Under the pieces are notes generated by a model. It was not told where the DNA came from, made no database searches, and saw only the letters and a list, made by a program, of their open reading frames with translations. From an uncultured Acidobacteriota bacterium (lineage in GTDB: Bacteria > Acidobacteriota > Blastocatellia > RBC074), in assembly GCA_963796275.1 (NCBI GenBank), contig CAWCKY010000006.1:352001-416000 (forward strand): a stretch of DNA of 64,000 nt, written 5' to 3'. This document shows, one piece after another, positions 1-64,000 of the stretch. The position numbers and the translations under genes are program-made. The stretch's first letter is position 1; each line of letters begins with the position of its first letter.

Positions 1-1323
1 GAACGGCTCGACTACAACAGCTACACAGTTATGCTAGGCGGTCGTGGCGATGTGCCGAAGGACGTCGGGCTCGATCTGCAAAGATGGTATGCGGCGCCGC
101 GGCTGGGAATCGCATACCGCATCGGTGAGAAATCGGTGGTGAGACTCGGCTATGGCCAGACCATCAATCCGCTCCCCTGGTCCCGGCCGATGCGGGGATC
201 CTACCCGTACGACATCGTTTTCAACGACTCTGCATCGCAGTACCTCACGCTCAGAGGGCTGGAGGACGGCATTCCCCCCGTTCCGATCCCAGATATCAGT
301 TCCGGTGTGGTGAATCTGCCGAGGGACGTCTTCATGCGGTCGCCAAACGCCGGCGTCGAAGCTTTCCCGGGCTCTGGGTCAGGCCTCGATCGGGCCTCCA
401 TCAAGCAGTGGAACATCGCATTCGAGCATAGGCTGCCGGGAGACCTGATAACCGAGGTAGCCTATGTCGGAACCCGCACGGACGGCGGCTATGCTGACCT
501 GAACATCAACTACGGCGAGCCGGGCGGCGATAACGCCGCGCGCAAGTATCGCTCCGTGGCCGGCAACACCGCCATCAACGACTGGGCCGCGCGCACCAAG
601 AGCCGGTACCACTCGCTGCAAGTATCGCTGAACCGCCCATTCAAGAAAGGGCTCATGTTAAAGGGCGCCTACACTCTCAGCCGCGCCATGGGCATGACCG
701 ACGAAGACGGCTGGGTTGGCCTCACATGGAATCACCCGATGATGTATGGAGAAAACTACGCACTAACGGGTTTTGATAGGACACACGTCTTCCAGATGGG
801 CTTTCTCTACGATCTGCCCATCCTGAAAAATTCCAGCACCACTTCAGGCAATCTCCTCGGTGGGTGGCAGCTCAACGGCATCTTTGCCACATACTCGGGT
901 ACACCCTACTCCATTGGAGGCACGAACAATGCCCTGTTGTGTTCGGGCTGCGGCTCAATCCTTATCAACGTCAGTGGCGATCCGAAGCCGGTGGGCAAGG
1001 TGGGATCGAGCACCACTCAAACGTACTACGACAAGAGCCTCTTCTCGCAACCGGCTGGAATCGCGAGGGAGGGCTTCGGCAACTCGGGCCGCAACCGCTT
1101 CCGCGCGCCGTCGGTCTGGAACCTCGACCTCTCGCTCTTCAAGCAATTTAATATGTGGGAGCGTGTGAAGCCGGAGTTTCGCATCGAGGCGGCCAACGTC
1201 CTCAACAACACTAACTGGGGTGCGCCGGTGACGGACTTCAATAATCCCAACTTCCTGCAGTTCACGCCGGGACAGTCCTCGGGTGCGCGGCGAGTACAGC
1301 TCGGGCTGCGAGTGACGTTCTAG
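1..1323 (+). CDS. TonB-dependent receptor (Oar-like, acidobacterial type), C-terminal part; 5'-truncated by the window
   Basis: Frame is open from base 1. Motifs APRLGIAYR, QWNIAFE, GNSGRNRFRAP, FRIEAANVLN and C-terminal RRVQLGLRVTF (terminal Phe of an outer-membrane barrel). Confidence 0.9.
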   Translation, partial: ERLDYNSYTVMLGGRGDVPKDVGLDLQRWYAAPRLGIAYRIGEKSVVRLGYGQTINPLPWSRPMRGSYPYDIVFNDSASQYLTLRGLEDGIPPVPIPDISSGVVNLPRDVFMRSPNAGVEAFPGSGSGLDRASIKQWNIAFEHRLPGDLITEVAYVGTRTDGGYADLNINYGEPGGDNAARKYRSVAGNTAINDWAARTKSRYHSLQVSLNRPFKKGLMLKGAYTLSRAMGMTDEDGWVGLTWNHPMMYGENYALTGFDRTHVFQMGFLYDLPILKNSSTTSGNLLGGWQLNGIFATYSGTPYSIGGTNNALLCSGCGSILINVSGDPKPVGKVGSSTTQTYYDKSLFSQPAGIAREGFGNSGRNRFRAPSVWNLDLSLFKQFNMWERVKPEFRIEAANVLNNTNWGAPVTDFNNPNFLQFTPGQSSGARRVQLGLRVTF

Positions 1324-1541
1324 CCGGCCGCCCGGCCTGCCGATCGTCACGTGATTGAGGTCGCCGGTGAACTCTCGATAGGGCAAACTTACGAGATTAC
1401 CCGGCGGCCGCCTAATTGCTATTGCTCCCGTTTCTCTCTTCCTGAATTTCAGCGTTATACCTGGCCAGGTAATGGGAAGGTGAGGCTTCAAATTCTCTCA
1501 ACTATACAACTATTGTAACCAATTATTGTTTTGCGCAATTA

Positions 1542-2768
1542 TCAACTCTCTCTGCGTTTCAATAGCGATTTTACCGACGCGATCGCGTTATCGAAAGCTT
1601 CCTTATCTTTCTGCGGGCTGCAATTCACTGCCCGATCGTCGATGAACGCCGCCGCGCGCGGTTTTCCCTGTCCGATATAAACATCCGTGTAGGGAATTTT
1701 GTGTTTCTCCAGCCAATCTATGATCTGGATCCGCATTTGCGCGGGCGAGAGTGAATAACCATCATCGCCGCGGCGCCGGTCCTCCGAGCAGCGCGAGCTG
1801 AAAATAATGATATCCGCAACTTTGGCCAGTTCGTGCGCAAACTCCAATGCGCCCGGAACAGGAGCGCCGATGTTCTCTGCTCCTCGCCATCGGTCGTATT
1901 TTGCCAGCACTCCATCCAGATCTACGCAGACACGCGGTTTCTGTTTCGGTACGGCTACTTTCGGTGAGGGCGCCGCATTCTTTATCGTGCCTTTTTTAGC
2001 GCTCTTTTTTATGCCCGGAAGCGGGGAAGGGCGTAAGGAAATCAATGCTTCAACGGCTTCGTCGCCTTCCAGCCACTCGCTTTCGCCCAGCGAATCGAAA
2101 TTCCAAACGCGCGTGTAATGATGATTGGTGTGATGCCGGCCGGGCAGCCGCAGGGCGTAAGGCAAATGGCCGGGCTCCACGTGAGCCTTCGGCGGAAACA
2201 CTTCGGGCCGTCGCGGAAGTCCGAACTCAGCCCAATCGTCGCGCAGCTCCGAAACGAAGGCGAAGACATCCGCCAGCGGATATTCGCGATCCAGCAGCGC
2301 CCACACGTGATAGCCCCCGGCGCCGCTGCTGTCCATCACGCATGGATCGATATATTTTTCGCGCAGCCGTCCAGCCCACGTCAGGCACGCCGCCAGATTA
2401 GCCGCCGCCATTTCATCGGCGTTTGCGACCGTCGGGTCGTGCAGATCGACGTCCACGGCCAACCATTTCGCGGTGTTGTGGTCGCTGATTGCATGTAAAC
2501 CGATCAGATGCGAGCGCGATCGCCCGGCAAAATGGCGCCGGAGTTTTTGCAGAGTCACCATGTCGGTGCCGAGCGCCCGGCGTTCGGGTATCGGCAGCAT
2601 TACGACGCCGATCTTGTCGCCGCGGAGCGTATATTGGCTCCACACGTCGCGGCGGTTGACCAGCCGCTCCATCGCCCATCGGGCCAGGTCATCAGCGCGC
2701 TCTTCCCATTCATGAGCGATCCAGAGCAGTCTCTTATTTCCGGCAAATTCGCTAAATGGTGCGGCCAT
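1542..2768 (-). CDS. AEP (archaeo-eukaryotic primase, TOTE-like) domain fused to a C-terminal HAD-superfamily phosphatase
   Basis: AEP motifs WLAVDVD, SSGAGGYHVW, EVFP...LRLP; Lys/Pro-rich linker; HAD motifs VDLDGVLA, IFSSR, GKP, FIDDRA. Confidence 0.75.
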   Translation of the reverse strand: MAAPFSEFAGNKRLLWIAHEWEERADDLARWAMERLVNRRDVWSQYTLRGDKIGVVMLPIPERRALGTDMVTLQKLRRHFAGRSRSHLIGLHAISDHNTAKWLAVDVDLHDPTVANADEMAAANLAACLTWAGRLREKYIDPCVMDSSGAGGYHVWALLDREYPLADVFAFVSELRDDWAEFGLPRRPEVFPPKAHVEPGHLPYALRLPGRHHTNHHYTRVWNFDSLGESEWLEGDEAVEALISLRPSPLPGIKKSAKKGTIKNAAPSPKVAVPKQKPRVCVDLDGVLAKYDRWRGAENIGAPVPGALEFAHELAKVADIIIFSSRCSEDRRRGDDGYSLSPAQMRIQIIDWLEKHKIPYTDVYIGQGKPRAAAFIDDRAVNCSPQKDKEAFDNAIASVKSLLKRRES

Positions 2769-2771
2769 GAG

Positions 2772-4235
2772 TTATGTGACCTTCTCCCATCCACCGACAA
2801 AATTTTCGTCCGCCAGCCGCTGGAACCATTTACGAGCGGCCTTTTCTGTCTTGGCCACGCGGATCTCCCGTTCCAGCGGGTTCTGGCGATTCGGACTGAA
2901 ATCGGTTAGATAGACGACATAGCCGGGAAAATTAGACATACCCTCTTTATTGGTTTTCCACAAGAGAAGTTTCCTGACCATGCGCTGCCCCTTCATAACT
3001 TTGGTGTACACCACCCGCTCTATCAATTTACTTTCCGGCGCAAGCTCCTCGCGGGCGGATGTCTCGGCCTCCTCGACCAAGATGACCGCTTCGAGCTGGC
3101 GGATATTCACGTCCTCGACGTTGGCTTCTTTATCATCGCGCATCCGGACGAACTGCGGCGAGATAACGCTGGCGAGCGGCATCCGGGCGATTGATTGATA
3201 TTTTTCGCCATTCCATTCCAGCACCATTTTCTTGATCGGATCGCCTTTGGAACCTTCGGCGATCAAATCGAGCGCCGATATCTCTATCACCGGGCCCGGC
3301 TCAATCATTTCATATGCGACGTAATCGTTATTGACCGCGACGTAATCCGACGGCGCGACGCGGCGTTTCAACTGGCTGACGATATTTTTGCGGTCGTCAT
3401 CAGTGAAGCCGCCGCCGACGCGCGCGAATTCGTGAAATGTCCCGTCCTGGCGCATGACGGCGACCAGCAGATCGTGGAGCAATCCCTTGCGGTCATCGAT
3501 GCCTTCGGAGAAACCGATGATGGCGACATCGATGTTATGGCGTTCTTTGATCTTGTACCAGCCGGCTTGATCGTGACGAACCACGAGCCCTTCCGCGCCG
3601 CCCCCCGCTACCCACTCGTTGAAAAGCTCGCGAACCGCTTTCAGATCTTTGGCAACTTTATGCTCGGCCGGATGTACGAGTTTGCCTTTTTCGAACCAGC
3701 CGTCGAGCAGTTTGATGACATTCGCCGCCGCCGTAACCGGCTCATTGTCTATTTCGATAACGTCGAATACTGCCACGGAGAGCTTTTCCAACGCGGCTTC
3801 GGACGAGGGAGAACGCAGCGTGCTGCTGACCTGGTAAACCTTGTTCGCCTTCTTATTCCCGCTCGGCGCATATATCTCCGCCCCGAGCAGGCACGATCCG
3901 ACCTTCGCCTTTTTCAACAGTTTTTCTGCCTCCTCATAAGCGGGCAACCCGCCGCGCACGGTGCCGCGCGGATTTATTGAAAGCAGTTGGTTGCCGTCGA
4001 AGGCGAGCAGGACGAATTCGCCGTCGTATTTGCGCGAAACGTAATAACCGTTCGCAGGTAGTATGCGGGAAATGTCCTCGGATGAGAGAGGACGCATCAT
4101 CCCGCTCAGGCGGCGTTTGTATTCCTGCGCGCGCGCCTGGAGCGTCGGGTCCGCCAGCGCGTCGGCCACGCCGATGAAATAATCACCCTTTTTTCGAGTA
4201 AATCTCGAACGATCGAATTTCAGGTTGATAGCCAT
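2772..4235 (-). CDS. ATP-dependent DNA ligase with C-terminal WGR-like domain
   Basis: Ligase motifs I RKYDGE, III LGAEIY, IIIa VFDVI, IV EGLVVR, V WYKIK; OB fold with RVGGGFTD and PQFVRMRDDK; about 90-aa tail ending AARKWFQRLADENFVGGW. Confidence 0.85.
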   Translation of the reverse strand: MAINLKFDRSRFTRKKGDYFIGVADALADPTLQARAQEYKRRLSGMMRPLSSEDISRILPANGYYVSRKYDGEFVLLAFDGNQLLSINPRGTVRGGLPAYEEAEKLLKKAKVGSCLLGAEIYAPSGNKKANKVYQVSSTLRSPSSEAALEKLSVAVFDVIEIDNEPVTAAANVIKLLDGWFEKGKLVHPAEHKVAKDLKAVRELFNEWVAGGGAEGLVVRHDQAGWYKIKERHNIDVAIIGFSEGIDDRKGLLHDLLVAVMRQDGTFHEFARVGGGFTDDDRKNIVSQLKRRVAPSDYVAVNNDYVAYEMIEPGPVIEISALDLIAEGSKGDPIKKMVLEWNGEKYQSIARMPLASVISPQFVRMRDDKEANVEDVNIRQLEAVILVEEAETSAREELAPESKLIERVVYTKVMKGQRMVRKLLLWKTNKEGMSNFPGYVVYLTDFSPNRQNPLEREIRVAKTEKAARKWFQRLADENFVGGWEKVT

Positions 4236-4942
4236 CAGACCTCCTCGACCTTTTTCGGTATCTTCAATTCCATATTCGAAAGATGCAGGATCAAACAGTA
4301 AGCGTCACCATCGACGCGTCCTTCGAGAAAGGCGTTGTACGGTTTTCCCCCGCGATTGAAGATCAGCGGCTGGTTGCCCTTCTCGCCGCCGCGCAGCAGC
4401 AGGAGCGAATCTTTGTCGTGCAGCTCCTTCGCGATCTCATAAAGAAAATCATAGGTCAGCCCGTTGACGTGGATGAGCTGCTTTTTAGTGGCAAAAACGA
4501 ATTTTTTCACCGCCTCTTTTTTCTTCATGAATTTTCCGGTCCACTTGAGCGGCACGTCGCTGTTGACATTCTGCAGCTCTTTTTTGCGCGGGCGACGCTC
4601 GCGCACGCTTCCATCCGGTTGGTAAATCACTTCGAATTCTTCCACAAAGTGAACGATCCCCTTTTCGCTGACATAGACCCGCGATGTCTCGCCCAAAAAC
4701 ATGCCGAAATGTTCGATATCGATCTCCGGATCGCCCTCTACCAATTTTTTCCCCAGCTTTTCCAGGTCGCCGTCTTTTTTGGTGAGCGCTGACAGGTCGT
4801 GTACAACATCTGTCTTCAGCAGGCGGCGGTTTATTACCAGATTGCGGTCTTCATCGATGTAGTGGATATCGCGTCTCGGCCGCACCGCTTCCAGCGCAAC
4901 AGTCGCATCCCTGTTTTTTGCGTTGCTGATATTTATTGCCAT
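4235..4942 (-). CDS. Hypothetical protein, putative divergent Ku-like beta-barrel protein
   Basis: 235 aa. The C-terminal pattern (TYDFLYEIAKELHDKDSLLLL...LIFNRGGKPYNAFLEGRVDGDAYCLILHL) parallels the Ku core helix and strands. Stop overlaps the ligase start (TGATG). The fold is an inference by eye. Confidence 0.5.
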   Translation of the reverse strand: MAINISNAKNRDATVALEAVRPRRDIHYIDEDRNLVINRRLLKTDVVHDLSALTKKDGDLEKLGKKLVEGDPEIDIEHFGMFLGETSRVYVSEKGIVHFVEEFEVIYQPDGSVRERRPRKKELQNVNSDVPLKWTGKFMKKKEAVKKFVFATKKQLIHVNGLTYDFLYEIAKELHDKDSLLLLRGGEKGNQPLIFNRGGKPYNAFLEGRVDGDAYCLILHLSNMELKIPKKVEEV

Positions 4943-4954
4943 AACTTTTCTCCA

Positions 4955-5566
4955 TCAAAACAGATCGAATTCTATCTCTTCGCCCGAAATCTCTTGCTCC
5001 TCGACCGGTTCGAGCACGCTAGGTTGATTGAGCTTCACGAACTGGAGAGTAGTGTTGGATCCGATGATCATGAAAACGGCTTTCTCATTTCCGACCAGAA
5101 ACGCCGTGTCGTATTCCAGCCCGCCGCGGTAGCTGAAATCGAATTTATAGATCGAGTTGCCGGACCGAACGTCATCGAGAATCGCGAAATCGGAACCTTC
5201 GGGCGGCGTCAGGAGATAGACGGATTTTACGGTATGCGAGAGATATTCATCGATGGTGGATTCATAAAGCAGATTCGGCGCGCTGAATGACGACGGAACT
5301 GGTTCGACTTCATCCCCGTCGGAGGTAATAGGAATAAGTTTTTTGCGGTCTACTGAATTGCCGTCCACATCAAGCGAGGCCAGCGATGTGCCGCCCGTAT
5401 CGATCAGCGTCTTACCATCCACATCCAGTATTTGCAGAAAAGCCCTGTTGCCTTCTTCGTCAAAAGCTTCAATCTCGATATTGCCGTAAAGTTTATCCCG
5501 GTCGATTTTTTGCATCTGAACCGGAAAATCTTCTCCGTCCAAGGAAAGTACCAGCGACCGCGCCAT
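4955..5566 (-). CDS. Hypothetical protein, putative divergent Ku-like protein with an acidic C-terminal tip
   Basis: 203 aa. N-terminal SLVLSLDGEDFPVQMQK resembles Ku GxISFGLVxIPVKL; VKSVYLLTP...FDFSYRGG..DTAFLV resembles Ku YYLxP...FVLR; ends EEIEFDLF. AAGGAG RBS upstream. Confidence 0.5.
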   Translation of the reverse strand: MARSLVLSLDGEDFPVQMQKIDRDKLYGNIEIEAFDEEGNRAFLQILDVDGKTLIDTGGTSLASLDVDGNSVDRKKLIPITSDGDEVEPVPSSFSAPNLLYESTIDEYLSHTVKSVYLLTPPEGSDFAILDDVRSGNSIYKFDFSYRGGLEYDTAFLVGNEKAVFMIIGSNTTLQFVKLNQPSVLEPVEEQEISGEEIEFDLF

Positions 5567-5853
5567 TTATGCTCCTTTACTTCTTTAACACATGTTGTAA
5601 TTCGATGTCTTATGAGGATAAATCTCAGAGTCTTTATCTTCAAGGATGCAATACGGACATCTATACCTATTTCGTTTAGATTTTTGCGTGATGTAAATCT
5701 ATATCGTAGTTAATTGGTTGGAACCGGATTCTCTGCAGAGGGTGCCGGGTTGTACTGGAGCAGCAGCAGACATGAAGTAGCTAGCGGCTGTCGTGTGTGC
5801 ACTTTGAAACCCTTCCAATAAGTTTCTCATTCGATGTCGTCATTTATATCCTA

Positions 5854-6237
5854 TCAAGGCACAAGTCCAATAATATGTTCAGCAAGCTTGAGGAAGTCTT
5901 CGGCACGGGTCAATTGTTCCGTAGCATCATTTTCGGTAAGCCCTGATTGCACGTCGTAATCGCCAACATTGCGTAGCTGTTCGCTTTCAATCAAATAACG
6001 GTGATACTCGGCGGGCACGCGTCCGGTCTTTGCAAAATGCTGCCCGAAAGCCGCGATCACAGCTGAGTGTTTTGAAAAAGACAATCCTTCACCTGATAGA
6101 AATGCCTGGGTGACATAAAACATCGCATAATATGCGCGGGATATGGAGAAATCGTAATACTTTTAATTTGCCAACAACCGAGCAGCATCGATACTCGAAT
6201 AGGCTTTTCGCAGGAGCGCCTCTTGCTCCGAAGTCAT
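5854..6237 (-). pseudogene. HEPN-domain toxin with an in-frame TAA at codon 25
   Basis: ATG at 6237 overlaps the MNT stop (ATGA). Reads MTSEQEALLRKAYSSIDAARLLAN*KYYDFSISRAYYAMFY...KHSAVIAAFG...RNVGDY; stop at 6163-6165. Confidence 0.8.
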
Positions 6238-6554
6238 ACAGCTACACCCTCTCGCCGGACATTGCGAAGTAGAGGACTCTGTTCATGGCTATATCGCTCT
6301 GTTGGCATAAACAGGCATGAGATGATGACATCATATTTGAGTGATAATTGAGAGACGACGCCGCCAGTGCGATGGATTTCCTCTCCAGGACTCAATTTCC
6401 CATTGAGAACAATGAGCACATCGATGTCTGACCCGAGCTGAGCGTCGCCGCGAGCTTGCGACCCATAAAGAATAGCCTGTTCGAGGCGCTCTCCGTAAAT
6501 ACCCTCCAGCGCCTGACGCAGATCATTCAGAATTGTAGATAGCCGTTCGTTCAT
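6234..6554 (-). CDS. MNT (minimal nucleotidyltransferase) antitoxin
   Basis: LYGSQARGD...SDIDVLIVL motif, 106 aa, directly upstream of the HEPN gene. Confidence 0.88.
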   Translation of the reverse strand: MNERLSTILNDLRQALEGIYGERLEQAILYGSQARGDAQLGSDIDVLIVLNGKLSPGEEIHRTGGVVSQLSLKYDVIISCLFMPTERYSHEQSPLLRNVRREGVAV

Positions 6555-6679
6555 CTAGCTCAATCTCCAATCAGAGAGATTCTACTACTTTTTCGTTAAA
6601 ATGCGGATAGAGGGACTCATTGGTTATCATAGATTGGATTTATAAGTTGTGCCTGCTTGTATGAGCTTGAAGTCTTGTT

Positions 6680-9359
6680 TCATTCGGTTCGTAAAGCCGT
6701 TATCGGGTCAACCTTTGTCGCCCGCCGTGCCGGTAGGTAACATGCGATTAGTGACACGATCAGCAGACCGAACGCGACAATACCGAATGTTATCGGGTCC
6801 GAGGGGTTGATCTGGTAAAGCTGGCTAGCCAGCAAGCGTACCAACCCGAAGGCGCCGACCATTCCTATGCCTACACCGACAAATGCCGGTCGCATTCCCT
6901 GGCGGATGACCTGCGCCAGCACATTTTGCCGCTGCGCCCCCAGCGCCATGCGTATGCCGATCTCGCGCGACCGCTGGCTGACTCCATAGGTAACCACGCC
7001 ATACAACCCCATAACGGTCAGCAGGAGCGCAGCTGTCGCGAAGAGACCGAGCAACAATGTGCTGAAGCGCGGCCGCGCCGTCGCCTTCACCACGAGTTCG
7101 GGCATCGTACGGTAGTTGGCCACAGGGAGCGATGTATCAAGTTGCTTGAGCTCTCTCTGAATCGCGTTGCGCAGTGAAGGCAGCGCTGTTGCATCGGCGC
7201 GCACCGTCATCGCCATCACGTCATACGGATCCTCTGAATGAGGATGATAGAGTTGTGGACGCGCCGGCACCTCAAGTGAGAACCCCCGCACGTCGTGCAC
7301 GACGCCGACAATCGTTCTCCAGTCTCTGTCGCCGCCAAATACCCGTTTGATGCGTTTACCAACGGCATCGCCCGCGGGGAAGAACTTCCGCGCCAGGGTC
7401 TCGTTAACAATAGCGACAGGTGGTTTGTCTATCGTGTCTGTCACATCGAAGTCGCGCCCACTCACGAGATTTATTCGCATGGCTTCAAAATAACCGGGGG
7501 TGATCACGCGGTTTTCCGCCAGCGGTTCCTTGCCTTGCGGTACTCGCTCCGCGCCTTCGACTGCAAAATAGGTCATATCTTCATAACCACCCAGAGGCAA
7601 ATTGGAGATCGCCCCGACCGCAAGCACTCCAGGCAAACTGCTCAATCGCGTGCGCGCCTGCTCGACGAATTGCGCTCGCTGTCCGCCATCCGGATAGAGC
7701 GCGCGTGTCAGCGTTAACTCGAAAGTGGCGACACCCTCCGGTCTGAATCCCGGGTTGACTGCTATAAGCTTCTGAAAACTCTGGAACATCAGGACGGCGC
7801 CGACTAACAGAACAGCGGCGAGCGCAACTTCGGCGGTTACCAGCAAACTATGGCCCCTGTTGTGTCCCGCGGAGTTTGCACGCCCGGCATTCTTGAGCGC
7901 TTCAGTAAGATTCAGCTTCGATGCCTGGATGATGGGAACCAGGCCGAACAGTATGCCGGTTAGGAGAGAGATCGATGCGGTGAAGAGAAAGACATTAGTA
8001 TCCAATGAGATGTTCTGTAAGCGCGGCACAGTAGGTGGGATGAAGCCTAGCACGAGATCCAATCCACAGTAGCCGAGCAGCAATCCGAAGCTGCCGCCAA
8101 GCGTAGCCAAGAGCAGGCTTTCGGTTAACAACTGCTGGATGATACGCGCGCGCCCTGCGCCGATAGCGGCGCGGACAGCCATTTCGCGGCGTCTTGCAGC
8201 GGCGCGTGCCAGCAGGAGGCTTGCGATGTTGGCGCATGCGATCAAAAGAAGGAAGCCAACCGAACCGAGTAGAACCAGAAGTGGCGTGCGCGTCTCGCCG
8301 ACCATCTGATTGAAGAGCGGCGTCAACCAGACACGCCAACCCTCGTGAGTTTGTGGATAATCTCTAGCCTGCCGCACTGCGATGCCGTCAATCTCGGCTT
8401 GCGCCTGCGCCTGGGTGACGCCCTTTTTCAGCCGTCCGACCAGGTTGAAAAATCTTCGCACTCGATTCTGCCAGCTGCCTGGCGTCCCAGGCCAGCGGTG
8501 TCCAAACATCGGTCTTTTCCGGCAGGTTGTAAACAGGCGGCATCTCATTCGCTCGCGGAAAATGAAAACCTTCGGGCATTATGCCGATGATTCTGCGTGG
8601 CACCCCATCGATTTTGATAGTTTTACCGAGTATCTCCAGGTCACCACCGAATCGCCGCTGCCAGAGGGCGTAACTGATGATCGCGACACGGTCCTGGCCC
8701 GGTTGCTCTTCTTCGGTTGAAATATTGCGGCCGAGGAGCGGTTGGACGCCGAGTGTCGGCAGCAGATTCGCTGTCACGTCAACCCCACCGACGCGCTCAG
8801 ATTCGCTGCTGTTATCAGATAAACCGGCGGTATTGGACTGGAACGCAGCAATCTCTTCAAAGCTGTTGGCGCTCGCGCGCCACTCGGGCAAATCTGCGTT
8901 GGCAGGCGGGAGTTCGTGAAAACCGAGTTGCCAGGCTGGATTGTCGGTCCAAAGCATGAAGAGACGATCCGGCTCATGGAATGCCAGTGGTCTCAGCAAA
9001 ACTCCGTTGATGACGCTGAAAATCGCCGTATTCGCGCCGATGCCGAGCGCAAGGGTAAGCGTCGCCACCAAAGCGAATCCAGGATTTTTCATCAGCGTTC
9101 GTGCGCCGTAGCGGAGATCTTGCACCAAATCATCGAGCCATTTCAGGCCGCGCGCATCGCGGCTCCGGTCTTTGGCCTGTTCGACTCCGCCGAAGGCGCT
9201 ACGGGCGGCGAGGCGAGCCTCTTCTGGATTCATACCCAGACGGAGATTTTGCTCTGTCTGTCGATCTATATGGTGTTGCAGTTCATCAGCCAATTCCTGC
9301 TCGGCTTGTGATTTTCTGAACAGCGCCCGTAATGCCGTCATCAATTTGTTGGTAAGCAT
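6680..9359 (-). pseudogene. ADOP-family (acidobacterial duplicated orphan) ABC permease, frameshifted near 8475
   Basis: ORF 8388-9359 ([31 protein letters not shown]) and ORF 6680-8548 (LLIACANIASLLLAR, REIGIRMALGA, PARRATKVDP) join into one gene of about 890 codons if one base is removed. Confidence 0.85.
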
Positions 9360-9657
9360 TCCGATCTCCTTTTTCGGCGCCTCTTTGTCAGGTATGCCAT
9401 CAGATTAAGCACCTCTCGTGTTTCGATAGGGCAGAGGTTAATGACTTACCAATCGGTTGTCAATAGATGGATGAGTTTGTTTCGATCAATGACTTGATCA
9501 CTCAGGATCGATCCGGATTGCCTGTTTCATGGGAATAAAGCTAAAAAGGCAAAAAGAGCAAAAAGCGAATCTTTTTGCTCCTTTTGCCTTTTAGTCATCT
9601 CTCTAGTTAGTAGCACCGCCGCGAGACAGTGCCACTAACAGGTTTGAACGTTACAAA

Positions 9658-10404
9658 TTATCGCGCATAGAGGGAGACTTTCGGCGCCGTCCGCGAGTAC
9701 GAATTCGCCTTGCTGAAGTGGAATTCGACGCCGCTGATCGCCCGATCATTACCGCGCAGATCGATGGCGCGCGTCTGACCGCCCGCAGCAATCCGGTTGC
9801 GAAGGTCGACCTCTTCTTTGCTGCCGTTTGCAAATTGAACCACAACGCGCTGAAACTCTACCGGTGCGCCGGCGACGCGCAGCTGAATGCTTTGAAATCT
9901 GCCCTCGGTTCGGCCAATCCCGATCCGGTCGTGATCACTCTGGCCGTTCACCGTCGTCTGTCCCAGATAGACCCAGGGGCCTGGTTTCGGGTTGACTTTC
10001 TCCCCGTAGAGGGACACGCGCGGTAGAGAGCTCGCCCGCCAATTCGCCTTGCTGAAGTGGAAGTCGACGCTGCTGATAACCCTGTCATAACCGCGTAGAT
10101 CGATGGCGCGCGTCTGACCGCCCGCAGCAATCCGGTTGCGAAGGTCGACCTCTTCCTTGCCGCCGTTTACGAAATTGACAACAACGCGCTGAAACTCTAC
10201 CGGTGCGCCGGCGACGCGCAGCTGAATGCTTTGAAATCTGCCCTCGTTTCGGCCGATCCCGATCCGGTCGTGATCACTCTGGCCATTCACAGTCGTCTGT
10301 CCCAGATAAACCCATCGTTTGGCTTCTTTGGCAAGGCCCGCCTGGCCGATGCTCAACAGCAAGAATAAAGCTCCCACGATTCGCGTAAATTTTGATGTCG
10401 CCAT
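9658..10404 (-). CDS. Secreted protein with two near-identical DUF2541/YaaI-like domains
   Basis: Signal peptide; a 113-aa unit WVYLGQTTVNGQSDHDRIGIGR...RAIDLRG.DR.IS.V.FHFSKAN occurs twice (339-nt offset). Confidence 0.75.
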   Translation of the reverse strand: MATSKFTRIVGALFLLLSIGQAGLAKEAKRWVYLGQTTVNGQSDHDRIGIGRNEGRFQSIQLRVAGAPVEFQRVVVNFVNGGKEEVDLRNRIAAGGQTRAIDLRGYDRVISSVDFHFSKANWRASSLPRVSLYGEKVNPKPGPWVYLGQTTVNGQSDHDRIGIGRTEGRFQSIQLRVAGAPVEFQRVVVQFANGSKEEVDLRNRIAAGGQTRAIDLRGNDRAISGVEFHFSKANSYSRTAPKVSLYAR

Positions 10405-10532
10405 ATTTTCTCCTCGTTACTTTTATTTTTGTTTTATCAGTGCGCTTCATACCTCGCATTTCAGCGCCATTCCCCGTTATTCAAACTGTTCAAACCCTTC
10501 TACTCTCTAAATTCCGCAGTCGATAACACTTT

Positions 10533-10549
10533 TGCATCTCGCGTGCCAA
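10533..10549 (-). promoter_or_regulatory. Sigma-54 (-24/-12) promoter
   Basis: Minus strand reads TTGGCACGCGAGATGCA, matching TGGCACG-N4-TTGC with one mismatch, about 130 bp upstream of the DUF2541-like gene. Confidence 0.7.
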
Positions 10550-10694
10550 CGCTGTCCATGGTCATCTTTCATCCCGAAATGCTGTGATCAGGAGGGTTCC
10601 GCTGATGTTTCGTTGATGTGTGCACGTATGGTATCGCAGCCGAGGATACGATGTGGTATAGGAGAGAGTCGGAACGGTATGTGAGTGCGAAACT

Positions 10695-10925
10695 TCACAT
10701 ATTTATCGCACGCCAACTTTCACATAAATCGTGCGCGGCTCTGCCCATGTCGGGAAGAGAAAACTGAATCCCGACTGTTGCAGTATGCCCGGAATAACTC
10801 GGCGACTCTTTAAGATCAATTCTGTTTCGGTACATATCAGGGAGAGCGCCTATCTCCAACATCCAAACGGTTGCCGGCAGCCCAAACCTGATTCCCCATG
10901 CCTGGCGCAGGATTCGCATACAAAA
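10695..10925 (-). pseudogene. C-terminal remnant of a TIGR01777/DUF1731 epimerase-like gene
   Basis: Reads MRILRQAWGIRFGLPATVWMLEIGA / TETELILKSRRVIPGILQQSGFSFLFPTWA / AAHDLC across two frameshifts; the N-terminus is missing. Confidence 0.7.
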
Positions 10926-10983
10926 ACTTTGTTTCCCCAGTACTTAAGGTCTTTAAAAAATAGATGCGGCCACGCCATCCAGC

Positions 10984-11044
10984 GTAGGGGAGGCCTGTGT
11001 GTCTGCCCGGATTTATGTTGCGCTGCTCAGGGCAGACACGCAGG
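10984..11044. repeat. Degenerate GTAG-type REP-like inverted repeat
   Basis: GTAGGGG followed by CCTGTGTGTCTGCCC (10994-11008) and GGGCAGACACGCAGG (11030-11044), 14/15 complementary. Confidence 0.55.
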
Positions 11045-11113
11045 TAAAACATGCAGTTTGTCCCACGTGTTTGCTGTTATAGAAAGTTCAATCGTTGATG
11101 GCAACAATCGATG

Positions 11114-11677
11114 CTATTCGATCCTTCGAGTCACATACGCACCTTCCATATGTTTGTTCATCCGCACGGCTGGAAGCGCCATATCGCCGGGCATGGTAAT
11201 TTCAAACCTTTCCGCAACCGCAAAACCCAAAGCTTTGTAAAATGGCTCGCCCGGTAAGGTGGCAACCAATTCAAGCGTCACGTATCCAGCTTTTAGAGCC
11301 GCATCCTCGCAGGCATCCAGAATTCTGCTTCCGATCCCTTTCCGCGCCCAGCCTGGGTGAACAAAAAACGCGCGAATTCGGGCTGGTTCAATATCAGGAT
11401 CAAGTAAGGCATCCTCACCTGACTTGGTCTGATCGCCCCCGAAGAGGGTTTTGCGCATGCTCCAGCCGCCGCAACCGACAATCTGACCTGCCGCCTCGGC
11501 GACAAAATAAGTGCCATCGACGATGAGCTGGGAATCAACACCGAAGATATTTACCAAAGCGCTCTCGATTTGTTGCTCGGAGTAATAACCCTTACTCAGA
11601 CGGCGAACCGAGTCCGATATAAGATGTTCGAGCGCCGGCATATCATCATTCGTCGCTCTGCGAATCAGTATATTCAT
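11114..11677 (-). CDS. GNAT-family N-acetyltransferase
   Basis: Likely start MNILIRRAT at 11677; motifs IVGCGGW, RIRAFFVHPGWARKGIGS, PFYKALGF. Confidence 0.88.
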   Translation of the reverse strand: MNILIRRATNDDMPALEHLISDSVRRLSKGYYSEQQIESALVNIFGVDSQLIVDGTYFVAEAAGQIVGCGGWSMRKTLFGGDQTKSGEDALLDPDIEPARIRAFFVHPGWARKGIGSRILDACEDAALKAGYVTLELVATLPGEPFYKALGFAVAERFEITMPGDMALPAVRMNKHMEGAYVTRRIE

Positions 11678-11717
11678 AATGATCGAATCCGCTCGATGAA
11701 CGCAGCTCTGCAACCTC

Positions 11718-12749
11718 CTAGGGATTCGTCGGCATTGGGTTTCGCTCGACAAACTGGCGCTGATGCCAGTACGGATAAATCGGCGTAATTGCGCTGGCAG
11801 CATCTAGTTGAGCAACCTGTTTTTCAGTCAGATTCCATCCGGCTGCGCCCAGGTTTTGTCTGAGCTGCGACTCGTCGCGTGCGCCGATAATCACGCTCGC
11901 CACAGTGGGGCGCTGTAACAGCCAGTTCAGAGCGATCTGTGTCACTGTCTTTCCCGTTTCCCTGGCCACATCATCCAGAGCATCGACTACGTTATAGAGC
12001 AGCTCATCGGGGACAGGCGGACCCTGTTCTGCAGTCTGATGCAGTCTGCTGACCGGGGGGAGCGGCTGGTTACGACGGATCTTACCGGTGAGGCGTCCCC
12101 ACCCCAGCGGGCTCCAGACGAGCGTCCCGATCTTCTGGTCGAGCGCGAGCGGCATAAGTTCCCACTCGTATTCGCGCCCGATAAGCGAATAATAGGCCTG
12201 ATGGGCGGCATAGCGGGTCCATCCATACCTATCCGAAACAGCAAGCGACTTCATCAGATGCCAGCCGGAGAAATTGGAACAGGCGATGTAGCGAACCTTA
12301 CCGCTTTGTACGAGATCGTCGAGCGTTCGCAGCGCTTCTTCGACGGGAGTCAGCGCATCGAATCCATGCAGGGTATAAATGTCTATGTAATCTGTATTCA
12401 ACCGGCGCAAACTAGCTTCGCACGAAATTGTCAGATGATGGCGTGAAGAGCCGACGTCGTTCGGGTCTTCGCCCATACGAAAGGTCGCCTTGGTTGAAAT
12501 GAGAGCTTTGTTTCGGCGCCCTGAGATAGCTTGGCCCAGGACCTCTTCCGACAGGCCATTGGAATAAATATCTGCGGTATCGAACAGGTTGGCGCCCGCA
12601 TCCAAACAAATATCGACCAGACGGCGCGCCTCTGCGACGTCGGTATCGCCCCAGGCGCGGAAGAATTCGTTTCCACCGCCGAAGGTAGCTGCGCCGAAAC
12701 TGAGGGCGGGCACCTTCAAGCCAGATCCGCCGAGTTGTCTATATTCCAT
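11718..12749 (-). CDS. Aldo/keto reductase
   Basis: MEYRQLGGSGLKV, FDTADIYS, SLRRLNTDYID, GKVRYIACSN, WSPLGWG, QIALNWLL. Confidence 0.95.
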   Translation of the reverse strand: MEYRQLGGSGLKVPALSFGAATFGGGNEFFRAWGDTDVAEARRLVDICLDAGANLFDTADIYSNGLSEEVLGQAISGRRNKALISTKATFRMGEDPNDVGSSRHHLTISCEASLRRLNTDYIDIYTLHGFDALTPVEEALRTLDDLVQSGKVRYIACSNFSGWHLMKSLAVSDRYGWTRYAAHQAYYSLIGREYEWELMPLALDQKIGTLVWSPLGWGRLTGKIRRNQPLPPVSRLHQTAEQGPPVPDELLYNVVDALDDVARETGKTVTQIALNWLLQRPTVASVIIGARDESQLRQNLGAAGWNLTEKQVAQLDAASAITPIYPYWHQRQFVERNPMPTNP

Positions 12750-12949
12750 TATTTTCCTCCCTTTCCCTTCAAAAAATTTCTATTCAGTACTCTCTTATGC
12801 AAATTTCGGTCTGTCAATGGATAATGCCTGCCCACCATATCGGAATAATCGTTGCCCGAAAACAGATGACAAATCGGCAACGATAACGGACAATTATTCC
12901 CCCGGCACTTCGAATCCCTCAAACCTGATGAGGAGGATGAATCCACAAG

Positions 12950-14119
12950 ATGCGATTAATTATTTGCGTTATGCTCCTGTGTTTGCTGGCGAGTCTCAGT
13001 GTGTTTGCTGCTGAGAACGGCCGCCGTGTAGTGATTTACAATGAGATTGCGACAGAAGTTGAAGCGCCAGCCAAAACGCTCGGGTCTCCCGGCACCGACG
13101 ATCTGTGGGTGACGCTGGCCGACCTCAAGCGCGCGACCCAATTTGTGCTCAAGCCGCAAGGCGTCTGTCGCGATGAGTTCTGCTATCCGATCCCCAAGGC
13201 GCGCCGATCGGCTTTTTTGTCTAAACAGGGATCGGTCACCTGGTTCAATCTGAGCGAGTTCGCGCGGATGCTGCGACAGCCTGCAGCTTATGACGCGGAG
13301 CAGGCTGCCTGGTACTTCGGGCCGATGGCGGAAGATCAGAACGGTTACATCGCTTCGCTCATCGCGCCTGACTTCAAGCTGCCCGACGCCCAGGGCAAGC
13401 CGCACTCGCTCTCCGATTTTCGCGGCAAAAAGGTTTTGTTGTTGACCTGGGCTTCGTGGTGAGGATGCCGCTTCGATCTGCCTGGATGGCAGAAACTTTA
13501 TAGCGAACTGAGGGAAAAAAATTTCGAGATCATTTCCGTCGCGCAGGACACGGGCGGACTTAAAGATGCAGGGAAGTGGATAGATGCAGCCAAACCGGAA
13601 TACACCGTGCTGATCGACACACAGCATCTCGTCACTCGGCTTTATAACATGGTCAATGTGCCGACCGCCGTATGGATCAATGAAAAAGGGCGCATAGTGC
13701 GGCCGAACGAAGTCGCCTTTGTAGACGATCGATATAAATCGATGCACAAACTTGAAGCCAACGAATATCTCAATGCTATTCGTGATTGGGCGGCGAACGG
13801 CGAAAAGAGCGCCTTCGTGATCCCAGCCAAAGAGCTGAAGGCCAGGATCGCGCCGCAAAACCCCGATTGGGCGCGCGCGGCGGCTGAATTCGGTCTGGCC
13901 GAATATCTCTATCGCAAGGGGTTGGGGGAGGCCTCGATCAAACATTACAAGGAAGCGCAACGACTCAACCCGGAAAGCTGGAACTACAAACGCCAGGCGT
14001 GGGCGCTCTCGGACGCCGAGCGTGATTACGGGACGAACTTTATGAAAGAGGTGCAGAAACTGAACGGTAAGCCATATTATGCGCCTCGCCAACTGCCGGA
14101 AGCGAAGAAAAAGGATTGA
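12950..14119 (+). CDS. Secreted redoxin (TlpA/AhpC-like) selenoprotein with a U-G-C active site and TPR-like C-terminus (389 aa)
   Basis: ORFs 12950-13462 and 13607-14119 share a frame and are separated only by TGA 13460-13462 in APDFKLPD..LSDFRGKKVLLLTWASW-U-GCRFDLP; SECIS-like hairpin follows. Confidence 0.85.
13477..13493 (+). promoter_or_regulatory. Putative bacterial SECIS hairpin
   Basis: TCTGCC-TGGAT-GGCAGA: 6-bp stem with a G-containing loop, starting 14 nt after the in-frame TGA. Confidence 0.6.
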
Positions 14120-14492
14120 TGCAGAATTCCGGTTAAGCTGCAAGTGAGAGATTTTTATGTCGGCACACAAGTAAAACTCGATGGCCCGATTCCCGGCGTC
14201 AATTTTCGATGTCGAGTTTCGGGCCGCCGGCTTTCTGGAACTCATCTATCCGACTAGATTTAACCTTGACAAAGGCATGAGCGCACCGATTTATCACACC
14301 CGCTGCCTGAGGCTGCACGCATCTGATTAGTGCGCAACTAATCCATCCTTCCAAAGAGTTACATAGTTAAATAACTGTTTGACTACTTCCCGCCAGGCAG
14401 GCTAAAATGCGCTCCGACGGCGAGCATGGCTGTTGCACTGATCGCTGGCGAATCGAATTCTGTGGTTGAACATACGAAGGAGGGAGAAAAAA

Positions 14493-15239
14493 ATGGGTGA
14501 TAAGAAGAAGATTGCGTTAATAACGGGAGCCAACCGAGGCATAGGGTTTGAAACGGCGCGTCAACTGGGGCGGAGGGAGATCAAAATCCTCCTCGGCGCA
14601 CGCAACGAGAAGCTCGGCAAAGAAGCCGAAGCCAGTCTCAAAGGCGAAGGGCTGGACGTCGAATTTTTGTTGTTGGATGCGGCTGATGAAAAAACTCACG
14701 CAAGCGCCGCGAAATATATCCAGGAAAAATTCGGTCATCTCGACATCCTCATCAACAACTCGGGAGTCAATCTCGAGGGCAACCCTGAAAATCCAATAAA
14801 ACCGGCGAGTCAAACGCCGCTCGAGATATATCGTAAAACCTTCGAGACCAACTTTTTTGGCCTCGTCGCGCTGACCCAGAAATTATTGCCGCTCATCAAG
14901 AAGAGCGATTCGGGGAGAATCGTTAATTTATCAAGTGTACTCGGCTCGACGACTTTGCATTCACAACCGGAGAGCATTATCTACGATGCGAAAGTCCCTG
15001 CTTATGATGTATCGAAAGCGGCGGTCAATTCCTTCACGGTCCATCTGGCATATGAACTCAAGGACACGCCGATCAAAGTCAATGCCGCGCATCCGGGCTG
15101 GGTAAAAACCGATATGGGCGGGGAGAATGCGCCGATGGGGATAGAAGACGGCGCCCAAACCTCAGTGGCTCTGGCCTTACTCGCAGACGATGGTCCTACC
15201 GGAAAATTTATTCATCTAGACAGGGAACTCCCCTGGTGA
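14493..15239 (+). CDS. Short-chain dehydrogenase/reductase (carbonyl reductase-like)
   Basis: ITGANRGIG, DILINNSG, YDVSK catalytic motif, HPGWVKTDMG; GGGAG RBS before ATG 14493. Confidence 0.93.
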   Translation: MGDKKKIALITGANRGIGFETARQLGRREIKILLGARNEKLGKEAEASLKGEGLDVEFLLLDAADEKTHASAAKYIQEKFGHLDILINNSGVNLEGNPENPIKPASQTPLEIYRKTFETNFFGLVALTQKLLPLIKKSDSGRIVNLSSVLGSTTLHSQPESIIYDAKVPAYDVSKAAVNSFTVHLAYELKDTPIKVNAAHPGWVKTDMGGENAPMGIEDGAQTSVALALLADDGPTGKFIHLDRELPW

Positions 15240-15248
15240 ATTTAAATA

Positions 15249-15559
15249 ATGAAATTTGGCATCAATATTTTGAATTTCGGGCCCGGAGCCAATCCCGCAT
15301 CTCTGGAGCGCTGGGCGCGATTTGCCGAGGATACCGGATGTGGCTTTCCGACTCTCCGCTCCCCGATGACAAACGATTGGCGGGAGAGGGGACGATAGAC
15401 CAGGTTCGCTCGGATCTCGAGGATCTGGCAGCTCTGGGTGCGGAGTACGTATTGCTGGATACTTACAGAGGGCCTGATCACAAACCGGAAGATGATTGGG
15501 CAATGCTTACCTTATTTACTGAACGGGTTCTCGATTCAGGGCCCCGTGATGTGCGCTAA
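15249..15559 (+). pseudogene. LLM-class (luciferase-like) flavin-dependent oxidoreductase with a large internal deletion
   Basis: ATG 15249 gives MKFGINILNFGPGANPASLERWARFAEDTG (LLM N-terminus), joined out of frame near 15340 to GTIDQVRSDLEDLAALGAEYVLLD (LLM C-terminus). Confidence 0.7.
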
Positions 15560-15582
15560 CGTTAATGCAGGGGTGAATACCG

Positions 15583-16020
15583 ATGGCCAAAATGCTTGAC
15601 AACATAGAGGGGATGTTGAAAGGCGATATCCCTCATCCTCCGATCGCGCAGCTTATCGGATTTCGCATCGCTTCTATTAAACCGGGAGAGGCTGTTATCG
15701 AGTTGGAAGCCCGCGAAATCCACGCCAATCCGATGGGTACGCTTCACGGGGGGGTTCTTTGCGATGTCGCGGATGCCGCAATGGGAATGGCTTTCGGCGC
15801 TACGCTCGACGAAGGCGAATCATTTACGACGCTCGAGCTTAAGATCAATTTTCTAAAGCCGGTTTGGAAGGCCAGGCTCAAAGCCGTCGGACGGGTCGTT
15901 AAACAGGGACGCACGATAAGCCTTATTGAATGCGATGTGATAGACGAGCAGGGAAGCCTGGTTGCGCGAGCTGTCAGTACCTGCATGATTTTGAGAGGCG
16001 ATATGGCGGCCGGAAGGTGA
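15583..16020 (+). CDS. PaaI-family thioesterase (hotdog fold)
   Basis: HANPMGTLHGGVLCDVADAAMG, TTLELKINFLKP. Confidence 0.93.
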   Translation: MAKMLDNIEGMLKGDIPHPPIAQLIGFRIASIKPGEAVIELEAREIHANPMGTLHGGVLCDVADAAMGMAFGATLDEGESFTTLELKINFLKPVWKARLKAVGRVVKQGRTISLIECDVIDEQGSLVARAVSTCMILRGDMAAGR

Positions 16021-16117
16021 GCGGTAAGAATAAAAACAAAACAGGCGAAATTGAAGGAAACAATTGAAATGGCCTTTTCGATCGTCTCCCTATTTCGCCT
16101 GTCTTTGTACGTTCAAT

Positions 16118-17974
16118 TCAATTGTTTATCGCCGGATTTAATCGGCCACGCTGTTCCGGCATAAATATCCTGATATCAGCTTCAAAATTGTAACTTCTAC
16201 GCTCGTTCCGTTGCTTCTGTCTGATCTTCGGAGCATTTCTGAGCTTGACGCCGGCCGGCAAGAGTTTGGCTACGAGCGATTCTGCGTGCCGGCGGATTTC
16301 CGGCGCTAATGTCATCAAATAAGATGCATCGTCCCGGGCGATCGCCTGCAACGCTTCGCGTAGCGGCTGCCAGTTCTCACCACATTCCGCATCATCGATC
16401 AACCGCGCGGCCTCATTACCGTGGCCAGTCGCCACCGCGTCGCGGAAGAACATGATGATTTCGGGCCAGGCTTCTTTGTGCAATGAGTCATTTCCTTGCT
16501 GGATGAATGCGCGCGCATGTTTGACCGCCTCAACCCAGATACCACGCCTCATTAGAATGCAGGCGAGCGTATGAATGTTGATCAGGTCCTTATCACGGCT
16601 TGCAATGATCGACCGCCGCGAATATTCCTCCGCTTCATCGAGGGGCTTATTGTTGAGATAGAGCTGCCAGGCCAGATTATTCAGGAAAGAGGCATTCTCC
16701 GGGCTCAACTTGACGGCTCTTCGATATGCTTTCTCTGCATCTTCGGGTTTGTTCAGCCTATCGCTCAGCAGAATTCCAAAATCGTGCCATACACTGGCAT
16801 TGTTCGGTTCAAGTTCGAGCGCTTTACGATAAGCGGCTGCGGCCTCCGAAACGCGATTGGCTTTATTCTGCAGTAATGACCCAAGGCATTTCCACGCCGA
16901 AGCATAGGTTGGATTGAGTTCGATTGCTTTGCGGAAGGCTCGTTCGGCTTCATCGAAGCGGTTGTGCTGCGATTTGAGTAATCGACCCAGATTATACCAG
17001 GGCAGCGCGAATTTCGAATCGAGTTCGATCGCCAGGTAGTAAGCTGCTTCCGCTTCGTCTGCGCGGTTGAGGTGTTCTATCAGTAGGTTGCCGTAATCGT
17101 TCCAGGAGTATGCGTCGTGCCCGCCCAGGGTTTTTATTTGCGGATATGCCCACTCCAGTTTCTTTCGGCTACCGGGAAGCTTTTTGATCCTGTTAGCCCA
17201 TAAGAGCCAAACGTGCGGCGTGCGGACACTTGGCAGAATCTTTTCGACTTCTTTGAGTAATCGAGGTTGATTTGAAGCATCCTGTTTAGCTAGACGAGCT
17301 ATCACTCTGAGCGATTGGTTGCCAGTGCGCATTGCCTCGGCGTCCGCTCCCTCGATGTCGGCGTAATGGTCGAGTTTTCCCGCACAGATGGCTGCCGTCA
17401 GCGATTGAAATAAGTCCGCGCCTAACTTCTTCGAGAAACGCGTAGTCTGCCGGTCGAAACTTTGTATCAAACCAGTCACCCGGTTAGCCGGCATCGATTT
17501 AATCTCGTCGGCGATCTTCTTCTTTTCATCGAGCTTCAGAAAGAGCGCCCCACCAAGCTGTTGCCAGAACTTTTCCGGCTCCCAGCCCTGCATTCGGATA
17601 TTCGCCAGACGGATCGCTGTTCGGATCGCATGGAGCTGTTGGACGCGCTCTCGGTGCGGGTTTTGTCGAGCGCTTCCGTCCGCGGGTTTTAAATTCATGA
17701 TTTCCTGAGCCTGGGCTTGGATTCGCTTGCGCGCAGCGGAACGCGCACGGAAAAGTCCGATCACGTAGGATATATAGATCAGCGTCGCTATCGATGTGAG
17801 GATGAATGCAAACAACAACCAGAGCCGTTCGGGTTCACCGCCAGAGTAAACCTTCATCAGGTCCGTGGCTACGCTGCCTATCAGCGCGAGCAATAAGGCT
17901 CCTACGATTAAAAAGATAGGCCCTTTCGCCGGTAACCATGATCCGAATATCTCTGTTGTCGCTAGCCGTTTCAA
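16118..17974 (-). CDS. Membrane-anchored tetratricopeptide-repeat protein
   Basis: Two N-terminal hydrophobic helices; about 5-6 TPRs (WNDYGNLL..EAEAAY..AIELD, WYNLGRLL..EAERAFRKAIELNP). Confidence 0.8.
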   Translation of the reverse strand: MKRLATTEIFGSWLPAKGPIFLIVGALLLALIGSVATDLMKVYSGGEPERLWLLFAFILTSIATLIYISYVIGLFRARSAARKRIQAQAQEIMNLKPADGSARQNPHRERVQQLHAIRTAIRLANIRMQGWEPEKFWQQLGGALFLKLDEKKKIADEIKSMPANRVTGLIQSFDRQTTRFSKKLGADLFQSLTAAICAGKLDHYADIEGADAEAMRTGNQSLRVIARLAKQDASNQPRLLKEVEKILPSVRTPHVWLLWANRIKKLPGSRKKLEWAYPQIKTLGGHDAYSWNDYGNLLIEHLNRADEAEAAYYLAIELDSKFALPWYNLGRLLKSQHNRFDEAERAFRKAIELNPTYASAWKCLGSLLQNKANRVSEAAAAYRKALELEPNNASVWHDFGILLSDRLNKPEDAEKAYRRAVKLSPENASFLNNLAWQLYLNNKPLDEAEEYSRRSIIASRDKDLINIHTLACILMRRGIWVEAVKHARAFIQQGNDSLHKEAWPEIIMFFRDAVATGHGNEAARLIDDAECGENWQPLREALQAIARDDASYLMTLAPEIRRHAESLVAKLLPAGVKLRNAPKIRQKQRNERRSYNFEADIRIFMPEQRGRLNPAINN

Positions 17975-18341
17975 GATACACCTCCATCTGCTGACTTATC
18001 AGCTTCTTCCGGCGAAATGCCGAATAATAAACTGTTTACAAGTTAGACGTTTGATTAGTTGGTTCATTCAAGTGTGACCGTCTGCCTTGAAATCTGTCGC
18101 GTGTTTTCTAATTGTAAAACGGAATCTAACTGCGGCTAGGGTCGGGGCAATTCTGAGTTAGCCGAAAATCATAAAGGCATTCAAGTATGATCTTGAAAAG
18201 TACCTTGCGTTTCTATTACACGGTGCTCAATCGAGTCAAGTCATGGATCGTATACGAGGGAATATTTTTAAATGGATTATGATTCGTCAAATATTTCTTT
18301 TGAGTCTAATAAATCGCAACGGCCCTCAGATGAAAAACTAT

Positions 18342-19745
<1,404 letters not shown>

Positions 19746-19904
19746 CAGGTTCTTCTCCAGTATTTTGAATTTCTAGACGACTCTTCATCACTAGTTACTG
19801 TAGTTTAATCGCTCAGCAGAATAGGCGCTAGGTCAAGTTATGTCTAGTAAGCGGGTCGAAATTTGTATTGATTGATTGGAATGGCGTACCTTCAATCTGG
19901 CGCA

Positions 19905-20645
19905 TTACTCATCTTGAATTCGGGTTCCCAGATCGATAATCCATGCCCCTGGCAGATGCTGGTTGATTAAGCGGCTATTGAGATTGAGCCACCCCGCTGC
20001 CCGGTCGAGGATATTTGAATCGGAGGTCACCGCGATTCGATCCGTAGCCAGGATCATCATTTTGTCGGGATTCATTGTAACCTCCACCTCCCACGGCCAT
20101 TGCTCTTGGGCGGCCACCTCTCTGATCCATTGCGCCAGACGGCCGCTGTTTGAAATCGGTTGATCGAGCAGCCACGTGGCGGAAGCAGGCTCCGCTGTCA
20201 TGAGAGTTTCGCCAATCAAATGAATAGCTTTTTCGGTCTCCGCGACTGACCTGTATGATCCATGGACCCCCGATAGATCGCGTATACAGTTATCGCGGCA
20301 ATATACCAGGAGGCCGCCGGAAAGAGCCGCTTCTACCGTTATGATAAGATTGAATCCATCGATCAGGAGACTTCGGCCCTTGATAGCTTCAAATGGAAGA
20401 CCTTTCTGTTCCCGCCCGTTCTGCTGGCGGTCCGAACACGCCGCTCTGGAAACAGCCAGCCGCTGTCGCTCTTTGAGCGCGTAGCGATCTCCGACGAGCT
20501 TGAGTGAGGCCTTGGCCGTGTAACCCTTGGTGAAAAGCCAGGATAGATCAGAAACCGCGCGGACCAGATCAGGGATTTGAGCCGGTGCAAAAAGCCTCCG
20601 ATCCGCCGGGTGTGCGCCTCGATGTTTGCTCTTCTCACCGTTCAT
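19905..20645 (-). CDS. DUF434-domain protein (PIN/NYN-like)
   Basis: HRGAHP, LKLVGDRYAL..RQR, IDGFNLIITVE, RDLSGVHGSY, LDQPISNSGRL. Confidence 0.8.
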   Translation of the reverse strand: MNGEKSKHRGAHPADRRLFAPAQIPDLVRAVSDLSWLFTKGYTAKASLKLVGDRYALKERQRLAVSRAACSDRQQNGREQKGLPFEAIKGRSLLIDGFNLIITVEAALSGGLLVYCRDNCIRDLSGVHGSYRSVAETEKAIHLIGETLMTAEPASATWLLDQPISNSGRLAQWIREVAAQEQWPWEVEVTMNPDKMMILATDRIAVTSDSNILDRAAGWLNLNSRLINQHLPGAWIIDLGTRIQDE

Positions 20646-20767
20646 TTTTCACCTCCCCCAACCTATTAGGCAGAAACAACGGGGAGGCATAGAATTATCT
20701 TCCCTCGGAAATGGAAATTCGATGGCCACTGCCATCCCGAAAGATATTTTAAAAACGGAGGTGGAAC

Positions 20768-21196
20768 GTGAATTCGATCAACGTCGGACGTGTTTTGCTC
20801 GGCGGTTTATTGGCAGGTTTGGTGATGAACATCGGCGAATTCCTGTTGAATGGGGTATTTCTGGCGGAGCCGATGAAAGAAGAATTCCTCAGGCTCGGCC
20901 TGCCATTGGCGCCTAGTGGTAAGACCATTGCTATCTGGGTAGTATTGACCTTCATCCTCGGCATCGTCATTGTTTACCTCTACGCAATGATCCGGCCTCG
21001 CACAGGGCCTGGCTTAAAGGCCGCGATCTCTGCGGGTTTGATAGCGTGGTTCTTCGTTTATTTCTATGTGGGATTGTCATACCAGGCTATGGGGTTATGG
21101 CCTATGAGCCTGACACTGATTGGAATGGTATGGGGCTTATTCGAATACGCGATCGGAGCAATCGCTGGAGCTCGCTTATACCGGGAAGCCAGGTAG
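20768..21196 (+). CDS. Four-helix membrane protein, function unknown
   Basis: GGAGG RBS, GTG start; INVGRVLLGGLLAG, YAMIRPRTGPG; four hydrophobic segments. Confidence 0.75.
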   Translation: MNSINVGRVLLGGLLAGLVMNIGEFLLNGVFLAEPMKEEFLRLGLPLAPSGKTIAIWVVLTFILGIVIVYLYAMIRPRTGPGLKAAISAGLIAWFFVYFYVGLSYQAMGLWPMSLTLIGMVWGLFEYAIGAIAGARLYREAR

Positions 21197-21349
21197 TATT
21201 GCATAAGCAATTTTCATACATGGAGACTAAACAAGCCACGGAGGCACAGAAATGCGAATAGCTTACGACGCTATCCCTTCCGCTTCCGTGGTCAATTTCT
21301 GTCAATAACTCAGCTAACCATAAACTCAGCTATCCAACCGGAGTATCTT

Positions 21350-22096
21350 ATGAAGAAGACATTGTTCATTAGCCTAATTCTGCTGGCCTCTCTTGCCGTC
21401 GGGGAGACTGGGGCATTTTCGCAGAAACCGGATGAAAAGGCCCCGCCGTTAGAACTTGAAATGTATCAATTCGGGTTGCTCAAACGCGGTCCGAAATGGA
21501 CCGGCGGGAACACTCCAGAGATACAAAAGATTCAGGAAGGCCATATGGCCAATATCAACAAGATGGCGAAGGCCGGGAAATTAAGGGCTGCCGGGCCAAT
21601 GGGTGACGATGGCGAGATCCGCGGCGTCTTTATATTCAAAGCGGCGTCATTAGGTGAGGCGCGATCGCTTGCAGCGGAAGATCCGGCCATCAAAGCGGGA
21701 CGACTGACTCTTGAATTACACGATTGGTTGGGGCCGAAGAATATCGGCGTAAAAGTGCAGGAGGAGTTGAAAACGAATGCGAACCCGAAATACACGATGA
21801 CCAAATACTACTTGACGCTTCTCAGGCGCGGCCAGAAGAGTACTGACTTCTCGTCGCCGGAAAACCAGAAGTTGATTACGGATCATATCTCGAATGCGAA
21901 AAGGATGATGGCCGCCCGAACATTTATGGCCGCCGGACCATTTGATGAAAAAGGCGATCTGCGGGGCATCTTCGTGATCGCGGCCGGCTCACTCGAAGAG
22001 GCCCGCACGATCGCCGATGCTGATCCAGCCGTCAAAGCGGGGCTCCTGACTGCGGAAATTCATCCCTGGTATGTCGCTCAGGAAGTGTGGCCGTGA
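21350..22096 (+). CDS. Secreted tandem YciI-domain protein
   Basis: Signal peptide; two copies of H...AAGP.....LRG.F...A.SL.EAR..A..DPA.KAG.L..E.H.W. Confidence 0.85.
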
Positions 22097-22299
22097 GATA
22101 AAAATGCGAAAAAGCGAAAAACCCGACTGACAGCCGTTAATTAATGCCGTGAGATTCTCATCGTACTTTTAATTTTCTCGCAACTTTCTTTTTTGAAACC
22201 GGCATGATGGCAATCATGTCTGGGCAAGTGGTATTACCTGATTTATAATCGCGGTTCCAAACACAATACAATAAATTGATGCAGCCGGGAGGCGTGACG

Positions 22300-25071
22300 A
22301 TGTTGAAGAGTAGTCTACTCTGGAAAACTCCTATCAGATCGATTATCACGATTGTCTTCATCTTATTCGTATCGACGCTGCAATTTACGCAGACAGCCTC
22401 GATGCAACAGAAGGAGCCATCGCGCGAAGGGGTGGAGTTCTTCGAAAAGAAGATACGCCCTGTGCTCGCCGACAGCTGTTACGCGTGCCACAGTGCGAAG
22501 GCCAAAAAGCCGCAGGGCGGATTGCTGCTCGATTCTATTGATTCAATGCTCAAAGGCGGCGCATCAGGTCAGCCCTCCATTGTTCCGGGCGATCCCGACA
22601 AGAGCCTTCTCATCAAAGCCATCCGTTACACCGACCCTAAATTACAAATGCCCTTCGGCGGCAAGTTGCCTGATCAAGTTATCAAGGATTTTGAAGAGTG
22701 GGTGAAGATGGGCGCGCCCGCTCCGCGCGGCGATGCAACGGTTGCGGCGAACCGGCCCGCCTACAATTTCGACGAAGCTAAAAAATTCTGGTCCTACCGA
22801 CCGATCGCGGATCACCAGCCGCCGGCGGTGAAAAATCAGACCTGGGTAAAGACTCCCATCGATCATTTCATCCTCGCAAAGCTCGAAGAGAAAAAATTGA
22901 AGCCGGTTGGCGACGCGGATAAGCGGACTTTGATTCGCCGCGCGACCTTCGACTTAACGGGCCTGCCTCCGTCTCCTGAGGAGATCGAAAAGTTTTTGAC
23001 TGACAAATCGCCGAACGCTTTCGAGAAGGTCATCGACCGCCTGCTGGCTTCCCCGGCTTACGGCGAGAGGTGGGGCAGGCACTGGCTCGATCTGGTGCGT
23101 TACGCAGATACGGCCGGAGATAATTCGGACTATCCTGTGCCGGCTGCCTATCGTTACCGCAACTATGTCATCGAATCGTTCAATAAAGACAAGCCATACG
23201 ACCAGTTCATCCGCGAACAGATCGCCGGCGATATTCTCGCAAGTCATCGCAGCCCGCTAGTAGATGGGAATCTCCCTGACGGCGAGGAAGACGAAGATGC
23301 TGCGGAGAAGAGAACGACTGCGGAAGAGCTGGAAAAGTCGCGCCAGGAAAAGATCATCGCTACCGGATACCTCGCCATGTCGCGCCGCTTCGGTTCGCGC
23401 AACAAGGAGATGAATTTGACGATCGATGACACGATCGATAATCTCGGCAAGACGTTTCTCGGCCTCAGCACAAGCTGCGCGCGCTGTCACGACCACAAGT
23501 TCGATCCGATCCCGCAGCGCGACTATTACGCGCTCTACGGCATGTTCAATAGCATCCGCTACTCGTTTCCGGGAGCAGAGATCTATCCGCATCCGGCTGA
23601 GATGGTCGCGCTCGGCTCCGGCGATGAAGCAGCGAGATTTTACAAGGTACAGAAGGAGTTGGAATCTCTCGACGATCGCGTAGAGTTCCTGAAAGTGGAG
23701 AGAGGGGCGGCCGCGCGCAACAAAAAGATGAGGGAAGATCAGGCTAAGAAGGAAGCGCAGGCAAAAGAAGCGGGAGCGAAGGGCGAGGCTAGAAGCGACA
23801 ATGAGAGTGGCGCGCAATCCGATGAAAAAGCGAAGACAAAGGTTGTCGAGCCGAAAGGCGAGACCAGGTCGGCCGATTACGACCGCGACAGCCATAACTC
23901 TTCGAGTGCGCAGAAGTCGAAGCGTATGCCGGAAGATGTTGAAGCCGAGAACAAGGCAGTCAGAGCGCGCATCGCCGAGCTGCATGCGCGTTACCTCAAG
24001 GCCCCGAAAGCTTATGCGGTGGTCGAGGGGCAGGTGGCGAATGCTCATATTCACCGGAAAGGGGACCCGAAGAACCTGGGTGAAAAAGCCCCACGGGGAT
24101 TCCTCACCATTCTCGGTGGCCAGCAGGTCCCGAAAGATCACGATGGCAGCGGGCGCGAACTGCTCGCCGATTGGATCGCTGACGCCAAGAACCCGTTGAC
24201 GGCTCGCGTAATGGCCAACCGGATATGGCAATATCATTTCGGCGCAGGCATTGTGCCGACGTCCAACGACTTCGGCTCGCGCGGGCGCGCCCCGACGCAT
24301 CCTGAACTGCTCGACTATCTGGCTACCCGCTTCATCGAGGGCGGCTGGTCGATGAAGAAGATGCACCGGATGATCATGCTCTCGCGCGTCTACCAGCTTG
24401 ACAGCGGAGAAGAGAGGCCGGGGGATATAAAGCGCGCAGATTTGCGGGCCCGACTTTTCGCTGGCAATTCTGCGATCGATGTAAGCAACGATTACTTATG
24501 GCGATTCAACCGCCGCCGTTTGTCCGCCGAAGAGGTCCGCGATTCGATGCTTTCGACCAGCGGCCAGCTCGACACCACGATGGGCGGGGAGCACCCATTC
24601 CCGTCGGAGACGACCTGGCGCTTCAGCCAGCACGTTCAGTTCTTCGGCGTTTACGACGCTAACCGCAGAAGCATTTATCTCATGCAGCAGCGATTGAAGA
24701 AGCACCCGTTTTTTGAGGTTTTTGACGGAGCTGACACGAATATGACGGTTGGCGAACGACCGCTTAGCACGACGCCGCTGCAGGCGCTCTACCTGATGAA
24801 CAATCCGTTCGTCCACGAGCAGGCAGATCAGTTCGCCCTGCGTGTCGGCATGGCCTACGATACGATGCCGGAACGGGTGGATTACGCATTCCAGCTGGCT
24901 TACGGGCGTTCGGCTAAGCCTGAAGAAGTCAGAGAGGCGATAGCATATATTAAAAAGACGAAGTTGAATTTACAGACGCTGAATATTCCTCGGGAAAAAT
25001 ATACTCGTATGGCCTTGGCGAGTTATTGCCGGGTGTTGTTAAGCAGTAATGAGTTTTTGTATGTAGATTAG
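22300..25071 (+). CDS. Planctomycete cytochrome c + DUF1549/DUF1553 (PSCyt/PSD1) protein
   Basis: FFEKKIRPVL..SCYACH, LIRRATFDLTGLPP, YGERWGRHWLD, CARCHDHKFDP, NPLTARVMANRIW, PTHPELLDYLA. Confidence 0.92.
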   Translation: MLKSSLLWKTPIRSIITIVFILFVSTLQFTQTASMQQKEPSREGVEFFEKKIRPVLADSCYACHSAKAKKPQGGLLLDSIDSMLKGGASGQPSIVPGDPDKSLLIKAIRYTDPKLQMPFGGKLPDQVIKDFEEWVKMGAPAPRGDATVAANRPAYNFDEAKKFWSYRPIADHQPPAVKNQTWVKTPIDHFILAKLEEKKLKPVGDADKRTLIRRATFDLTGLPPSPEEIEKFLTDKSPNAFEKVIDRLLASPAYGERWGRHWLDLVRYADTAGDNSDYPVPAAYRYRNYVIESFNKDKPYDQFIREQIAGDILASHRSPLVDGNLPDGEEDEDAAEKRTTAEELEKSRQEKIIATGYLAMSRRFGSRNKEMNLTIDDTIDNLGKTFLGLSTSCARCHDHKFDPIPQRDYYALYGMFNSIRYSFPGAEIYPHPAEMVALGSGDEAARFYKVQKELESLDDRVEFLKVERGAAARNKKMREDQAKKEAQAKEAGAKGEARSDNESGAQSDEKAKTKVVEPKGETRSADYDRDSHNSSSAQKSKRMPEDVEAENKAVRARIAELHARYLKAPKAYAVVEGQVANAHIHRKGDPKNLGEKAPRGFLTILGGQQVPKDHDGSGRELLADWIADAKNPLTARVMANRIWQYHFGAGIVPTSNDFGSRGRAPTHPELLDYLATRFIEGGWSMKKMHRMIMLSRVYQLDSGEERPGDIKRADLRARLFAGNSAIDVSNDYLWRFNRRRLSAEEVRDSMLSTSGQLDTTMGGEHPFPSETTWRFSQHVQFFGVYDANRRSIYLMQQRLKKHPFFEVFDGADTNMTVGERPLSTTPLQALYLMNNPFVHEQADQFALRVGMAYDTMPERVDYAFQLAYGRSAKPEEVREAIAYIKKTKLNLQTLNIPREKYTRMALASYCRVLLSSNEFLYVD

Positions 25072-25122
25072 CAACGGGATCACGGCAAAACTGGCACAAC
25101 ATCTAAGAACACAAAAGTAACG

Positions 25123-26511
25123 ATGATTATGAATAAAAACGACTTTACCCGCCGCGCAATGATCCGATCGCTCTTCAGCGGTTCGCTGATAATGCCTGCC
25201 GTCTTTTCGCAGTTGCTTGCGGCCGACGGCCGGGCGAAAGAGCTGGGAACGGACAATCCGCTCGCGCCCAAACAACCGCACTTTCCTCCCAAAGCGAAGC
25301 GGGTGATCTACATCTACCTGCCCGGCGGCATGTCGCACGTCGATTCCTTCGATTACAAGCCGAAGCTAATCGAAGACGCAAAAGCGAATCGCCTTTACCA
25401 AGGCAGGCGTAAACTGCTCGAACCGCGGTGGGAGTTCAAGCCTCGGGGCAAGAGCGGCATCTACGTCAGCGAGCTTTTTCCGCATATTGCCGAGTGCGCC
25501 GATGATATTTGCGTCATCAATTCATTGCGCGGCGACCATAACGATCATTTCCAGGCGACGCTGGGCATCCACACCGGCTCTGTCACGTTCAAGCGTCCGA
25601 GCATCGGTTCGTGGGTGAGCTATGGACTGGGCACTGAAAATCGTAACCTTCCATCTTTCGTGGTGCTCGCTCCGCAACTGCCTTACACTGGGGCGCAGGC
25701 ATGGGATTCAGACTTTCTTCCCGCGATGCATCAAGGCACGCGCGTGGTCGCCGGGGACGAACCGGTGGCGAATCTCAACCGGCGGTCTCCGTCGCCCACG
25801 ATTCAACAGGCTGAATTGAGCCTGCTCGAACGGTTCAACGGCCGCCATCTGCAGGCGCGGACGGCCGATCCGCAACTCGAGGCGCGCATCAAGACGTATG
25901 AGACGGCATTCGGAATGCAGCGTGAAATGCCCGAGGTTCTCGACCTTTCAAAGGAGACCGACGCGACATTGAACCTATACGGTTTGAAGCGCGGCCAGAC
26001 GACCGGCTTCGGCTGGCAGGCGATCGTCGCGCGGCGAATGGTTGAGCGCGGCGTGCGGTTCATCGAATTGATCGACGTGGGCGCATCGAAGAACTGGGAT
26101 GCGCACAGCGATGTGAAGACGCACGAGCCGCTGGCGCGCAATATCGATAAACCGATTGCCGGATTGATCAAAGACCTCAAATCTCGTGGGCTGTTCGACG
26201 ACACGCTCATCGTTTTTACGACCGAATTCGGACGCTCCCCCGCAGCGGAAGGCGAATACGGTCGCGGTCATTTCTGCTTCGCTTTTTCTTCGTGGCTGGC
26301 CGGCGGCGGGACTAAAGGAGGAATGGTTTACGGCAAGAGCGATGATTACGGGATGAAAGTGGCGGAAAATGAATGCCACGTGCACGATTTTCATGCGACG
26401 ATCCTGCATCTGCTCGGCTTCGATCACACCAGGCTGACCTTCCGGTACGGCGGACGAGATTTCAGACTGACCGATGTGCACGGAAATGTAGTGAAACAGA
26501 TATTGGCTTGA
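25123..26511 (+). CDS. DUF1501-domain protein (Tat-like N-terminus)
   Basis: TRRAMI, AKRVIYIYLPGGMSHVDSFDYKP, RPSIGSWVSYGLG, WDAH, TEFGRSP, RLTDVHG. Confidence 0.92.
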   Translation: MIMNKNDFTRRAMIRSLFSGSLIMPAVFSQLLAADGRAKELGTDNPLAPKQPHFPPKAKRVIYIYLPGGMSHVDSFDYKPKLIEDAKANRLYQGRRKLLEPRWEFKPRGKSGIYVSELFPHIAECADDICVINSLRGDHNDHFQATLGIHTGSVTFKRPSIGSWVSYGLGTENRNLPSFVVLAPQLPYTGAQAWDSDFLPAMHQGTRVVAGDEPVANLNRRSPSPTIQQAELSLLERFNGRHLQARTADPQLEARIKTYETAFGMQREMPEVLDLSKETDATLNLYGLKRGQTTGFGWQAIVARRMVERGVRFIELIDVGASKNWDAHSDVKTHEPLARNIDKPIAGLIKDLKSRGLFDDTLIVFTTEFGRSPAAEGEYGRGHFCFAFSSWLAGGGTKGGMVYGKSDDYGMKVAENECHVHDFHATILHLLGFDHTRLTFRYGGRDFRLTDVHGNVVKQILA

Positions 26512-26593
26512 TCAATACTATGGATTGAAGCGGATGCGACGGATCATACGGATAAAATCCAGAATACCCGTTGCATCCGCGCAAATCAGCGAG

Positions 26594-27004
26594 TCAAACT
26601 TCGTTCGACCTGTTGGCAGCGATCATTCTCAACCTCTCCTCTCTCCCTCTCTTCCTTTCGTTGTATCCACGATCACCATATGGTTCCAGCTTCTCCAGCC
26701 AGAGTTCTTCTAAGAATGCCAGGTCGGCGCTATATTCGTAGTTGGGATCTGGATTCGGCTGAAGTTCATCCAGAATTTCAAAGGCGAAGCTCTTGCTTCC
26801 CCATTCATTCCATTCCGCCTGTAGCGTTTTGTTCGGGTGACTTCCCGCCGTTAACTGGAATTTGTGTCGATTGAGAATTCCCGGAAGATTGAGAGCTGCC
26901 CCCACCAGTACTTTATGATTGACCAGATTGTAAATCTGGAAAACACCCATTGGTCGGTGATTCTGTTTATATTCCCGTTTCAATTCTTTCTTTGCGTTGT
27001 CCAT
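26594..27004 (-). CDS. GIY-YIG nuclease-family protein
   Basis: MGVFQIYN..N.K..VG, NRHKFQL..GSHPN..LQAEWN..G...FAFEIL, C-terminal GYN. Confidence 0.75.
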   Translation of the reverse strand: MDNAKKELKREYKQNHRPMGVFQIYNLVNHKVLVGAALNLPGILNRHKFQLTAGSHPNKTLQAEWNEWGSKSFAFEILDELQPNPDPNYEYSADLAFLEELWLEKLEPYGDRGYNERKRGREERLRMIAANRSNEV

Positions 27005-27046
27005 TCCGGAATCCAGTCAACTGAGGCATGTACAAATTAAAGTTGG

Positions 27047-27135
27047 TAACTGCACAGCCTCTTCGCCGCGTTAGCAGCGGTTGATGGTAGCCGTGGTTTT
27101 AACCCACGGTGGCAGTAGATTTTTTCTGTGACGGT
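27047..27135. repeat. Truncated copy (left arm) of the 214-bp REP/MITE-like palindromic element
   Basis: TAACTGCACAGCCTCTTCGCCGCGTTAGC...GTAGCCGTGGTTTTAACCCACGG matches the arms at 27208-27268 and 39032-39095. Confidence 0.75.
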
Positions 27136-27268
27136 CGCTTGATCCATAAATAGTTTTCAGTTTTAGTTGCTGATCGATACAGCTCAGCTAAAACAAAAAC
27201 CTGAAATTAACTGTACAGCCTCTTCGCCGCGTTAGCGGCGGCTGATTGTAGCCGTGGGTTTTAACCCA

Positions 27269-28659
27269 CTGGTATCTACACATTTCCGACGGTTAGGAAT
27301 AGCCTGGCACAATGAGCCGGGCCATCTGTTTAAGGTCATTGAGGTCATAATGTTCGAGCAATTCAAGTGTCGACAAGAAACTCCAAAACCCAGCCAACAA
27401 TGCTGGTGCAGTGGGTTGCCCACGCCGAACTTGTCGACCGCTCAATCGCACCAAGAGATTGCGCAGGGTGACCGTCTGCGGATCCGTTGCGCGTTGGATG
27501 TGCCAGACTACGACACAAGCCATGGCCACCACCAACAAACGTTTGGCAATCGCCTCAGCAGTTTCCTGCTGCCACTGGTCGACTTGGAAACCATGGCTTT
27601 TAAGCAACTTGAAGTAAGATTCAATTCTCCAGCGCCAGTAGTACCATTCGGCCAGTTGCTCAGCGCTGATGCCAGCCGGCACGTTACTGAGCAAGTACCA
27701 TTCAGCCGCAATCGTTTCATCGGGCAAGCGCAGTTGACAGACAATCAAGCGCAGTTCGAGCGGCTCACCTTTGATCCATTGACGCTTGCCCCCGTCGCGC
27801 GCGCGGGGAAAGGCCGGACGATCAATGACGATGCTGGTTTCGCCCACAAACAGTTGCCCAATGAGATTGGCCGAAATCTCTACCGCTTGGCTAGCGCGCA
27901 AGGCGACCTGTGCTGCGACCTGGCTCAACGGTTGTGTCCGCTCCTGCCAAACAACTCTCTGTTCCCCGTTGGCACGTACTTCAAACAGATGGCCTTCACT
28001 ATTCCATTGACGATAGTGAAAGATCGAGTCGCCTTCCCGATCAATGATGTGGACCAGCGGCAACGACAGTTTTTGCTTCTGCGAAGCCCGCATTGTCTGG
28101 CTCACCAATCCCAGGGGCGACCAATCTCTGTGCCTCTCTTCATCAAGCGTTGTGTGCCATCCATCATTGGCCCACAGCCCAAGGCTGATCGGCGCTATCG
28201 GCGCCCCGCTCTGGTCGCTCAGCAGCAACGTGGTCGCCAGTTTGTAGCCCAAGTCGCTGCCGATTTTTTTCCGATCCTTCTTGCTCGTGTGCGTTCCGTA
28301 GCGCAGATCAGACCAGTCGTGGATCGCCAGTCCATACCGTCGACAGACAAGCGGCATCTCCCGCCGAGCTTGTTCTACCAACGGTTCGACCAGCCCCGTC
28401 AGCTTCACATTGGGGTTGGCATAAAATCGCCAGGCCGCTTGCGTGCTGGCAAACGCTTCATTAACGCTCGGCAGCGCACGCGATCCAGCAGCTTGATTCT
28501 CGCTTGTATGGAGATGTTCATTCACCAGCCTCTCATACCGTCTTTGCAAACGGGGGTCAAATGGAGGTTTGAGGAGAAACATTCAAAGAGCATATTCTTC
28601 GGTAGGTTTGATTGCGATAACTCTTTGCAACCAAACGCAAAAACTTGTGTAGATACCAG
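27269..28659 (-). mobile_element. IS4-family insertion sequence (about 1.39 kb)
   Basis: Perfect 14-bp terminal inverted repeats CTGGTATCTACACA (27269-27282) / TGTGTAGATACCAG (28646-28659), flanked by the direct repeat TGGGTTTTAACCCA (27255-27268, 28660-28673). Confidence 0.92.
27293..28582 (-). CDS. IS4-family DDE transposase
   Basis: QAAWRFYANPNV, AIHDWS, HIIDREGD, YYWRWRIESYFKLLK (YREK motif). Confidence 0.92.
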   Translation of the reverse strand: MFLLKPPFDPRLQRRYERLVNEHLHTSENQAAGSRALPSVNEAFASTQAAWRFYANPNVKLTGLVEPLVEQARREMPLVCRRYGLAIHDWSDLRYGTHTSKKDRKKIGSDLGYKLATTLLLSDQSGAPIAPISLGLWANDGWHTTLDEERHRDWSPLGLVSQTMRASQKQKLSLPLVHIIDREGDSIFHYRQWNSEGHLFEVRANGEQRVVWQERTQPLSQVAAQVALRASQAVEISANLIGQLFVGETSIVIDRPAFPRARDGGKRQWIKGEPLELRLIVCQLRLPDETIAAEWYLLSNVPAGISAEQLAEWYYWRWRIESYFKLLKSHGFQVDQWQQETAEAIAKRLLVVAMACVVVWHIQRATDPQTVTLRNLLVRLSGRQVRRGQPTAPALLAGFWSFLSTLELLEHYDLNDLKQMARLIVPGYS

Positions 28660-28791
28660 TGGGTTTTAACCCACGGTGCCGGCAGAGATTTTTTCACGTC
28701 GCGTCAGCGACGGTTGAATTCAGGCGTCGCTAACGCGACGCGGGAATATCCTTCAAGCCTTCCGTGGGTTAAAACCCACGGCTACAATCAA

Positions 28792-29217
28792 CCGCCGCTA
28801 ACGCGGCGAAGAGACTGCCGCCGCTAACGCGGCAAGAGACTGCCGCCGTTAACGCGGCAAGAGACTGCCGCCGCTAACGCGGCAAGAGACTGCCGCCGTT
28901 AACGCGGCAAGAGACTGCCGCCGCTAACGCGGCAAGAGACTGCCGCCGTTAACGCGGCAAGAGATTGCCGCCGCTAACGCGGCAAGAGGCTGCCGCCGCT
29001 AACGCGGCAAGAGGCTGCCGCCGCTAACGCGGCAAGAGACTGCCGCCGCTAACGCGGCAAGAGACTGCCGCCGCTAACGCGGCAAGAGACTGCCGCCGCT
29101 AACGCGGCAAGAGGCTGCCGCCGCTAACGCGGCAAGAGACTGCCGCCGCTAACGCGGCAAGAGACTGCCGCCGCTAACGCGGCAAGAGACTGCCGCCGCT
29201 AACGCGGCAAGAGGCTG
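28792..29217. repeat. Tandem array of 17 x 25-bp units, each containing a GCCGC-TAAC-GCGGC hairpin
   Basis: Unit CCGCCGCTAACGCGGCAAGAGACTG; first unit 26 bp, then 16 units over 28818-29217 with few SNPs and no spacers. Confidence 0.95.
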
Positions 29218-29390
29218 CCGTTGTTATCAGCAGTTTCTGATTGGCTCCTCTGGCGCTCAAGACCGACAACGATCTTGCACGCAGTTATTACGATCGTGCT
29301 CGCATTCTCTTTGAAGTCATTTGATGGACCAGGAAGCATGCCGAGAGTCGTTGATAACAATCAACTTTGATTTGCACATCCTCAAGTGAA

Positions 29391-30368
29391 CTAGGAGCAA
29401 TTAACCTTTTTGTACACTAAATCCGCGAGCGCCCGGATGAAGCTGGGCGTTGTGTTAAACGCGGGGACTCGCCGATAAGCGCGAAACCCCAGCTCATCCG
29501 CCAGCTTTTTATAAAGAATATCGAGCTCATAGAGCGTTTCTATGTGCTCGGAGACGAAGCTGACCGGAATGGCGAGCACCTGTTCTACACCTTTCGCTTT
29601 CAGTTCGCGCAGTTTCTGGTCCGTTGTCGGTTCGAGCCATTTAACCGGTCCGACCTTGCTCTGGAAGCTGAGATGAACGGGGCCGACATTCCCCAACTTA
29701 TCAGATACTTTTTGCACCGTCTCCTGCGTGTGCCGGTAGTACGGATCGCCGTTCGTTATGTAGCTCTCAGGCACGCTGTGGGCGCTGAAGAGCAGATGAA
29801 CGCGCCGCGGATCCGGATCAGGAAATTTTTCAATCTCTTCGGAAATCTGGCCGGCGAGCGCGGCGATATAGGGTTCATGCGTGTGCCAGCGCGTGATGTA
29901 ATGGCGTCGAATCTGGCGCAGGCCGCCGCGTCGATCGAGTTGAGAGACGAAATCTTTAAAACTCGATCCCGTGGTCGATACTGAGAATTGAGGATAGAGC
30001 GGCAGCACGATCAAATTATCAACTCCATCCCGTATGATCTCTTCGATTGCTATCTCGGTAAATGGATGCCAGTACCGCATACCGACGTATACTTTGGCAT
30101 CGATCCCGCGTCCGGTAAGTTCCGTTTGCAATGCCTCGGCCTGCTCGCCGGTGATGCGTCGAAGGGGCGAGCCGCCGCCGATCAGCGAATAATATCCGGA
30201 AGATTTTTTGTAACGCGTAGTCGCAATCAGCCACGCCAGAGGCTTTTGCATCGCGCGGATCGGAAGGCGCACGATCTCCGGATCGGAGAAGAGATTGAAC
30301 AAGAATGGGCGCACGTCCGCCAATGTTTCAGGGCCGCCGAGGTTGAAAAGTAGAACGCCGAGTTTCAT
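29391..30368 (-). CDS. hemH: Ferrochelatase
   Basis: GVLLFNLGGP, GGGSPL, MRYWHP, PLYPQFS, LFSAHSVP, FQSKVGPVKWLEP, FVSEHIETLYELD. Confidence 0.96.
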   Translation of the reverse strand: MKLGVLLFNLGGPETLADVRPFLFNLFSDPEIVRLPIRAMQKPLAWLIATTRYKKSSGYYSLIGGGSPLRRITGEQAEALQTELTGRGIDAKVYVGMRYWHPFTEIAIEEIIRDGVDNLIVLPLYPQFSVSTTGSSFKDFVSQLDRRGGLRQIRRHYITRWHTHEPYIAALAGQISEEIEKFPDPDPRRVHLLFSAHSVPESYITNGDPYYRHTQETVQKVSDKLGNVGPVHLSFQSKVGPVKWLEPTTDQKLRELKAKGVEQVLAIPVSFVSEHIETLYELDILYKKLADELGFRAYRRVPAFNTTPSFIRALADLVYKKVNCS

Positions 30369-30452
30369 AACTTAAGAAAGAATTCACCACCAGATATTAC
30401 CTCTTTAGCGGTTTTCGCCCTTTTGTGATTTTTGTGATGAATCCTTGGGCAT

Positions 30453-31724
30453 TTAAAATGTTCCCGCGATCACTGTCGCTGCCACCTCAGGATGGAGATA
30501 TTTGCGGATCGCTTCGTCGATTTGTCGTTTGGTCAGAGAAGCGATCAGGGAAGGGAACTCGTCCAGATACTTCACCCCCAGTCCGAAAAGTTCCGCGCTC
30601 GCTATCTGGCCAGCCATCCCGCCGTTGGTTGCCAGGCCGATTTTATAGGATCCAATAGAGGATGATTGTTCATCCTTCAACTCGTCTTCGCGGATGCCGT
30701 TAGCGATATAGTCGCGAACGATCTCCTGTGTGGTATCGATTGCCAGCTCGATATTATGCGGAGCCACGGTGACTCCGATGGTGAACGGACCGTCGCCGAT
30801 GCCGGATTCACCGAGGCTCGAATGTATACCGTAAGTCAGTCCCATCTCGTCGCGCACCTTCAATCCGAGGCGCGATGACAGGGTCGACTGACCGAGTGCG
30901 CTGTTGGCAATTCTCGCTGGCAGATAGTCCGGGTTTGCGCGTCGCAGCCGTGAAGCGTGACCTATGAAGATGTCACAGTTCGCTTTGTCTTTCATCGGCA
31001 CGACCTCGCGCCGCGCTTCCGTTAACAGAGGCGTCTCTGGGAGGTTTATCTCGGTGGCGGGAGCCCCTATCCAATCGCCCAGGTTCTCCTCGACTGTCGC
31101 GCGAACCCGGTCAGCCTCCACATCGCCGACGACCGCAATGATCATCGTGGCCGAACCGTAATGTCTACGATAGAACTCCTTCAGATCGTCGGTAATAATC
31201 GTCTCGACTTGTTGAATAAGTTTTTCTGCCGGGAGGTGATGAAACGGATTGCCTTCCCGGTAAAGGATCTGGCTAAGTCTCTCGTAAGCGCGAACTCGCG
31301 TCTCATCCTGGTCTTCCCATATGCTGGCTATGATTCGTTGCTTGAGTTTTTCCAGCTCTTCGGCAGGGAAGGATGGCTCGCGCAGTTCTTCGGCCAATGT
31401 CGAGATGATCAGGGGAAAATCGCAGCTCAGCGACTGCCCCGTTAAAGACACGGTGAAAGTGTTAGATGAGATGCCCATCCGCGCACCCGCGAATTCCAGG
31501 CCCTCTGCAATCTCGAGCTTACTGCGTCTGGTCGTACCCTTATTGAGCATGCTTGCGGTGATGCTCGAAAGGCCCTCTTTGACGGGTGGGTTGAAAAATG
31601 CCCCCGCGATGAGATAACCGGAGATTGAGACCGTGGGGTTCGCATGATTTTCGAGCACGAACAGCTTAATACCATTTGAAAGCTGAAAACGTTTAGTGCG
31701 TGAAGCAAAAGAGTTATTACTCAT
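30453..31724 (-). CDS. M16-family peptidase, non-catalytic subunit
   Basis: LSNGIKL, lacks HxxEH (ITASMLNKGT), SSRLGLKVRDEMGLTY. Confidence 0.88.
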   Translation of the reverse strand: MSNNSFASRTKRFQLSNGIKLFVLENHANPTVSISGYLIAGAFFNPPVKEGLSSITASMLNKGTTRRSKLEIAEGLEFAGARMGISSNTFTVSLTGQSLSCDFPLIISTLAEELREPSFPAEELEKLKQRIIASIWEDQDETRVRAYERLSQILYREGNPFHHLPAEKLIQQVETIITDDLKEFYRRHYGSATMIIAVVGDVEADRVRATVEENLGDWIGAPATEINLPETPLLTEARREVVPMKDKANCDIFIGHASRLRRANPDYLPARIANSALGQSTLSSRLGLKVRDEMGLTYGIHSSLGESGIGDGPFTIGVTVAPHNIELAIDTTQEIVRDYIANGIREDELKDEQSSSIGSYKIGLATNGGMAGQIASAELFGLGVKYLDEFPSLIASLTKRQIDEAIRKYLHPEVAATVIAGTF

Positions 31725-31726
31725 AA

Positions 31727-33007
31727 TTACGGCTTTTCTTCTTTCGGTATGAAATATCCGATAGTCCGATTATCGTCGGTGAAATAAGTATTAGCTACCC
31801 GTTTGATGTCAGCCGATGTGACCTGGGCCATCATCTTCGGTAGATCGACGTAAAACCGCCAATCGGCGACGGCTTCGGCCTCGCCGATCGCGCTGACTAC
31901 ACCGAACGGGCTATCACGCAAATATATTAATTGCGTAAGAATAATGTTCTTTGCTTTTTGCAATTCCTTGTCGGAGACCTCTTCAGTCTTCAGCTTTTCA
32001 ACCACTTCGATCGCGGCTTTCTCGGCCGCGTCGTGTCCTACGCCGGGGCGTAGCGTGATGTCGATCGTGAACATTCCCGGATCGATGAACTGATATGATT
32101 GTGCGCCTGCGTCGATCGCTATCTGGGTCTCGACCAGCGCCTGATAGAGGCGCGATGTGATGCCCGCTGAGAGGATATGATCGAGCACCGTAATTGCAGC
32201 GGTATCAGTATGCCCGGTTTCAGGGATGTGCCATCCCATCTCAACGATTCCGAGTTGGCCGGACCGGCGAAGGACGAAGCGGATTTCGCCTTCCTGCGGC
32301 GGTTCGGTCGTGTACATAGACGGAATCGGATCGGACGATGGCGGAATTTTGCCGAAGCGACGGGCGATCAGGTCGAGCGCAGAACGCTCTTCGAAGTCTC
32401 CGACCAGAATCGCGGTCGCGTTGTTCGGATGATAGTAGGTGTCATAAAACTCTTTCAGGCGGGAAGTCGGCATGCCCTCGACATCCGATCGCCAGCCGAT
32501 AGTGGGATGGTGGTAAGGATGTTCGCGAAAAGCCATCGCCCATAAACGGTCGTGCAGGATGCGCGCCGGGTCATTCTCGCCTCGTTCGAGCTCGTTTCGT
32601 ACGACGGTCATCTCAGACTGGCGATCTTCGTCGGCAATGAATGAATTGCGCATGCGGTCGGCCTCGAGATGGATCGCCAGCTCGAGCTGATCACTCGGCA
32701 GCATTTCATAATAGCGCGTTCGATCGAACCACGTGTCGGCATTGAAGACGGCCCCTTGTTTCTGGAGGGTGGCGGCGATCTGCGTGCCATTCTTTTTGTT
32801 GAAAGTCGGCGTGCCTTTGAAGAGCATGTGCTCGAGCAGATGCGTGGCGCCCGTGTGTCCTACTGCTTCGTTGCGGGAGCCAACGCGATAGACGACCATA
32901 AACGCCACCACCGGTGCCGCGCGCCGCTCGACGAGCAGGACTTTGAGGTCGTTAGATTTGAGCTTGTATTCGATGATTCCATCGTGTTCGGCAATTTTGG
33001 TAAACAT
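31727..33007 (-). CDS. M16-family zinc peptidase, catalytic subunit
   Basis: VGSRNE..GATHLLEHMLFKGT (HxxEH), LEADRM, HPYHHPTIGW, YYHPNNA. Confidence 0.92.
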   Translation of the reverse strand: MFTKIAEHDGIIEYKLKSNDLKVLLVERRAAPVVAFMVVYRVGSRNEAVGHTGATHLLEHMLFKGTPTFNKKNGTQIAATLQKQGAVFNADTWFDRTRYYEMLPSDQLELAIHLEADRMRNSFIADEDRQSEMTVVRNELERGENDPARILHDRLWAMAFREHPYHHPTIGWRSDVEGMPTSRLKEFYDTYYHPNNATAILVGDFEERSALDLIARRFGKIPPSSDPIPSMYTTEPPQEGEIRFVLRRSGQLGIVEMGWHIPETGHTDTAAITVLDHILSAGITSRLYQALVETQIAIDAGAQSYQFIDPGMFTIDITLRPGVGHDAAEKAAIEVVEKLKTEEVSDKELQKAKNIILTQLIYLRDSPFGVVSAIGEAEAVADWRFYVDLPKMMAQVTSADIKRVANTYFTDDNRTIGYFIPKEEKP

Positions 33008-33030
33008 ATATTCCTTGTCTCACGCGATCC

Positions 33031-33107
33031 GACCGCGTGCGGTAGCGAGAGAGCCCTATTCGATGACCGATTGACGATGACTCGCTCGTTGCCGCGCGCG
33101 CTACTGA
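33031..33107. repeat. Degenerate REP-like inverted repeat between hemE and the M16 genes
   Basis: ACCGCGTGCGGTAGCGAG ... CTCGTTGCCGCGCGCGCTACTGA, an imperfect inverted pair. Confidence 0.45.
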
Positions 33108-34169
33108 TCACGCGACTTCTTTGATCCCTGCCTTGGCCGCTTCGATAAAAGCCTTCGCGTTCCCCACCGGAACCATCGGCATAATCCCGTGACCCAGGTT
33201 CATAATATGTCCGACCGGACCGACTTTCTTCAGAACCTCGCGCACTCCCTCAGCAATCGTTTCCGGCGTGCCGAGTAAGGCACACGGATCGAGGTTTCCC
33301 TGCAGCGCGATATTTTCAAATCCTGCCGCGTCTAACCGGCGCCTGGCATCCGCAATGTCGATTCGCCAATCGACGCTCAATGCGTTCGCTCCGGATTCCG
33401 CCATCTTTTCGAGGATGTGGCTGCATCCGTTGACGTAGAGGATCGCCGGCACGCCGAGGCCTTCGGGACCGCGGTGCAATTTCTCGAAGACCTTCTGCTG
33501 GTATGGCAATGCGAACTCTTCGTAATCTGCCGCCGATAAGTCTCCGGCCCAGGTGTCGAAAAGTTGTACGACCTGTGCCCCGGCTTCAATCTGAGCATTG
33601 AGATAATCGGTGACGGTGACTGCGAGCTTCTCGAGCAGTTCGTGCAGCAGGACCGGGTTGCCGAACATCATTCGCTTGATCTCCGTGTAATTTCGCGTGG
33701 TGCCGCCCTCGATCATATAAGATGCGAGGGTGTATGGTGCGCCGGCGAACCCGATCAATGGCGCTTCGTTGCTGAGTTCATTGCGCAGCAACCGAATGAC
33801 GTTCATAACGAATCCGGTTTTATCCAGCGGATCGGGAACGATCAGTTTTTCTATCTGGCCCTTTGTGCGGATCGGATTCTCGAGCACGGGGCCTTTACTC
33901 TCGATAATGTCCAGTTTCATTCCCATCGCCTCAACCGGAATGAGGATATCGGAGAACATTATCACTGCATCGACACTGAGAATGCGATAAGGCTGCATCG
34001 ACACTTCAGCGGCGAGTTCAGGTGTTTTGCATAAGGTCAGGAAATCAGTTTTACCGCGAATGGCGCGGTATTCAGGCAGATATCGCCCCGCCTGCCGCAT
34101 CATCCAAACGGGAGCGCGGTCGATATCCTGGAAGCGGCAAGCGCGAAGTAAACGGTCATTCTTCATCAT
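33108..34169 (-). CDS. hemE: Uroporphyrinogen decarboxylase
   Basis: PVWMMRQAGRYLPEYR, FSDIL, LIGFAGAPYTLASY, QGNLDP, NLGHGI. Confidence 0.97.
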   Translation of the reverse strand: MMKNDRLLRACRFQDIDRAPVWMMRQAGRYLPEYRAIRGKTDFLTLCKTPELAAEVSMQPYRILSVDAVIMFSDILIPVEAMGMKLDIIESKGPVLENPIRTKGQIEKLIVPDPLDKTGFVMNVIRLLRNELSNEAPLIGFAGAPYTLASYMIEGGTTRNYTEIKRMMFGNPVLLHELLEKLAVTVTDYLNAQIEAGAQVVQLFDTWAGDLSAADYEEFALPYQQKVFEKLHRGPEGLGVPAILYVNGCSHILEKMAESGANALSVDWRIDIADARRRLDAAGFENIALQGNLDPCALLGTPETIAEGVREVLKKVGPVGHIMNLGHGIMPMVPVGNAKAFIEAAKAGIKEVA

Positions 34170-34319
34170 TTAGATTTATCTTGGCATTTATATCGGTAAT
34201 CATGGAAACGGATAAACCCGGAGTTATATTAGTGAATAATCCATGGATTCCGCTAAACCTGCACCTATATCTGGTTAATCGGTCACGATGTGTTTGTGAT
34301 TTGATCTTGTCCGCCAATC

Positions 34320-35315
34320 TCAAATTTTGGATTTCAAATCTTCTATGATCTGCCCGCCATGAAAGCGGCCATTTTCGATAAATATCTTGCCGGTATCTTT
34401 ACCCGCAGTGACCACGCCGGCCAAATAAATCCCCGGCACGTTCGATTCAAGCGTTGCCGGATCGAATGCCGGTTTCATCGTGCCGGGATCGATTGTGATC
34501 CCGAGCGCGCGCAGAAAATCGTTGTCAGTGTGGTAGCCCGTCAGAGCGAAGACGAAATCATTGGGCAGTTCGCGTTCTTCATCCGAAACAAGGTTGCGCA
34601 TTCGAATGCTGTTCTGCCCTATCTCAGTGACGATGGTTTGGAAGTAAGCCTTGACCTCACCATTCTTGATGCGGTTTTCGATGTCGGGCATTATCCAGTA
34701 CTTGATGCCTTCGCGCAACTGCGCGTTGCGATGGATCAACGAGACGCGCGCGCCGTGCCGGTAAAGGTCCAGCGCAGCTATCGCAGCCGAGTTGGCTCCG
34801 CCGATCACCGCGACATCACGATTATAGAAAGGGTGGGCATCCTTGTAGTAATGCGATACTTTGGATGAGCTCTCCCCCGGGATGCCGATGATGTTGGGAT
34901 AATCGAAATAACCGATGGCTACTATGATCTTGCGCGCACGATAAGCGCGTTTTTCGGAGGTCGCTAACAGTGTAGTCTCGACCATGAAATCACCGTCTAT
35001 CCCCTTCACCCGCTCGACTTTTTCATACTGGTTGACCCGCAGACGGTATGTCTCGACGACGCGCCGATAATATTTGAGCGCTTCGATCCGATTTGGTTTC
35101 TCCCGTTCGGAGACGAAGGGCAGGTCGCCGATCTCGAGCAACTCCGGCGTAGTGAAGAAGACCAGCTGCGTCGGATAGTTGTAAAGCGAGTTGACGAGAC
35201 AGCCCTTTTCTAGTACGAGGTAATCGAGGCCTAAGCGCGAGACTTCGATGGCACAAGCCAATCCTGTCGGACCGCCGCCGATAACAATGACATCGAAAAT
35301 TGGTTTATCTGGCAT
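34320..35315 (-). CDS. ypdA: YpdA-family putative bacillithiol disulfide reductase
   Basis: GGGPTGLAC, EKGCLVNSLYNYP..LVFFTT.ELLEIG, EALKYYRRV, IFIENGRFH; no TrxR CxxC. Confidence 0.88.
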   Translation of the reverse strand: MPDKPIFDVIVIGGGPTGLACAIEVSRLGLDYLVLEKGCLVNSLYNYPTQLVFFTTPELLEIGDLPFVSEREKPNRIEALKYYRRVVETYRLRVNQYEKVERVKGIDGDFMVETTLLATSEKRAYRARKIIVAIGYFDYPNIIGIPGESSSKVSHYYKDAHPFYNRDVAVIGGANSAAIAALDLYRHGARVSLIHRNAQLREGIKYWIMPDIENRIKNGEVKAYFQTIVTEIGQNSIRMRNLVSDEERELPNDFVFALTGYHTDNDFLRALGITIDPGTMKPAFDPATLESNVPGIYLAGVVTAGKDTGKIFIENGRFHGGQIIEDLKSKI

Positions 35316-35350
35316 CGAGCTCGATAGATCCGGTCAGTTCATTCATCAGT

Positions 35351-36556
<1,206 letters not shown>

Positions 36557-36860
36557 TGTTTTAAGTTCCAGTCCTCCCGAAAAGATTATTGCTGAAAATG
36601 AGACCGATCATTATACACAACCCTTCTCCATAAATCGTATGCGGGTTTTAATAATTCTTCTAATGTGTTAATTAATATGGTGCCCCTACCGGTGCCCCCT
36701 ACCTTTGATTGTTCAAAGTGGATCATTTTTAAAAATCGATTAGGAAGCTCTGACATAAAATGCGCAACGAGGTTCCTCATAACCATCCTCATTGCGTGAT
36801 TGCGTCTTATAGCGGCTTAGTGTCCATACCGACCCCCGAATAAGTTAGGGAATAAGAGAC

Positions 36861-37394
36861 ATGGTTACGATTAATGCGAGTTGTACGGCGATATTTGTGT
36901 TTCTGTTTTCGATGATTGCCGGCGGGGGATTTCAAAACGAGGCGAAAGGGCCGGTGATCGATAGCGAAGAGCGATTGATGGTCGATATGATCAACGACTA
37001 TCGCGAAGAGCACGGGCTGGAGCGGCTTCAAACATCTATCGCGCTCACGCGCGCTGCCGACTGGATGACCAACGATATGGGCGCAAACGACATTTTCGGC
37101 CACACTGACAGTTTGGGGCGTGATCCGGGAGCGAGAATCGGTGCTTTCGGTTATAAAAACCACAGTTATCGAGGTGAGAACCTGGCGGCAGGATTCGCTG
37201 ATGCCGCGCGAACTTTCAAGCAATGGAAGGATTCGCCGTCACACAACGCAGCGATGCTCCATCCGAAGTTCAAAGTGATCGGGATCAGCCGCCTGAAGAA
37301 CGATTCCTCGCAATTCAAGTGGTACTGGGCGAGCGATTTCGGGGGGCACATCGATAAGACTTTCGAGGCGCTGCCGAATCAGGCCGGTCAATGA
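36861..37394 (+). CDS. CAP/SCP-domain secreted protein
   Basis: INDYREEHGL, FGHTDSLG, GENLAAG, WKDSPSHNAAML, YWASDFG. Confidence 0.88.
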   Translation: MVTINASCTAIFVFLFSMIAGGGFQNEAKGPVIDSEERLMVDMINDYREEHGLERLQTSIALTRAADWMTNDMGANDIFGHTDSLGRDPGARIGAFGYKNHSYRGENLAAGFADAARTFKQWKDSPSHNAAMLHPKFKVIGISRLKNDSSQFKWYWASDFGGHIDKTFEALPNQAGQ

Positions 37395-37479
37395 GCGATC
37401 GGTGAACAGGCAAGGATCGCGAAGAATCACAAAAAGCAAAAAAACTTTATGTTTCTGTGATTCTCTCGGCGATTTGCGC

Positions 37480-38952
37480 TTAGTACTTCGGCATCGTTCG
37501 ATCCACCTGATCCGCCCATCCCAGGATGCCACCCTTCAGGTTCTTGATCTTCTTGAACCCGGCCTTTTTCAATACTTCATAAGCCTTCGCGCTGCGCCCG
37601 CCCATTTTACAATGAACGACGATGTCATCTTCGGGGTTCAATTCGCTGGCGCGTTCTGCAAATTGGCCGAGTGGGATCAGGCGAGCTCCGTGGTTCTGCA
37701 GATTCGCTATCTGCCATTCGTGTGGTTCGCGCACGTCGATGATCGTCACCTGCTCACCCCGATCCAGCCTGTCCTTCAACTGTGCAGGCGAAATCTCCCA
37801 ATCGGAGCCCTCTGTCGCCTGCTCTTGCTCGGCATGCGGCGTAATGCCGCAGAACTGATCGTAATCGATCAACTCCTTGATCGTCGGGTGCTCGCCGCAG
37901 AGCGGGCATTCGGGATTACGCCGCAGCCTCAGCTCCTTGAACTTCATCTTGAGAGCATCGAAGAGCAGCAGGCGACCGATCAATGGTTCGCCCTGGCCTA
38001 TGATCAGCTTTATCGCTTCGGTCGCCTGAATGACCCCGATGATGCCCGGCAGGATTCCGAGCACTCCGCCTTCCGCGCACGAAGGCACGAGTCCCGGCGG
38101 CGGTGGTTCCGGGTACAGGCAGCGATAGCATGGCCCTCCGCCTTTGGGAAAAAAGACCGATGCCTGCCCGTCGAAGCGGAAAATGGACCCGTAAACATTG
38201 GGCTTGCCCAGCAATACGCTGGCATCGTTCACCAGATAGCGCGTTTGAAAGTTGTCTGTTCCATCGATGACGATGTCGTAATCTTTGATGATATCGAGCG
38301 CATTATCCGATCTAATCGCGAATTCGTAGCCATCGATACGTATGTGCGGGTTGATATCCGATAAGCGGTCAATAGCGGAGCGCAGTTTCGGCCGTCCGAC
38401 ATCTTTCGTGCCGTGTAGTACCTGGCGTTGCAGGTTGCTGTGATCGACGACGTCGAAATCGACGATGCCCAGCCGCCCGACACCAGCCGCGGCCAGGTAC
38501 AGGCCGAGCGGTGAGCCGAGCCCGCCCGCGCCGACGAGCAGAATGCTCGAAGCCTTGAGTTTTCGCTGACCCTCCATCCCGACTTCGGGCATTATCAGGT
38601 GACGGCTGTAACGGGCGATCTCATCTTTATTGAGGTCGGGCAGTGAAGCATCGCGAGCGTATAGTTCGGCTTCGGGCGCCGCGCCTCCCGCGATCGAAGG
38701 GATGATGCTGATATCGTCGCCGTCTTTGATCGGCGTCTCTTCGAGCTGCTTGTAGCGTATATCTTCGTCATTGACGTAGATGTTGACGAAGTTCCTGAGC
38801 TTGCCGTTGGCATCATACAGATGCTTTTTCAATTCGGGAAACTGCGCGGTCAAACTGGTGAGCGCTTGGCCTATGTTGTTTCCCTCGACTTGAACGGTAG
38901 CCTCTCCTCCAACCTGCTGACGGAGCGCCGTTGGAATTGAAATCTTTGGCAT
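37480..38952 (-). CDS. moeB: MoaD/CysO-like ubiquitin-like sulfur carrier fused to MoeB (E1) and rhodanese (MoeZ-type)
   Basis: N-terminal ISIPTALR...NIYVNDEDIR...IIPSIAGG; RYSRHLI, GAGGLGSP, SNLQRQ, CYRC, PSCAEGGV, CPLC; rhodanese HCKMGGRS. Confidence 0.92.
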   Translation of the reverse strand: MPKISIPTALRQQVGGEATVQVEGNNIGQALTSLTAQFPELKKHLYDANGKLRNFVNIYVNDEDIRYKQLEETPIKDGDDISIIPSIAGGAAPEAELYARDASLPDLNKDEIARYSRHLIMPEVGMEGQRKLKASSILLVGAGGLGSPLGLYLAAAGVGRLGIVDFDVVDHSNLQRQVLHGTKDVGRPKLRSAIDRLSDINPHIRIDGYEFAIRSDNALDIIKDYDIVIDGTDNFQTRYLVNDASVLLGKPNVYGSIFRFDGQASVFFPKGGGPCYRCLYPEPPPPGLVPSCAEGGVLGILPGIIGVIQATEAIKLIIGQGEPLIGRLLLFDALKMKFKELRLRRNPECPLCGEHPTIKELIDYDQFCGITPHAEQEQATEGSDWEISPAQLKDRLDRGEQVTIIDVREPHEWQIANLQNHGARLIPLGQFAERASELNPEDDIVVHCKMGGRSAKAYEVLKKAGFKKIKNLKGGILGWADQVDRTMPKY

Positions 38953-39030
38953 AAGTCGTCTCCTCAGAAAATAGTTTCAGTTTTATTGTCGGGCTGTTTC
39001 GCATTGACAACTAAAAACTAAAAACCAAAA

Positions 39031-39244
39031 GTAACCGCTCAGCCTCTTCGCCGCGTTAGCGGCGGTTGAGATTAGCCCTGGGTTTTAACCCACGGAAGGC
39101 TTGCCAGATATTCCCGCGTCGTGTTAGCGACGCAAGAATTCAACCGTCGCTGACGCGACGTGAAAAAAATCTACCGCGTCCGTGGGTTAAAACCCACGGC
39201 TACAATCAACCGCCGCTAACGCGGCGAAGAGGCTGAGCCGTTAC
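39031..39244. repeat. 214-bp REP/MITE-like nested palindromic element
   Basis: Long terminal inverted repeats GTAAC(C/G)GCTCAGCCTCTTCGCCGCGTTAGCGGCGGTTGA; inner palindromes CCGTGGGTTWWAACCCACGG and CGTCGCGTYAGCGACG-like. Confidence 0.88.
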
Positions 39245-39310
39245 GACTAAAAACTAAAAAACTAAAAAACTAAAATCTAAAATTTAAAATCTAAAATTTA
39301 AAATTTAAAA

Positions 39311-39730
39311 TTATACTATCGCTTCTTCATCAAACTGTGAACGATCTCCGCGCAATGACCATACGCGGAGACCCGCGGCTTTTCCATCGCGTACCGATAC
39401 GATCAGATATGACCATTCGGTGAAAGGAGCGTGCTCGAGGTCGAACCCCGACGGCACGGCCGGGTGATCGGGATGCGAATGGTAATAACCCCACACCCCA
39501 AGCCCTCTTTTCGCCGCTTCACGCTCGGCGCGCGCGTAATCGAGCGGATCGATTTCGACGCGATTGTGACGCGAATCCTTGCGAATATTTGCGAGCGGCA
39601 AAACTTCGCGAACCGCCAGCGCGCCGCCCTCTACGACGCCCAGAAGCAGTCCTCCGCATTCCTCCGGATATGTCCGCTCGCCGTGGTTTTTAATAGCTTC
39701 TATGTGGTCGTTGGAGAGTTTGGCTTTCAT
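39311..39730 (-). CDS. JAB/Mov34 (M67) metallopeptidase, Mec/CysO-cysteine peptidase-like
   Basis: YPEECGGLLLG, GYYHSHPDHPAVPSGFD (JAMM HxHx7Sx2D). Confidence 0.93.
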   Translation of the reverse strand: MKAKLSNDHIEAIKNHGERTYPEECGGLLLGVVEGGALAVREVLPLANIRKDSRHNRVEIDPLDYARAEREAAKRGLGVWGYYHSHPDHPAVPSGFDLEHAPFTEWSYLIVSVRDGKAAGLRVWSLRGDRSQFDEEAIV

Positions 39731-39733
39731 CGG

Positions 39734-40669
39734 TCAATCATCCCAAAATTTTTCGGTCAAGTACTTGCTGCCGTCATCGCACAGAACGGTAACAAGCACG
39801 CCTTCGTCGATTCGCTCCGCGATTTTTATAGCCGCGGCGACATTGGCCGCTGCAGAGATGCCCACGAACCATCCTTCGCTTCGCACGAGCTGTTTCGCCA
39901 TTGCGTGAGCTTCTTCGGTTCCGATCGTGACCTGCTCGTCGGCAAATGCCGGATCATAGATGCCGGGTACGATCGCCGTCTCCATATGCTTCAGACCTTC
40001 CAGGCCGTGGAACGGTGAATCGGGCTCCATCGAGATTAACTGCACGCCGGGTTTTAGTTCGCGCAAGCGGCGGCCGGCGCCCATAAACGTCCCGCTAGTT
40101 CCCAGACCCGCGATGAAATGCGTGATGCGGCCATCCGTCTGTTCGAATATCTCCACGCCCGTAGTTTCGTAGTGCGCTCGCCAGTTGGCCGGATTGTTGT
40201 ATTGATCGGGATAAAAATATTTGTCCGGTTCGGCTGCTACGATTTCGCGTACTGCGAGGATTGCGCCGTCCGAGCCGGCGAGCGGGTCGGTCAATATGAG
40301 TTCTGCGCCGTAAGCCCGCAGTATACGCTTGCGCTCCTCGCTGGCGTTCTTCGGAAGACACAGCTTGACGCGGTAGCCGAGAGCGGCGGCGATAATGGCA
40401 TAAGCGATTCCCGTATTACCGCTCGTAGAGTCGATAATGGTTTTGTCCCGGGTGAGCGCCCCAGAGCGCTCGCCCTCGCGTATCATTCGCAGCGCCGGCC
40501 GATCTTTGACCGACCCTCCCGGATTCGCCCACTCAGCTTTGCCATAGATCTCAACTCGAGGGTTCTCAACCAGACGTTGGAGTTTGATCAAAGGCGTGTT
40601 TCCGATTAGGTCGAGTAGGAATGCGGGAGCGCCGTTAGCAGCAACAACAACAGCACTTGGTAGAGGCAT
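39734..40669 (-). CDS. cysM: PLP-dependent cysteine synthase (CysM-type)
   Basis: LIGNTPL, KAEWANPGGSVKDR, STSGNTG, DQYNNPAN, GLGTSGT, GLEGLKHM; start codon uncertain (see findings). Confidence 0.88.
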   Translation of the reverse strand: MPLPSAVVVAANGAPAFLLDLIGNTPLIKLQRLVENPRVEIYGKAEWANPGGSVKDRPALRMIREGERSGALTRDKTIIDSTSGNTGIAYAIIAAALGYRVKLCLPKNASEERKRILRAYGAELILTDPLAGSDGAILAVREIVAAEPDKYFYPDQYNNPANWRAHYETTGVEIFEQTDGRITHFIAGLGTSGTFMGAGRRLRELKPGVQLISMEPDSPFHGLEGLKHMETAIVPGIYDPAFADEQVTIGTEEAHAMAKQLVRSEGWFVGISAAANVAAAIKIAERIDEGVLVTVLCDDGSKYLTEKFWDD

Positions 40670-40736
40670 AACAGATTGAGCTTGCGACTCGGTTCATCAG
40701 TATTTCGATATGCAGTATTCGATCTGCGATAATCAT
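40635..40736 (-). CDS. Poly-cysteine leader peptide (33 aa) overlapping the cysM start
   Basis: Translated by hand: MIIADRILHIEILMNRVASSICYASTKCCCCCC* (TGC TGT TGT TGT TGC TGC TAA), directly downstream of a sigma-70 promoter. Confidence 0.8.
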   Translation of the reverse strand: MIIADRILHIEILMNRVASSICYASTKCCCCCC

Positions 40737-40763
40737 AAATCAAATATAGCTATTACAGAGAGC

Positions 40764-40792
40764 ATCATAGACCAGGTGGGTCGATACTTCAA
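40764..40792 (-). promoter_or_regulatory. Sigma-70 promoter of the cys operon with an overlapping GAC-N7-GTC (Rrf2-like) palindrome
   Basis: Minus strand TTGAAG-N17-TATGAT; the spacer contains GAC-CCACCTG-GTC. Confidence 0.65.
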
Positions 40793-41014
40793 CCATGCAC
40801 CGCGCTGGTGGATTTTGTAGAGTTAACTCGTGTCAGAGGGAACTTATGAAAATATGCAAAGGCCAGCCGAGGGAACGAGGGGTATCGGCTGAACCGCTCG
40901 CATTGCATATCGGGCATATCGGGATGTTGGCGAAAGGCATTAACTATATTTTGGCCCGCTTGCCTTTATGGTCGTCTGAAACGCTCGTTTCAGGATTTCG
41001 GTCTCCCCGAGCGT

Positions 41015-42583
41015 TCAATGTTTCTTGCCATTGAGCTGCAGGCCATATTCGATACTGTCGACAATCGCCTGCCATGTGGCCGCAATTATATTTTCCCCGA
41101 CGCCGACCGTATTCCACGATCTTTCGCCGTCGCTCGTTTCGACATGCACGCGGGTCTTGGCTGCCGTCGCATTCTCCCCATCGAGGATGCGGACCTTGTA
41201 GTCTATCAGATGGAACCTGGATATCTCGGGGTAATGCGGCGCCAGAGCTTTGCGGAGCGCCAGGTCGAGCGCGTGCGCCGGACCTACGCCCAGACTGGCC
41301 GTATGCACCTCTTCTTCGCCGACTCTCAATCGCACGATCGCTTCCGGATCCCCGGAGGAGCCGATCCAGATGCGGTATTCGACCGTTTCGAAGAAATTCC
41401 GGCGTTTGCCGAGTGCGCTCAGGGCCAGCAATTGGAACGAAGCCTCGGCATCTTCGAACTGATAGCCCTCGTGCTCCAGCATTTTCAACTGCGTCAACAA
41501 TCGCCGCGCGGCATCGGCGTCCTTCGTGAACTCTTCACCGAGGCCATCGGCCTTGAAGCGGATGTTGCTGACGCCCGATTGATCGCTGATCAGCACGCGC
41601 GTCTCGTTGCCGACTGCTACCGGGTCGATGTGTTCGTAGGTCTCTTTCGCGCGCGCGACAGCCGAGACGTGAATCCCGCCTTTGTGCGCGAAGGCGCTCC
41701 GGCCGACAAACGCCGCCCGTTCGTTCGGTACGAGATTGGCCACCTCGTTGATATAACGGCTCGTATGCGTGAGCAGTTTAAGCTTTCCATCGGGCAGACA
41801 GCGCCGGCCCATCTTCAATTCCAGGTTCGGTATAACTGCGCAGAGGTTCGCATTGCCGCAGCGCTCGCCGTAGCCGTTGATCACTCCCTGAACGTGAGTG
41901 GCGCCCGCTTCTACCGCGGCGAGCGTGTTAGCGACCGCGAGCTCTCCGTCATTGTGGCAATGAATGCCCAGCCGGATCTCAGGAAACCGGGAGCGGACGA
42001 GCATGACCTTTTCGATTATCTGCTCGGGTAAACTGCCGCCATTTGTGTCGCAGAGGATTATCGCCTCGGCGCCTGCCCGCATCGCGGCGTTCAGGGTGTC
42101 GAGCGCGTATTCCGAGTTGGCGCGGAAGCCGTCGAAGAAATGTTCGGCATCGTAAAAGACGCGGCGGCCGCAGGCTTTTAGGTGACTGACCGTATCGGCG
42201 ATCATCCGCAGGTTCTCTTCGAGAGTGGTCTTGAGCGCGATCTCGACGTGAAAGTCCCAGGACTTTCCGAAGATCGTCACAATCGGAGTCTCAGCCGCGA
42301 GCAGGCACTGGACTACGGGATCGTCGGCTGCCATGCCGTTAGCGCGCCGGGTGCTGCCGAAAGCGGCCAATAGCCCTGATTTTAAAGAGACCGATTTTGC
42401 GCGTTCGAAAAATTCTATGTCTTTCGGGTTCGCGCCGGGCCATCCGCCCTCGATATAGGCGATGCCGGTTTCATCGAGCGCGCGCAGAATCTTGATCTTG
42501 TCTTCAACTGTATACGCCAGTCCTTCTCCCTGCGCACCATCGCGCAGTGTCGTATCATAAATTTCTACGAATGGGTCCTTCAT
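41015..42583 (-). CDS. cimA: Citramalate synthase
   Basis: [65 protein letters not shown]; probable ATG at 42583. Confidence 0.92.
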
Positions 42584-42715
42584 AACACTTACGGGAATTG
42601 CTATGCCGCTCAAACACTATGTCGCGTTAGCGGGATTTCCACGGCTAAGTTCATTCCCGATAGCGCGGCCGCTGTGTTCTTTTAGTGAAAGCGGCGAAGC
42701 GGTTGAGCAAATTGT

Positions 42716-43732
<1,017 letters not shown>

Positions 43733-43742
43733 TGAAAATAAC

Positions 43743-43825
43743 TCCTCAGAAATAGTTTTCAGTTTTCAGCTTTCAGTCATCGATCAAGATCGCCCCCAAC
43801 TGAAAACTAGAAACTGAAAACTTTC
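43743..43825. repeat. Heptamer-period (GTTTTCA/TGAAAAC) inverted-repeat intergenic element
   Basis: Tandem 7-mers on both arms; similar elements at 27150-27207, 38960-39310, 44381-44470 and 49561-49685. Confidence 0.7.
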
Positions 43826-43828
43826 ATC

Positions 43829-44377
43829 TTATACTTTCTCGTTAAGTGACACCTGCGAGAAGGTCTCCTCGTTGCCTTTCGGCTGGTAGATTTTACTTGC
43901 TGCAACGCGTGCGATCGCGACCGTTCCTGTGCGGACGACCTCGCGCATACCAATGGGGCGGAGCAGATCGATAAAAGCCTCGACCTTCTCGGCGTTGCCG
44001 GTCAGTTCGACAATAAAAGCATCGGTCGAGACATCTACCACTCGGGCTCGGAATATCTCGACGAGGCTCAGCACCTCTTGCCTTTGCACGCCCTGCGACG
44101 CGTTGACCGTAACCATTACCATCTCTCGCTCGACGTGCGGCCGTTCGGTCAGATCGGTGACCTTGATCACTTTAATGAGCTTGCGCAATTGTTTGATGAT
44201 CTGCTCGATGACGTGATCGTTACCGTGAGTGGTCAAAGTCATCCGCGCGATGCCTTCTTCCGGCGTCGGGCCCACGCAAAGCGTGTCGACCTGATAGCCG
44301 CGCGCGCTGAAGAGGCCCGCAATCCGGGTGAGCATACCGTATTCGTTCTCGACAAGTAGTGAAATTGTATGTCTCAT
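43829..44377 (-). CDS. ilvN: Acetolactate synthase small subunit
   Basis: [44 protein letters not shown]. Confidence 0.95.
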
Positions 44378-44468
44378 AATCAGTTTTCAGTTTCCAGTTT
44401 ATAGTTTTCAGCAGTCGGTGATTCATTGAGATCGATAGCCATCGACGACTGAAACTTAAAACGGAAAA

Positions 44469-46172
44469 CTATGCCAGAATCATATCCTTGAGCGCCGCGC
44501 CCGCGGGCACAATCGGGAAGACGTTTTCCTCACGCGCCACCTGCATCTCTATCAGCACGGGGCCCGGGATATTCAATCCCTTTTCAATTGCGTGGGTGAC
44601 TTCGGACTTCTTCGTCGCGCGTATTGCCGGGACATCGAATGCTTCGGCGAGTTTGACGAAATCCGGCGCGACCTCCAGATCGCTGTGCGAGTACGTGTGA
44701 GCGTAGAACTGTTCCTGCCACTGACGCACCATTCCCAGATAGCCGTTGTTGATCAGCAGAATCTTGACCGGGATGTTGTACTGCTTGACGGTCGCCAGTT
44801 CGTTAAAGCTCATCTGGAAACCGCCGTCGCCGACGACTGCGACTACCAGGTCTTTCGGACGCGCCACCGCGGCGCCCATGGCTGCGGGAAACCCATAACC
44901 CATGGCGCCCAGGCCGCCGGAATTGAGCCATTGCCGCGGCGCATCAAAACCGTAGAGTTGCGCCGTCCACATCTGATGCTGGCCGACATCGGCCGAGAGA
45001 ACCGCCTCCCCCTTCGTGATGCGATGCAGTTCATGTATCACATACTGCGGTTTGATTATTTCTCCCTCCTCCTCATATTTGAAGGGATGTTGGCGTTTCC
45101 ATTCGGCGATCTGATCGAACCACGCCCGGCGATCGGTCAGCTGTGCGCCTGTTCCGAGAAGGCGCGCGAATTCGGCCAGCATTTGCTGGCAAACGACCTT
45201 CGCATCACCGACGACGGGTATCTGAGCTTTGATGTTCTTGCTGATGCACGATGGGTCGATATCGACGTGGATGATCTTCGCCCCCCTGGCGAATTCGTCG
45301 AGCTTTCCCGTCACCCGGTCGTCGAAGCGCGCTCCGATCGAGATGATCAGATCGCTGTTATTGATGGCCATATTGGTCCAGTACCCGCCGTGCATGCCGA
45401 GCATCCCCAAACTTTGCGGATGGCTTGCCGGAAATGCGCCCAGCCCCATCAGCGTGCAGGTCACCGGAAGGTGAAGTTTTTCTGCGAGCGACTTCACTTC
45501 ATCGTACGCGCCCGCCGTGATCGCGCCGCCGCCGACGTACAGGACAGGCCGTTCGGCCTGCATCATTGCTTCGACTGCCTTCTTGATCTGCGTCGTATGG
45601 CCCTTGAGCGTCGGGTTGTAACTCCGCATCGAGATGGTTTCCGGGTAAACGAACTCGGAGACGTGAGCGGTCATATCTTTCGGCATGTCAACCAGCACAG
45701 GTCCGGGGCGTCCCGAGCCGGCTACGTAGAAGGCCTCCTTGATGGTCGGGGCCAGGTCTTCGACGTTTTTGACGAGGTAATTGTGCTTGGTGCAGGAGCG
45801 GGTGATGCCGGTTAGATCGGCCTCCTGAAAGGCATCGTTGCCGATCAGATGCGTCGGCACCTGACCGGTGAAGACGACCACCGGAATCGAATCCATAAAG
45901 GCATTCGCGATACCCGTCACCGCATTGGTCCCGCCGGGGCCCGATGTGACGAGCGCGACGCCGGTCTTTCCGGTCGCCTGCGCGTAGCCGGCGGCGGCGA
46001 ATAGCGCGCCCTGTTCGTGACGCACCAGATAATGAGTGATGCCGAGCCCCTCGGCGCTTTTCGCCATCTCGTCATAAATATGGAGCACCGCGCCACCCGG
46101 GTAACCAAATATGTGTTTGACATTTTCGCAACGCAATGCCTCGATCAGAATCCGTGCGCCTCGCATTTTCAT
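44469..46172 (-). CDS. ilvB: Acetolactate synthase large subunit (biosynthetic)
   Basis: [55 protein letters not shown]. Confidence 0.96.
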
Positions 46173-46262
46173 AGGTATCTCCTCCTTCTTGATGGGAGAA
46201 ATCGTACCGCTCGCGGTACTGATCTCTTCGTCATCCGCTCCTTCCTCATATATTCACAATCT

Positions 46263-46304
46263 AAAATCAAAACCCCGGCGGCCTTTTCAGCTCGCCGGGG
46301 TTTT
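46263..46304 (-). terminator. Attenuator terminator upstream of ilvB
   Basis: Minus strand AAAACCCCGGCG-AGCTGAAAAGGC-CGCCGGGG-TTTTGATTTT; the antiterminator GCTCGCCG (46342-46349) can pair with the 5' arm. Confidence 0.8.
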
Positions 46305-46327
46305 GGATCTTGTAACCTTGTCGTTTC

Positions 46328-46420
46328 TCAGGTCGTCCAATCGGCGAGCAGATCGGGCCGGATCGCTACAGCGACTATGTTGATAATAATTACGCTAAGG
46401 ATCGGGCTGCCGGCTCGCAT
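46328..46420 (-). CDS. ilv operon leader peptide (30 aa, Ile/Val/Leu-rich)
   Basis: MRAGSPILSVIIINIVAVAIRPDLLADWTT*, followed by antiterminator and terminator. Confidence 0.8.
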   Translation of the reverse strand: MRAGSPILSVIIINIVAVAIRPDLLADWTT

Positions 46421-46594
46421 TCTCCCCGCGCTCGCAAAGGGCAGGGAAGTGTGAGTAAAGATTGAACGGCGATTCGTCATACGATTTACCGATGGAGGAT
46501 GGCGCTGAGCCATCAGAATTAGTACAGGCGTCAGTATATTGCATCGGAGATCGGGGTGTCCACATAATTGTTTTTATCAAAAAATAGATCCAGC

Positions 46595-47647
46595 TTATGC
46601 ATAGCGCCTGATGATCTCTCCCATCTCGCCGGTCGTGACGATCTTTGGCTGGCTCTTTAAATCGGGCGTGCCAAAACCCTCCTTGAGCGCTCTTTCGATA
46701 GCATCTTCGAGAGCCCTCGCTTCGCGCTCGAGCTTGCAGGTAAAGCGCAGGAGCATCGCTGCCGAAGCGATTGCCCCGAGCGGGTTGGCGATCCCTTTTC
46801 CCGCAATGTCCGGAGCAGACCCGTGAACAGGCTCGTAGAGCTCGACCTTGCCGCCGATGCTCGCCGACGGAAGCATCCCGAGCGAGCCGGTCAGAACTGC
46901 CGCTTCGTCGCTCAATATATCGCCGAACAGGTTTTCGGTTACGATCACATCGTAGCTAGCCGGGCGCGTCACCAGCGCCATCGCGCAGGAGTCGACATAG
47001 CCGTGTTCGAGAGAGATGTCGGGGTAATCGGCCGCCACACGCGTCACGACTTTGCGCCATAGCTGTGAGCTCTCGAGCACATTGGCCTTGTCGATTGAGG
47101 TGACTTTCTTGCGCCGCCCGCGGGCGATCTCGAACGCGACGCGTGTAACCCGTTCGACCTCCGGCGCCGTGTAGACCATTGTGTTCAAACCAAGGCTATC
47201 TGTGATCTCCCGCGGCTGGCCGAAATAGGCGCCGCCCGCCAACTCGCGTACGATCAGTAAATCCGTGCCGCGCACGATCTCGGGTTTGAGCGGAGATGCC
47301 GCGATCAGAGGTTCGTGCAGAAATGCCGGGCGCAGATTGGCGAACACTCCGAGGCCAGCGCGTAGTCCGAGCAATCCGGTTTCCGGTTTAAGCTTCGGCG
47401 GATTGTCGTCGTATTGCGGCCCCCCGACAGCGCCGAGCAGCACGGCATCGCCCGAAAGGCATGCCTTCAAAGTTGCATCCGGCAGCGGCACGCCGGTCGC
47501 ATCGAGAGCGGCGCCGCCGATCGCATGGCTTGCGAATTCGAACTCGTGACCGAATTTTCGCGCGATTGTTTCAAGGCATGCGACAGCTTCGTGCGTCACA
47601 TCGACGCCGATACCGTCGCCCGGAAGGACTGTTATTCTGGCTCGCAT
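46595..47647 (-). CDS. leuB: 3-isopropylmalate dehydrogenase
   Basis: True start [14 protein letters not shown] at 47647; [36 protein letters not shown]. Confidence 0.96.
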
Positions 47648-47649
47648 CG

Positions 47650-48168
47650 TTAAGCAGTGCCCTTCGCTTTCTTCTGGATGTGGGGTAGCAGCCCCCCGTC
47701 TTCGATCAACTCGCGCGCGAAATCGCTCAGGGGAACGAAGGCCGCCTCGATCCCGCGCGTCAAATTGCGCAAACGGCCCGCTGCCAGATCGAGCTCGAGC
47801 TGGTCGCCGGTCTGCACGATTTCGACGGCCTCCGGGCATTCGATCGCCAGAAACCCGTTATTGATGGCATTGCGAAAGAATATGCGTGCATAACTCCTGG
47901 CGATAACCGCGCGCACTCCGGCTCCGCGCAACGCCCAAACCGCATGTTCGCGCGAAGAGCCGCAGCCGAAGTTGTCTCCCGCGATCAGGAAATCGCCGGA
48001 TTTGACCCGTTTGATAAAATCCGTGTCGATATCTTCCATAGCGTGCTTTGCAAGCTCTTCCTCTTCGTGAACGACGAGATAGCGTGCGGGAATGATCTCG
48101 TCCGTATTGATATGCGCGCGTTCGAAAACGTGCGCCGCGCCTTTCAGATTGGTTGGTAGTTCTGGCAT
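47650..48168 (-). CDS. leuD: 3-isopropylmalate dehydratase small subunit
   Basis: [37 protein letters not shown]. Confidence 0.94.
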
Positions 48169-48279
48169 GGTTTAACCGTTGAGATTACTCAATTGATGAC
48201 AGTTCGGCGAATACCCGTTCGCAGCCGATCGCGGCACTGATTGTTTTGGCTCTCCTTCTACCCATTCGCACATAATTCG

Positions 48280-49545
<1,266 letters not shown>

Positions 49546-49670
49546 AGAAAACTCCCAAGACAGTTTTCAGTTTTCAGTTTCAGTTTTCATTCGCCTGAAC
49601 TGTGGCAACGATGAGCGAACTGAAAACTTAAATGAGCGAACTGAAAACTTAAACTGAAAACTGAAAACTA

Positions 49671-51209
49671 TCAACTATCAACTATCTTCTTCCTCTCTTT
49701 CGCATAAAGAGCCTTATTAACCGCATTGAGATATGCGCGAGCGCTGGCATCGACGATATCCGTGCTCGCGGCTTTACCGGTATACGACACGTCCTCGAAT
49801 TCGACGTGAACAAACACTTCACCGACGGCATCTTTACCGCGCGTTATTGAACGCACGGTGTAATCGACCAGGATTCCGCTCATTCCGATGATCTTGTCGA
49901 TCGCTTCGTAAACTGCGTTGACCGGCCCATCGCCGGCAGCAGTCTGCGTAACGCTCTCTTCGGATTTCGTATCTGCCAGGGTCACCAGAGCGGTCGCCAG
50001 CGCGGATGTGCCGGCCGTCGCCTGAACGGCGCGCAACTTATAGCGTTCGGGGATATTCGCAATGCCGTCCTGCATAATCGCGAGGAGGTCTTCTTCAAAT
50101 ATCTCTTTCTTCTGATCGGCGAGCTTGGTGAATAGTTTGTAAGCCTTGTCAAGTTCGGGACGGGAAAGCTGGTAGCCCATCTCTTCGTATTTTTTGTTGA
50201 GCGCGTGACGCCCCGAGTGTTTGCCCAGAACGATGTTATTTGTCTTCACCCCCACCGATTCGGGCGTCATGATTTCATAAGTCAGCCGATTCTGGAGCAC
50301 CCCATGCTGATGGATGCCCGCTTCGTGCGCGAACGCATTCTTGCCGACGATCGCTTTGTTCGGTTGGACCAGAACGCCGATGATGTTCGAGAGCGTCTGG
50401 CTGGAACGGTAGATCTCTTCGCTGGCGATTCCGGTCTCGAACGGCATCAGGTCTTTCCGCACGCGCAAGGCCATGACGATCTCCTCAAGCGAGGCATTGC
50501 CAGCTCGTTCTCCGATGCCGTTGACCGTGCATTCGATCTGCCTCGCCCCTGCCGCTACCGCGGCCAGCGAGTTGGCGACCGCCAGCCCGAGGTCGTTGTG
50601 GCAGTGTATGCTGATTATCGCCTTGTCGATATTAGGCACCCGTTCGCGCAGGGTAGTGATGATGCGCGTGTATTCCGAGGGGATCGTGTAGCCGACCGTA
50701 TCCGGTATATTGACGACCGTCGCTCCCTCATCGATCACCGCTGTGATCACCTCTACCAGATATTCAGGATCGCTGCGCGTCGCGTCTTCCGCCGAAAATT
50801 CCACGTCGTCGGTGAACCTCTTCGCCATCCGCACCGCATTGCAGGACATCTCCATCACCTCCGCGCGGCTCTTTTGCAACTTGTATTGAAGGTGAATGTC
50901 TGAGGTGGCTACGAAAGTGTGGATCCGCGGACGGGCGGCGTGTGAAAGCGCTTGCCAGGCGCGCTCGATGTCGTCCGAGGTCGTGCGACATAACGCCGCG
51001 ATGACCGGACGCCGGCAGGTCTTCGCAACTTCTCGCACGGCCGCGAAGTCGTCATCGGACGCGATCGGGAACCCCGCTTCAATAATGTCCACCCCGAGCT
51101 CGTCGAGCTGCCGCGCCATCCTTAACTTCTCTTCCAGGTTCATACTGCAGCCGGGCGACTGTTCACCGTCTCGCAATGTCGTGTCGAAGATCGAAACACG
51201 ATCGTTCAT
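49671..51209 (-). CDS. leuA: 2-isopropylmalate synthase
   Basis: [51 protein letters not shown]; ATG at 51209 after GGAGG. Confidence 0.96.
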
Positions 51210-51412
51210 TCTTCCTCCCTCCACCTCTTTCGAGAATTTTCAGATTTCAAATTCTCAAATTTGAGCTGGTAAACATGGAATGTTCATTAATATTTCACCA
51301 CGGTCCGCGCAAGGGGCTACCAAATAACGCAAAAATATTGGACTGCGCACCATTATTCGCGCATCATAACACCTGTGGTTGCCCTTGCACAGTTTATAAT
51401 TTTTACGATAAC

Positions 51413-51427
51413 ATAAAACAGGCTTAT
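51413..51427. promoter_or_regulatory. LysR-type binding box
   Basis: ATAA-N7-TTAT (contains T-N11-A) between leuA and the divergent LysR transcription unit. Confidence 0.55.
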
Positions 51428-51634
51428 AGCTCCCACATGCTCCCAACGCTCCCAAAGCCCGATAAGAAGGGATGAGGCGTCGTAGATGGCGGCGCCCAGG
51501 AGACGACCAGAGCCAGAAAATGATAAAAATAGTTTCCGGCACTCAGAATTGGGGATTCAGTATTAAGTATTCAGTTGGAAGGGTCTCGATGGCGCAGTGA
51601 AAAAAGAGCTGGAGACTATGTACTGAGGGGTTAC

Positions 51635-52090
51635 GTGAAAAGCATCAAGCGATGGTGGATACAAGTAAGCGGGAAACTCTCGTTAGACCCGCGAGAGATT
51701 GAAGATGTGACCGCACGGGAGTTGCGCCGGATGATGAGGCGTTGCCCGGTATGTCGCGGAGACTTCACCCAGCATTTTTATACGCTGTTTGCGATGACGG
51801 TGGTCACAGACGATAGCAGTTTTCGGGTCAGACAATTCTTCAATGCATGCGATGACCGGGACTGGATGGAGGCGCAAAGGTTTCAGGAGTTCGATTCGGA
51901 ACAGGATGCGGTCCTCGCATATGTGATGAGATGCCACACCGGGCGAAAAGCCTTTCTCCTCGAACTGAGCCCGTTCGAATATTACGAACCGGATCGGTTG
52001 TTTGCCTTGTCACTTCTCGATAATGAGAGCGGTCAGACGCTCGACCATCATATCGAGGAGAAAAACTGGAGGAGATTGAGTTGGACTTAG
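51635..52090 (+). CDS. Hypothetical protein with CxxC, overlapping the LysR start
   Basis: Open frame with RRCPVC and RCHTG; GTG after GAGGGG; stop overlaps the LysR 5' end. Confidence 0.55.
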
Positions 52091-52968
52091 CGCAGCTTGA
52101 AATATTTTTATGCATAGCCGAGGAGAAGAGTTTTTCGCGTGCGGCCGAGAAGATGCTGCGGACGCAGCCGGCGCTCAGCATCGCGATCAAACGGCTCGAA
52201 GAGGAACTGGGCGAACCTTTGTTCGACCGCAGCAGCAAATCGGGCACCTTGACCGAGGCGGGAAGGATCCTCCTCTCATACGCGCAGCGAATGATCAATA
52301 TGCGCGATGAGGCCAAGGAAGCGATCAGCGAATTGCGCGGGATGTTTCGCGGGCGCCTGACGATCGGCGCCAATGAGAGTACTTCGCTCTATCTCCTGCC
52401 CAAACTCCTGCTCGAATACAGAAGACGGCATCCGCAGATTAAGATCGCGGTCTTTCGCAATATTTCCGAAAAGATCCCTCTGGAGGTATTGGAGAGGAAC
52501 CTCGATTTCGGATTTCTTTCCTTTGATCCCATGCATCCGTCGTTGCAGTCTCTCGAAGTCCATCGCGATGAGCTGGTCCTGGTCGTCCCCCCGAAGCATC
52601 AGCTGGCTGGCCGCAAACAGGTGTCGGTGAAGGATCTCGGTGAGGAACATTTCGTCGCGCACAACGTCAAGACACCCGCCCGCACGCGTATCTTCGACTT
52701 CTTCGCGCATCACCGCACGCCGCTCAACATCAGCATAGAGCTGGCAACGCTCGAGACGATCAAGGAATTCGTCAAGCTCGAAGTCGGACTCGCCATCCTA
52801 CCGCGACTCGCCGTCGAGGAGGAGATCAAATCCGGCGACCTCATCGAAGTCCCGGTCAAAGGGATGAAGATAGAGAAGACCTTGAGACTGGTCTACCGGC
52901 GCGAGCAGACCCTTTCACACGCGGCCAAGTCGTTTCTGGAGCTGGTAAAAGGGCCAATTAATGGATAA
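52081..52968 (+). CDS. LysR-family transcriptional regulator (CysL/CmpR-like)
   Basis: [35 protein letters not shown]; GRLTIGA; ETIKEFV..GLAILP. Confidence 0.95.
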
Positions 52969-53080
52969 TGGATAATGGATAATGGATAATGGATAATGGA
53001 TAATGGATAATGGATAGTTGATAGTTCGTATACACCGTGGCAACAATCTATACGAATTATCAATTATCCATTATCAATTC
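52959..53080. repeat. (TAATGGA)x8 tandem repeat with a downstream inverted arm
   Basis: Eight exact copies at 52959-53014; complementary TATACGAATTATCAATTATCCATTATC near 53049-53075. Confidence 0.85.
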
Positions 53081-53250
53081 TCTTGACATAGCAATTCTCA
53101 CTGAGCAAGAAGATCGAGCAGGAGTTGGTTCGAAGACATATACAGGTATATTGCGTATTCAGCATTGAGGAGAGTCTTAGCCTGAAGCTGTAATTTTCAC
53201 ACTCTTCAATCTCGAATCAATACATTCACTACTACACCCACTCTAAGAAC

Positions 53251-56200
53251 ATGAAACTCCGAAAAGTCGCGTATCTCTTAAGCACATTGCTCTTATGCGC
53301 AGCAGCCCTCAAGCTCGCGCAGCCGTCCCTGGGCTCGATGATCCAGCAATCGCCAGCGCCGCCGTCTCTCATGGAAAACCTTGGCCGCGGCGTGGTTGCC
53401 GTCCGAACTACGACCTCATCGGTCTTCGTCGGTTGGCGGCTGCTCGGTACCGATCCCCCGGATACCGCCTTCAACCTTTATCGTTCAACTGGCGGAGGTG
53501 AGCCGGTGCTTCTCAATCCGGAGCCCATCGCCGATGTAACGCAATTCGTTGACGGTATGGCGGACCTCACACAGGCGAACGTCTATTCGGTACGCCCGGT
53601 CATTTTCGGCCTCGAGCAGCCGTCGGGAGGGGCTTTCACGTTACCGGCTGACGCTGCGCTCCAACAATATCTGCGGGTCCCGCTGCAGGTGCCGCCGGGA
53701 GGGACGACGCCGGCGGGCGAGGCATATACCTACAGCCCGAACGATTCCAGCGCGGGCGATCTCGATGGCGATGGCGAATACGAGCTCGTGGTCAAATGGG
53801 ATCCCTCGAATGCGAAGGACAATTCGCAGGCAGGCTACACAGGCAATGTCTACCTCGACGCATATAAGCTCGACGGCACCCGTCTCTGGCGCATCGACCT
53901 CGGTCGCAACATACGCGCCGGCGCGCACTACACCCAGTTCCAGGTCTACGACCTCGACGGAGACGGCAGAGCCGAGGTCGCATGCAAGACAGCGGATGGC
54001 ACCATCGACGGTGCCGGAACGGCGATCGGAGATGCAAACGCCGATTTCCGCAACGAAGGGGGATATATCCTGGGTGGGCCCGAATTCCTCACTGTCTTCG
54101 ACGGCTTGACCGGCGCTGCGCTTGCGACCGCGAGCTACGTCGTACCGCGCGGCGTTGTCGATAACTGGGGCGACAACTATGGCAATCGGGTGGATCGTTT
54201 CCTGGCAGCCGTAGCATATTTGGACGGCCAGCGACCGAGCCTCATTATGTGCCGTGGTTATTACACGCGGGCAGTGATCGCCGCGTGGAACTGGCGCGAC
54301 GGAGCGCTCACCAACATCTGGACGTTCGATACCGGCGACACGGGAACTCAGAATCAATATGCTGCCTGGCGCGGCCAGGGCAACCATAACCTCAGCGTCG
54401 GCGATGTCGACGGAGATGGGAAGGACGAGATCATGTACGGCTCTGCCGCCATCGATGACGATGGTGGCGGTCTTTTCTCAACCGGTTGGGGGCACGGCGA
54501 CGCGCTCCACATGTCGGATATGGATCCTGATCGGCCGGGCCTGGAAGTTTTCCAGCCGCACGAGAGCCCCACTAGTTACGGGCCGAACGGCGCCGAGTTC
54601 CGCGACGCGCGCACCGGTGCGCTGATCCTCGGCGTGCAGGCATCCGGGGATATCGGCCGCGGGCTCGCGCTCGACGTCGATCCGCGTTACCGAGGTTATG
54701 AGATGTGGGCTTCCGGCAGCGCGGGCGGAATGTACACGGCGCAGTTGTCCACGCCCAATGCCGTGCTGGGAGCGCGCGGCGTCGAGATCGCGTCGGCCAA
54801 GCCCTCGATCAATTTTGGCCTGTGGTGGGACGGCGATTTGCTGCGCGAACTGCTCGATGGCACGGCTATCACCAAATGGGACTGGCTCGCGGGAAACACC
54901 AGCAGTCTGCTGTCTGACTCGGGTATCTCATCTAACAATGGAACCAAGGCTACGCCGGCATTGAGCGCCGACATCCTCGGCGATTGGCGCGAGGAGGTGA
55001 TCTGGCGCGAATCGAATAACTCTGCGCTGCGCATTTATACGACCACGATCCCGACGACATTCCGTTTCTACACGCTGATGCACGACCGCCAGTATCGGGA
55101 GGCGATCGCTTGGCAAAATACCGGATACAATCAACCGCCGCATCCGAGTTTCTACATGGGCGACGGTATGGCGCCGCCGCCGGTCCCCCATATCGTCACA
55201 TCGCTCGATACGCTTCTCGGCCCCGCCGCGCCGGTATTTACTGCCATCGATACGGACGCCGGGCGTTCGGCTGGTGATACCGTCACAAACGACCCCACGA
55301 TCGTGCTGTACGGAACGTCAGCGCCGAACACGACAGTAACGGTGACTCGGTTTGGCGTGGGTGCGATCGGCGCCATCACCGCCGACGCCGCCGGGAATTG
55401 GGCGATCGATTACACCGGAACCTCGCTGCCGGGCGGTAATGCCTTTTTCACCGCGACTGCCACCGACGCAAACAGCAGGACGGGCGCGCCGACGCCGCCG
55501 TTCCGCGTGACGATCGACCTCGTTCCGCCGGGAGCGCCTGCCATCGCCGATATCGCCGATGAGCTCAATTTCACGGGGACGGCCGAACCGGACAGCATGA
55601 TCAGCATCACTCGCACCGGATCGGGCGCGATCGGCGCCGCCACCGCCGACGCTTCCGGCGTCTGGACGCTGGCTTATTCCGGCCCGCCGCTCGATCCAGG
55701 CAGCCATTCCTTCACCGCAACGGCAACGGACCTGGCAGGGAATACGGGACCGGCCTCTGCGATATCGACCATCGATACGACTGTGGCTGCGCCCGTCATC
55801 TCTATGATCAGCGACGATACCGGATCATCTCCGACTGACGGGGTCACGAGCGACAGCACCCTCGTATTGAACGGGACTGCGACAGCCGGCCATACCGTCA
55901 CCGTGAAGATACAGGGGGGCGCAGCGCTCGGCGCCGCGACCAGCGATGGGAGCGGCCAATGGAGCCTTGACTACACGGGCAATATTCTTTCCGATGGCGC
56001 TTACGTAATTTCCGCCTCGGCGAGCAACGGAACGGGGACCAGCCTCTCGTCCAGGGCATTTCCGGTCAGGATTGACACGGCTGCTCCGGCGGTTATTTCG
56101 GTGAACCGCCAAAATCCGACGGCGGCGATCAGCAGCGCCGACACCATAACTTTTCGGGCATCATTCAACGAGGCGGTGGTTGGAGCTGGCGATTCCGATT

Positions 56201-58215
56201 TCATGCCTGTGTTTTCGGGCGGTCTTTCCGGTGCGATCTCGGGCGTGGTCCAGGTCGGTGAGGGAATTTTCGATGTGACCGTCGGTCTTTCCGGAGAGGG
56301 CGCAGTGCGGCTCGATGTGGGCGCGTCCGGCATCGCCGACGTCGCGGGCAACGCTTTGAACGCCGGTTTCAACTCCGGGCAAGTTTACACGCGTTCGTTA
56401 GTCGGCGACGGAACCTGGATACAGAGCGCCAATGGAGCGATGTGGAACACCAACCAGAATTGGCTCAACGGCATTGTCGGCGCCGGTGTTGGCACGACTG
56501 CTAATTTCTCATCGCTCGAACTGGTCGATGATCTCGTCGTGCATCTCGATGGGCCGCGCACGGTCGGCAACATCGTCTTCGGGGATACGGACATAACCTC
56601 GCCGGGAAGCTGGACAGTCGATAACAACGGGAGCTTCGGCAATGTGCTCCTGCTGTCCGTCCCCGCAGGTAGTCCGACGGTGACCGTCAATCCTCTGGGC
56701 CTCGGTGCTACTACCCTCATCTCAGCGTCGCTCGGTGGCAACCAGGGTCTTACCAAACTCGGCACCGGCACACTTATATTGACCGGCCAATCGCCGCTCA
56801 ACGGACCGCTCGCGATCAATGGCGGAGTTCTTCGCTTCGCCTCCGGTTCAGGCTTCAATATCGGCAACAATGCAGTAGTCGACCTGGGAGCGAACACGCA
56901 GCTGAATATCGCTGGCGGTTTCTTCGCGGCCGGCGGGCTCATAACGGCGGTGACGAGCGCGGTCGTGGTCGACAGCGGGTCTGCAATGCTCGGCAGCTTT
57001 CGCACGAATTCGGACTTCGGCGGGACGCTGCGCATCAACGGCGGCGCGCTGCGTGTCGGGGATGTTAATATCCGTCGAAACAGCGCGGCCAATCCCGACT
57101 TCGGATCGGGATTCATCGTCGCCGGCGGCACCGCCACCGCTACCACAATCGGTCTGGGCACGGCCAACTCCACGGGCGCCATGTCGATCGAGGGAGGTTC
57201 GCTTACAGCAACCGGTCCCATCACGATCGGAAATCAGCAGACGGGCGGGCGCGGCGGAGCTATGCGTGTATTGAATGGAACGTTTATATCTACCGACGCG
57301 GCGAACGGCATCGTCCTTTGCCGTACTAATGGAGGGAACGCGAACAATGTCGCTTCGGCCATCTTCACCGGCGGCATCAGCATCATTGAGAAGTTCACCC
57401 TCGGCTTCGATCCCACAGTTACGGCCGGATCGGCGACGATCACGATCAACGGCGGCGCCCTCTATCTCGGGAGCGGCGGGATCGTGAAGAACGGCTCCGC
57501 CGGTCTCGTGACCAACCTCAACTTTGGCAGCGGCCTGCTGGGCGCGAAGGATGGCTGGGATACGAGCTTGCCGATTAACTTGCCGGCCAACGGCAACATC
57601 GTGATCAAGGCAGCCGATGCGGCCAACGTTGGGCGCGACATCGTTCTCGGCGGAGCGCTCACCGGCGCGGGAGGCTTCACCAAGACCGGCGACGGCCGTC
57701 TTCGTCTCGGCGCGGCGAACACTTTCAGCGGAGCGATAGCGGTAAATGGCGGAGCGCTGGAGGTGAGCGGAAGTTTGGGACCCGGGGCGGATGTTGCGGT
57801 CAACTCGGGCCTCCTGATGGGGGACGGGGCGATCGCACGCGCGGTCGGCTTGAATTCGGGCGGCACGTTGGTTCCGGGCCGCGGCACGCCCGGTTCGCTA
57901 CTCAGGGTGGAGACGGTGATGTGGAACGCCGGTGGCGCGATGTTATTCAAACTTGGTTCGACTTCCAATCAGCTTGCGGTGAAGGGATCGTTGACCAAAG
58001 GCGATGGTGGACTGCGCCGGCTGGTTTTCAAGTGTGAGGCTGAGATCGCCGCGGGGAAGAGCTACACGCTGGTGACCTTCGGTTCGACAAACTTCGTAGC
58101 TTCTGATTTTATCATCAGCGGCTTGCCGCCAGGTTTGAGCGGGGTATTGAGAGTGGGTGCGAACAGCATCGTATTTGATGTTAGTACTGTGGAGCGAGCA
58201 GGTTCGGATAGATGA
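53251..58215 (+). CDS. Rhamnogalacturonan lyase (PL11, YesW/YesX-like) with Ig-like repeats and autotransporter-associated beta-strand repeats
   Basis: MENLGRGVVAV, YSPNDSSAGDLDGDGEYE, NIRAGAHYTQF, GQGNH, HGDALH, NNGTKATP, YNQPPHPSFY; Big-like TATATD.AGN units; LTKLGTGTLIL and FTKTGDGRL.LGAANTFSG. Confidence 0.9.
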   Translation: MKLRKVAYLLSTLLLCAAALKLAQPSLGSMIQQSPAPPSLMENLGRGVVAVRTTTSSVFVGWRLLGTDPPDTAFNLYRSTGGGEPVLLNPEPIADVTQFVDGMADLTQANVYSVRPVIFGLEQPSGGAFTLPADAALQQYLRVPLQVPPGGTTPAGEAYTYSPNDSSAGDLDGDGEYELVVKWDPSNAKDNSQAGYTGNVYLDAYKLDGTRLWRIDLGRNIRAGAHYTQFQVYDLDGDGRAEVACKTADGTIDGAGTAIGDANADFRNEGGYILGGPEFLTVFDGLTGAALATASYVVPRGVVDNWGDNYGNRVDRFLAAVAYLDGQRPSLIMCRGYYTRAVIAAWNWRDGALTNIWTFDTGDTGTQNQYAAWRGQGNHNLSVGDVDGDGKDEIMYGSAAIDDDGGGLFSTGWGHGDALHMSDMDPDRPGLEVFQPHESPTSYGPNGAEFRDARTGALILGVQASGDIGRGLALDVDPRYRGYEMWASGSAGGMYTAQLSTPNAVLGARGVEIASAKPSINFGLWWDGDLLRELLDGTAITKWDWLAGNTSSLLSDSGISSNNGTKATPALSADILGDWREEVIWRESNNSALRIYTTTIPTTFRFYTLMHDRQYREAIAWQNTGYNQPPHPSFYMGDGMAPPPVPHIVTSLDTLLGPAAPVFTAIDTDAGRSAGDTVTNDPTIVLYGTSAPNTTVTVTRFGVGAIGAITADAAGNWAIDYTGTSLPGGNAFFTATATDANSRTGAPTPPFRVTIDLVPPGAPAIADIADELNFTGTAEPDSMISITRTGSGAIGAATADASGVWTLAYSGPPLDPGSHSFTATATDLAGNTGPASAISTIDTTVAAPVISMISDDTGSSPTDGVTSDSTLVLNGTATAGHTVTVKIQGGAALGAATSDGSGQWSLDYTGNILSDGAYVISASASNGTGTSLSSRAFPVRIDTAAPAVISVNRQNPTAAISSADTITFRASFNEAVVGAGDSDFMPVFSGGLSGAISGVVQVGEGIFDVTVGLSGEGAVRLDVGASGIADVAGNALNAGFNSGQVYTRSLVGDGTWIQSANGAMWNTNQNWLNGIVGAGVGTTANFSSLELVDDLVVHLDGPRTVGNIVFGDTDITSPGSWTVDNNGSFGNVLLLSVPAGSPTVTVNPLGLGATTLISASLGGNQGLTKLGTGTLILTGQSPLNGPLAINGGVLRFASGSGFNIGNNAVVDLGANTQLNIAGGFFAAGGLITAVTSAVVVDSGSAMLGSFRTNSDFGGTLRINGGALRVGDVNIRRNSAANPDFGSGFIVAGGTATATTIGLGTANSTGAMSIEGGSLTATGPITIGNQQTGGRGGAMRVLNGTFISTDAANGIVLCRTNGGNANNVASAIFTGGISIIEKFTLGFDPTVTAGSATITINGGALYLGSGGIVKNGSAGLVTNLNFGSGLLGAKDGWDTSLPINLPANGNIVIKAADAANVGRDIVLGGALTGAGGFTKTGDGRLRLGAANTFSGAIAVNGGALEVSGSLGPGADVAVNSGLLMGDGAIARAVGLNSGGTLVPGRGTPGSLLRVETVMWNAGGAMLFKLGSTSNQLAVKGSLTKGDGGLRRLVFKCEAEIAAGKSYTLVTFGSTNFVASDFIISGLPPGLSGVLRVGANSIVFDVSTVERAGSDR

Positions 58216-58634
58216 AGCGGATAATGGGCGAGAAGTGGAATCAGGTGCTAAGTACTTCGTAATCTAAGTTTTTGACTTGCCCTGCGGGAAAGCACGATAA
58301 ATCGTGCTGATACGAAAGAATAGCTATATAGCATTCGATCATGCACGTATCGCCGCTACGTAGGCGCGAGATTTCGCAGATTGTCGTTACATAGCCGTAT
58401 TTCCTGACTCCGGCGACTGATACAAAGTGGCGGCGGGAGCACATCGAGGATGGCGTGGAAAAAGTGGTTGTGCAAGAGTAATCTATTCAGCACCATCCCC
58501 CGATTGGTAGAGCTTGTCGTTACTTCGGATCTTTTCACATAAAACTATCTTCTTCGTCGGTATGCGACAAAAAGGGGATGCGCATTTCATGGAGAAATTC
58601 AGGGAAGTACAAGATTTGTAGAGGAGGATTTTTG

Positions 58635-60383
58635 TTGAAACTCATAACCTCAATATTTTTCATCTTGGTTTTATTAACGAGCCAATTCCCACTCCCTGGC
58701 CAGAAGAAGAAGACGAAGCCGGACCCTGCCGACCTCGTCCTCAAGAACGGGATAATCTATACCGTCAATGAAAAACAGCCTCAAGTTGAGGCCGTCGCCG
58801 TCAAATACGGTCGCATCATCTTCGTTGGCGCCACTTCGGATGTGGAGAAGTATGAAGGCAAAGGCACCAGAGTAGTCGACCTCAAGGGGAAAACCGTGGT
58901 GCCGGGTTTTACGGACGCACACTATCATCTGGCCGGAGTCGGCGAGCGCGAGATGACGCTCAACCTGGAGGGGACTACCAGTCTCGAAGACTTCCTCGCC
59001 AAGGTTAAGGCGCGGGTAGATCAAGCTAAGCCGGGCGAATGGGTTACCGGTCGAGGTTGGATCGAGACGTTTTGGAATCCGCAGGCATTTCCGACGCGTT
59101 CGGACCTCGACAAAATCGCGCCCAACAATCCCGTCTATCTCGTGCGCGCTGATGGTCATGGCGGCGTTGCCAATAGTGCCGCATTTAAGATAGCCGGCAT
59201 CGATAAGAACACGGAGAGTCCTTTCGGCGGCGAGATAATGAAGGAAAAGCAAACGGGCGAGCCGAATGGGATGCTGCTCGACCACGCGCAGGGGCTGGTC
59301 AGGAAGCATATCCCTCCTCTAACCGCTGCCGAGCGGGAGCAGGCGCTGATCATCGGCGCCCGGCGAAGCGCGGAGCTTGGTTGGACTCAAATACAAAATG
59401 CCGGAACCAATTGGGAGGAGGTCGATCTACTCAAAAAACTCTTTGGTGAGCAAAAGATAAAACTGCGGATATATGAGGCGATCCGCGGCCCGAGCGAAGA
59501 TGCCGATCGCCTGGTGCGAAACGGCGCGATCATCGGCCTCTATGATCAACGCCTGACTGTCCGCACGATCAAAATAAGCATCGATGGGGCGCTGGGGTCG
59601 AAGGGCGCGGCGCTGCTCGAGCCTTATTCCGATCATAACACGACCGGGTTGTTGACCCAGAAGCCCGAGGACATTGCAGACCTGCTCAAGAGCGCGTTGC
59701 GCAAAGGGATCCAGCTCGAGATCCACGCCATCGGAGACCGCGCCAACCGCGTAGTGCTCGATCTTTACGAGCAGGTCTTCAACGATGTCCCGCCCCTCGA
59801 ACGCATCGACCGCAGCGATCCGCGCTGGCGGATAGAGCACGCGCAGATAGTTCATCCCGACGACATTCAGCGATTCGCGAAACTCAAGATCATCCCATCG
59901 ATGCAGCCATCGCACGCGATCGGCGATCTTCACTTTGCCGTGAGCAGGCTCGGCGTCAAACGGCTCGAAGGCGCTTATGCCTGGCAGAGTTTCATCAAAG
60001 CGGGATGCATCATTCCCGGAGGCTCCGATGCCCCGGTCGAACGCGGCGAGCCAATGATCGAGTTTTATGCCGCCGTCGCACGCAAGGATCAGAAGGGTTT
60101 CTCCGGCGATGGCTGGCACCCCGAGCAGAAATTGACGCGCGATCAGGCGCTGAAAATGTTCACCATCTGGGCCGCCTATGCCGCTTTCGAAGAGAAAACG
60201 CGCGGTACGATTGAGGATGGGAAACTCGGCGATTTCACCGTGCTATCTGCCGACATCATGAATATCCCCGAGGCGGAGATTTTGAAGACCAAAAACGTCA
60301 TGACGGTGATCGGGGGAGAAGTCGTATTTGAGACGGAAATAAAGGATTCGAAAAAGGATTCGAAGCAAAAGAGGAAAGACTAG
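58635..60383 (+). CDS. Amidohydrolase (Amidohydro_3, YtcJ-like), secreted
   Basis: GAGGAGG RBS then TTG; DLKGKTVVPGFTDAHYH, HAIGDRA, RIEHAQ, GGSDAPVE, GKLGDF. Confidence 0.92.
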   Translation: MKLITSIFFILVLLTSQFPLPGQKKKTKPDPADLVLKNGIIYTVNEKQPQVEAVAVKYGRIIFVGATSDVEKYEGKGTRVVDLKGKTVVPGFTDAHYHLAGVGEREMTLNLEGTTSLEDFLAKVKARVDQAKPGEWVTGRGWIETFWNPQAFPTRSDLDKIAPNNPVYLVRADGHGGVANSAAFKIAGIDKNTESPFGGEIMKEKQTGEPNGMLLDHAQGLVRKHIPPLTAAEREQALIIGARRSAELGWTQIQNAGTNWEEVDLLKKLFGEQKIKLRIYEAIRGPSEDADRLVRNGAIIGLYDQRLTVRTIKISIDGALGSKGAALLEPYSDHNTTGLLTQKPEDIADLLKSALRKGIQLEIHAIGDRANRVVLDLYEQVFNDVPPLERIDRSDPRWRIEHAQIVHPDDIQRFAKLKIIPSMQPSHAIGDLHFAVSRLGVKRLEGAYAWQSFIKAGCIIPGGSDAPVERGEPMIEFYAAVARKDQKGFSGDGWHPEQKLTRDQALKMFTIWAAYAAFEEKTRGTIEDGKLGDFTVLSADIMNIPEAEILKTKNVMTVIGGEVVFETEIKDSKKDSKQKRKD

Positions 60384-60463
60384 CTAGACTTGGAGACAAG
60401 GGGACGAGGGGTAAATACCGATTGCAAAACTTATCCCTCTTCCCCTGCCTCCATATCCGCCCT

Positions 60464-62095
60464 TCATAGATAGATCAGCTTGTGATCCCGGAACCCGATC
60501 TCGACCTCCTGATACAACCTATCTATCAGTTCATAGCCGTATCGTGCCAGAAAATAGCTGGCATTTATCTCCCGCTCCTGCAGGTTCTTGTTGGGATAAA
60601 GGACTGCAAACAGTCTTTCAACTTGCTGCTGCATCGTCTCGTCGCGCTTGCTTCGGTTATGAATGAAGCGCGTGCGGAGGTTGTGAAGCTGATAAACGAT
60701 CTTTTCGCGTCCCCCCTTGAGCGAATCAGCCAGCGTTGGATCGACGGCCGTCAGCGACTCGCGCAATTTTTCCAATTGCTCGTTGAAGACTTTTTCCGAT
60801 TCATCGAAGATCATCGCCGTGTTCTGGTCCATGCTGCCCTCGACCACTTTCTTCATCACATCTTCCTGACCGCTGAAGAGGTCGGCGAATTCGATGCCGT
60901 ATTTGCTCAAGGTCTTCGCGTGTCGCTTCTCGATCAAGGTAAAGCTCGCGCGCGGCAATACTACGGGCTCGACGCGCTCGAGCAATCGGTAATTCGGCCG
61001 AAGTTGAGCGAAATAGGCGATCTCGGCTGGGCCGCCGATATAGGCGATAGTCGGCAGGAGGAAGTCTTGAACGATCGGGCGAAGCGTGACATTCGGGCTG
61101 AAACAAGAAGGGCACCGCTGCACGGTATCTCGTAGTTCGTCGGCGTTAAAGCTCTTTTCGCTTCCTTTCAGATAAAAACGGCCGTCGTCGCGCCGCACGA
61201 TGGCCTTGCGGCGGCCATCGTCCAGCATAAAGAGCGGCACGGCTTCCGGAGCCGTGTAGACCTGCGCGTGGTAACCGGCCGCCTCCAGCGCCGCGCTCTC
61301 CCTAACGAGATGCGTCGCGAACTCGGGTATCCGCGAGATTGCGCGCGTATAAATTTCTCCGGCCACCTGCTTCAACCGGTCATCGAGGGGGTCGATCAGC
61401 ACTATGCCGAAGTGCCCCATCATCTTCAACATCAGCCTGCCGAAGGCATCGGCAAAACCGGCTCCGGCCTGATATGACGCGCGCAGATCATCGATCAGTC
61501 TCGGCATAAATTCCGATGCAGGTAGAGCCGCGATAAGTTCTTCTATATTCCCGTCAACTTCGTCGCATAATGTCACCTGGCCCACTGGCTTGCCTTCTTT
61601 GGGAGAGCAGGCGGAGTAGGTGATGGTGATGAGCTGGCCTTCGCGATTTACCAAGCGCGTGTGATTGACTTCTTCGAAGTCATGGTCTTCGGACGCGACC
61701 CAGAACATCGGCACGGCATTGACGCCCCGCTCGCGCAACTCCGCTGTGAGTTTGATCGCCGTCAATGCTTTGTATATCGTGTAGAGCGGGCCGGTGAAGA
61801 ATCCCGCCTGTTGCCCGGTGATCACTACTACCGAGTCTTTCTGCCGCAGGCGCTCGATATTGGCGATGGCGATCTCGCTCGCGCCCGCCTTGCGGTTTTG
61901 ATCGACGAGGACATCGGCTACCGCATCGCGCGCGAATGCCTGGGCGCTGACGATACCGGTACGGGCCACGAGCGAATCGATCTCTTGTCCTTCCGATTGG
62001 TAAAAACGCTCGACGCGGCTGAAGTTATAAAGGAAGTCGTGGAATAGCCTGGACGTTCGCGGTATTTCATCGAAGCTGATTGCGTGAACGGACAT
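60464..62095 (-). CDS. bshC: Bacillithiol biosynthesis cysteine-adding enzyme
   Basis: [63 protein letters not shown]. Confidence 0.93.
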
Positions 62096-62192
62096 TATTT
62101 CCCTCTCTCCTGTGAAAACTGCAAGGATTATCAGGGCTTTCAGGATTTACAGGTCGAGCAAAATCCTGAAAATCCTGTCTCTTTTTTTAAAG

Positions 62193-63146
<954 letters not shown>

Positions 63147-63508
63147 AGCTATAGTCTTGTAAGGGGTTCAGGCTATCGTTAATCGTTATTTTTCGCGCGA
63201 GCGATGGCGTAGATAGCTGCGCCAAGGGCATCGCCGACTTTCAGGGGTGGTTCACCAGGGGTCTCATTTCTGGCGTGATCGAGATTGACTGCGGGGCAGT
63301 ATACAGGAAGCTAATTATAAGCATCAGGAATTTCAGCTTTAGCATATCTTACTCCGGGAAAATGCAATGCTTGACGTAATAATTTAAGATGCTCTCTTGA
63401 GAATTCCAGCTTCATGTTTTTGACGCTTGCATGACAAGATTTTGAACGGGCATTATAGCGGCGCCGGGCGGTAACTGGCAAACGCGGCTTCATAGAACGC
63501 CTAAGGTG

Positions 63509-64000
63509 ATGATGTCAAAGACCGAACTTCCAATTTTCAGCGACAATTTGAAGTCTTCAGGTTCGTGGGCGGACCTCCTGGCGCGTGAGCAGCACCTCTG
63601 GCAAGAAGCGCTGTCGACGGCAGATTCACGCGCGCGGATCGAGCGCCGTATTCTCGATCATCAGGTTAAACAGGTAGTTTTAAGAGCAAACGGGGAGTTA
63701 ACCGAGCAAAACTGTCTAGCTGCGGCAGCGCTGATCTCTTCCTGGGCGATGGCACCCGATGCGAAGTTCAGCGTGGAACGGTTGCTCGAACTGCATCGAG
63801 CTCTGATCAGTGCGCCTAGCGGAGAAGACGTCCTCCGGAAGACCGAGCCGCTCCCGATCAATGCCATGCACGATCCGACCCCGGCCATCTTGTTGCCTCG
63901 CATGCTCGATAATGCATTCGACTGGTTCGCGGTTCCTAGTTTTGACGAGCTTCGTCCGGTCGAACAGGCCACCATAGTTTATCTGAGGCTGCTCGATCTT
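63509..64000 (+). CDS. Fic-domain-like protein, 3'-truncated by the window
   Basis: Open frame of 164 codons to the window end: LLELHRALI...LR...LLPRMLDNAFDWF...LRPVEQATIVYLRLLDL, the context that precedes the Fic HPF loop (the loop itself is outside the window). Confidence 0.6.
   Translation, partial: MMSKTELPIFSDNLKSSGSWADLLAREQHLWQEALSTADSRARIERRILDHQVKQVVLRANGELTEQNCLAAAALISSWAMAPDAKFSVERLLELHRALISAPSGEDVLRKTEPLPINAMHDPTPAILLPRMLDNAFDWFAVPSFDELRPVEQATIVYLRLLDL

What the first reader, a model, noticed from the sequence alone, without database searches (positions are those of the whole stretch)
40635..40736. Poly-cysteine leader ORF that overlaps the cysM start in another frame: candidate new cysteine-sensing translational switch
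Seen: a 33-codon ORF, MIIADRILHIEILMNRVASSIC-YASTK-CCCCCC*, right after a TTGAAG-17-TATGAT promoter. The only nearby ATG for cysM lies inside it (TGT TAT G, +1 frame), has no Shine-Dalgarno sequence, and the odd CysM N-terminus (SAVVVAA) is simply the +1 reading of the Cys run. No terminator separates leader and gene. Established: poly-Cys sORFs attenuate cysteine genes in mycobacteria, and actinobacterial sulfur-gene leaders carry a similar HIDLxRVxSAxC motif, but these normally lie upstream of the regulated gene. Inference: a ribosome stalled on these Cys codons would cover the cysM ATG, so classical attenuation does not fit. Starvation-induced +1 frameshifting into cysM, or stall-dependent re-initiation, would. 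Caveat: tRNA re-pairing in the +1 frame looks poor, so the mechanism is open.
Basis: partly seen in the sequence, partly recalled or inferred. Interest (0 to 1): 0.85.

Follow-up and report, generated by a model that had tools for sequence, protein, structure and literature searches.

The report
Cysteine-sensing leader nested over cysM start
A short reading frame ending in six cysteine codons runs across the start codon of a cysteine-synthesis gene, is conserved in that layout across one family of soil Acidobacteriota, and most likely lets ribosomes report cysteine shortage directly at that start.

Summary
The 33-codon ORF (40736..40635) ends in six Cys codons and contains the only start of cysM (ATG 40669..40667, +1 frame, no Shine-Dalgarno sequence). 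The TTGAAG-17-TATGAT promoter is found.

The layout is conserved. 50 of 68 cysM loci of the same family (13 of 15 genera) have it, against 0 of 71 loci outside the family. In relatives the leader usually starts 28 nt before the cysM ATG, which here is ATG 40697 (a 20-codon leader).

The Cys run varies only TGT/TGC. That change is silent in the leader but swaps Val and Ala in CysM. The cysM ATG is invariant.

Only three runs of six or more Cys codons exist in the 9.46-Mb genome. A second one precedes the sulfite reductase operon.

I read it as a cysteinyl-tRNA-sensing leader. It is a compacted new variant of the mycobacterial poly-Cys attenuators. No conserved RNA switch, terminator or slippery site was found.

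The +1 frameshift idea is weakened by the invariant ATG but not excluded. The output mechanism remains open. My preferred route is dwell-time-dependent coupling to the nested ATG.

The parts
40764..40792 (-). Sigma-70-like promoter TTGAAG-17-TATGAT
   Evidence: 9 of 12 matches. The same TTGAAT-17-TATGAT/TATCAT element stands upstream of the leader in most of the 16 relatives printed.
40635..40736 (-). Leader ORF, long form (33 codons, from the first ATG of the predicted transcript)
   Evidence: The ATG 40736 is paired in a predicted local hairpin. This extension is not shared by relatives.
40635..40697 (-). Leader ORF, conserved form (20 codons, MNRVASSICYASTKCCCCCC), starting 28 nt before the cysM ATG
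   Evidence: An ATG at -28 is present in 23 of 48 overlapped loci. The leader frame is open in 21 of 21 distinct sequences.
40671..40673 (-). Single Cys codon (TGT) directly before T-ATG. Relatives carry 0-4 Cys codons here.
   Evidence: One search gives the number of Cys codons in the five codons before the ATG: 0 in 8 loci, 1 in 16, 2 in 14, 3 in 8 and 4 in 2, of 48 loci.
40667..40669 (-). cysM start codon ATG, nested in the leader, +1 frame, no Shine-Dalgarno sequence
   Evidence: The columns are invariant in alignment A1. The codon is ATG in every overlapped locus.
40638..40655 (-). Run of six Cys codons (TGC TGT TGT TGT TGC TGC), read in cysM as A V V V A A
   Evidence: Variation among loci is only TGT/TGC.
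40635..40637 (-). Leader stop TAA, 32 nt after the A of the cysM ATG
   Evidence: Stop distance in 48 loci: +23 to +35 in 38 and +47 to +53 in 10.
39734..40669 (-). cysM (PLP-dependent cysteine synthase)
   Evidence: Pfam PALP 3.7e-69. NCBIfam cysKM 346.9 bits against a cut-off of 344.15. The cysM equivalog scores 366.6, below its cut-off of 394.2.
39311..39730 (-). JAB/MPN metalloprotease (Mec-like)
   Evidence: Pfam Prok-JAB 1.4e-21.
37480..38952 (-). ThiS-like carrier fused to ThiF/MoeZ-type adenylyltransferase and a rhodanese domain (CysO-MoeZ-like)
   Evidence: Pfam ThiS, ThiF and Rhodanese. NCBIfam MoeB/MoeZ models match below their equivalog cut-offs.

Best explanation
What it is. This is a translated leader ORF that measures charged tRNA-Cys and controls cysM-mec-(cysO-moeZ) in cis. 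It is the acidobacterial counterpart of the mycobacterial poly-Cys leader ORFs, but in a compacted layout. The Shine-Dalgarno-less ATG of cysM sits inside the leader, 28 nt after the conserved leader ATG. One Cys codon stands directly before it and a six-Cys run begins 14 nt after it, in the +1 frame.

Shown:
- the ORF, its frame and its overlap are conserved;
- the Cys codons are selected in the leader frame;
- the rarer codon TGT is preferred;
- the nested ATG is selected as a start codon;
- a second, classical poly-Cys leader heads the sulfate-assimilation operon of the same genome;
- no conserved RNA switch or terminator is present.

Inferred, about 0.7: when Cys-tRNA is scarce, leader ribosomes dwell on these codons, and this changes how many ribosomes start at the nested ATG.

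My preferred route, about 0.3, is dwell-time-dependent coupling of the MS2/fr coat-lysis kind.
- With cysteine plentiful, a leader ribosome crosses the start and terminates 32 nt downstream too quickly to help. The weak ATG stays little used.
- With cysteine short, the ribosome is parked on the last Cys codons or the stop. Its trailing edge, about 15 nt before the A-site codon, then abuts the 3' border of an initiation complex on the ATG.
- The parked ribosome keeps the start region unfolded, or the ribosome itself is handed back to the ATG.
For: Conservation:
- The overlapped leader is present in 50 of 68 cysM loci of the family (13 of 15 genera). This is 48 by script, plus L065 and L078 read; the per-genus table is.
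- It is present in 0 of 11 and 0 of 60 cysM loci from other families of the phylum.

Selection on the leader frame:
- The run columns are invariant at T and G and vary only T/C at the leader's third position. This leaves the synonymous third position of the cysM codons fixed at T.
- GTT is a minor Val codon in this genome (19,315 of 113,031 Val codons in long ORFs).
- Leaders use TGT 213 times and TGC 66 times. Long ORFs of the genome use TGT 3,910 and TGC 8,223.

The nested ATG as a start:
- A, T and G are invariant while the overlapped leader residues vary.

Leader frame:
- It is open in 21 of 21 distinct sequences. The cysM frame has a stop in 18 of 21 in the same stretch.

Genome context:
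- Three runs of six or more Cys codons are seen against 0.017 expected.
- One run is a leader about 70 nt upstream of sulfite reductase, ATP sulfurylase and APS kinase. That leader is conserved in 7 of 10 loci of relatives.

Redundancy test:
- Where a classical poly-Cys leader plus a peroxiredoxin gene lies upstream of cysM, the overlapped leader is intact in 12 of 26 loci.
- Where none lies upstream, it is intact in 32 of 35.

Geometry:
- The last Cys codon lies at +26 to +32 in 45 of 48 loci, although the stop ranges from +23 to +53.
- In M. tuberculosis the trailing edge of a ribosome stalled on a hungry Cys codon lies about 15 nt before that codon (PMC13096801, passages).

Precedents:
- Starts nested at -38 and -50 nt are activated by upstream translation in phages fr and MS2.
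- Initiator tRNA can displace P-site tRNA of a stalled ribosome in vitro.
- Both come from review PMC12548453 (passages).
Against: - No expression data exist, so neither translation of the leader nor any response to cysteine is shown.
- A ribosome stalled on the first Cys codons of the run, or on the Cys codon(s) before the ATG, must cover the ATG. The direct steric effect of most stalls is therefore inhibitory.
- Trailing leader ribosomes would also queue over the ATG.
- In 15 of 48 loci the last Cys is at +26, which is too close for two ribosomes by the 27-30 nt spacing I assumed from recall.
- No specific inhibitory structure was found. The hairpin region is no more stable than shuffles (mean z -0.32 against -0.07 in non-overlapped loci). 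RNAalifold consensus energies are only -3.2 to -7.2 kcal/mol.
- A ribosome parked with its A site at +29 lowers the predicted opening energy of the start by 2.2 kcal/mol. It lowers it by 1.7 kcal/mol at 81 control cysM starts (p = 0.26). Any unfolding effect is therefore generic.
- In E. coli test constructs, coupling falls steeply with overlap and was absent at -25 nt in one study (PMC12548453).
- The loci are related, so the counts overstate independent support.
Confidence: 0.68

Rival explanations
1. Starvation-induced +1 frameshifting. A leader ribosome with an empty A site on a Cys codon shifts +1 and reads GUU/GCU onward. A colliding trailing ribosome might help push it. The product is CysM with a short leader-derived N-terminus. 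The logic is that of prfB or antizyme.
For: - The layout fits: a short ORF1 overlaps the main ORF in the +1 frame, with the sensor codons inside the overlap.
- Cys codons lie on both sides of the ATG, all within the stretch where the cysM frame is open. Every stall site would therefore be productive.
- Under starvation the ATG is mostly covered by stalled ribosomes. Conversion of leader ribosomes would give the right sign of regulation without any RNA structure (inference).
- TGT is preferred, and in the P site it pairs by G-U wobble.
Against: - The cysM ATG is invariant in all overlapped loci, and Tyr is always TAT, never TAC. A pure frameshift gene would not need this.
- tRNA-Cys (GCA) on UGU cannot re-pair on GUU. 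The codons before the run (AAG, CGC, CAC, CCN) are not conserved or slippery (my inference from pairing rules).
- No upstream Shine-Dalgarno-like element or conserved downstream stimulator was found.
- The TGT bias is also present in non-overlapping classical leaders (120 TGT to 76 TGC).
Confidence: 0.12
2. Coupling or occlusion with the opposite sign. Either cysM is translated mainly by ribosomes that finish the leader and go back to the ATG, or it is simply blocked whenever a ribosome stalls on the flanking Cys codons. In both cases cysteine shortage lowers CysM synthesis.
For: - It is the simplest physical reading. Every Cys codon, from -13 to +32, places a stalled ribosome on or against the ATG.
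- The overlap of 26-56 nt matches the fr and MS2 coat-lysis cases, where termination activates the nested start (PMC12548453).
Against: - It is physiologically backwards for a cysteine-synthesis operon.
- The same genome puts a poly-Cys leader in the classical position before the sulfate-assimilation genes.
- In three genera a classical poly-Cys leader upstream coincides with decay of the overlapped one. That suggests the two do the same job.
- In mycobacteria such leaders induce on cysteine shortage (10.1101/834739).
Confidence: 0.1
3. Control at the transcript level. The stalled leader ribosome changes Rho-dependent termination or RNase attack early in cysM, as with tnaC or erm mRNA stabilisation. 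The nested ATG is then just a weak constitutive start.
For: - No RNA switch acting on translation was found.
- The start region is A/U-rich and has no Shine-Dalgarno sequence, so early cysM RNA may often be ribosome-free (inference).
Against: - No intrinsic terminator was found.
- A ribosome parked at +14 to +32 leaves the RNA downstream of about +45 open to Rho.
- Protection from RNase during a stall does not raise the number of initiations per exposed time (inference).
- Nothing was tested for rut sites.
Confidence: 0.08
4. There is no regulatory function. The Cys frame would be a by-product of a hydrophobic A/V-rich N-terminus of CysM, or of a TGT microsatellite.
For: - V and A are similar residues.
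- One other Cys-codon run in the genome (C6:907439) is not near cysteine genes.
Against: - The synonymous third position of the cysM codons in the run is fixed while the second position varies.
- A stop follows the run closely in 38 of 48 loci, and an upstream ATG opens the frame.
- The N-terminus is not A/V-rich in cysM orthologues that lack the overlap.
- The association with sulfur genes is repeated at two other operons.
Confidence: 0.03

Closest known systems
Mycobacterial polycysteine leaderless short ORFs (Ms5788A, Rv2334A and others; Canestrari et al., bioRxiv 10.1101/834739 / Mol Microbiol 2020)
   Same: Both are short ORFs that end in a run of Cys codons at the head of cysteine or sulfur-metabolism operons. 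In both the sensor is ribosome dwell on Cys codons. Both occur at several operons per genome ('ribulon'): here cysM, sulfite reductase and, in relatives, a peroxiredoxin gene.
   Different: - In mycobacteria the ORF is leaderless. It lies upstream with a 97-nt spacer, and its Cys tract base-pairs with the Shine-Dalgarno region of the next gene (passages read).
- Here the predicted transcript has a 5' UTR, and the regulated gene has no Shine-Dalgarno sequence.
- The regulated gene's ATG lies inside the leader, between Cys codons.
- No conserved duplex is detectable.
- The phylum is different.
RNA phage fr/MS2 coat-lysis overlap (termination-activated nested start; Adhin and van Duin 1990, as described in review PMC12548453)
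   Same: [quoted passage not shown] It is weak on its own and depends on ribosomes translating the overlapping ORF.
   Different: - The upstream ORF is a full-length coat gene, not a sensor leader.
- There are no regulatory codons.
- MS2 uses a defined inhibitory hairpin, which is not found here.
prfB (RF2) and antizyme programmed +1 frameshift autoregulation
   Same: A short ORF1 overlaps the main ORF in the +1 frame. A codon that is slow to decode and reports the pathway product sits in the overlap.
   Different: Those main ORFs have no start codon of their own, and they use a slippery P-site codon plus stimulators. Here the ATG is invariant, and no slippery site or stimulator is conserved. 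The defining features of prfB and antizyme are recalled, not taken from a call.
Classical ribosome-mediated transcription attenuators (trpL, hisL, leuL, pheL)
   Same: A leader peptide carries a cluster of codons for the pathway's amino acid near its end, with a preference for a rarer codon.
   Different: There is no terminator/antiterminator pair and no spacer. The structural gene begins inside the leader.

Membership tests
Polycysteine leader-ORF cysteine attenuators (mycobacterial class) | Short ORF with two or more consecutive Cys codons, usually C-terminal | tested here: met
   Six consecutive Cys codons end the ORF. Relatives have 3-6.
Polycysteine leader-ORF cysteine attenuators (mycobacterial class) | First cistron of an operon for cysteine or sulfur metabolism | tested here: met
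   cysM, JAB and ThiS-ThiF-rhodanese genes follow on the same strand. The promoter lies just upstream.
Polycysteine leader-ORF cysteine attenuators (mycobacterial class) | Leaderless transcript (5' AUG/GUG) | tested here: not met
   By promoter prediction only, the -10 box ends 27 nt before ATG 40736 and 66 nt before ATG 40697. In two relatives (L017, L029) the -10 box ends 7 nt before the leader ATG. No transcription start site data exist.
Polycysteine leader-ORF cysteine attenuators (mycobacterial class) | Cys tract base-pairs with the Shine-Dalgarno region of the downstream gene | tested here: not met
   cysM has no Shine-Dalgarno sequence and starts upstream of the tract. No conserved duplex was found.
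Polycysteine leader-ORF cysteine attenuators (mycobacterial class) | Downstream genes induced on cysteine limitation, dependent on the Cys codons | not testable with these tools
   No RNA run was listed. This needs reporters or proteomics.
Programmed +1 frameshift genes (prfB/antizyme type) | Main ORF lacks its own initiation codon and is reached only from ORF1 | tested here: not met
   The ATG is invariant in all overlapped loci.
Programmed +1 frameshift genes (prfB/antizyme type) | Slippery P-site codon able to re-pair in the +1 frame, plus a stimulatory element | tested here: not met
   The codons before and within the run (AAG, CGC, CAC, UGU) do not re-pair at +1 by standard pairing rules. 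No conserved Shine-Dalgarno-like or structural stimulator was found. This rests on inspection, not on an assay.
Ribosome-mediated transcription attenuators (trp/his type) | Intrinsic terminator with an alternative antiterminator between the leader and the structural gene | tested here: not met
   No terminator-like site was found on the minus strand in 40300-41100. The leader and the gene overlap.
Termination-activated nested starts (fr/MS2 coat-lysis type) | [quoted passage not shown] | tested here: met
   The stop begins 32 nt after the ATG here, and 23-53 nt after it in 48 relatives.
Termination-activated nested starts (fr/MS2 coat-lysis type) | Expression of the nested gene depends on translation or termination of the overlapping ORF | not testable with these tools
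   This needs leader ATG and stop-codon mutants.
CysO-dependent cysteine synthesis (CysM-Mec-CysO-MoeZ) | PLP cysteine synthase next to a JAB protease and a ThiS-like carrier with its E1/rhodanese | tested here: met
   Pfam PALP, Prok-JAB and ThiS+ThiF+Rhodanese match. NCBIfam cysKM scores above its cut-off. Substrate use (O-phosphoserine, thiocarboxylate) was not tested.

The most novel reading that the evidence does not exclude
The ribosome that senses cysteine shortage is itself converted into a CysM-making ribosome. A leader ribosome stalled on the Cys codons that flank the nested ATG either drops its short peptidyl-tRNA and re-initiates at that ATG as a 70S ribosome, or shifts +1 into the cysM frame. 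This would be a structure-free translational switch, in which amino-acid starvation redirects ribosomes between two overlapping frames. No such switch for amino-acid biosynthesis is known to me.
Probability: 0.25. Interest if true: 0.9.

Novelty: new variant of a known kind. Interest (0 to 1): 0.7.

Why it matters
- In the library I searched, cysteine-responsive leader ORFs appear only for mycobacteria. These data extend the principle to Acidobacteriota. It applies to at least three operons there: cysM, sulfite reductase/ATP sulfurylase/APS kinase, and a 1-Cys peroxiredoxin.
- The data also show a layout that the published mechanism cannot explain. The regulated start codon lies inside the sensor ORF, between the sensor codons, with no Shine-Dalgarno sequence and no conserved RNA switch.
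- Stalled ribosomes should cover that start. Induction on starvation would therefore need either precise parking next to the start or a transfer of ribosomes between frames.
- Either outcome would be a compact model for how ribosome traffic alone, without RNA structure, can regulate initiation.
- One leader-silent point mutation (TAT to TAC) separates initiation from frameshifting, so the question is directly testable.

Tried and rejected
- Rfam scan of 36000-44000 at the E-value threshold. It found no leader or riboswitch family at the locus. The only hits were sub-threshold, in the mec/thiS spacer.
- RNA structure. The predicted transcript folds no better than shuffles (z -0.12). RNAalifold gives only weak consensus hairpins. 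Per-locus folds show a hairpin that encloses the Cys run. However, its stability equals that of shuffles and of non-overlapped loci. Its removal by a parked ribosome is no more helpful than at 81 control starts. I therefore dropped a specific unmasking hairpin and an embedded terminator.
- Stall-edge cleavage making a leaderless cysM mRNA. The cut would fall 15 nt before the hungry codon. It would land at -1 only where the run starts at +14 (7 of 48 loci). It would fall inside or after the ATG where the run starts at +17 to +23 (37 of 48). Rejected as a general mechanism.
- Other Cys runs. The five-codon runs in C2 and C4 lie inside long ORFs. The seven-codon run at C6:907439 lies between unrelated genes. 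These are not leaders.
- Expression data. No RNA holder was listed.
- Protein-database, structure-prediction and complex tools were not needed.
- Papers. For 10.1101/834739 I read the outline, sections 9 and 10, and found passages. For PMC13236596, PMC13096801, PMC2965389 and PMC12548453 I read found passages only. Tables 1 and 2 of the preprint are images, and supplements were closed.
- Recalled, not from any call: ribosome spacing of 27-30 nt, the 30S footprint, peptidyl-tRNA drop-off of short chains, and the prfB, antizyme, tnaC, pyrBI and leuL facts.
Full report
**1. What is there**

All features lie on the minus strand.
- One search lists a 33-codon ORF at 40736..40635 (MIIADRILHIEILMNRVASSICYASTKCCCCCC) and a 311-codon ORF at 40669..39734.
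- The longer ORF is a PLP-dependent cysteine synthase. Pfam PALP matches at 3.7e-69. NCBIfam cysKM scores 346.9 bits against a cut-off of 344.15, and the cysM equivalog scores 366.6, below its cut-off of 394.2.
- It is followed by a JAB/MPN protease (39730..39311). After that comes a ThiS-ThiF-rhodanese fusion (38952..37480).
- This is the gene set of the CysO-thiocarboxylate route to cysteine known from M. tuberculosis. That naming is from recall; the domains are.
- Citramalate synthase lies upstream.

Reading one search gives the fine structure.
- The cysM ATG (40669-40667) sits in TGT TAT GCC of the leader, in the +1 frame.
- A Cys codon (40673-40671) directly precedes it.
- The run TGC TGT TGT TGT TGC TGC (40655-40638) begins 14 nt after the A of the ATG.
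- The leader stop TAA begins 32 nt after it.
- The ATG is the only ATG/GTG/TTG between the upstream in-frame stop and the conserved domain.
- It has no Shine-Dalgarno motif (my reading).

The organism does use Shine-Dalgarno sequences.
- Its 16S rRNA 3' end carries CCTCC.
- Shine-Dalgarno words occur upstream of 1,669 of 5,588 first-start long ORFs, against 560 at a background position.

The promoter TTGAAG-17-TATGAT is found at 40792..40764, and no terminator-like site is found on this strand.

**2. Is it more than chance?**

- Base composition predicts 0.017 runs of six or more TGY codons in the 9.46-Mb genome, counting both strands. Three are present.
- One is this leader.
- One is a seven-Cys run ending a short ORF (…SCQIACSCCCCCCCR). 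It lies about 70 nt upstream of sulfite reductase, ATP sulfurylase and APS kinase.
- The third lies between unrelated genes.

**3. Conservation**

*First sample of relatives.*
- A search of 41 relatives returned 30 cysM loci.
- Of these, 16 carry a Cys-run ORF across the cysM ATG in the same relative frame. All 16 are from the window's own family.

*Whole family.*
- 69 of the family's 87 genomes have the orthologue.
- I read 68 loci.
- 50 of them have the overlapped leader, defined as three or more Cys codons after the ATG and a stop within +60. This is 48 by script, plus L065 and L078 by eye.
- The leader occurs in 13 of 15 genera.

*Outside the family.*
- None of 11 loci has it.
- None of 60 loci from a phylum-wide sample has it. 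In that sample 80 of 301 genomes had the orthologue. I fetched 60 loci and left out one unpublished genome, one contig-edge copy, loci I already held and the lowest-scoring rows.
- Seven of those 60 have short Cys-rich ORFs upstream of cysM instead. So do three or four of the first 11.

**4. Which frame is selected?**

- In alignment A1 the ATG columns are invariant. The run columns are invariant at T and G, and the only variation is T/C at the leader's third codon position.
- That variation is silent for the leader and exchanges Val and Ala in CysM. The synonymous third position of the cysM codons stays fixed at T.
- GTT is a minor Val codon in this genome.
- The leader residues that overlap the ATG vary (Y, H or N, then A, V, D or E). 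The letters A, T and G do not vary, and Tyr is always TAT. The ATG is therefore selected as a start codon.
- Between the leader ATG and the cysM ATG the peptide is not conserved. Pairwise differences by codon position are 873, 976 and 847.
- The leader frame is nevertheless open in 21 of 21 distinct sequences. The cysM frame has a stop in 18 of 21.
- The resemblance to an actinobacterial HIDLxRVxSAxC motif is therefore not supported. I could not verify that motif either.
- Leaders use TGT 213 times and TGC 66 times. Long ORFs of the genome use TGT 3,910 and TGC 8,223. Classical upstream leaders show the same but weaker bias, 120 to 76.
- All three tRNA-Cys genes carry the anticodon GCA. TGT is therefore read by wobble, which is inference.

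**5. Anatomy across the family (48 loci)**

| Feature | Position relative to the A of the cysM ATG |
|---|---|
| Nearest leader ATG | -10 to -34 in 46 loci; an ATG at -28 in 23 |
| First Cys codon after the ATG | +14 to +23 in 44 loci |
| Last Cys codon | +26 to +32 in 45 loci |
| Leader stop | +23 to +35 in 38 loci; +47 to +53 in 10 |
| Cys codons directly before the ATG | 0 to 4 (none in 8 loci) |

The Cys codons thus flank the ATG. Their position relative to it is held more tightly than the position of the stop.

In this window the homologous leader start is ATG 40697, which gives 20 codons. The 40736 ATG is particular to this genome and lies in a predicted hairpin. Both ATGs are in frame.

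**6. A natural comparison**

- In three genera a classical poly-Cys leader and a 1-Cys peroxiredoxin gene (Pfam AhpC-TSA and 1-cysPrx_C) lie upstream of cysM.
- The overlapped leader is intact in 12 of 26 loci with that upstream leader. It is intact in 32 of 35 loci without it.
- This suggests the two leaders are partly redundant and so act in the same direction.
- The comparison rests on few independent lineages.
- The sulfite-reductase leader is conserved in 7 of 10 loci of relatives.

**7. Tests of mechanism**

*Known mycobacterial mechanism.*
- There, the Cys tract pairs with the Shine-Dalgarno region across a 97-nt spacer (10.1101/834739).
- This cannot apply here. There is no Shine-Dalgarno sequence, and the start lies upstream of the tract.

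*RNA structure.*
- I found no conserved structure. Section 'tried and rejected' gives the numbers.
- A ribosome parked with its A site at +29 lowers the predicted cost of opening the start by 2.2 kcal/mol. At 81 control cysM starts the drop is 1.7 kcal/mol (p = 0.26). The effect is generic, not specific.

*Frameshifting.*
- The layout has prfB-like logic.
- Against it stand the invariant ATG, the absence of re-pairing in the +1 frame, and the absence of conserved stimulators.

*Geometry.*
- In M. tuberculosis the RNA is cut about 15 nt before a hungry Cys codon. This marks the trailing edge of the stalled ribosome (PMC13096801).
- A stall on the first run codons, or on the codon(s) before the ATG, therefore covers the ATG.
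- A stall on the last Cys codon (+26 to +32) puts the trailing edge at +11 to +17. This is at the 3' border of an initiation complex. The footprint is from recall.

*Precedents.*
- Phages fr and MS2 have lysis starts nested 38 and 50 nt before the coat stop. These starts are activated by coat translation.
- In vitro, initiator tRNA can displace the P-site tRNA of a stalled ribosome, which then moves to a nearby start.
- Both come from review PMC12548453.
- The same review reports that coupling falls steeply with increasing overlap in E. coli test constructs.

**8. Verdict**

- The element is real and selected. It is very probably a Cys-tRNA sensor for the cysM operon (about 0.7).
- How the signal reaches cysM is open.
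- I prefer dwell-time-dependent coupling to the nested ATG (about 0.3). In this route a ribosome parked on the last Cys codons or the stop keeps the start open or is handed back to it.
- The alternatives are +1 frameshifting (0.12), inverse-sign occlusion or coupling (0.10), transcript-level control (0.08) and no function (0.03).

**9. Novelty**

- In four full-text searches, cysteine-responsive leader ORFs appear only for mycobacteria. The one paper that joins Acidobacteria, leader peptide, cysteine and attenuation is a general survey and does not describe them.
- I call this a new variant of a known kind. It has a new phylum, a new nested layout, and a published mechanism that does not apply.
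- Claims that use locus L002 rest on an unpublished genome (G004). Removing it changes no conclusion.

Noticed in passing
outside the window: G000 contig C6, about 729,675-733,620 (locus L031 376-4319): A second, classical poly-Cys leader (49 codons, ending C S C C C C C C C R) lies about 70 nt upstream of a sulfite reductase, ATP sulfurylase and APS kinase operon. Similar leaders precede the orthologous operon in 7 of 10 loci of relatives.
   Followed up: partly
locus L031 3654-3726 (+): A tRNA-Cys(GCA) gene sits between ATP sulfurylase and APS kinase, on the same strand and downstream of the poly-Cys leader. It is one of three tRNA-Cys genes in the genome.
   Followed up: no
loci L013, L014, L018, L045, L046, L053, L055, L056, L063, L065-L083 (about 750-1,100 nt upstream of cysM): In three genera a conserved poly-Cys leader (ending ...TGT TGT TGC CGG TAA) heads a 211-aa 1-Cys peroxiredoxin gene placed just before cysM. 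This links thiol peroxidase expression to the same sensor.
   Followed up: partly
window 39031-39096 and 39179-39244: A 66-nt inverted repeat, 92% complementary with 82 nt between the arms, lies in the spacer between the JAB gene and the ThiS-ThiF gene. Both arms give sub-threshold Rfam Acido-Lenti-1 hits (28.2 and 22.8 bits; gathering score 37).
   Followed up: partly
loci L017 and L029 (upstream of the leader ATG): The -10 box (TAGAAT / TAGTAT, after TTGAAT-17) ends 7 nt before the leader ATG. In this genus the leader may therefore be translated from a leaderless mRNA, as in mycobacteria.
   Followed up: no
loci L022, L025, L026, L030, L098, L123, L127, L135: Other families of the same class have their own upstream Cys-rich short ORFs before cysM. 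Their tails are conserved within a family (M-CCC...GSPAVAFVS, and ...CC-x-GRDRES...).
   Followed up: no
outside the window: G000 contig C6 907,439-907,459: A 13-codon frame, YCYCYYCCCCCCC, lies between an RmlD-like gene and a convergent transglutaminase-like gene. It has no link to sulfur genes and may be a TGY microsatellite.
   Followed up: partly
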